A stretch of 64,000 bases of DNA from the human T2T-CHM13v2.0 reference genome, Homo sapiens. The position numbers and the translations under genes are program-made. Of this stretch, positions 1 to 64,000 are shown piece by piece (the first letter of the stretch is position 1; each line of letters begins with the position of its first letter). Below the pieces are notes generated by a model that saw only the letters and a program-made list of their open reading frames with translations, made no database searches and had not been told where the DNA came from. The stretch lies in the NCBI RefSeq assembly GCF_009914755.1, contig NC_060942.1; one strand, written 5' to 3'.

Positions 1-87
1 TCACTTGAGCCCAGGAGTTCGAGACCAGCCTGGGCAACATAGTGAAGCCTGGTCTCTACAAAAAAATACAAAAATTAGCCAAGCATG

Positions 88-557
<470 letters not shown>

Positions 558-711
558 TTAACATTTTAAATAACAAAAACAAAGCTTTATCTCTCTCTCA
601 AGTAGTATTTCTCTAAGTAACTCTTATTCTCGAATAGTTCATATGTAAATTGACATTACAGCTATGTCAAATAGGTACCTATTATATTTAGTTAGTTATT
701 TATTTTTATTT

Positions 712-1003
<292 letters not shown>

Positions 1004-1666
1004 GGTACCTATTATTAATTTTAAAAAATACTGTTAAAAGAGTTTAAAGAAATGTAATATGTGGACAGACGTCTCTCAGTGTTTACAAAGAAAAAAATAA
1101 CACAGCCTCCTAAAACAAACAAAAGATATATTATATCCCCTATAATGCTTCAACTAAGCCCAAACATTCCTTAACTTATGTTGGCTCATAAGAAAAGCAC
1201 ATTGTTTTACAAACACCACAAGTTTATAGACTCAACTGTGAGGAAAAATATCCATAACAATTCAAGCAGCTCCAAATCAGAGCTTCTAATTCATATTAAC
1301 GATCTGATGGTTTTGCTGGCACATACCGGAGGGCAATTCAAAACATATAATCAAATGATCAGATGACCTTATATTGAATAAATTATTTCCAAATACTTTT
1401 TAAGAGCTGTTTGCATTCTGGACACCTCCCTTTCCGAATAAGTTTAAAGCCATGTCTCCAGTGCAGCTGAACATACCTATCTTGCCAGGAACCATAAATG
1501 TCATATCATAATGCACTGAATAGATGAGGACGATCTTGGTCAGCATACAATTCTACTGTTTAGTCAGGGGTATATAAAACGTCTTCTAGGCAAACTGCAA
1601 TCCCATACTAACCAATGAACTTTTTGTTTATAATTATGATTCCTTTTATAAAAAGAGACCATCTTA

Positions 1667-1988
<322 letters not shown>

Positions 1989-2932
1989 TTAAATCAATAT
2001 TCTAAGGTCATTTATCCCTTTCATTTTATTTCAGAAATAGGTAAATGCAGAAATTCAATCTGTCACTAACAAAGTTACTTTGTACCATATATTTTTTGCG
2101 GAGTAAAATTACCAGTTCCAACTTTAAAGTTTCCGAAGGATGCTTTCCCCATCTTTAGCTCCTCCCTTCATCTAATACAGCTTAGTCATAACCACCAAAG
2201 CCAAATAATTTTTAAACCTAGATCCTTCCTTCCTTCCCTCCTTCCCACTTACTCATGTATTTATTTATTCAGACTCAGGGTTCTACTGTGTCATCCAGCA
2301 GTGGCGTGAACATGGCTCACTGCAGCCTCAACTCCTTGGCTGAAGCCATCCTCTGACCTTAGCCTCCTGAGCAGCTGGGATCACACAGGTGCCCGCACTA
2401 CCACAGCTGTGTTTTTTTTTTTTTTTTTTTGGAGAGACAGGGTCTTGCCATGTTGTCCAGGCTGGTCTCAAACTCCAGGGCTCAGGCCTCATACCCACTT
2501 TAAAATCAACACATCTGTCCGGGTGCGGTGGCTCACGCCTGTAATCCCAGCACTTTAGGAGGCGAAAGCAGGAGGCTCACTTGACCCCAGGAGTCTGAGA
2601 CCAGCCTGCGCAACACAGGGAGACTTCTCTCTTTCAAAAGAATTGTTTCGGCCAGGCGCGGTGGCTCACGTCTGTAATCCCAGCACTTTGGGAGGCCAAG
2701 GCAGGAGGATCACGAGGTCAGGAGATCAACACTATTCTGGCTAACACAGTGAAACCCTGTCTCTCCTAAAAATACAAAAAATTAGCCAGGTGTGGTGGCA
2801 CGTGCCTGTAGTCCCAGCTACTCAGGAGGCTGAGGCAGGAGAATTGCTTGAACCTGGGAGGCGGAGGTTGCAGTCAGCCGAGATCATGACACTGCACTCC
2901 AGCCTGGGTTACAAACAAAAAAACACTAGTAA

Positions 2933-3151
<219 letters not shown>

Positions 3152-5249
3152 TAGTAGAGACAGGGTTTCACCACGTTGGCCAGGCTGGTCTCGAATTCCT
3201 GACCTCAGGTGATCCGCCCGCCTCGGCCTCCCAAAGTGCTGGGATTACAGGCGTGAACCACCGCACCCAGCCTTCTTCCTCATTTCTTGTTAACAATTTT
3301 AACATAAACTGACAAACCTGATCACCGAAATACAACATTCAAAGGCTTTAGCAGAAAAAGACTGAATTGCAGTCAGTGAATCAAATTAGTAAAAATGTTT
3401 ACTTTATCATCATTTTAATCCTGAAAGTGACATTAAGAGTTTTATCTTGTATTAAAACACAGTTTACCTCCCAACAGATTTTTTTTTCTTCTCCTTCCTT
3501 TCTGACTGAGAAGTTGAGCAGAGACAGATGCCCAACCCCAGCTTCCACCAGCTTCCTGCTGAAAATCAAGAGCAAGGCAGCCCACCAAGTGGCCCCGGCA
3601 GGATTCTGGCCATTCCCCACTACACATGGGTTGCCACTGACTGCTTCATTTGGACCCCAGGGTGAGCAACTCCCTCACGCTTGTCTTGAAACACACATGT
3701 AATAAGCGTTTAGTGTTAGTAATAGTGTGTTACTAAAATGAAGATTCAAGCTGACAGCAGGGGAGGTGGATTCCAAAAATCACAGTTAATTACCAAAGCC
3801 GCTAAGCCAAGTTATTCAAATGTCTTATTACCAAGGTATAGCCATAAAACTTACTGCTCCAGGCTATAATACCTTCAAACTCTTCAAGTTTTAAAGACAC
3901 ATTATACATAGGATTCTGCCAACTGGAGGCTATCTACCAACTTGTGAGTTGTTTCATCATGAAGGAGGCAAATGGTAGGTCACGAGACTCTGGGTCTCAT
4001 TGAGAAGTATAAAAACTTACCAAGCAGTGAAGGGTATTGGAGAGAGAAAAACAGGATTTTAAAATGAAGATTCCAAACCACTGCCTACCAATCTGGCACG
4101 GCAAGTCGGGCAAATACACACTCAACGACAGTCACTGGGGTCAGAGTAAAAAGAAATGGATTTAAATTAAAGATGGAAAGACTTAAATCAGACTTAAAGA
4201 AAAGCCTCTTGATGTAAATTGCTAAGCACCTACGGGAGATAACCAAATCTACCTGTTACCACTAATCTATCAACTAACAAGACAAAGCCTCCAGCTAGGC
4301 GTTACTGTGCTGATATATATTAGGAAATAAGTACCCAAGGCATAGAAAAATCGCTGACACAGAGAACCAAGCCATAATGTAATATTAATAAAAGTAAACA
4401 TTTGACCCTTTACCACCTCTAACACGTGGCACCACCAGGAATATTCATCCATGCCTCACCATTCAGGGAAGGTAAGTGAGCTCACTCAGGAAGTGCCACC
4501 GTCTTCCAGGTCACTGGTAAGGACAAACTGCCTGCTGCGTCTACCTTCATTCAACAGACCTCGACCGAATCGCATCCCAAAGCCGGCTATGTGCTTGGAA
4601 CTTACTGAGCAGCTATGGAGTTTGGCTTTCAGGAACTCTGGGTCCAGTCCTTAAAACCAAAAGTGCAATACAGGGCGATGAGAACTTCTATTGCTACATT
4701 CTCCTAGCAATAAAGAAGACAAAGCCCCAGCTGACTCTATTATTTGCTTCTTAACAGTGCTTTACTATAGTATTAAAGGGTTTTCAAACACTTCATTTCC
4801 AGCTTCTCTTAAGCATAATGCGTGCCTATTGACTCTCGACTGTGCCATCAAACGTTAAAACAGAACCTGTCGTTTCATTTCTAGCTTTCTATGGCTACCT
4901 CTATCAAAAGTTGGGCATGGAGATACCTTAAGTCTGGCTGGGGCGGTTGCTCACGCCTGTAATCCCAGCTCTTTGGGAGGCCGAGGGGGGCGGATCACCT
5001 GAGGTCGGCAGTTCGAGACCAGCCTGGCCAACATGGTGAAACCCCCGGTCTCTAATAAAAATACAAAAATTAGCTGAGTGTGGTGGCTCATGCCTGTAAT
5101 CCCAGCTACTCGGGAGGCTGGGGCACAAGAATCGCTTTAACAGAGGAGGCAGAGATTGCAGTGATCGGAGATCGCGCAACTACACTCCAGCCTGGGCGAC
5201 AGAGTGAGACTCTGTCTCGAAATAAAAGAGATACTTCAGTCTGACATAC

Positions 5250-5480
5250 CACAATCAACTACAATGTAATTGGAGGGAAGAGCCGATGTTGGACGGCTAT
5301 CACACGTGGCTTCACACTGTTCTTTTTCTTCTCTGGCTGGGTACGGCCTGAGGATGACTGCCCTCCAACAACTGAGGATGCTGCAGGAGGACCAGCCCAG
5401 CACCTGTCTCCATCCCCTGCACTGTGTGGCCGGCTCTGCCGCTTCTCCCCCGCTTCAGCATCACCTGCCACTTCTTCTCA
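5250..5480 (-). other. LPIN2: Alternative 5'UTR first exon (1B), inferred LPIN2
   Basis: Unique, CpG-containing block ending in donor GTG|GTATGT (plus strand acatac at 5244-5249). The end ...GATTGTG resembles my recollection of the LPIN2 5'UTR. The 5' boundary is approximate. Confidence 0.6.
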
Positions 5481-6009
5481 ATCTGAAGCCACTAAGAACG
5501 ATCAACACCAGACCGTTAAAACATAAACCAGTATGGGCCACTAAATAATTCGTAAATATTTCAAAATGTATTTCAAAACCGACTTTGTATTGTCAAAACA
5601 TTATAATCTAGCCAGGCCAAGTTTTAATAAACAGTAACACCCATCATCACTACTGGGTAAAGAACTTCATTCAACAGGACCTACCTTGACACCAAGTCTA
5701 GAGCCTCGTTTTCAATTAAAAAAAAAATGGGTAAGCCCCAAATGTGCATTAAAAATTAGTTTGGCCATTTACTAAGTAGTCCTTCAAAGCATTTCCAAGT
5801 ATTCAGAGTTCCAGTACTTTTCGGAAAGGAAGGGTGATCTTTCTGGTACTGGTTTGCATAATTATGCCTAAAAAATGTCATCTTGAATTTTCAATGAAAA
5901 GAGTCTTAAAATGTTCAGGCGAGTGGAGAAAATGGTGATCCGCTGGCGTTAGAAGTGGACAGAGAGGCTCTCAGTACAAACTGTATCTGAACGTGTTCCT
6001 CACAAATTA

Positions 6010-7110
6010 AGATCTGCACCGGGGGCTGGGGGCTTTGAGAAAACTAACCACATTTGAATCCGGTCCACACAGCTTGAAGGCGGAGGTGCGGGGCAAAGCG
6101 CGGCGGGGAAGAAACACCAGCAACTCGGCGGCCCCCGCCTCGCCGCAGATCACGTGCCCGGCGCCCCCTCCCGCAGGGCCGGGGGCGGGATGGAGACGCG
6201 GCCTCCCGCGCGCCTTCCGCACTCCCCTCCGCGCCCCAAACCCAGGGGTAGGGGTGGTCTCGGGTAACCATCCCCAGGGCGGCGGCGAGGGAACTGCGCG
6301 GGTTCAGAGTCCTCAGCAGCCACCACTGACGCCCCGCCGCCCCCGGCTCCCCGCGCACCCCGCCGGTCCGTCCTGCGGCGGCGGCGGTAGGGGCCGCGTC
6401 TACGTGGCGCGGTCGCGGCGAGGCGGGGACTGGGACGCGAGGACCGGGAAGCGGGGACCGCGGCGCGAGGAGGGGCGGCTCAACCCGCGCCGCCCCGGAG
6501 GGTCCCGGCCTCCGGCAGGACAGCCCCGGGCCCGCGCCAAGGGAAGCCCCCAGGCGCAGACACTCACCGCCAGCCCCGGAGGGACGCCTGCGAGGAGCCC
6601 GGCCCGCGCCCACTTACCCACAGGGGCTCCGCTCCCGGCCAGCGGGCGGCTGAGGGCAGGCGGCGGCTGGACTGCGACGGCTAGGACCCGCCGGGGAGGG
6701 AAGCCGAGGGGGCGGGGCCGGTCGGGGGCGCGCGCGGGGTCGGAGCGCCCGCAGCCGCCGCTGCCTTGGAAGCCGCCTGGGCCGCAGCCGAGTCGGGCGG
6801 CCCTCATGAATGGGACGCGGCGGCTGCGGCGGCCGAGCCGGCAGCTGGCGGGCGGGCAGCGCGCAGGCCCCGCCCCAGCCACGTGACGCGCGCTCCCGGC
6901 CGCGCGCCGCGCCCCCGCCGCCGAGCGCCAGGCGTGCGGCTTCTCACCGCTCCCAGTCCCTGGGCTGCGCGCCCGGGCCCCTGGCCAAGTGAGGGCGGGG
7001 CCTCGATTTTCTAGTGCCTCGGGCGACAGGAGCCTTACTTTGTTTTAAAAAAAAAAAGTTTCTTCCGGTCCCCATGGCAACCCTGCGGCAGGTCACGTGG
7101 GACTGAGAGC
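6010..7110. promoter_or_regulatory. LPIN2: CpG-island promoter, inferred LPIN2
   Basis: Very high GC and CpG density with GC boxes, CACGTG E-boxes (6151, 6880, 7094), an ETS core cttccgg (7062) and an RFX-like gtccccatggcaac (7068-7081). Gene identity is inferred from the known position of LPIN2 3' of MYOM1 on the same strand. Confidence 0.85.
6618..6680 (-). other. LPIN2: Non-coding first exon (1A), inferred LPIN2
   Basis: Strong minus-strand donor TGG|GTAAGT (plus strand acttac at 6612-6617) inside the CpG island. The 5' boundary is approximate. Confidence 0.7.
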
Positions 7111-7300
7111 CCAATTGCCAAAAAGGAATGTTAAAGTGCAAAAAAAGTCTAGGGAATGAATGTTTTATAATCCCCTTTTGATCACTAGTAGCACATCTCC
7201 TTTGCTTACTTACATCTCCACCGAAAAAAAAAAAATCCTATTACACAACTCATTTTTAAAAATATGCCGGGGTTCTGTTGTTTTTTGTTTATTCTTTTTA

Positions 7301-7800
<500 letters not shown>

Positions 7801-9049
7801 CTAGCCTGGCCAACGTGGCAAAACCCCGCCTCTACTAAAAATACAAAAATTAGCCGGGCATGTTGGCTGCAATCCCAGCTACTTAGGAGGCAGAGGCGGT
7901 AGAATCACTTGAACCCGGGGGGCGGAGGTTGCAGTGAGCAGAGATTGCGCCACTTCACTCCAGCCTGGGAGCGAAACTCTGTCTCAAAAAAAAAAAAAAA
8001 CAAAAAAAACTGGATTGCTGGTGCTATATACTATTGGTGCACACTGGTTTTTAATTTGCAGCCTATTCTATTACTATTCTATGATTGAAAGTAATGAACA
8101 GAAGCCTATGTTACTTCTATATAAATGGCAGTTAATTTATGAGGTGCATCTTGTGTGTGATCATTTATACAGTTCTAAGGGTACTGAAATAGGCATTTGC
8201 ATACACAAAGCTGCTCCTTGAAGGATCCAGCTGCAGCCCAGTTTCTTCCCACCAGTGCCTGGTGTAGCTGGGCAGTGCTTGGATTCAGGGAGCAGGCGAC
8301 CACTTCTTCACTGAAGTTCCTTCTGCTTTTCTGTGAAACTCGATCAAGTTTTGCCCCATCTGTAATCAAGGCCCTACAGAAACATAGGTAGTTGCACTGG
8401 CACAAGACCACTAGGAATTTTCCTCATTTCACTGCTTCTCACTTGGCTTCACAAGTAAAATAAAAATTGAAGAGGACTAAAATATCCCCCTCCGTATTCA
8501 ATGGATTTTATAAATATGGAGAAGAAAAATTAAAGCTAGAGAAAGAATTTAATCCTCAGTTTCTACGTCAGTAAAATAAAGATAGTAGTGTCTTTCTTAC
8601 AGAATTGTTTTGTGGATTCCCCGTGATAACCTATAAAGTGCCTACGTTAGTGTCTGCAACCTGGAACAGGCTGTTAGCGTTTATTTTCTTTCCTTTCTTC
8701 CATTTCTCCCACTTAGACTTTTCCTGTTTCTCTCAGGCTATTTTCTCTATCTCTGCCTTGGGAGGGAAATATTCTGCCAAGCTCCCTTCCTTCCTTTCAT
8801 CATTCAGGAAGCCCTAGAGCTCCCCTCCCTTCCTCCAAACAACCTTGCGTTTGAGACCTCACTCAGAACGATTGGTTCATATTGCTAATATTTTCCTCAT
8901 TTTCCCGTGTCCACCAGCTTACACTACCACTTAAGTGGTGACTCATTAAATGTTTGTTGCATGATAAATCCCTTCACCTCCTGCCCTAGGAAGTGTGGAG
9001 GGGCCACCCCAGGTCCACCTACTCCACTGGAGTGTCAGAGGAAGAAAGC

Positions 9050-9990
9050 GCTTCCTTCAACTGGCCTCTGACCCACCACCTTCCAGCTCCAAGGTGAGGA
9101 ACCTCACTCCACTAATTGTCCCCTCTTCCTCAATTCTGGCTTCATTCCTGCACTTGAAAAAGAAGCTTTTGTGGCCCCTCCGTTCCCCCTCAGGCTGTCG
9201 ACTTATCACACAGCTTCTCTTCCCACCCAAGCTACCTGAAAGAGTTTCAGGTTTTCTCCCATCTTCACAGGGTTGCTCCTCCTCTAACCCTGAAACTGCT
9301 CAGGCTAAAGTCACTATGACCTTCTGGTTGCCGAAGAAAACAGACCCCTTTCCTGTCCCATGCCTCATGATCTCTGCAGGGCAAGATGCTGTTGATCATT
9401 ATTTCCTTCTTGAAACTCTCTCCTCCCCTCATTAGTGGGAACTCCTCTGAATTCTACATGCCTGTGCTCAGTGGCTTTCAACGTCTCAACCAGCAAGGTC
9501 CACAGTGATGTCAGATTCAAACCCATTATTTGTGCTTCTTCAAACCTGCTCCACCTGAATCTCCTATCCTGGCTGATGGCGCTGTCATCTGTTTAGACAT
9601 ACTTGCCAGAAACCTAGGAGGGAGTCTCATTTCCCTCTACTCCCATGCTGTTTCCATCACTCCTCCTCATTATTCCTCCTCATGATTCCTACTCTTGGTC
9701 CTCTGTCGCACCACTCACCCCTGCTTGTGATTAGGCCCTCGCCATTTCTCTTGTGGTCCATTGTAGGAATATGCCAGCTGGTCTCCCTACCCTCTAGTCC
9801 TGCCCAATTCTAAGCATCCTCTACTCTGAATTGCAGACCTGGCCATGGCACAGGTGGTTGGCAACCCATTGTCTTGACGAAGCAAGCCAAGTTCCCTAGC
9901 GTGGCATCCAGTGTGCTCCTTTTCTCTCTAATTTTCTCTCCTGCTCCTTCTAGTCTGTATGCTTCAGCCATTCCATCATCCCTTTTGCAA
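9050..9990 (+). mobile_element. Degenerate L2 LINE fragment
   Basis: ctgaaactgctc..ctaaagtcactatgaccttctggttgcc; ttccttcttgaaactctctcctc; ccagaaacctaggag. Confidence 0.6.
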
Positions 9991-10817
9991 CAGGATTTTT
10001 TTTTTTTTTTTGGAGACAGGGTCTCACTCTGTTGTTCAGGCCAAAGTGAAGTGGTGTGATCACGGTTCACTGCAACCTCAAACTCCTGGGCTCAATCGAG
10101 CCTCCCACCTTAGCCACCCAAAGTACTGGAATTACAGGCTTGAGCCACAGTAGCTGGTAAGAATAATTTTTCATATATTAACTTCTGTGTTTTTCCTTAG
10201 AGTTCTCTCTTTCTTCTTCTCCTTATAAGAATGCACCCAGGCATTCTGCTTGTCTCAGGAGGTTGTTGGCAGAGTGGAAAGCAGAAGTTGTCTGCAAGAC
10301 ATTTCCTTCCTGTCTTTTATTTCCAAAACACTATGCTCAGTGAGGAACCTGTCTCAGTCAAGGGGGAGAGGGCCAGGGAGAAGGCATATCTTTGAGGGAA
10401 TCTGGAAAGCAGAGAAGGATTTTCTCTAGAATAAGAATCAAGTATCCCCGACCTGGAGTTGGAAGGAGGTGGTCCTATGCCCTCCTGTCTGGCAGCTCCC
10501 AGGGGAGGTGATTCAACCTTAGAAAAATAGCTTTGTTATTCCCAGCTTCTGCATCTCTTTCTCTGTGAGGACAGAGAATAGCTAGCATTTTCTGTACCAT
10601 CACTGTGTGCCCAGCTCTTCTAGTAATTCAACTTCTATCATTAACACCAGTTTACAGAGGAAGGAACTATGGCACAGAGATGTTGGGTAACTTGCCTCAG
10701 ATCTCACAACTCGTCAGCAGTGTTGATAGAATTTGCCTCCAGCCCTCCTTGACTCCTAAACCCATATTTTTTTCTTCTCTTTCTAAAAAAGTTATTATTT
10801 AGCCATCAAATGAATGA

Positions 10818-11108
<291 letters not shown>

Positions 11109-13836
11109 TGAGTAAATACGTGATGAAAAATAAGTGAAGATTTCTATTTCATCTGATAGGCTCAGCTGGGTGTCTAGACCAACTTTCCCTCACTGAAAAC
11201 AAAAACAAAAATACTGGGCAAAATAATAAAAATATATTCTGGAAGGCATCTATAAACTGGCAAGAAATTAAGAAATTGCCCCAGGACAGGGTGAAGGTCA
11301 GAACCCAGAGAGGTAAGCCGAGCCCAAAGTCAGCATATGCCTGGAGGATTTTTGCTGAATCTAGTGAGTTTGAACGTTGATTTTTGAAGCCTTGGGAGTT
11401 TTGTGCAGCAGAAGTAAAGGTTAGCATGTACTTTAAGTAGGGAGATTAATAGAAGACCCAATAAATACAGAATTGCAAAAGCAAAATAGTAGAATAAGAA
11501 AAAAAATTACTTCTCAAGCCGACCCAGAAACCTCACTAAAGCTGGTAACATATGAACATATAAAACACATATAGGCCGGGTGCAGTGGCTCACACCTGTA
11601 ATCCCAGCACTTTGGGAGGCCGAGACAGGCAGATCACTTGAGGTCAGGAGTTCGAGGCTAGCCTGGCCAACATGGTGAAACCCGTCTCTACTAAAAACAC
11701 AAAAATTAGCCAGGTGTGGTGGCGCACAACTGTAGTCCCAGCTACTCAGGAGGCTGAGGTAGGAGAATCACTTGAACCCAAGACACAGAGGCAGTGAGCC
11801 AAGATGGGGCCACTGCACTCCAGCCTGAGCAACAGAGCTAGACTTCATCTCAAAAACTAAATAAATAAATAAATAAATAAATAAAATAAATAAAGCAAGT
11901 CTTAACAAATCTGAAAATTTTGAATGCATTGGCCAGACGCAGTGGCTCACAACTGTAATCCCAGCACTTCAGGAAACCAAATCAGGAAGATAGCTTGAGC
12001 TTGGGAGGATTGCTTGAGCTCAGGAGTTTGAGACCAGCCTGAGCAACATAGAGAGACCTCATCTCTACTAAAAATGTAATAAATTAGCTGGCTGTGGTAG
12101 CGTGTGCCTGTAGTCCCAGCTACTCGGGAAGATGAGGTGGGAGGATTGATTGAGCCTAAGAGGTCAAGGTCGCAGTGAGCCCAGATTGTACCACTGCACT
12201 CCAGCCTGGGCAATAGAGCACGACCCTGTCTCAAGAAGAATGAAAGAGAGAGAGAAAAGAAAGAAAGGAAAATGTTTATCATACAGACTATATCCTCTGA
12301 ACACAATGCAATTAAGACAAGAATCGGCCGGGCCCAGTGGCTCACGCCTGTAATCCCAGCACTTTGGGAGGCCGAGGCGGGCAGATCACGAGGTCAGGAG
12401 ATCGAGACTATCCTGGCTAACACGGTGAAATCTCGTCTCTACTAAAAATACCAAAAAAAAAAAAAATTAGCCGGGCATGGTGGCAGGCGCCTGTAGTCCC
12501 GCTACTTGGGAGGCTGAGGCAGAAGAATGGTGTGAACCCAGGAGGCAGAGCTTGCAGTGAGCCGAGATTGCGCCACTGCACTTCAGCCTGGGCAACAGAG
12601 CGAGACTCCGTCTTAAAAAAAAAAAAAAAAAAAAGACAAGAATCAATTTTTTTAAGAAGTAACTAGAAAAACCTATTTGTTTGGAAATTCATGAGCCAAT
12701 GAACAGCACTATGGGAATGTGACAACATTTAAATGCTATATATCAAATATTTGATACTATGTATGAAAATATGAGGGATAAAACTGAGCAAGTTGTTAAG
12801 GGGAAACTTATAGACTAAAAGCTTATATTACAAGAGAAAATTGTTTGAAATGTAAAGAGCTAAAAAGTTAGAAAAAGAACAGGAAATTAAAGTCATATAG
12901 AAGAAAGGAAATAATAAAGATAAAATTTTAAAAATAATAAAATTGAAAGCAAACATGCAATAGAAAGAACCAACTAAGCCAAACACTGCATTCAAACTTC
13001 TGGTGAAAAATGATCAGGGAAAAAGGAGAAGGCACAACACACAATGTGAAGCATAAAGGGAAAGCTATAATCACACATGATGTGGAACTTAACAAAGGTA
13101 AAAGAACTTTGTGAAATTCCAAGAAGCGTAAATTAATAAAACTGAAACTCGTAACTGTCCAAGAACTTGAATCTGTTGTTAAATATTTTCTGCAAAGAAA
13201 AATCTAGCTAAAACAGTTTGCCAGTGATTTCTACCGAACATTCCAGTAATAAGTAATTCCAATCTCACACTCTAAAGTATGGAAAAGGAGAGATTATCCC
13301 TCAACTCGCTTTATGAAGCTGGCATTGCCTTATACCAAAATCTGATCAGGAGAGTGTCAGAAACAAAAATCCCAGGCCAAAACACTCTTACATATATAGA
13401 CATGAAAAGTCCTGAGCTGAATTTCAACAATGTGAATCCAGCAAGGTAATACATTATAACCAAACGGGCTTATCCAAGAATGCAAGGTTAGTTTAAAATG
13501 AGAAAATCAATTAATGTAATTCACCACATTAAAAGATTAAAGGAAAAAAAAATCCTATGATGATCTCAGCAGGTTCAGAAAAAGCCTTTGATCAAATGGA
13601 GTATCCAACCAGATAAAATTCATAGGAAACTAGGAATATTTTCCTTGAAAAAAAGGGGAGATTTACAAAAGTGTATAGCAAATATCATAAGTAATCATTG
13701 CTTTAAAAAAAAAAATGAGGGGTCGGGTGCAGTAGCTCACGCCTGTAATCCCAGCACTTTGGGAGGCTGAGGCAGGCAGATCGCTTGCCCAAGAGTTTGA
13801 GATCAGCCTGGGCAACATGGCGAAACCCCATCTCTA

Positions 13837-14013
<177 letters not shown>

Positions 14014-14589
14014 TTAAAAATAAAATAAAATTTTAAAATGAGGAACATAAGTGTGCAGCCATCTCCACTTCTATTCAGTATAGTACTAGAGGTTCTAATA
14101 GTGGAATAAGGTAAGACAAAGAAATCAAATATGTATGTATTGGAAAGAAAGAAATCACAATGACATGGTCGTATGTGTACAAAATTCAAAAGAATGTATA
14201 CATAACCTATTGAAATGAATGTGAGAGTTTAGTAATGTTGCTGGATGCTAAAATCAACATGCAAAATTGTTAGCATTTGTATATACCAGTAATAAACAGT
14301 TTGGAATGAAATTTTTTTAAAGATACATTTAGAATAATATCAAAAAATAAGCGACTGAGGAATAAATCTAACAAAATATGAGCAAGACCTTTAATTTTTT
14401 AATTCTTTTTTTTTTTTTTTTTTGAGACAGGGTCTCACTCTGTCACCTAGGCTGGAGTACAGTGGCACGAACACAGCTCACTACAGCCTCAACTTCTGGG
14501 CTCAAGGGATCCTCCCACCTCAGCCTCCCAAGTAGCTGGGACCACAGGCTTGCAGCACCACATTAAAAAAATTTTTTCTAACTTGTTTA

Positions 14590-15068
<479 letters not shown>

Positions 15069-15650
15069 TAAGAAGCTTCAGTGAAAAACTATGAAGAAGA
15101 CCTAGTTAGAAAAATACCATATTTGGAGATAGATCCAATCTCATAAAAATATTAATTCTCAATAAATTGATCTATGAATTCAATGCAATTTCATTCAAAA
15201 TAGAGGTTACTTCTTCAAAAGACTCTTGAAGAAAAACAGAGAGGGAGGAATTACCTTTCTATATATCAAAACTGTAGGATGAAAGGCAGGGTCATATTAG
15301 TTCAGGGGCCAGTTAGACAAATAGGCCAATCAAATGCAATAGAAATTCTCACCACACACACACAAAAAAGTATGTGAGGTAATGAATATGTTAATCCGTT
15401 TGATTTAGCTATTCCACAATGTATGCATGTATCAACACATCATGTTGTACACCGTAAATATACGTAACTTTTGTCAGTTTAATAATTAGGCCAGGTACAG
15501 TGGCTCACACCTGTAATCCCAGCACTTTGGGAAGCCAAGGTGGGAGGATTGCTTGAGGCCAGGAGTTCAACGCTAGCCTAGACAATGTGGGAAGACCCCA
15601 TCTCTATTTTAAAAAATAAAAATAAATAAATAAGAAAATATGAAAAGTAA

Positions 15651-15800
<150 letters not shown>

Positions 15801-15941
15801 TAGCCATTTTTTTTAAATGTAAGAAAAAGCTCAGAAATAGGTTCAACACATACAGACACTTGATGTATGGCAGAGGGGGCAATTCAGAATATTGGGGAAA
15901 AGATGGATTTTTCAATAAATGGTTAGGAGGCAGTTGATTAT

Positions 15942-16296
15942 TGTATTCATTTTCATTGCTATAACAAAATACCACACTGGGTAATTTATAAAGAAAATAA
16001 GTTTCTCTGGCTCACAATTCTGCAGGCTGGAAGTCCAAGGTGGATGGGCCGGATCTGGTGAAGGCCTTCGTGCTGTAACCTAGCAGGGGGCTTCTGGTGG
16101 CAAGAGGGCAAGGGATGCTAATTCAAGTCCCTCTTCCTCTTCTTATAAAGCCACCAGTCCTAGCATGGGGACTCCTGATGACCTTATCTAATCTCAGTTA
16201 CCTCCCAAAGGCCCCACCTCCAGGTACCATCAACATATGAATTTGAGGATTACATTTCCGACACATGAAGTTTGGGGAATACTTCAAACCATAGTG
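15942..16296 (-). mobile_element. MaLR LTR (MST family, MSTC/D-like)
   Basis: tgtattcattttcattgctataacaaaatacc...ggctggaagtccaagg...cctcccaaaggccccacctcc...ttcaaaccatag is a typical MST LTR in reverse orientation. Confidence 0.75.
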
Positions 16297-16884
16297 ATTA
16301 TCTATATGGCAAAATTAAATTTAGACTCAACAACATATCCCAAAATCAGCTTTAGTTGGATTAAAGACCTAAATGAGAAATCAAAATTGTGCTCCTGTCA
16401 TCATTTCAAGGATATACTTTCTTTTCCACATTTTACCATTTCTGAAATTGTGATTGATTTTTTTATAATAAATGTCAACTTAGACTCCGTGATTCGTGAT
16501 ATAAAATTTTTAGGAGACAATACAGGAGAATACGCTATCAAATTCTGAGTGAAAGGATTTATTAAACAAGACACAAGAAGCACTAACTATAAAGGAAAAG
16601 ACTGATACATTTATCTACATTGAAGTTAGGACTTCTTTAAAAGAGACCATAAAAAAAGTAAAACAAAACAAAACAAAAATAAGCACCATTCCAGGAGAAT
16701 ATATTTGCAACATATATAATCAACCCAAGATTAGAATCCAGAATATATGAAGAACTCCTATGAATCAGTAAGTAAAAATTTTGCAATCAGTAGAAAAATT
16801 AGCAAAAAAAATGAAGATGAATTTCACAAAAAATAAGCACAAATGCCCATAAACTTATGAAAAGATGTTTAATTTCATTAGTAA

Positions 16885-17307
16885 TGTCACACGCGTCCAT
16901 GTGAAGAGATCACCAAACAGGCTTTGTGTGAGCAACAAGGCTGTTTATCTCACCTGGGTGCAGATGGGCTGAGTCCGAAAAAGGAGTCTGCAAAGGGTGG
17001 TGGGATTATCATGACTTCTTATAGGTTTGGGATAGGTGTACAAGGTACATTCTTAAGGGCGGGGGGAGAATATTACAAAGTACCTTCTTAAGGGCAGGGA
17101 GAATATTACAAAGTACCTTCTTAGGTAGGGAGTGGGGAGAATATATCGTATCAGGGTGGAGCAGAAACAAATAACAATGGTGGAATGTCATCAGTTAAGG
17201 CTATTTTCACTTCTTTTGTGGATCTTCAGTTGCTTCAGGCCATCTGGATTGTATACGTGCAGGTGGCAGGGGATATGATGGCTTAGCTTGGGCTCAGAGG
17301 CCTGACA
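16885..17307 (-). mobile_element. Solo HERV-H LTR (LTR7 family, LTR7B-like)
   Basis: Minus strand begins TGTCAGGCCTCTGAGCCCAAGCTAAGCCATCATATCCCCTG and ends ...GTGTGACA. The 5-bp TSD agtaa is at 16880-16884 and 17308-17312, and internal ~33-bp U3 repeats lie near 17045-17140. Confidence 0.92.
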
Positions 17308-17328
17308 AGTAATCAGGAGAAAGTAAGT

Positions 17329-17760
17329 TATTCACAATAGCAAAGACTTGGAACCAACCCAAATGTCCATCAATGATAGACTGGATGAAGAAAATGTGGC
17401 ACATATACACCATGGAATACTATGCAGCCATAAAAAAGGATGAGTTCATGTCCTTTGCAGGGACATGGATGAAGCTGGAAACCATCATTCGCAGCAAACT
17501 ATCGCAAGAACAAAAAACCAAACACCGCATATTCTCACTCATAGGTGGGAACTGAACAATGAGAACACTTGGACACAGGAAGGGGAACATCACACACTGG
17601 GGCCTGTTGTGGGGTGGGAGGGGGGGAGGGATAGCATTAGGAGATATACCTAATGTAAATGATGAGTTAATGGGTGCAGCACACCAACACGGCACATGTA
17701 TACATATGTAACAAACCTGCATGTTGTGCACATGTACCCTAGAACTTAAAGTATTAAAAG
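17329..17760 (+). mobile_element. 5'-truncated L1PA (about PA3-PA5) 3' end
   Basis: ORF2 C-terminus (DWMKKMWHIYTMEYYAAIKKDEFMSFAGTWMKLETII...SLIGGN), G-rich 3'UTR, and the end ...gtaccctagaacttaaagtat. Confidence 0.92.
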
Positions 17761-18134
17761 AAAGATAATTCATTAAGCTATCATTTAATGTGGTTTTCTG
17801 TATCTGCATCTTATTTTAAATAACATGGTTAAACTGTTTTATGTGTAATACCAAATTATACGTACAACAGCTTATCTACTGTTAAATTTTTTTAAATTTT
17901 TATCAGCTGTATTTATTGTATAGCATTTGTGCATTAGATCATGTTTTCAAATCTCTGTGACAGTTAGGTTATCTGAAATGCCAGAAGTTAATCTTACCAG
18001 ATTTGGGGAGAAATAAAAAAGGTTTTTGGTTTCTGTTTTGTTATTGTGGAATCTCTCAAATAAATTAATTGTTAGAAAAAAAACTGCAATGAGATACCAC
18101 CACACACCCATCAGAACGACTGAATTTTTTTTAA

Positions 18135-18471
<337 letters not shown>

Positions 18472-18541
18472 TAATGCTAAGGTCATGCAGTGATCAACCA
18501 GCATTCAGGCACATCACTGGTTCAAATCCAAATCGTACAAC

Positions 18542-19219
<678 letters not shown>

Positions 19220-20042
19220 TTAGAAAACAGTTTGATATTATCTAGAAAGTTCAACGTGCACACACACAGGGACCAGTAATTCCAATGTTAGGTACATGCC
19301 CTCTAGAAGTTCTTGCCCAAGTGCCCTCAAAGACACATACAAAAATAGAACAGCATTGCTCATAATTGCAAAGAAACAACATGAATGGCCACTAAAGGTG
19401 GAATGGATACTTAGATTGTGGTGTAATCATATAATGAAATCCTACTGATTTACATCAACATGGATGAATTTCAAAAATAAAATCTTAAGCAAAGAAACAT
19501 CACAAGATCAAAGTATGACTCTACTTATTCTATTCCAAAAATGATATACTGTTTCAAGATAAAAGCATAGGTGATAACAACTATAAAGAAAAATAAGGAA
19601 ATGACAGAAATTGCAGGAAAGAGAGAGACAGTGCAATCCGAGTTAGGTGTAAGTCTGGAGCAGGGCAATGTGCTGTTTCTTGGCCTGTGTGATGGATACA
19701 TAGGTGTTTGTGTGTATTATTATTTCACAATAAAAACTAAAATAAATGAAGGATAAAGGAGAATGAATTAATACATACACACATCTGTATTTTTTAAAAC
19801 GTTATTGTGCTCCTATAAGCTCTGTAAATTTCCGTTCACACTTAGAAGACAAACTCAGTGTTCTTTAGAACTTTCCTATCGCACTGCAAGGAATGGTTTT
19901 TCAACAAGGCACTGCAGTTTGTTTTGTAATAAATCTTTGTAAAAGGTGAGGAAGAATAAGTTACACAAAATGGGTCAGAAGTGCAAAGAAAAACTAGTAG
20001 AAACATGAGGACTCTTCTAATAAGTCACTCACATATACATAG

Positions 20043-20378
<336 letters not shown>

Positions 20379-21231
20379 TGAACTGGATGGTTATCATTCT
20401 TAGTCCTGGGCACAAAGATTCTTCCAGTTGGTCGATGGACTTTCTTATTTTCACCGGTCATGTGCTGCCAGGTCATAAAACCAGGGATCTTGAAGGCCAA
20501 GGTACGGAACCGCAGCTGCGGCAGAAATCCCCTCTGGAATCTTGTCCTGTCTGAATCCCTCGGGTCATGGGCAGTTCTTGTCAGGGACAATTCATTCCGC
20601 GATTAGACAGGGCTGTTGTTTTACTCAGCAGGCCGACCTATCTAAGGAGACCTGCTTATAGACTCACTCTGAAAATCATGATCCTGTTGGAGAACACACT
20701 GCCTTCCATGGTTTAAAACCGGGCCGTTTAGAGAAAATGTGTTCTGTAAATTTTGTGTGAGAAGGATTTAATTTATTAGCACTTGGTGATTTCACTGATC
20801 CTTTGTAACACTAAGCCTTCATCATCCCACATTTTACATTATAACTAAACAAATAATGATAGTAACATTTTAGAAGCTATAGAGGGGAGGAGAGATTTTT
20901 TAAAAGCACTCACCGAGAAAGAAATCGGCTGGCCAGAGTGTTTGAAAGCTGCTGTACAGCGAGGACCCTGAGGCCAGCCCGGAAAATTTCCTGGCGCTTC
21001 CAGGTTGCTCAGTTCAACAGCCATTGTCTTAAATTATTTTCAGAATAGCCACAAATTTGAATGGAATGTTGGAACTATTGCGAACTGTCCTTAAGAAGAT
21101 GTTCCCAGGGTACGTCTGGTCTCCTTAAACCTTTCAAAAAAGCACGTTTAAACCCCTCCTTTCTTTCTCCTCAGTTTTTGGGTGTGTGCTCTGCACAATG
21201 ATCCCTGATAAGGGATGCTCCTTAAACATTA

Positions 21232-21942
<711 letters not shown>

Positions 21943-22509
21943 TCAGGAAAGTGAAATCTTGTTAGGGAAGTGACTCTATTTCAGCAAAAAAGAGTGGTTG
22001 TCTCTCACACTTCACTCTTCTTTTTCCTCTTCCAATTTTCTCCTACATGAAAGTTCTTCTAATTCAATAAATTTTTGTTGACAGCACAAAGTTTTTTGTT
22101 TTCTTTCTCCTTATTTATCTAAATGGCTTATTAATGTTAGACAAATTTTTCCCAATGTTAGAAAAATTAAGGGGAAGGTGTATGGCTTTGCAGACTATTT
22201 TCTACTCTGGTAGAAACAGAATTTCAGTGTTCTCACTAGGAGATTCTTCCGTCATTAAGTAAAAATCCCCAGAAGTGATGAAATAAATGCTCAGTAATTT
22301 TAAGCACTATGTAGTTATTAAAATTAGCTAATCTAGCCAGGCGTGGTGGCTCACACCTGTAATCCCAGCACTCTGGGAGGGCGATGCGGGCCGACTGCTT
22401 TAGCCCAGGAATTCGAGACCAACCTGGGCAAGGTGGTGAGACCTCGTCTCTACAAAAATACAAAAATTAACTAGGTGTGGTGGCTCATGCCTGTAGTTCC
22501 AGCTACTCA

Positions 22510-22629
<120 letters not shown>

Positions 22630-23541
22630 TTATAAGGAGACTACTTTTGAACCCAGGGATGGCCTAGTTTGTGACCACTAACTTCTAGGAGGACAAGAAA
22701 GCATCATCACATGTCTCAAAGAATACAGGAAGAAAGAACAAGGACAGATTTTCCAATGTTTCCTCGTTGGAATTTCTGCCGTCCCCAACCCTCCCTCACC
22801 CTCAGATAACACATCCCACTCCGGCTCCAACCTCCCCTCAAAACACAACACACACAGTACTGAGACCTTCTGTGTCAGCCCAGGAGGGAAGCGATAAAAG
22901 AAAGGCACAAACAGGGGAGTGGCAAGGAGGAGGCTGACAAGGAGGAACCCCAGGCATCTGCATGCAATCGGCAATCAGCCATCAGCTTTAGTAACCCACT
23001 GCTCTGTGGACAAGAAACAAGAGCAGTGTGGGGGCGAAGGTAGGGCACTGTGAAGAAAACCTTCCTCATAGCTGATGCTGTCACAGTCAAATAATGACCT
23101 TCCTTTCCAAGTTGCACGGGTTCTCAACTTTTGAGAAGTTTTCTGTAATCTTCCTGTGTTCCTGTACCCCAAAACACAGCTCTGTGTGTCTACCGTCTGG
23201 AAGCAGATGCAGCCTGGGATGGGAGTTTTTGAAATGACTCCACAAGATTCTAAAGGAAATTCAAACCGGGAAAGTGGAATTTACAATGGAAACAAACAGT
23301 CTGTCTCCTGCTTTCAGATTGGAGTCTAAATTTAGATCACCATATAGAAGAGCATGCCGGGGCCTGGAAAGCTTTTCCTGCAGAGCTGACATCTCTTTAC
23401 CTCTTCCCTTTTTAGCCTCCTAGAGGACATGTTGTTTTGTTTTTATTATTGTTTTGGAGATAGAAGCCTCCTGAAAAGCCAGCCCCCCGGCGTCAGAGAG
23501 TCTTATCAACTCATTTCTGAGTGGCACTCAAAAACCTCCTA

Positions 23542-24587
<1,046 letters not shown>

Positions 24588-25833
24588 TCAAAAAACAAAA
24601 ATAAAAATTAACTGTGCCTATAGTCTCAGCTACTCAGGAGGCTGAAGAGGGAGGATAGCTTGAGCCTGGGAGGTTGAGGCTGCCATGAGCCTTGATCACA
24701 CCATTGCACTCCAGACTGGGAGACACAGCGAGCCTTTGAATGCCTGGACCAGTTATATGAGGAAAACCGAGCAACCTGGAGATATTCACAATGGCAGTGC
24801 CACCCTATAGTTCCTCTTCAGCCAATGAGCCCCCAAAGGGATTGGTTTGGTGACATGCACCACTCACTCTGATCCTCTCTATTGCCTTCACGCGTCCTCC
24901 AATCCTGTCTGTTAACTAGACGCGCTCCCTGCCCCTCACCCAACTTTGCTGAAGTTGCTCCCTCCTGCAGTGTTGCCCTGCTCCTTGATTCCACCAATTC
25001 TTCCAGGTTCTGTGCAAGTGCTGCCTCTCCTGAAAAGTTTTCCTTCATCTCACCAACTAGACATCATTTTTCCTTTCATTTTATTGAATGGCAAGGCAGC
25101 TTGTTTGTATCTGAAATAGATCACATGTGTACCTTGTATACAGGCCCTGCATATGATTATTTAGGTGTAAATCCAATCTCCCTTTCCAGATTATTAGATA
25201 CTTGCCTGCCTGATGCATGGCTAATTTGTGTCATTTCCTCAAGAGTATTCAGCCCTGTGTCTTACACTGCAGAACCTCTATAAGCACATGATGCACACAT
25301 GGATGAATGTGGCCTTACCAGCAAAGACAGATCTACTCAGTGGGTGGACAGCGTCCTACAGCTATGTCCAATGGCAAGAAAGTTGCGTGACAGTGAGCAG
25401 TGTCCTGGCCCTGTTTCCAGACAGCTAGAGTCCACGGCGTTTACCTCCACCAACTTCCAACCTTGCTTTCCCTTTCTTCTCTCTCTGTTCCAGCCAAACC
25501 CATCTCCTCATTACTGTGGGAAAACATCATACTCATTCCCAGGTCTACAGCTTTTATTATGACATTCGGCCGACTTGAAACACTCTACTTCTCTGCTTCT
25601 GATTGTCTAATTCTTGCCCTGCCTTCAAGGCTCCGCTTAAAGTCCATCTCCACCAGGAAGCCTTCCTTGAATAGTTTAGTCCTTGATAGCAGTGTGCCAT
25701 GAAGAAAGGGAATGGATTAAAATACTCTATCTCTGGGTCCTAGTTTCTGCTTAGCTGCTTGACCTCTGATTCCTCATTCATAAAATGAGTTCTTGAATTA
25801 CCTGATCTCCAAAGCCCTCAGTGGTTAATATAG

Positions 25834-26184
<351 letters not shown>

Positions 26185-26568
26185 TGATCTGCCCACCTCA
26201 GCCTCCCAAAGTGCTGGGATTACAGGCATGAGCCACTACGTGTCTGGTTCATCCAACTAACTTGTAACTCCCTCAAGGACTAAAAATGTCCTTTAATTAT
26301 TTGCAGCCCTGTCATTTAGGATAGAAGTTTTGGTAATAAATGTTTTTGGTAATGATGACTATGACTGATAATTATGAATGCTTGTGCCACTTTTCCTAAT
26401 GCTGCTTTGAGGATGTTGTTGCTGCCACAAACATCCTTTGTATTTCTGGAACGCTGTAAGTAATGGAAGGGTTGTCTGCTGACATAGGCAGTGGTTAAAA
26501 CCATGGAATCCATCCCTTGTTTGCTTGTGACTTTGTGTCTTAGTGTAACTCCTTTAAAACTCAGTTTA

Positions 26569-26706
<138 letters not shown>

Positions 26707-27411
26707 TTAGCCAGACGTGGTTGTGCATGCCTGTAGTCCCAGCTGCTGGGGAGGCTGAGGCAGGAGAATTGCTTGAGCCTGGGAGGTGGAGGTTTGCAGT
26801 GAGCTGAGATTGTGCCACTGCACTCCAGCCTGGGCGACAGAGGAAGACTCCATCTCAAAAAAAAAAAAAAGAAACAACAACAGCAACAACAAAACCCTCA
26901 GTTTTTTCTTTGTTTGTTTGAGATGGAGTCTTGCAGTGTCGGCCAGGCTGGAGTGCAATGGCGCGATCTCAGCTCACTGCGATCTCTGCCTTCCACCTGG
27001 TTTCATGCTATTCTCCTACCTCAGCCTCCCAAGTAGCTGGGATTACAGGCGTACACCACCACACCTGGCTAATTTTTTGTATTTTTAGTAGAGACGGAGT
27101 TTCACTATGTTAGCCAGACTGGTCTTGAACTCCTGACCTCATGATCTGCCCGCCTCGGCCTCCCAAAGTGCTGGGATTACAGGCGTGAGCCACCGCACCT
27201 GGTCAAAAACCTCAGTTTTTAAATTTGATTCTTACATGGAAAGATATCCCAATGTTGGCAGGTACTACTGACTGGCAAACCTGATCTTCAGTCTAACTCC
27301 CTCCTCCCTTATCTACCTCTACCTTATGGGCTATAAAAAGTAGAATGTGGCCAGGTGCAGTGGCTCACACCTGCAATCCCAGCACTTTGGGAGGCCGAGG
27401 CAGGCGGATCA

Positions 27412-28045
<634 letters not shown>

Positions 28046-28251
28046 CATTTCATAGTCTGGTTATGAGGGTAAATGAGATTAATGTAAATCTCTTAGAATC
28101 TCCCAGAGTAAGTCCTCAACAGAAGGTTACTGTTATTATTGAAAGAATGCCTCCACTGGCCAGGTGCAGTGGCTCACGCCTGTAATCCCAACACTTTGGG
28201 AGGCCGAGGCGGGCAGATCACAAGGTCAGGAGATCGAGACCATCCTGGCTA

Positions 28252-28621
<370 letters not shown>

Positions 28622-28785
28622 TCAAAAAAGCAAGAGAACTAGAGCACTGAGCCAAGGTATTGGTCTCTCCTATCTCCAGTCTTCTCCTCTATGTATACTG
28701 GATAAACACAACTCCAACAAAAAGCCTTCCCTGGGGCCCTTCTTTGCCCCTGCACTCATGAAGTTTCCCCCAAGTTAATACCTGA

Positions 28786-29091
<306 letters not shown>

Positions 29092-31476
29092 TAGATAGTC
29101 TCAAACTCCTGATCTCATGATCCACCGGCTTCGGCCTCGCAAAGTGCTGGGATTACAGGCATGAGCCACTGCGCCCAGCCCCTGGTGATCTTTTCTAAGG
29201 CTGCTTTCTCCACTATTCTCCATTTCCTTTTATTTTTAAATTTTTCTGTAGAGATGAGGTCTCCCTTTGTTCCCCAGGCTGGAGTGCTGTGGTGCAATCA
29301 TAGTTCACTGAAGACTCAAACTCCTAGGCACAAGCAATCCCCACCTCAACCCCCGAGTAGCTGGGACTACAGGTACACACCGTCACGCATGGCTAATTTT
29401 TAAATTTTTTTGTAGAGACGGGGTCTTGCCATGTTTATCAGGCTGGTTTTGGACTCCTGGCCTCTAGCAATAAGACTGCCTCAGCCTCCCAAAATGCTGG
29501 GATGACAGGTGTGAGCCATTGCACCCAGCCTACTCTCCCATCTTACCGTCCTGCTTATTTTCTCTTGTAATTATCTCATTTATTTGTTTGTTTGTTGCTT
29601 GTCTTGCCTTTAAGGCTGCACACTTCATTTGAGCAGGATCTTATCTGTTTTGTTCACCAATGCACCTGGGCACATAGCATAGTGCCTGACACTTAGTAGA
29701 TGCTCAATTAATATTTGTAAATTCTTTTTTTTTTTTTTCCTTGAGACAGTCTCACTCCGTCACCCAACCTGGAGCACAGTGATGCAATGTTGGCTCACCG
29801 CAACCTCTACCTCCTGGGATCAAGGGATCCTCCCACCTCAGCCTGTGGAGTAGCTGAGACTACAGGCACGTAGTCCCACACCTGGCTAATTGTCGTATTT
29901 TTTGCAGAGATGGGGTTTTACCATGTTGCCCAGGCTTGTCTCAAACTCCTGAACTCAAGTGATCTGCCCACCTTGCCCTCCCTAAATGCTGGGATTACAG
30001 GTATGAGCACCATCATGCCTAGCCAATATTTGTTAATTCGTTAACCAAACCTCTAAAAGCTCAATGAAGTTTTAGTTCTAGCCTAAAATCTATGCTGGTA
30101 AAACAGGATAAATTGGTGGCTTATTGCTCACATGTCAGAAGGCTCCTTTGTTTTATAAAAAGATTCAAGGCAGATTTCAAAAAGAATTAAGCTTCACTTT
30201 CAAAAATTCCTTTTATGTTCAGATTTTCAGGAACATGGAAACGGTATTACAGGAAGTGATCTACATCTTATCGCTCCCACATGTGCAGCATTTAATATGT
30301 AAAGATTGCTAAAGATGCTATGTCTCCCAAACTGTGTGTACTTCTCATTAAATGTTTTTCTGTCTCCTTTCATTGGGAAAAGCCATAAAATGGCAAGGCA
30401 GGTGAATAAACAGCAGTGACAATTCTTTTTTTTTTTTTTTTTTGAGACGGAGTCTCGCTCTGTCGCCCAGGCTAGATAGAGTGCAGTGGTGCGATCTCGG
30501 CTCATTGCAAGCTCCGCCTTCCGGGTTCATGCCATTCTCCTGCCTCCGAGTAGCTGGGACTACAGGTGCCCGCCACCACGCCAGGCTAATTTTTTGTATT
30601 TTTAGTAGGGACGGGGTTTCACCGTGTTAGCCAGGATGGTCTCGATCTCCTGACCTCGTGATCCGCCCGCCTCGGCCTCCCAAAGTGCTGCGATTACAGG
30701 CATGAGCTACCACGCCTGGCCTGTTTTATTTTATAATTGTATGAAGAATAAAGTAAATTAATGTTTATAATAACATATGGTATAGAAATTCCTAGGAGCT
30801 GAACTAAAGCAAACTAAAAAACAAACAAACAAACAAACAAACAAACAAAAAACTTATAATGAGTATTTGTGAGTTAGGCATATTTTATCTTTTAGTATAA
30901 AATACAAATATAATTTTGTATGGATATCTCTAGTTAATTTTCATTCATTGATTACTCCTTACATCACTTAAGTCAGCAGGTTCATTTCCTTTTGAAATAT
31001 GCTGATGCAGAAAATAGCAACTAACTGAGCCAGTTTTGTGACCAAAGATAGCTAGTCACAGTGGAGCTAGTTGGGAACAGAGCACAAAGCCCTGACTCAC
31101 CGTGTAGCCTTTCCTCGTTGTGAAACCTTTCTCCTTCCTGTTTACATTTTCACTTCAGCCAACATATATTGCGTACCTAGAAGGGGGCTAAACATAGCAC
31201 AAGGTAGAAACCAATAAGGCCTGGGCTGTTTGGCTTTCCCTCCCAGGACTCATATAGTAGGATCTTCCCTCTAACACAATAAAGGAATTTGGATTTTGTG
31301 CAGCTGCGAAAGGACAAATGCCCACTGCAGGGCTAAAACTCCAAGCAGAAGTTATCAAGTGGAGGCAAACATTTTGCTTCTTGGAAGTTGCTCTTTATTA
31401 GACTTTGGTGGTAAAGATATGTTAGTTCCAACTACAGATTAAGATGTTTATGGTCTCTTACAACCATATTGTTTAG

Positions 31477-31782
<306 letters not shown>

Positions 31783-31881
31783 TGATCCGCCCGCCTCGGC
31801 CTCCTGAAGTGCTGGGATTACAGGCGTGAGCCAGTGTGCCCCGCCTGTTTATTTATTTATTTTTTGAGATAGGATCTCTTC

Positions 31882-32303
<422 letters not shown>

Positions 32304-33136
32304 CTACAGGCGTACGCCACCATGCTTGGCTAATTTTTAATTTTTTTGTAGAGATGGAGGTCTCACTTTGTTGCCTAAGCTGGTCTCAAACTCCTGGGCT
32401 TAAGGGATCCTTTTGCCTTGGCCTCGCAAAGTGCTGGGATTACAGATGTGAGCCACTGCACTCGTCCAAGAGCATTTAAACATACATTAAATCATACTGC
32501 TACCCAAAAGATTTCTTCTAAGTATTCAAATTTTCCTAACCTCTAATCTCTGTGGCTTCTCTGAGTGTGGCTGTAATTCACTGGATAATAACAACAAACA
32601 CATAGGCTTAATAAGTGCTTTACATGTATATTAACTCAATCCTCCCAACGACTGTAAGTGTTAGAGTTTATTATTATCTCCATGTTACAGATGAAAAACT
32701 AATGCCCTTGAGATCAACTACTTTGCTTAAGGCCACGCAGCTCAGAATGGCAATTGGACCCCAGTAGGCCCCAGAGCCTGTATCATCAGCCACCACAATA
32801 TACAAGCCTAATTAGCTCACATGAGAAACTTTGCATAATGCCTTTGAAAAATTTAGTTTTTCCCTTACATTGTTTTCTGTTCTGATCTATTCACATGTTT
32901 AAGCCAGAAAAACAACGTTATCTCAATCATTAGGAATACAGAACTAGGAAACATTTAATATCTATTATGCAGTATAACCAAAAGAAATCTTGAAAAAAAA
33001 CACAAGAGAGGTATCTTTTTTAGGCCTCAGAAGGACTTAGGGAAAGGGAAAATGTCCTTTCCCTTTCAATTATAAAGGTGATGTTTAATTTCTTGGGAGA
33101 GGGTAGTCTTGTCATTTTTTTTAGTCATTTTTTTAA

Positions 33137-33325
<189 letters not shown>

Positions 33326-34182
33326 TAGTAGAGACGGGGTTTCTCCATGTAGGTCAGGCTGGTCTCGAACTCCCGACCTCAGGTGATCCACCTGCCTCAG
33401 CCTCCCAAAGTGCTGGGATTACAGGCGTGAGCCACTGCGCCCGGCCCTTCTCATCTGTTTTTTACAGCTCACAATACTATAAAGAAACAAACTGACATTA
33501 AAAAATGAACATGAAAGGATCCACCCAATCTGAATTTAAAAGAAGACAAAAAACATAGGGTTTTTCAAAGGTAAACAGTAACCACATCACTCCTGAGCTT
33601 TTATTCCTGCATTATGTAAATCAGAAACTCTAGACAGTCTAATCAAGTCAAATTATGCTCATCACACCCGAAAGCAACCATTCTGAAGTATCTCATTTTT
33701 TCTTCTTGCTCTCAATTCTACCTGACATTCATTGTCTGGTGTTTCCTTCCATGTCTGTAAACTCTATTTCTGCACCTTTCCGTATAGTCTCCTTTTATTG
33801 CTTGTCATTACAGATGTTTTTCTTACTCTTAATCTTTCACTTAATTTCCCCCCAGGCCTTTGCTACTCAGTTCTTGCTTTATTGAATTTTAGTCATTCAT
33901 GATGTATTGCATTTTCCCCTGGAGATTCTAGTTTGAGTCATTTGGAAAGATGCTCTTTCTTTAAAACTACCTATTGGGTACCATACTAGCTACTTGGGTG
34001 ATGGAGTCATTTATACTCCAAACCGCAGCATCACAAAATATACCTCTATAACAAACCTACACAATCCTGCAGTAAAATTTGAAAAAAAGAAAAAAAAAAG
34101 TAGGATAGTCTGGAAAATTATCACTGATGAGCTGATTCTTGAATAGAAATATGAAATCATTCAAAATGTTTTAAATGTATCA

Positions 34183-34698
<516 letters not shown>

Positions 34699-36232
34699 TC
34701 ACTTGAATGCAGGAGGCAGAGGTTGCAGACAGCCAATATCGCACCACTGCACACTCCAGCCTAGGCCACAGAGTGAGACCCCGTCTCCAAAAATAATAAT
34801 AATAATCCTGACAATCATATTTTTATTAAAATGAGTAAGTGGATTAGATGGGGAGAAAAGGTGCTCTTTCTTGATAACTGGCAGACCGAGGTGACCTCTA
34901 TGTCAGGAGACGATTGTGGCATTGTCCTCACCACTGTTCGCCAGCCATCTTTGTCTCTGCAGGGGCGGCACAGCTGGAATTCTGAAAGAACCTGCTCCTC
35001 TAAAACATAGATCCCAGATCTGAGCTTTAAGGGCCTTTGTTAAAATAAAATGTGTTTTTCCAAAGGGATTAGCATTTTACACTAGTAATCCTCTCACTCA
35101 GCTTGGAGGGCACAGAGGAAATGCAGCACAAACATGAACATCTTGAGGAGGCTCGTTCTTGGGATGGGTGGGTTGTCATGGGAGGCATATCTAGAACAGG
35201 TATCAGAACCCGAGGGGCTGGAGATTTGATCAACCAGGAACCAGTATCAGGTGAGTAGGCTCCAGGCAGAATGCACAAAAGGAAAGTGTGGAGTACAAAC
35301 AAGAAGAATGAAGCTGGACCAACTGCTCTGGGGCTCACTTATTAGTTACATATATTGGGAGCTGTTTCTGTGGGAGAAATGGATCCTAACATTCCCCAGC
35401 TGTCCCGCCACCTCCGTCAAACCTCAGGAAAGCAGCGTAAAACCTGCTTTGTAGAAAGAAAATTTCTTCCATAAAGTGAGGCATCCCGTTGCTTTAATTA
35501 TCCCAATACTCAGAGTGAAAATATGATCTTATATGTTTATTTGCCTAAAACTTAACTCCAGTTGTCACAACAAAGCAAAGTGAAGGAGGAAGTAAGACCC
35601 AAAAACATATTTTATAGACAGCTGCCATCTGTCTTGATGAAACTATTAAAGCCTCCTCAAGAACAAGCCTCTTGTCCTGATTCTTATCTTCTGTTTTATC
35701 CTCTCCCACTTTTCATCTGTCCCTCGGCTCAAATGACAGTGATTACAGCCATAGTAGTAAACTCTGAGGAGAAAGAGACTAATGGGAATTTCCTTTTTCC
35801 AAGGCAGCACAATAGAGGAAATCCTTAGGTTTTTTGGGGAGCAGCTGTCATTTCCACCAGCCAACCTAGTCAAGGACATGTGTTCTCTGAATACTCTAGC
35901 AGCAGGTCACAGATTCATTGAACAAAGGTGGGTTCCCACCTGTGGGCTCCTGGGCTGTGGGAAAGAAAATAACAATGGTGGAAGTGTTGAGAGACTTGGT
36001 TTCATTCTTCCCTCCCTTACATATCACTTGACCCTGATGGCTTGATTGACTTCACCTCCCTTAACATTAGTTTGCTTATCTATAAAATGAGGTCAGTAAC
36101 CTGAGCACAAACTGCCTCACTGGGGTGACGTATTACTTGACGCACATGAAAGTACTTAGAAACATATTTCATACACAAAATAGTTTCAGTAAATTTTGTA
36201 AGGCAACCCCAGTAAGAAAATCCCACAAATAG

Positions 36233-36472
<240 letters not shown>

Positions 36473-37113
36473 TAGTAGAGACGGGGTTTCACCGTGTTAG
36501 CCAGGATGGTCTCGATCTCCTGACCTTGTGATCCGCCCGCCTCGGCCTCCCAAAGTGCTGGGATTACACGTGTGAGCCACTACGTCTGGCCTCTCATTTC
36601 GATAATATGGTTTTTTTGCCCTTTGGAAAATTACCCTTGGAAAAATGAGGCAGGAAGCACAGGGAGGGGGAAAGCCCCTTCCTGAAGGCCTACTATGTGC
36701 CACGTGCTCTCCTAGGCACTGTTAAAAATGAATAAACCCCTTTAATCCTGGCAAAATCTCCATGTGGGAGACAGTGTAGTGTCCTTATCCCCACTTTAGA
36801 GGAGGACTTGTGGGGAGGGGGTCTAACTTTCCCACAGTGAGAAAGGGGTGGAGGTGAAGCCAATCTGCCTAACCCCAGGATTCTGCCGCTGGACTGTGCT
36901 TAACTTGCTTGCTGATCTACTGGGGAAAGGTGATAGCAGAGTTACCAGCGGAGCAAAAGTTACACACAAAGCACCTATTTATTTTTCCCCAAGTGGCCTT
37001 TAATTAGTCATGCTTTTAGCACAAGATAACCTTTGATTGTGCGTAGCAAGGTTCATTTTGAATAGGTTCAGCTTAATAACGTCAATACTGCTCCACCTTC
37101 ATTGAAATATTTA

Positions 37114-37245
<132 letters not shown>

Positions 37246-37283
37246 CTATAAAAAAATTTTAAAAATTAGCTGGTGTGGGCCTA

Positions 37284-37508
<225 letters not shown>

Positions 37509-37627
37509 TCATGTCTACTCTATACATTATTTTCTATGCTTATTTTCGTCATTGGCAAGAGCTGGCATTCTTAGGAAATAAAAAGAAGTTATGGCACTAT
37601 TCACCCTTCTTGGAGAGTTTTTAAATA

Positions 37628-38289
<662 letters not shown>

Positions 38290-39329
38290 TATATCTATAT
38301 CGCAGAGGCAATGGCTTCTGTCCTGCCTTCCCTTACACGGCTGCCATAGCTCTAGTAACTTCCCCTAGATTTTCTCATGCCCCCAAACTAGCCTCTTAGA
38401 AAGACTTCATTGTGGGAAAATAGTCAGTGAATTCCAGAATTATAGATTTAAATGGTTTGAGGATAAGCAACAAGTCTGGTCTAGTTTCTGCTTGCTGAAA
38501 AGGGTAAACTGTGCAGATGGGCCACCCACAGATGGCCCAGATTTGGATTCAGCAGGGAGAAGTATTTACTCAAGATCGTCTGAGCAAGAACTGTATCTGG
38601 TGGAATGTAGCCAAGACGTAGGAAAGCTGCACTGAGCACCCTGAGAGGGTGCCCGGAGTAGGCAGGGGATCCATCTGTGAGGACACGGTGGGAAATGCCA
38701 TGCCAGATTAGGCTGGGCAGCCCCCATGCTGAATACTCTTAGGGGTGCTTATCTCAAGGCCAGCTGAGGGTGGAAGGAATGGAGGCTTGCAGGGGACTGT
38801 ACTGAGGCTGCGCAGGTAGTTGTAAAATGAACAAGATAGATTGCATAGTGAAATCAAGGGAGGGTGGCAGGAAACAAAAGCAGCAAAAGCAGCAATTCCT
38901 ATATGCAGCAGGCTTTACGCTCACCATTCATCAACAATCAAGCAAACAAAAACGCCCCCAAATACCAATCACGGCACGGTTTGCATTAAGTTCTGTGAGT
39001 GTGCATTGAGTGTTTACCCTGTGCAAGACACTGTGCTAGATGCAAAAACAAGTTTAAAAAATCTAATAAAGTAAGCAAATAAAGGGCAGAAAGGCTAACA
39101 GCCCCACTGCGGGCAACAAGCCAAGAGGAAGTTTCTGTGCATAGCATTCCCTCAACTGACCTGACTGCCTGGGCCAGAGATGCCCTGTCTTTGTCCTGCG
39201 TCTGTCTGGGTTACTCAGTAGGCACTTTCTTCGTGTTTTGCATCTTATACTCAGCTCATTAGTGTATAATAAAATACTTACCGAGAAGCTCCTATGTGAC
39301 AGGGAGTTGGAAGATATAATGAGGTAAGT

Positions 39330-39770
<441 letters not shown>

Positions 39771-40880
39771 TATTTTGTTGTGGATCTGCATCAGTACAGG
39801 ATGTTTCAGGTCCTGGGCCCTCCCTTTCTACCTTGATCACAGACTACAGGGATGGTCTCAAGATTAGCAGGAGGAAGGTTTGTTTGTCTCATAGACTGTC
39901 CAGTCTGAAGAATGTGTGAGGCCTAGGCCCACCAGGGGCCCACAGCTGCTCTGGTGCAGGAGGGCCCGGGACAATGCCTGGTGTCTGCAGGAGGAGGGCA
40001 GAGGGGCAGAAAAGGCCCCTGGAAACATAAAGGAAGAAAAGTGGGAGGGAGACCAGAAGTCGATGGAACTTATAGTAAGCATCTGAATGGAAAGAGTTCT
40101 GTGTGATCTGTGTGAGTGGCAGGGGGGTTGGATGTGAAAATTAAGACTCATTTCTGTCCTCTCTAGACATAGGGTGTGTTTAAGCTGGGTTACCACTAAG
40201 ACTGTGTGTTCTCTCAGGTGATTAAGTGATACCCACACAGCCTCCAGATACTGCCAAGCAAAACGTATGGGTAACATGCTTATTTTGCTCCATTGAGACA
40301 ATTGAGCTTCTCATGTGTGGGGTCCATGTTTCATTCATGATTTCACCCTATACATGTTACCTAGTTTATAGTTCATAGAGATGCTAAATAGATGTTTGTT
40401 ATTCTTGTTGTATTAGTGTGAGGAACCCACAAGACCTACCTTACAAACTGAATAGAAAATGCCCACAAATAAAGAATAATGTTATTCTAACATGTAAGTC
40501 TAGTGCTCATTATTAATGAAATTGGAGTTCAATGAAATACCCACATGGCTTAGAAGAAATAGTTAAAGATGACTCTGTGGAACAGATAAGCAGCAGAGAA
40601 TAATCAGAATTTGGCTAGGCAACATGGAGGAAAAAGTGATTCCAGGGGCTGGAAAATCATGAGCCAAGTTTATTAAGCATGTTCGTGAGCCAAGGTCACA
40701 AAGTTTTGTGTAGAGGAATAACAAAAAATATATTCTACTCACGTCTGCAATCCCAGCACTTTGGGAGGTTGAGATGGGAAGCTCGCTTGAACCCAGAAGT
40801 TCAAGATCCACCCTGGCAACATGGAAAGACCCCATCTCTACAAAAAAATTATTTTAATTAATTAATTTATTTATTTTTAG

Positions 40881-41009
<129 letters not shown>

Positions 41010-41202
41010 TAGCTGGGATTACAGGCATGCGCCACCACACCCAGATAATTTTGTATTTTTAGTAGAGACGGGGTTTCTCCATGTTGATCAGGCTGGTCTT
41101 GAACTCCCGACCTGAGGTGATCCGCCCATCTCGGCCTCCCAAAGTGCTGAGATTATAGGCATGAGCCACCGCGCTCAGCCCAATTAATTTATTTTTATAT
41201 AG

Positions 41203-41331
<129 letters not shown>

Positions 41332-42414
41332 TAGGCAGCTGGGTGATGCTTACCTGTAGTCCCAGCTATTCGGAGGCTGAGGTAGGAGCATTGCTTGAGT
41401 TCCGGAGTTGAAGGCTACAATGAGCCATCGTGGTGCCACTGCACTGCAGCCTGGGCAACAAACTGAGTCTCTGTCTTTAAAAAAAGTACATCTAGAAGAC
41501 TGGTCTATTGTGTTCACCTGGATGGAAAGATGGTTTTCTTTCCTGTCATAACCTAGGGTCTGGGCTATTGTGGGAGCCTGGTTTGTGTTTGTTGAGAGAA
41601 TGAATGAATATATGATTGTCTTATTGAATAATAAATGTATCACCCGTCCTCTTTCATTCCAAAGAACAAGTGACATGGGTCTCTCTCTTCTGCCCCTCTG
41701 TCTTTCCTTTTTAAATCTTCTCTGCTTTTCCATCTTTGGATTCATTGCCCTCCGTCCTCTCCCTCCCGTCCCTCTTGCTCTGTTTGGAGTCTAAAGTAGA
41801 AGCATAGGAAGTGGGCTAGAAGGCAGCACATCCCAGGGCCGTCTGCGACTTCTCTGCATGCAGAGACAGATGGCAGTCTCTGCAATTACTCCCCATCATT
41901 TCCTCCAGCGATGCTCCCAGTCAGACTCCAGGAAGATGCCAGAACTGTTTTTGCCTTACAATACTGCCGGTCTCCAGGCTCAAGCTACTGCACTAACTAC
42001 ATTTTCCAAAGTAGGATAATTTTGTTATCAGAAAAAAATATATATTAGAAAAAGAATGCTGTACCTTCTTGTCTGTTCATGGGCATCATTATTTTCTGGC
42101 AAGAATTTCTTTTATATTTTCAAGTAATTTAGTTTGAATCAACTGTTTTTTTTTGTGATGGATGCTATTAGAATAAGTATTGCCCATGAAAAGCTTTATT
42201 TGTTAGAGTTAATTAAGTCTTATGGCAGAATTTTGAGGCTGGTTGATGAATACATTTTGTACAGCTAGAGAATAAAATCAAATTGGATGTTTTTCTTCAT
42301 GATTAAATACACTTACATTTAGTTGGCTTTTCCACAAAAACAGTAAAGCACAAAAAAATCCCAAAATAAACTAAAAATCCCACATAATCTCACCCTACAG
42401 CCATAACAATTTGA

Positions 42415-42783
<369 letters not shown>

Positions 42784-43244
42784 TGAAGAAAAGAAAATAA
42801 ACTTTCTTTACCAGTTAAGCAATATATCAATTAACATTTTGTCAGCTACATAGCATTTCCTCTGTGGATTACCACAGGTTTTTTGTTTTTTTTTAAATCT
42901 CCTATTTTTTAGGATTAACTTTTTAAAAAATAGAGATGAGGTCTCATTCTTTAGCGTTGAAATGCTTTGAGTGTGATTTGATGTGTAAATAATATTGTGG
43001 TGAACATTCTTATTCAAACATCTTAGTCCATTATCTATTTTCTTATGGTAAAATTATTTAATGCAGAATTTCTGTGTCTAAGGATATATAATTTTAAGAT
43101 TTTTGTTACATATTTCTGCTTTTTAGTCCCTTTTATAAAACTTGCAGTTTTGCTCTACCTTTAGAAAAACAATGCCAGCACAAAGCAAATTGTGAAGGCC
43201 CAAACCTTCTCTGCTCTTTATTTTGTATTATTTACTTATTTTTA

Positions 43245-44770
43245 ACAGACAGGATTTAGCTCTGTTGCCCAGGATGGAGTGCAGTGATGCGATCATAGCT
43301 CACTATAACCTCAAAATCCGGGGCTCTCCTGGAGGTGGGGGGCATCCCCTGCCCGGCCAGCCACCCTGTCCGGGAGGTGGGGGGCGCCTCTGCCTGGCCA
43401 CCCCGTCTGGGAAGTGAGGAGCCCCTCTGCCCGGCCACCACCCCGTCTGGGAGGTGTACCCAACAGCTCATTGAGAACGGGCCATGATGACGATGGTGGT
43501 TTTGTCGAATAGAAAAGGGGGAAATGTGGGGAAAAGAAAGAGAGATCAGATTGTTACTGTGTCTGTGTAGAAAGAAGTAGACATAGGAGACTCCATTTTG
43601 TTCTGTACTAAGAAAAATTCTTCTGCCTTGGGATGCTGTTAATCTATAGCCTTACCCCCAACCCCCTGCTCTCTGAAACATGTGCTGTGTCCACTCAGGG
43701 TTAAATGGATTAAGGGCGGTGCAAGATGTGCTTTGTTAAACAGATGCTTGAAGGCAGCATGCTGGTTAAGAGTCATCACCACTCCCTAATCTCAAGTACC
43801 CAGGGACACAAACACTGCGGAAGGCCGCAGGGTCCTCTGCCTAGGAAAACCAGAGACCTTTGTTCACATGTTTATCTGCTGACCTTCCCTCCACTATTGT
43901 CCCATGACCCTGCCAAATCCCCCTCTCCGAGAAACACCCAAGAATGATCAATAAATACTAAAAAAATTTAAAAAAAGAGAGAGAAAGAAAGAAATTTTTA
44001 AAATATATATGTATTAGGCCCTGGAAACTGCAAATACTTTCCTGGTCCCATTCATGAAAGGGCTCCACTTTGAAGTCAGTAATGTAATCAAGAAACGAAC
44101 TAAGTATCTAACAAGATTAGTCTCCAAAATACAACTTTCTAGCACTTAGCGGGCTACTTTGAAACTCTATGTAAAATAAATTTACTTCTATAAAGGAAAT
44201 CTCCATTTGTAAGGACATCCCCCTATACCAAAGCAGCTAGAAATCTTTACAATGGGAAAGACACTGGCTTAAAGTTTACGTAACAAACCTTACCTATGTT
44301 TAAAGATACTTTTCCTGGCAATCTTATCTTGACTGATTCTTTTTGTTTCAGCAAATAATGGTATATAGATATACGTTCTATGCCTCTGGGGGTATCAATT
44401 TTCACCTAAGAGTAATGTTTGCAATTTAGGGTTACCTAGCTAAACAACTGTTTAGGGCAATGAAATAAGTAATCAAGGAACTGGTAGTCTAAACAGGGAG
44501 AGATTATCTGCAAACTGGCAAATGAAGAATCTTATAAAGCTATAAGATCTGTTTCTGTCAAAAAAAAAAAAAAATCCGGGGCTCAAGTGATCCTCCTGCC
44601 TCAGCCTCCAGGGTAGCTGGGGCCACAGGTGCATGCCAACATGCCCAGCTAATTTTAAAATTTTTTGTAGAGATAAGGTCTTGTTTTGTTGTCAGTGCTG
44701 GTCTCTTGAACTCCTGGGGTCAAGCAGTCCTCCCGACTTGACCTCCCCAGGTGCTGGGATTACAGGTGCC
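43245..44770 (-). mobile_element. AluJ-like element split by the SVA insertion
   Basis: Antisense Alu sequence stops at ...aacctcaaaatccggggctc (43326) and resumes as aagtgatcctcctgcctcagcc after 44584. Confidence 0.85.
43327..43995 (+). mobile_element. 5'-truncated SVA (partial VNTR plus SINE-R; SVA_B/C-like)
   Basis: VNTR units (ccccgtctgggaagtgaggagcccctctgcccggcc), SINE-R (gtacccaacagctcattgagaacgggccatgatgac...caagaatgatcaataaa), AATAAA at 43950-43955, then an A-rich tail. Confidence 0.95.
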
Positions 44771-45199
44771 TTCTCTTCTCTTTATCACATAAAAACTCAT
44801 TCTCTGGAAGTAATCTGATAAATTAATTCTCACAGAAACGTGAAGCAGGGAAGATGCTCACTGCGTGAAGTTGGGAGCAGCATCGGTCCTGCCCAGTGCT
44901 GTGCATGGGTGACTTGATCGCATGAGACTTTGGGCCGAGAGGGGCTTTATTCATACTCGCTAGCAGAAGGAGTAGATGCAGTGCCCTGTTGGCATAAGTC
45001 ATAGGAAGTAACTTGATGAAGGGCGAATGGCTTTCTTATTATGCAATTTCAGCCCACTGAGAGGAAATAAGGGGATATATATTTTGGGTGAGGTGAGGAC
45101 AATGCACCTTTTTTTTCTATTTCTGGAATCTCATTTCATGGATTATTAACTACTCTGCCTACTAATAAAGAGAGGTTAGTGGGGAAAATAGTCTTTGAA

Positions 45200-48379
<3,180 letters not shown>

Positions 48380-48563
48380 TGAACTCCTGAACTCAGGTGA
48401 TCCACCCATCTCCAGCCTCCCAAAGTGCTAGGATTACAAGTGTGAGCCACCTCGCCCAGCCAATAAATATTTTTTGAAGAAATAAGTGATGCTGTGCAAT
48501 GAAGACTGTTTGTTGGTTGACTCATGATTTAATTATTTTCCAGTAAAGAATATGTTTGGCTCA

Positions 48564-48924
<361 letters not shown>

Positions 48925-51100
48925 CTATCCAAAACTGAAGCAGGATTAAAGTTGAGAGGAACAGCAATAGAGTTACAAATAGTATGTTGACATCATTTCA
49001 TAGCCAGCTGTTTTAAATGCTCCTTTTGAGATAGTTCCTGACACTGTAATAAAATGATAATCTAGCCACCATCCCCTAATCTATCCACCTCCCACGGTTG
49101 ACAGGGTAGACCTCTGATACCCCTGCCAAAGTGGCACTCTTCTGGCCCATTGAAGTCCAACTTTGTGAAGAGTGGGCAAGAATGAAGGGCAGATTGCTCC
49201 CGTACCATCCATTAAATTAAAAAAAATTAATTCATATATTTTTCAGTGTAGGATTTCTATACGTTATTTTCCAGTCATTTAGCTTTTTTCCCCTAATAAT
49301 ATACTGTTCCCGCCCTATAGGTTATATTTTTTCCTTCAATATTTTAAACACGATTATTTTTGGGAGCTAAGCTATGAGGACGCAAAGGCATAAGAATGAC
49401 ATAATGGACTTTGGGGACTCCGGAGGAGTCCATGAGTTAACGGATCATTCCCATTCATTAACTCTAGTTCTTGGATGGGAATGATCTCTTTTGTGATTCT
49501 TCCTTGTGCTACTTCCTTTCCCAGATGGTTTTAAATTTTTACCTATGAGCTCATCTGTAGTAGGTATTTTCCACCAATTTTCTCTCAGGAGCCACATTCC
49601 TCGGGTTGTATAGTTACAAGAAGTTACAGGAGGAGCTGGTCAGCTGGCTGAGGCTTCTCAGGACTGCTTGTCCAGTTAGAATGTTCTGGTCTCAGTTTCA
49701 CAGATAGGACAATTCCTTGGCTTTATACAGGGAACTCTCCTCACACAGGTTTGTGGCTTCATCTTTTTTTTCTTTTTTTCTTTTTTTTTTTTGAGATGGA
49801 GTCTCACTCTGTCGCCCAGGCTGGGGTGCAGTGGTGCTGTCTCGGCTCACTGCAAGCTCCGCCTCCTGGGTTCACGCCATTCTCCTGCCTCAGCCTCCTG
49901 AGCAGCTGGGACTACAGGTGCCAGGTACCACACCCGGCTAATTTTTTTTTTTTTGTTGTTTTTTTTTAAATAGAGACAGGATTCCACCGTGTTAGCCAGG
50001 ATGGTCTTGATCTCCTGACCTTGTGATCCGCCTGCCTTGGCTCCCCAAAGTGCTGGAATTACAGACTTGAGCCACCGCGCCCGGCCAGCTTCATCTTTTG
50101 ACATGAGTGAACACTATGTATTTGATCTATGATCATTTGATGTATGAACAAGACCCCAGCTCCACACTCCTGAAGTTTGAGTTCCAACACCCTCTTTATC
50201 CATTCACTTTTACACTTGCACACTACTTGCGCACTATTTTGTTCATTTCTACCCCCAATTTTTTTCATTCAATAGATATTTATCAAATGCTTACTAATGT
50301 GCCAGGCATGATTCTAAGCCCTAGACCATCAGCAGTGAAGTAAATAATGTCTTTTCCCTGAACAATTGTGCATTCAAGAGGTTTCTCTTTCTCCTTCCAT
50401 GCTCTAAATGTACTAAAGACAGTCCTGTTATATTTGATCTTGCATGGTTGTGTGTTTGGAGCGTGTGGGTTTGTGGAGGTCCTATGACGGAGGTAGCTCA
50501 ACCTGCAGTAATACCCAGAGGTCACCCCTCCCTTACATGTGGCCCTGCGAAGTATGCTCCTGGCTTATCTTAAAGACTGTGAAAATATTTCTATCCAGAG
50601 GCAGCTGGGTATAATTAACTGTTAAGAAAATGAAGTCTGGAGCCGAAATGCCGAGGCTCAAATCCCAGACCACTTACTAGCTGTGTGGTCTTGGACAAAA
50701 GGAACCCTCTTGGTTCCTTAGATTCCTCATGTGGAAAAGCAGCCCAATAATAGTACCTCCCCTACATGCTTATAGAAAGGATTCAGTGAGTAAACGGCTT
50801 AGGACAGGAGCTGGCACATTATAAGTACTTATGAATAGAGGCAGCGTAAACATCAATGACCCAGTGCCAATCACAAGGCTCTAGGACTAGTAGGTGTTGG
50901 AGAGGTGTTTCTTGTTGCCTTATTTGTTGTATTTGGTTTCTGCTACCTGCACACCTTGTGGGTCAGGACCTGCTGGTGAGATGGCCCATCACAGCAGTCC
51001 ACCAGCCTTGCTGGGCTGAGTTGTAAGCTGGAGCAAGGTGGGGGGCCCGGAAACCAAACCAAGTTCAAACCAGGAGAATGTCTGAAGCCTCCATGGGGAC

Positions 51101-51461
51101 TGTGTTAGTTTGCTGGTGCTGCCACATAACGAAGGATCACAGACTATGTGGCTTAAGCAACAGACATGTATTACCGTCTGAGATCAAGATGTTTGTGGGG
51201 TTGGCTTCTCCCAGGGCCTCCCTCCTCGGCTTGCACATGGCCACATTTTCCCTGCTTCTCCACGTGGTCTTCCCTTTGAGTCTGTGTCCTAAACTTCTCA
51301 CAAGGACAGCAGTCATTTTGGGTTAGAGCTCACTACAGTGACCTCATTGTAACTCAATTACCTCTTTAAAGACATAACCTCCAAATACAGTCACATATTA
51401 AGGTACTGGGGGTTGGGGCTTCAACATATGAATTTTGAAGGACACAATTCAGCCTGTAATA
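51101..51461 (-). mobile_element. MLT1 (MaLR) LTR
   Basis: tgtgttagtttgctggtgctgcc..ataac...ggcttaagcaacag...aggtactgggggttggggcttcaacatatgaattttg..gacacaattcagcc. Confidence 0.75.
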
Positions 51462-51505
51462 AAGACAGAATGAGTTTGGCCAATGCCTTTTTTGTCTGGG
51501 AGTAG

Positions 51506-51730
<225 letters not shown>

Positions 51731-53660
51731 TAATTTTTGTATTTTTAGTAGAGATGTGGTTTCACCATGTTGGCCAGGCTGGTCTGGAACTCCTGACCTC
51801 AAGTGATCTGCCTACCTTGGCCTCCCAAAGTGCTGGGATTAACAGGTGTGAGCCACTGTGCCCAGCCAGCCGAGGGATTTCTTTAACATAAATACTCTTC
51901 CCTTCAGTCTTGAAACTGGCTAAAACCCTCCTGCTCATCAAAACACAGAGTAAATGCTTCTGTGTCCACAAAACCTTTTCTGATTCCTGTAATCCACCTT
52001 CCCCTGTACCCTAACCTCACTGCACAGCAAGCATCGCACTCTCCTTGAACTCAGAGGATAGCATGCTGTCTGTCTCTTCCCTATGAACACGTTGCTTATA
52101 CTGTGGTTGTTCACATTCTGGTACTGCTAACACATCAGTTAGCAGTAAACATCCTGAGGGCGAATCTCCATCTGATTCATCTTTGTTTTCTCACAGACAT
52201 TGCTCAGTAAACATTTGTTGAAGGAATAAGTGAATGATAACAATAGCAGCAAAACTGGCATATATTTTACACCTAAAGTCAAGTATCGAGAAGTTCCCCA
52301 AATCCATGATCAATACTTGACTAATTTTAAGACATAATGTGCTTAGCAGAATTTTTTCAGCTCCCCAGAGTAAATGCTTCAAGCCCAGGCACACCTGTAA
52401 TCTCAGCACTTTCAAGGCCAAGGCAGGTGAATCACCTGAGCCCAGGAGTTCGAGATTAGTCTGGGCAACACAGCAAAACCCTATCTCTACAAAAAATACA
52501 AAAATTAGACAGGTGTGGTGGCCTGCACCTGTAGTTCCAGCTACTTGGGAGGCTGAGTTGGGAGGATCAATTGAGCCCAGGAGTTCAAGGCTGCAGTGAG
52601 CCACTGCACTCCAGCCTGGGTGACACAGGGAGACCTTGTCTCAAAACAACAACAACAACACCCCCACCCCACAAAAGAGAAAAACAACAAAAATGTTAAT
52701 GCTTCAAAAGCCTGCCTTGTGGGGCAGAGGAGGCACGTAACTAATGCATACCTTTATACAGGCCAATGAATACCTCCGGCAAAAGAAAATATCATGCTCT
52801 AAGGGTGTGTAATTTTCAAGGACTCATGCAAGCGGTCCATAGAAGAAGTGAATTGAATTAGAATTTATTTATTTATTTATTTTGCAGTGACTAGCCTAAT
52901 CTCTACAAAAAGTACTTTAAAGGCTATAAAAGTAAATTCTTTCTGATTTTTTTTCCCTTTTCATTTTAAAGGGAGTTCCCAGAATTTGACTCTTGTTTTG
53001 AATGATGTCTTTGTAACAAACTTCCTGTGTTGACAAAGGACACGCTGAACTTCTGTTACTGTGGCTACCACAGAAATGAGAGCAGTTCCAATCGTCTCAC
53101 TGCATTAAGGCCTTTATACAATTTCTTTCAAGTTTTCTAATTTTTATTATGTTTGTAGCTCTATAATATACAACCATAAAACAAGATAATATTACTATAA
53201 CAATAATAAACAACTGTATCTCTATATATCTCTATATAATACACAAATAACACAGTAACAATACTTTACAACAATAACTCTACAGCATACCACTATAATA
53301 AACATTTGAAGTGACATGTGGGTTTTTTTTTTTTTTAACTTCCCCTAGCCTTTGGACTTATTTTGCTTTAAATTATTTATCAACAAAGGTCTGAACACTT
53401 AATAACCTCTGCCTTATGGTGATACATTTCCTCATTATTTTAGTTTTGTATTATCAAAATAGAGTGAAAATGAGACAAATTGTCTCTGAACCTTAGCTAT
53501 GCAGGAGATCAATCTGCTTCTACTTCATAAAAGTTGTTCAAATGTCACTGACAGGTTCTAGTAGAACCAGGGACATCAAAGTGTCTACTTAAAAGCTAAA
53601 GTGATTTTAGCATGACCATATTTTAAAATGCAAATGAATTTTTTCTATTACTCTAGCTAA

Positions 53661-54116
<456 letters not shown>

Positions 54117-57100
54117 TAAGAAACAAAATTAAGAGCCTCAAGAAATACAAAATTGAGAAACATTCCAACTAAAAACGTTTAAACAAAATAGTCTCATTCT
54201 TTATAGATACGAAGTTTATGTGTAGAAGCCAATACACATTTCCTGCCTCTTCCCCCTCACTTCCTGGCCGCCGGTGCTACAGAGCAACTGTCCTGCCACA
54301 CTTGAGTGAGATGGAAAAAACCAATTCTTCACCCCAGTTCACTTCCATGACTTCCGGCAGTGTCTGTTCAGAGGTCAAAGCTGTTGGTGATTTTCCACTT
54401 GTGCTGGACATAAACCTGGCAAAAAGGCAGGAATTTTAGGGACAGAGGGCTTTCTACCATGGCAGGTCAGAAGGGCCTGGGGGAACAGGGCCTGACCCAC
54501 ACCAAGTAAATATTTGTTGAATGAATGAATGAATGGAAGAAATGGTATCTTATGGTTTGTCTTTTTTGGAGACAGAGTCTTGCTGTTGCCCTGCCTGGAG
54601 AGTGGTGGCACGATCATGGCTCTCTGCAGCCTCGAGCTCCTGGGCTCAAGCATCCACCCATCTCAGCCTCCCAAGTAGCTAGGACTACAGTCATGTGCCA
54701 CCATGCTCAGCTAATTTATTTTTATTTTTTGTTTTTGGTAGAGACGGGGACTCTCTGTGTTGCCCAGGCTGGTCTCAAATTCCTGGCCTCCTGAAGTGCT
54801 GGGATTATAGGTGTGAGCCACCGTGCCCAGGCAATGCCCCGTGTTTTTAATAGAATGACGTAGAGGTAATTGTTTTTTCTTTCTGTTTTGAGATGAAAAC
54901 AAGGAATTGGTTTCATTTTCATTATTTTTTCATCTGTACTTCAGTGCTGCTGAAACTTTCACCTGAGAGGAGGATTTCAGATTTCTCGATTCTGCCCCCG
55001 CAACGAGTTGCTTCTCTTCTTTCTCTGCACAGTCTTCACTTTCATGAAGCCAAATGCCTCCTTGCAATTCAGCTCCTGGTTTTGAGTGTGTAAGGAAGAC
55101 ACACGCTTCTCGTGAAATTCTGGAGAATGTCTCCGGACTGCGTGGGAAGCTTATGAACCAGAGGTGCCTGTACTGACAGAAGCCTGTGAGCAAAGAGGGT
55201 TCCGAGAACTGGTTAGCTCTTTCTAGCCGGGAATATTAAGCTGTAAAGAACAAGGAAATGGAGGGAGCATTCACATATGTACTGCAGTTGGCATGGGGGT
55301 CTCCTTGGAGAGGCTTCCTGTGGGCAACTATGGGTGCATTCAGTAGGGACATTTAGATAACTAAGATGAGCCCTGGAACAACCAAAATAGAGTCAATGTA
55401 ATAAAACACTCTCTGATTCTGGGACACGTCCCCCTCGTCTCTGAAAGGAAACACTTGGCTTCAGTTTGGCTCAGCAATGTAACACCTTTTCTCCCGGCTT
55501 AGAACCAGCTCTTAGCAAGCAGAGTGGGTGGCTTTTGTGTGATACCATGGGCACTAGTAACGCCTCAGGCTGAAGTCCCGGCCTGATAGGTTATGCCCTT
55601 AACCTTCTAAAACCAGAAACGAGAGGAAAGAAACCACAGAAGGAAACTGTAGAAACTCAACCCCAGGGGAGGCGAGCATTACCTTCATAATTTATTGCAA
55701 ACAGTGCCTATTTTGTTTCCAAAGTGTTTTAAATTAAACTTAGTTGTGTATCATTTGGAATGTAAATATTCATCCTCAAAAGTGAGTAGCAGGGAGTATG
55801 GACTGTCTGAGTAACCACAGTGTGTGTGTCTGAGCTTTGTGACAAGTCTACTATGCCTTCTTGATGCTGGGCTACAATTAAAGCATGTTCTAAAAAAAGT
55901 AAAAAATGCACTTAGATGTTAGTAAGTATGAGCTAAGTAATTTTGGAAACTTTGGTGTGCATTTTAGAGATTGAGATTTTCATTTACATATATCAGTTGA
56001 TTCTTCAGAAGCAATTTAAATAACTTAAGACTGTTTTTTAAACATAATCTTATCTCTAAAGCCCAAGGTAGAGGTCAAAATGCAAATATTTGAGGCTGTG
56101 ATGTGATGGTCACTATGTATCCAGTTTGTAATCCTCCATATAACTGATGTATTAGTATTTTATCTAAACATCTTGCTGTGGGTATGTGAAGCAGGCCCAC
56201 AGAACAGAACTAATGAACACCTGAGACCGTGCCAGTGTGTTCATTTAAAATGCGCTGCACCTTGTTCTGACACTCGATTTGTTGTAGATATTTGATCCTC
56301 TTGAGGCTTGCTTTTAAGCTCTGTTAGGGTGGGGCCAGAGGAGTTTTTAATCCAGGATTAATTTCTCACCTTAGTAGTGCCCCACTATGGAGGAGAAACT
56401 TCTGAGGACTCTACCCGAGGCCCACGTATTACAAAGTCTTTTCATTCCGGCTGGTGGACACGGACTCTGTTTCCAGCCCGCGTGAGCTCCAAGAATTGCT
56501 TGGCCTGAGGCTTTCCAGATTTCTTTCTCCCGTGCATTTGCTGAATAGTACTCAGCCAAAGAGCATGTGCAGCCTCCAGCACCCTGTCTTCGTGCAACTC
56601 TCCTCTCTCTCTTATTCTTTCTCATACATTTTAGACGACCCCGCCTCATTGAACCTCAGTCTCTGTCCCCTCAATTCAATGAGACTGACAGGCTCCCCCT
56701 GCTGGGCTGCAGCCTGAGCACTCTGTCTAGGCAAGAAGAAGCTGGAGCAATCACAGGTGTCTCATCACTTTCCCCTTCTCTCAGGCATCTTGGGCCTGCA
56801 CATCTGCTGGCCAATGCCCTAAACGGTTATTTTTCCATATGTTTTGATATTTTGCCTGTTTTTCTAGTTGTTCATGGTGGGAGGACAATTTCCATAACAG
56901 TAATCCTTTGTGGGCAGACAGAGAATCCCGTCTAGCGTAGTTTTGCATTTGCTTCCCTGAGGCCCCGGACCTCGACCATTTTTATGGGAATTCTTGGCTT
57001 GAGATTGTTACCATGTGGTGCTGTAAATTTGCACCCCACAAACATGCAGTACTAGTTTGAGGAATCCATTAAATTTTCTTCCATCCAGAACCGCCCCCAG

Positions 57101-57419
57101 GCAGATGGAAAGCTTCTGTATAGCTTCTCTATGTCAGTTGGTGATATTTTTACTATTCCCATTTTTGTTTTGACTAAGCCACTCTTTGTGCATCTCAGAT
57201 TTGTGCAGGCATCTTGGGTACCAACTCACTACCTTGAACAATCCAGGTCTACATCTCTCATTCTGGCATGTGTATTAAAACTCCAGTCCCAGATCTTAGA
57301 GGCTATATCTAGGCAAAAATTAGTATTTCTGCATTATGTAGGCTGTGCATATTTGATTTTCATGTACTTGAAATGTCTTAGCCTAGTGACTAAGTCCAAT
57401 TTTTTTTTTTTTTTTTTGA

Positions 57420-57706
<287 letters not shown>

Positions 57707-59515
57707 TGATTCCAATGTAAAATGTTTAATTGACTGTGATTTTATGTTCATCTTACTAGGTTTATATACAATATGAGAATATTTATGAAAACTCCAAATT
57801 TTCTGTATTTATATACTTAGTTTAGTAGATAAAGTTATTTAAGTTCTTGAGACAGTTTTGTTTAAGTCAGACAATAGTAGTCCTTAAAGTGGAGAGAAAA
57901 TATATTAATTTATAAATAAAGCTTAACAAATTAAAGGGAATTAAGTTATGCTATAAAAAGCAGCCTTAAACTTAATGTTCTTCAATAGTCAGATTTTTAA
58001 ATGGAAAAATAATGTTTTAAAGTTGAACTTCAAGAATTTAGGAAGATCTAGGTTTTAAAATGTGTCACTTGACTATTATATATATATATATATATTAATT
58101 TTTTTATTTTTTTAATTTTTTTGTGATGGAGTTTCGCTCTTGTTGCCCAGGCTGGAGTGCAATGGTGAGATCTCGGCTCGCCACAACCTCCGCCTCCTGG
58201 GTTCAAGCAATTCTCCTGCCTCAGCCTCCTGAGTAGCTGGGATTACAGGCATGTGCCACCACGCCCGGCTAGTTTTGTATTTTTAGTAGAGATGGAGTTT
58301 CTCCATGCTGGCCAGGCTGGTCTCAAACTCCCGACCTCAGGTGATCCGCCCGCCTCGGCCTCCCGAAGTGCTGGGATTACAGGCGTGAGCCACTGCACCC
58401 CAGCCTATATATTAATTTTATAAAACTGAAGTAAACTCTGAATGGTCTTTTCTGTGTTCCAAGTTGATCCTTTAAGTACCACTACTTCACATTTACCAGG
58501 TCACAGATTCATAAATTTTTATGTGTTACAAAGTATCTTCGGCACCATTAAAGTGATGGATCTATAGTTTCAGTTCTATTTTCCCCTGTAGAAATAGCAG
58601 CTTTTTACCTAAGCTATTAAATCTTGAGGTCACTGGTTTAGTTTGGTCATAATAATGGCTGAAATAATTCTTATAGCTGTTTTGTTGAGCAATCTCAGCG
58701 TATGGAGCTCCGAACACAAAAGCCATCTCCCCAACTCACTGCTGCTGTGTCCCAGCAAACCCCTCTGCTGGGCGCAGGGGTCTTAGGGCACACTTTGATT
58801 TCATACATTTTTGCACAATTTCAGAATTTGGAATACACTGTTTTAAAATTTTGTTTCCACCTGATTCAACACCCGTCTTGCTTTCTCCCCAGTCTGGGAT
58901 CCAGCAGGTGGAAATTAGGGAAGGGGTGGGAGGTGCTGCTTGCAGAAACCTCACCTCTCTGACACTGGGAGCTCTGTTGCTGGCTTTTTGAGGGGTGTGG
59001 TGGGGGCTTTTCGGAGAGTCTTAGGGGCCTCTCGCTTGCACAGCCCTTGGCCCTTGGCATGGGAGGTCTGCCGCCGCTTGAACCTTTCCCACCCCCACCC
59101 CCACCCCGCCACCCTCCCATCTTTAGCTCCCCAGCAGGTGTCCACCCACTGGCAGTTTCCTTCCGGGTCAGCTTGTTCAGATGTAGCCCTCTTACTGAGG
59201 CAGGCAGAACCGCAGACTGCTCATGGCCAGCCACCTTCCATGGGGTCCGCTTGACCCTTGGGAAGCTCATCTCCTTGCCATATCTGGGAGTGAGAACACA
59301 GCATCTGGCTCCTGCCTGGTGTTCAGTGTCATAGCAGCAGCATCCAGCACTTGTTTGGACAAGTGGATTGGCCACAGTCAGATGAGAAGCAATTTCCAGC
59401 CTTAAACTTGTAAAGGAGAGGGTGTGTAGGAGCCCCTGCCAACTGTATAAGGAAATTTCTTGTCTCATCCGCTACCTTTGGCAGGAGAAAGAAGGGGAAA
59501 AAATTGTTTTTATGA

Positions 59516-59806
<291 letters not shown>

Positions 59807-59833
59807 TGACGATTTTCCTAGAATGGTGTGTGT

Positions 59834-59835
<2 letters not shown>

Positions 59836-59867
<32 letters not shown>
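59836..59867. repeat. (TG)n microsatellite
   Basis: Uninterrupted TG run of about 16 units. Confidence 0.95.
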
Positions 59868-59868
<1 letters not shown>

Positions 59869-60339
59869 TGCTGGGGTTGGGGAGGACAAAACTTTCTACA
59901 ACAGCTGCTGCTGGGATGCTGACCCTCAGCAAACCCCTCAGGGAGTGGCAATTTCCACAGCTGGCAGTTCTCTGAGCTCAGAATGAGGCTTCTTATGTAC
60001 CTTTTATTCTTAGCTGTGGGCCCTTAGTCTCCAGTTCTGGCAGGAGGCGCCTCACACCATCTTATCACATGTAATTGTCACATTACATTCAATTGCCTTG
60101 TGTATCTTATTAATGGAATTGGCTTGATTGTGTGGTAAGCCACCAGATGTGCAGTGGCCGTGTAATTTCACACCCCTGAACCTCGTTGAGCTCAAACGAC
60201 TTATCTGATCATGTTGCAAGGTACTGCTTTCACCAAAAGGAATTTAAATCAGAAGATGTGGCACAAGACGCGTTGAGAAAGAAGCACCAAGAAGCCACCC
60301 AACCTAGCAGCAAAACAGCAGGAATTTGAGAAACAGTGT

Positions 60340-60793
60340 CGGGGAAGAGGACAGACGTGAAAACTGTTTATTCATACAGAGGAGGTTCCAAGCCACGAGG
60401 CGCCCGTCGAAAAGCACATCACCTCTGTAACAACACACGAGACACGGCCATGGCTTCACAGCTGCAGCAAATCCCAATTCGCCCCACGACACATTCGTCT
60501 GCCCTCTGACCATCATTCAATGTCCCTCCAACTTCATTCAAGTCTTCTCCTTAAAACTGTTTCCTAATCTTCATGCTATGAATGGTATTTTCTTAACACA
60601 TAATTTTGTAGATAAAGAAAAACAATTAAAGTGTCATTAGTTGGTGCTTTTTTATATGAGTGAAAGACCTGACATTATTTTCCCCTCAAGCCAGAAAATA
60701 ATAGGGAGGAGAAAGCATGAAGACGTCTCATCCTTAACCCAAACCATTCACACCCAAGTCACACAGGCCGGCTGGCTCTCCTCGCACCTCCGG
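60340..60793 (-). other. MYOM1: MYOM1 3'UTR
   Basis: Unique sequence between the stop codon and the minus-strand AATAAA (tttatt at 60367-60372). The exact cleavage site is approximate. Confidence 0.85.
60367..60372 (-). terminator. MYOM1: Polyadenylation signal AATAAA of MYOM1
   Basis: The plus strand reads tttatt, ~420 nt downstream of the stop on the minus strand, followed by pyrimidine/GU-rich sequence. Confidence 0.85.
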
Positions 60794-61087
60794 TCACTTG
60801 GCCTTCTTGCCACCTTTCAGGGACTCCAAGGCGGCCATCCTCGCCTCCTCCTCTGGGATGAACACGCTGACGGTGAAGTCGCTGGTCTCCGAGCCATACT
60901 TGTTCTTCACAACCAGCCCGTATTTGCCCGAGTCAGCGGTGCTCACGCCGTTGATGGTGAAGTACGCGGTCCTCCCAGCCTCGAACTTGAGGTTGCAGTG
61001 GTCGTCTGAGGCCAGGGCCTTCTCGTTCTTCAACCACGACACCTCCGGAGGCGGGTCTCCCCACACGTTGCAAGTGAGATTAAGGGC
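60794..61087 (-). CDS. MYOM1: Terminal coding exon of myomesin-1 (C-terminal Ig-like domain)
   Basis: Translation ALNLTCNVWGDPPPEVSWLKNEKALASDDHCNLKFEAGRTAYFTINGVSTADSGKYGLVVKNKYGSETSDFTVSVFIPEEEARMAALESLKGGKKAK* has Ig I-set hallmarks (C..W..DSGKY) and matches my recollection of the myomesin-1 C-terminus. Acceptor ...tgtcttgcAG lies immediately before 61087 and the TGA stop is at 60796-60794. Confidence 0.95.
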   Translation of the reverse strand, partial: ALNLTCNVWGDPPPEVSWLKNEKALASDDHCNLKFEAGRTAYFTINGVSTADSGKYGLVVKNKYGSETSDFTVSVFIPEEEARMAALESLKGGKKAK

Positions 61088-64000
61088 CTGCAAGACAGGT
61101 TTTATGGGAGAGAAGAAGATAAATTAGATGTAATAGACACACTGTCAACAATCTTGCCGGCTGGTGGCTTGGCATGACCAAAGGGAGGATAAGTAAAAGC
61201 CTCCCGGACCAGGGTTTAAAGTAGTTCTGTGTATGCACCTGTGTGAGTTACAGTTTGAAATAACATGTGAGGGGATCTCCTCAAGGCCTTTTAATGCTCC
61301 TCAAGGCCTTTATATGCTTTCTGGCTTCTGGAATGCTTATTATCAAAAACACACGAAAGAGTTTATGTCTATTCCCCATTTTCACTTTCTCTTTCATAAA
61401 CATATAGATGCCTTTTGCTCTATTGTGGCATTTTGGGTTCTGTCTCGGTACAGGAATCTCATTGCTGTAATTGCCACCTGCTCACTTTTGCCTTTCATTT
61501 GCATCAAAGAGCCGGGCAGCAGAATCACGGCAGCTGCTTCAGATAATGTTACTGATTTTCAAATTCCACCACCCTTATTTTACTTCTCTCCTCAAAGCCC
61601 ATCCAATCTGCTGCAGTTGCAGTGGTCCCCTACCAAAACGTATTCCTAAAGAAAATATTCCCATCTGTGCTGAAACCTTATTCTAAAAGATCGATATTCT
61701 AGATATGTATGTAGACACAAGGTCTACAGTTTTATTTTACCTTACTTTTTTTAATTGAAAAGGATTTAGATAATTGTAAATTCACATGCAGTTGTAAGAA
61801 ATAATAAAGAAATCCATAAGAAATAATAAAGAGATCTGGTATGCTGTCTACCCAGCTTCCCAGTGGTAACATTTTACAAAACTATAGTAGAATGTCATAA
61901 CCAGTATATTGACATTGATGCAATCCACCGACCTTATTTAGATTTCTCTAATTTTACTGGTGCTTATTTGTGTTTGTGTGTGTTTCATTCTATTCAATTT
62001 ACAGAATATTTTCATCACCACAAGAACCCCTTGCGTTGTCCTTTTATACCCACACCCACCTCTCCTCCAACTTCCAAACTCTGTTCCTAATCTCTGGCAA
62101 CCACTCATCTGTTTTCCATTTCTAAAATTTTGTCAGGTCAAAGATATTATATAAATAGAATCATGCACTGTATAACCTTTCAGAATAACCTTTGTAACTC
62201 AGCATAATTACATCCAGATTCATCCAAGATGCTGCATGTATCGATAGTTTATCCCTTGTTCTTGCTGACTAGAATGTCATACTATGTTTATGCCCGTAAG
62301 GGTCATCTGAGCTTTTTCCAGTTTTAACTATGATGCACTAAGTTGCTATGAACATTTGTGTACAGGTTTTTATGTGAGCATAAGCTGTCATTTCTCTGGG
62401 ATAAATGCCCAGGGATACAATTGCTGGAATGTATGATAAATGCATGTTTCATTTTTTCTTTATTTTTTTTAATTAAAAAAATAGAGAATAGAGATGGGGT
62501 CTCATTATGTTGACCAGGCTGGTCTTGAACTCCTGGTCTCAAGCAATCTTCCCATCGTGGCCTCCCAAAGTGCTGAGATTACAGGCATGGGCCACCACAC
62601 CCAGCCCATGTTTTCTTTTTTTTTCCCAGAAATTGCCAAACGGTTTTTCTGAGCGGCTATACAATTTTGGCTTACATTCCCACCAGAATATACAAGTGAT
62701 TCGGTTTCTCCACAGCCTCCCCACCATTTGTTGTTGTACACCAGCCCACCCAGCTACTATTCTTTATTACAGCAATTCTGATAGGTGTGGTGTGATATTT
62801 CATTGTGGTTTTAATGTTCACTTGCCTGGTGGTTAATGATGTTGAATTTACTTCACATTTTAAAATTCCATTCTTGTATTTTTCTCTTACTAAAATCCAG
62901 ATGTGATAAGGAAAGAACTAGGGCTCACAATGTACAGAGAAAGAACACCCATCTACATAGCTTTCTAAAGGGTCTTACATGATTATTTGTTACCCCTTTT
63001 GCAGGTATATCATTTAAAATTGGATAGATTAAGAAATCTGTTTTTCTCCCATCACTAATTAATATTTCTTACTGAATTATCCTACAAATACATTTCAGTC
63101 AAAAAAAGAGGAGTCCAATTATTATCCTTAAACTTAATGAGCAGATTAGGTATATGCTTTTGGAAACTGTGATTACTTGTAGTTAAAACTTTTAACAAAA
63201 TGAAACAAAGTCCCAAACACCCCCTGACAGTCTAGTGGTTAGGAAAAAAAAATGTGAAAAAGAAAAAACAAAACTCCCAAACACCTTAGGCATCATGGAA
63301 AACTCTTATCCACACTTCAGATTTGGGTTCTGCATTACAAAGTACTTTCATATACATTCTCTTTCTTAATTCTCAGTACGACCTAGAGAGTTGTATATTT
63401 TTAACCTTATTAGGTGAGGAAAATGGAAAAGACAGTTGAGGAACAAAAGAACCCCTGCAGTGGCTGAGCTTAAAATCAACCGTGATCATATTTTCCAACC
63501 ATGAGGAAATGCAGTTGAATGAAACCTACCTCTTGCTAAAGCATTTCCACATGCCTTGCTTTGTTACCCGAATTCCAGTCACCCACTGTATGTCTTCACT
63601 GCCCTTTGAAGTGGAAAATTTGTTCCACTACAAATATCTCTACCCCTAGGACTGGTATGTTAAACTTGTTTTAATTTATTTTCCATTTATTTTTTGTAGA
63701 CAGTGTCTCACTGTGTTGTCCAGGCTGAAGTGAAGTGGTATGGTGTCATGACTCACTGCAGCTTTGACCTCCTGGGCTCAGGCGATCCTCCCATCTCAGC
63801 CTCCAGAGTAGCTAAGACTACAGGTGTGCACCACCATACCCAGCTGACTTTTAAAAATTGTTTTTGTAGAGTCGGGGTCTCATTATGTTGCCCAGGCTAG
63901 TTTGAACTCCTGGGTGTAAGCAATCCTCCTGCCTTGGCCTCCCAAAGTGCTGGTTTACAGGCATGAGCCACTGCACCCAGTGGCTGTAAACTTTTTAATG
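61088..64000 (-). other. MYOM1: Last intron of MYOM1 (partial)
   Basis: Lies upstream of the terminal acceptor and contains an old L1 and Alus. No further exon was recognised. Confidence 0.8.
61745..62850 (-). mobile_element. Old L1M(B/C) 3' fragment in the MYOM1 intron with a nested Alu monomer (~62480-62607)
   Basis: ttcacatgcagttgtaagaaataat; ctggcaaccact; gctatgaacatttgtgtacagg; tgataggtgtggtgtgatatttcattgtggttttaat. Confidence 0.75.

What the first reader, a model, noticed from the sequence alone, without database searches (positions are those of the whole stretch)
43313..44584. SVA insertion carrying a ~560-bp 3' transduction inside a perfect 14-bp TSD
Seen: aaaatccggggctc occurs at 43313-43326 and again at 44571-44584, splitting an antisense AluJ. 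Between the two copies lie a truncated SVA, its own AATAAA and decayed A tail (43950-43995), ~560 bp of non-SVA sequence (43996-44559) with TATAAA at 44533-44538, and a second clean poly(A) from 44560. Established: SVAs can read through their poly(A) signal and mobilise flanking DNA via L1 machinery, and the tc/aaaa site resembles an L1 endonuclease target. Inference: the cargo tags a specific source SVA elsewhere in the genome and looks like ERV-internal sequence, so retroviral DNA may have been moved by a non-LTR element.
Basis: partly seen in the sequence, partly recalled or inferred. Interest (0 to 1): 0.8.

Follow-up and report, generated by a model that had tools for sequence, protein, structure and literature searches.

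The report
SVA insertion with chr14-derived 3' cargo
A shortened SVA retrotransposon landed in an old Alu on chromosome 18 together with about 570 bases copied from chromosome 14, which is an ordinary, well-known kind of event whose only oddity is that no SVA sits at the chromosome 14 donor site in this genome.

Summary
An exact 14-bp duplication (43313-43326 and 44571-44584) brackets one unit. The unit holds a 5'-truncated SVA, an A-rich tail, about 577 bp of non-SVA DNA and a terminal poly(A). It splits an antisense Alu at a TTTT/GA site.

The cargo's parent is T2T chr14:64,608,634-64,609,212, with 567/579 identity. There the sequence continues past the poly(A) site into a GT-rich stretch, with TATAAA 21 nt upstream of the cleavage point. 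So the cargo was copied through RNA from chr14 to chr18.

No SVA lies within 10 kb of the chr14 parent in CHM13, and I found no sibling copies. That leaves two readings:
- Read-through from a source SVA that has since been lost (my estimate 0.65).
- A reverse-transcriptase template switch at the A-rich junction (0.22).

The cargo is the non-coding internal part of an old LTR retrotransposon. A chr3 copy has LTRs, a PBS-like site, a purine tract and a short TSD, but no Pfam domain.

Divergence of 1.7% from the parent, and 1.4-3.4% from the nearest SVAs, marks an old insertion. This is a known kind of event and of low interest.

The parts
43228..43326 (-). Left part of the interrupted antisense Alu. 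It includes the first TSD copy.
   Evidence: Alu copies elsewhere in the window align across the reconstituted junction. 41 of 50 hits span it, and the leftmost aligned base is about 43228.
43313..43326 (+). Target-site duplication, copy 1 (AAAATCCGGGGCTC). It is preceded by TC, which gives bottom-strand TTTT/GA.
43327..43456 (+). SVA VNTR remnant of about 3.5 units of 37-42 bp. This is the 5'-truncation point of the element.
   Evidence: repeat families D1-D3 and D5 have spacing 37-42; the stretch matches SVA VNTRs genome-wide; relatives with TSDs extend 1.5-1.8 kb upstream of AATAAA, against 0.63 kb here.
43457..43955 (+). SVA SINE-R module ending in AATAAA (43950-43955). The boundary with the VNTR is approximate.
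   Evidence: 3079 first-look candidates, 40 scored, at 94-97% over 669 nt; 96.6-98.6% identity to 11 relatives over 495 nt.
43956..43983 (+). SVA-lineage 3' end and tail: TACT A7 TTT A7 GAGAGAG.
   Evidence: A7-8, T2-4, An is shared by 6 of 11 relatives. GAGAGAG is not present at the chr14 parent.
43984..44560 (+). Cargo copied from chr14:64,608,634-64,609,212. Its first 11 nt are the A-rich tail of an Alu monomer at chr14. The rest is non-coding internal sequence of an old LTR retrotransposon, in sense orientation.
   Evidence: 98% match on C14, other hits 67-81%; 567/579, with 10 substitutions and one 2-bp indel; family structure.
44533..44538 (+). TATAAA variant poly(A) signal, 21 nt before the cleavage position.
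   Evidence: the stretch is identical at chr14, where a GT-rich stretch follows the cleavage point.
44560..44570 (+). Terminal poly(A), 10-11 A. The first A may be templated, because chr14 reads GTC-A.
44571..44584 (+). Target-site duplication, copy 2.
44585..44768 (-). Right part of the interrupted antisense Alu.

Best explanation
A single L1-mediated (target-primed) retrotransposition event put a chimeric RNA copy into an old antisense Alu on chr18.

The proposed sequence of events is this. The RNA came from an SVA that once sat on chr14, in plus orientation, in the A-rich tail of an Alu monomer directly upstream of T2T chr14:64,608,634. Transcription ran through the SVA's own AATAAA and tail into about 577 nt of flanking DNA. 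That flank is the non-coding interior of an old LTR retrotransposon. The transcript was cleaved and polyadenylated about 21 nt after a TATAAA that is followed by a GT-rich element. L1 endonuclease nicked TTTT/GA on chr18. Reverse transcription started at the new poly(A) and stopped in the SVA VNTR, which produced the 5' truncation. A 14-bp TSD formed.

The source SVA was never fixed, or was lost, so CHM13 carries the empty chr14 site.

Shown:
- The unit structure, the TSD and the endonuclease-like site.
- The chr14 origin and its direction.
- The poly(A) site context.
- The absence of an SVA at chr14.

Inferred:
- That a source SVA ever existed there.
For: - One unit, one TSD: there is an exact 14-bp TSD, no TSD around the SVA alone, and only A-runs around the cargo alone. 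The empty site reconstitutes a continuous Alu.
- SVA identity: 3079 first-look candidates, 40 scored, at 94-97%.
- Parent locus and direction: chr14 matches at 567/579. It continues collinearly on both sides within its own repeat family and lacks the poly(A).
- Poly(A) site: TATAAA lies 21 nt upstream, and at chr14 ACTGTGTCTGTATGTCTCTATGTTTATGTG follows directly.
- The cargo starts in an A-rich tract. At chr14 that tract reads CTTT/AAAAAAAAAAAAGAAAGAAA, a near-consensus L1 endonuclease site for a plus-oriented insertion placed exactly there (this is inference).
- The GAGAGAG between the SVA tail and the chr14 sequence is absent from chr14. Four A-to-G changes in 7 nt are unlikely at 1.7% divergence. 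That fits a genomic source tail which had already decayed before it was transcribed (inference).
- Literature: 3' transduction affects about 10% of polymorphic SVA insertions, 748 of 7554 (PMC10681720, passages). In PMC12593883 (passages), 16% of transduction-carrying SVAs, including 33 of 67 singletons, have no SVA at the traced origin. The authors attribute this to loss or low frequency.
Against: - No SVA lies within 10 kb on either side of the chr14 parent in CHM13 (0 hits).
- No sibling copy of the cargo exists at 90% identity or more. One search scored only 40 of 251 candidates. One search, using the first 130 nt, scored all 22 of 22.
- No high-identity copy of the 400 bp upstream of the chr14 site exists elsewhere, so nothing suggests 5'-transduced offspring (40 of 77 scored).
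- There is therefore no independent trace of the postulated source.
- The A-rich junction is predicted equally well by microhomology-driven template switching.
Confidence: 0.65

Rival explanations
1. Template-switch chimera. L1 reverse transcriptase primed on the poly(A) of an ordinary chr14 transcript that ended at the TATAAA site. It copied about 577 nt up to the Alu-derived A-rich tract. The T-rich cDNA end then annealed to the poly(A) tail of an SVA RNA, and synthesis continued into the SVA until it truncated in the VNTR. No SVA ever sat at chr14.
For: - No SVA lies at or near the chr14 parent.
- There are no siblings and no 5'-flank offspring.
- The junction lies exactly in an A-rich tract that could pair with a poly(A) tail.
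- The complete SVA 3' end and tail are retained, as expected if synthesis re-initiated on the tail.
- A switch from an mRNA to an SVA RNA has been proposed in print for SVA-CKS1B copies (PMC12593883, passages).
Against: - Read-through is far more common than switching according to the papers read.
- Loss of a source explains the empty site without any further assumption.
- GAGAGAG at the junction is templated by neither chr14 nor a pure poly(A) tail.
- No evidence was available that chr14 produces a transcript ending at this site.
Confidence: 0.22
2. The true source was a paralogue of the chr14 locus that did carry an SVA. It would be a duplicated copy that has since been lost or is absent from CHM13. 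On this reading chr14 is only the closest surviving relative of the cargo.
For: The cargo differs from chr14 at 10 of 577 aligned positions plus one indel, so exact parenthood cannot be proven.
Against: - Only one locus in the genome exceeds 81% identity to the cargo.
- 1.7% divergence equals what the SVA part shows against its own nearest relatives, so age alone explains it.
Confidence: 0.06
3. Two separate insertions, or a DNA-level event. Either a retrocopy of the chr14 transcript inserted first and an SVA later landed exactly at its 5' edge (or the reverse order), or the block arrived by duplication or repair capture.
For: None specific. The internal A-rich tail at 43960-43994 could in principle be the end of a separate insertion.
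Against: - No TSD exists around the SVA alone, and only A-runs are shared around the cargo alone.
- One exact 14-bp TSD encloses both parts.
- The terminal poly(A) and the endonuclease-type site point to a single TPRT event.
- chr14 shows no poly(A).
Confidence: 0.03

Closest known systems
SVA 3' transduction (read-through of the SINE-R AATAAA). Described in Xing et al. 2006 PNAS and Ostertag et al. 2003, both recalled and seen only in reference lists. Catalogued in PMC10681720, PMC9311842, PMC12593883 and bioRxiv 10.1101/2021.07.12.451456 (passages read).
   Same: - SVA followed by its own tail, unique flanking DNA and a second poly(A) within one TSD.
- An interchromosomal origin.
- A downstream poly(A) signal 10-40 nt before the end.
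- A cargo length inside the published range of 9 bp to 4 kb.
   Different: No SVA at the origin in this assembly, and a single offspring only. Whether this copy is in any published list could not be checked: the Xing paper is not held and bioRxiv supplements are closed.
Transduction-carrying SVAs whose origin lacks an SVA (PMC12593883, section 'Identification of source elements', passages).
   Same: The origin can be traced although the source element is absent. The authors invoke loss from the population or low allele frequency.
   Different: Those cases are young polymorphic insertions. This one is old (1.7% from its parent), so the source would have been lost long ago and would not be a rare allele today.
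Template-switch SVA chimeras, CKS1B to SVA (PMC12593883, passages), and L1-mediated chimeric retrocopies in general (recalled).
   Same: A non-SVA RNA lies 3' of SVA sequence inside one TSD.
   Different: In the published case no poly(A) separates the parts and the 3' part is a processed mRNA. Here the full SVA tail is kept and the cargo is unspliced genomic sequence.
Non-autonomous LTR retrotransposons with a non-coding interior, such as MaLR-type elements (recalled; no library was available to name the family).
   Same: The cargo family has LTRs of about 373-400 bp (TG...CA) with an AATAAA, a TGG-starting site 3-4 nt after the 5' LTR, a purine tract before the 3' LTR and a 4-5 bp TSD. It has no recognisable gag, pol or env.
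   Different: The interior is about 5-6 kb including later insertions, which is longer than I recall for MaLR interiors. The family name was not determined.

Membership tests
L1-mediated (TPRT) non-LTR insertion; hallmarks as listed in PMC3287187, introduction | Target-site duplication of 4-20 bp flanking the whole insert | tested here: met
   An exact 14-bp duplication. None of 100 shuffles gave two matches.
L1-mediated (TPRT) non-LTR insertion | Insertion at a site resembling the L1 endonuclease motif TTTT/AA | tested here: met
   The top strand reads CTC/AAAATCC, so the bottom strand is TTTT/GA. That is one mismatch to the consensus.
L1-mediated (TPRT) non-LTR insertion | Poly(A) tail at the 3' end, directly before the 3' TSD | tested here: met
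   10-11 A at 44560-44570, with no counterpart at chr14.
SVA retrotransposon | VNTR followed by SINE-R ending in AATAAA, homologous to genomic SVA copies | tested here: met
   3079 first-look candidates, 40 scored, at 94-97% over 669 nt. SINE-R identity is 96.6-98.6% to 11 relatives. Tandem units of 37-42 bp are present.
SVA retrotransposon | 5' CCCTCT hexamer repeat and Alu-like module (full-length element) | tested here: not met
   The copy starts inside the VNTR, 0.63 kb before AATAAA. Relatives with TSDs extend 1.5-1.8 kb. This is a 5'-truncated copy. Truncated copies are the majority of reference SVAs, 3180 of 5107 (PMC10681720, passage).
SVA 3' transduction | Non-SVA sequence between the SVA's tail and a second poly(A), inside the same TSD | tested here: met
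SVA 3' transduction | A parent locus where the same sequence continues without poly(A), with a poly(A) signal shortly before the break | tested here: met
   chr14 matches at 567/579. TATAAA lies 21 nt before the break, and a GT-rich stretch follows.
SVA 3' transduction | A source SVA directly upstream of the parent sequence | tested here: not met
   No SVA hit in chr14:64,598,700-64,618,699 of CHM13. Other human haplotypes and apes are not testable with these tools.
SVA 3' transduction | The source element's TSD is recognisable at the start of the transduced sequence | tested here: inconclusive
   The cargo starts in AAAGAAAGAAA, which is shared with chr14. Without the source element, its TSD cannot be delimited.
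Template-switch chimeric retrocopy | The 3' part derives from an independently polyadenylated cellular RNA | not testable with these tools
   No transcript or poly(A)-site data for chr14 were available.
LTR retrotransposon / ERV (cargo family) | Paired LTRs with TG...CA ends, a short TSD, a PBS-like site after the 5' LTR and a purine tract before the 3' LTR | tested here: met
   The chr3 copy has LTRs 77% identical, reading TGAGAAAA...TTGACA. Flanks on both sides read TTAT/ATTAT. TGGTGACTCAGGTGGGAC begins 3 nt after the 5' LTR, and GAAATGGAGGGAAA precedes the 3' LTR. The LTR is a discrete 373-bp unit with 465 first-look candidates.
LTR retrotransposon / ERV (cargo family) | Recognisable gag, pol or env coding remains | tested here: not met
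   Pfam searches on six-frame read-through translations found no retroelement domain. They covered chr14 (7.8 kb), chr10 (10 kb) and the LTR-flanked chr3 copy (6.9 kb).

The most novel reading that the evidence does not exclude
No SVA ever sat at chr14. Instead, L1 reverse transcriptase jumped at an Alu-derived A-tract from an unrelated polyadenylated chr14 transcript onto the poly(A) tail of an SVA RNA. That would make this an old, fixed example of poly(A)-guided template switching which mimics a 3' transduction. It would imply that some 'source-less' SVA transductions in catalogues are switch products.
Probability: 0.22. Interest if true: 0.3.

Novelty: already known. Interest (0 to 1): 0.15.

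Why it matters
It matters little beyond bookkeeping. SVA 3' transduction is a textbook route of sequence shuffling, and this copy carries only non-coding repeat DNA into an intergenic Alu.

Its modest value is as a worked example of a transduction whose origin is traceable but whose source element is gone. Cases like this inflate or confound counts of active source elements. They are also where read-through and template switching cannot be told apart from one genome alone.

An ape or pangenome haplotype that still carries an SVA at chr14:64,608,63x would settle the mechanism.

Tried and rejected
I repeated it with stops read as X.
- Pfam found no retroelement domain in three copies of the cargo family. 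The only hits were an unrelated DUF5558 at the far end of the chr10 stretch and a sub-threshold DUF3810.
- Rfam found nothing at gathering score in 43000-44900.
- I first took the 561-bp LTR-like element 90 bp downstream of the chr14 cargo to be the cargo element's own 3' LTR. I rejected this because it is absent from the collinear chr10 copy and has no second copy in 20 kb, so it is a later solo insertion.
- I first took a roughly 1-kb direct repeat around the chrX copy to be LTRs. I rejected this because it matches the interior of the chr3 copy.
- I looked for siblings with a short transduction and for offspring carrying the chr14 upstream flank. Neither exists at 90% identity or more.
- The shared GAG at the end of the tails of two relatives is uninformative. 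In one it belongs to that copy's TSD.
- SVA subfamily and Alu subfamily were not assigned. No consensus library was available, and I did not type consensus sequences from memory.
- Xing et al. 2006 is not held. The supplements of the T2T repeat preprint are closed, so I could not check whether this copy is already listed.

Full report
**Observation**

The 14-mer AAAATCCGGGGCTC occurs exactly twice in the window, at 43313-43326 and 44571-44584. None of 100 shuffles gave two matches.

Between the two copies the sequence reads as follows:
- GC-rich tandem units of 37-42 bp from 43327.
- SINE-R-like sequence ending in AATAAA at 43950-43955.
- TACT A7 TTT A7 GAGAGAG.
- AT-rich sequence (34.5% GC) running to 44559.
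- An A15 run whose last four A begin the second 14-mer.

Removing one copy of the 14-mer and everything between the copies gives a continuous antisense Alu. 41 of 50 Alu matches elsewhere in the window cross the junction by at least 30 nt on each side, with median identity 75.5%. The low identity fits an old Alu, but the subfamily was not tested.

The top strand reads CTC/AAAATCC, so the bottom strand is TTTT/GA, one step from the L1 endonuclease consensus. No direct repeat brackets the SVA alone, and only A-runs are shared around the cargo alone.

**The SVA part**

A search of the window's own assembly with 43327-43995 gave 3079 first-look candidates. The 40 that were scored match at 94-97%. 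Over the 495-nt SINE-R, 11 fetched relatives are 96.6-98.6% identical, with 7-17 mismatches.

Relatives whose TSDs I could find extend 1.5-1.8 kb upstream of AATAAA, against 0.63 kb here. This copy is therefore 5'-truncated inside the VNTR. Truncated copies are the majority of reference SVAs, 3180 of 5107 (PMC10681720, passages).

6 of 11 relatives carry A7-8, T2-4, An after AATAAATACT. That stretch is inherited SVA sequence lying between the poly(A) signal and the usual cleavage site. It is not a decayed tail.

The closest relative is chrX:13,193,422-13,194,078, with 7 mismatches in 495. It is itself truncated in the VNTR, only 20 nt further upstream, and has its own TSD.

**Where the cargo comes from**

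The 564-nt cargo has one near-identical match, T2T chr14:64,608,646-64,609,211 at 98%. 43 further rows match at 67-81% (40 of 251 candidates scored).

A pairwise alignment extends the chr14 match to window 43984-44560. It shows 567 identities in 579 columns, 10 substitutions and one 2-bp indel.

At chr14 the sequence does not stop where the chr18 poly(A) begins. It runs on as ACTGTGTCTGTATGTCTCTATGTTTATGTG.... On both sides chr14 stays collinear with other members of its own repeat family. So chr14 is the parent and chr18 is the copy.

TATAAA lies 21 nt before the break and a GT-rich stretch follows it. That is the layout of a working cleavage and polyadenylation site (established knowledge, recalled). 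An RNA intermediate is thus well supported.

**The missing source**

It does not. A BLAST of the SVA part against chr14:64,598,700-64,618,699 gave no hit.

Directly upstream of the cargo, chr14 has an Alu-monomer-like fragment ending in CTTTAAAAAAAAAAAAGAAAGAAA. The shared sequence begins inside this A-rich tract.

No sibling copies exist. Besides chr18 and chr14, no match in the genome exceeds 81% identity, either for the whole cargo or for its first 130 nt, where all 22 candidates were scored. The 400 bp upstream of the chr14 site also has no high-identity copy elsewhere (40 of 77 scored). Nothing therefore hints at 5'-transduced offspring.

**Mechanism**

Two readings fit the data.

(a) Read-through from a source SVA that once sat in the chr14 A-tract and was later lost.
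- CTTT/AAAA there is a near-perfect endonuclease site for a plus-oriented insertion at exactly the right place.
- Read-through is common: 748 3' transductions among 7554 polymorphic insertions (PMC10681720, passages).
- Even for young insertions, 16% of transduction-carrying SVAs, including 33 of 67 singletons, have no SVA at the traced origin. The authors ascribe this to loss or rarity (PMC12593883, passages).
- The GAGAGAG between the SVA tail and the chr14 sequence is absent from chr14. Four A-to-G changes in 7 nt are unlikely after insertion at 1.7% divergence. It fits a genomic tail that had already decayed before it was transcribed.

(b) Template switching.
- Reverse transcription of a chr14 transcript reaches the A-tract.
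- The T-rich cDNA end pairs with the poly(A) tail of an SVA RNA.
- A switch from an mRNA to an SVA RNA has been proposed in print (PMC12593883, passages).
- The A-rich junction and the absence of any trace of a source fit this reading equally well.

I put (a) at 0.65 and (b) at 0.22. A lost paralogous source gets about 0.06. Two separate insertions or a DNA-level event get about 0.03, because a single exact TSD encloses both parts.

**Age**

10 substitutions in 577 aligned positions gives 1.7% divergence from the parent. The SVA part differs from its nearest relatives by 1.4-3.4%.

From recalled neutral divergences between apes, this points to an insertion older than the human-chimpanzee split. 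It does not fit the youngest, human-specific SVA subfamilies. With only 10 substitutions the interval is wide. A source lost that long ago would not be a rare allele today.

**What the cargo is**

The cargo belongs to a dispersed family whose copies are 67-81% alike. They are collinear over at least 4-5 kb between chr14, chr10, chr3 and chrX.

A repeat of about 380 bp flanks the chr3 copy on both sides at 77% identity. It also flanks one side of the chr10 and chrX copies. It is a discrete 373-bp unit with 465 first-look candidates.

Several hits lie 4-5.5 kb from cargo-family hits, always in the same relative orientation. These are on chr4 at 56.17 Mb, chrX at 123.99 Mb and chr1 at 101.95 Mb.

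In the chr3 copy this unit reads TGAGAAAA ... AATAAA ... TTGACA. The following features are present there:
- The 5' copy is followed after 3 nt by TGGTGACTCAGGTGGGAC. On chr10 the equivalent site is TGGTGTAGTTGGCAGGATCC after 4 nt.
- The 3' copy is preceded by GAAATGGAGGGAAA.
- TTAT/ATTAT flanks the whole element.

These are the hallmarks of an LTR retrotransposon. The cargo lies in sense orientation about 1.8-2.4 kb after the 5' LTR.

Six-frame read-through translations with X at every stop gave no retroelement Pfam domain. They covered chr14, chr10 and the LTR-flanked chr3 copy.

The 561-bp LTR-like element 90 bp downstream of the chr14 cargo is a later solo insertion of another family. It is absent from chr10 and has no partner in 20 kb.

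**Comparison with what is known**

All hallmarks listed for L1-mediated SVA insertions are met (PMC3287187, introduction passages). These are the endonuclease-type site, a 4-20 bp TSD, a poly(A) tail, 5' truncation and 3' transduction.

The one defining feature of a documented 3' transduction that fails here is the source SVA at the origin. The T2T repeat preprint reports 55 highest-confidence SVA 3' transductions in CHM13 and 7 transduced loci on chr18 (bioRxiv 10.1101/2021.07.12.451456, passages). Its supplements are closed, so I could not see whether this copy is listed. Xing et al. 2006 is not held.

**Verdict**

The finding is real and correctly described, and it is an ordinary member of a well-known class. 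The cargo is non-coding repeat DNA placed in an intergenic Alu. Rfam finds nothing in the region.

The only open point is whether the chr14 source SVA was lost or never existed. Ape and pangenome alignments would settle that. Interest is 0.15.

Noticed in passing
L002:2140-2700 (T2T chr14, about 64,609,285-64,609,845): A 561-bp LTR-like element with TG...CA ends and an AATAAA sits about 90 bp downstream of the cargo's poly(A) site. It is absent from the collinear chr10 copy and has no second copy within 20 kb. It is a solo LTR of another family that inserted into the old element.
   Followed up: partly
L012 (T2T chrX:13,193,422-13,194,098, minus strand): The SVA copy closest to this one (7 mismatches in the 495-nt SINE-R) is also 5'-truncated in the VNTR, only 20 nt further upstream. 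It has its own 10-bp TSD, GTGGATTTTG, and the same A7-TTT-An-GAG tail.
   Followed up: partly
L012, L014, L015, L019, L020, L022 and window 43956-43976: 6 of 11 close SVA relatives share A7-8, T2-4, An directly after AATAAATACT. This marks a sub-lineage whose 3' end between the signal and the cleavage site carries a T-interruption.
   Followed up: partly
L024, about 5607-5984 (T2T chr10, about 45,173,600-45,173,990), plus strand: A GC-rich stretch translates to a Pfam DUF5558 match (E 9.5e-20, 71.8 bits). It is probably an exon of a neighbouring gene and is unrelated to the repeat under study.
   Followed up: no
L009:2564-2804 (T2T chr14:64,601,263-64,601,503): A perfect tandem duplication of 121 bp (100% identical) turned up in the self-comparison of the chr14 stretch.
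   Followed up: no
one search hit list: 10 of the 45 rows for the cargo family lie on the X chromosome (8 distinct loci), well above the X's share of the genome.
   Followed up: no
window 45065-45565: A RefSeq-annotated enhancer lies about 480 bp downstream of the insertion. I did not examine whether the insertion affects it.
   Followed up: no
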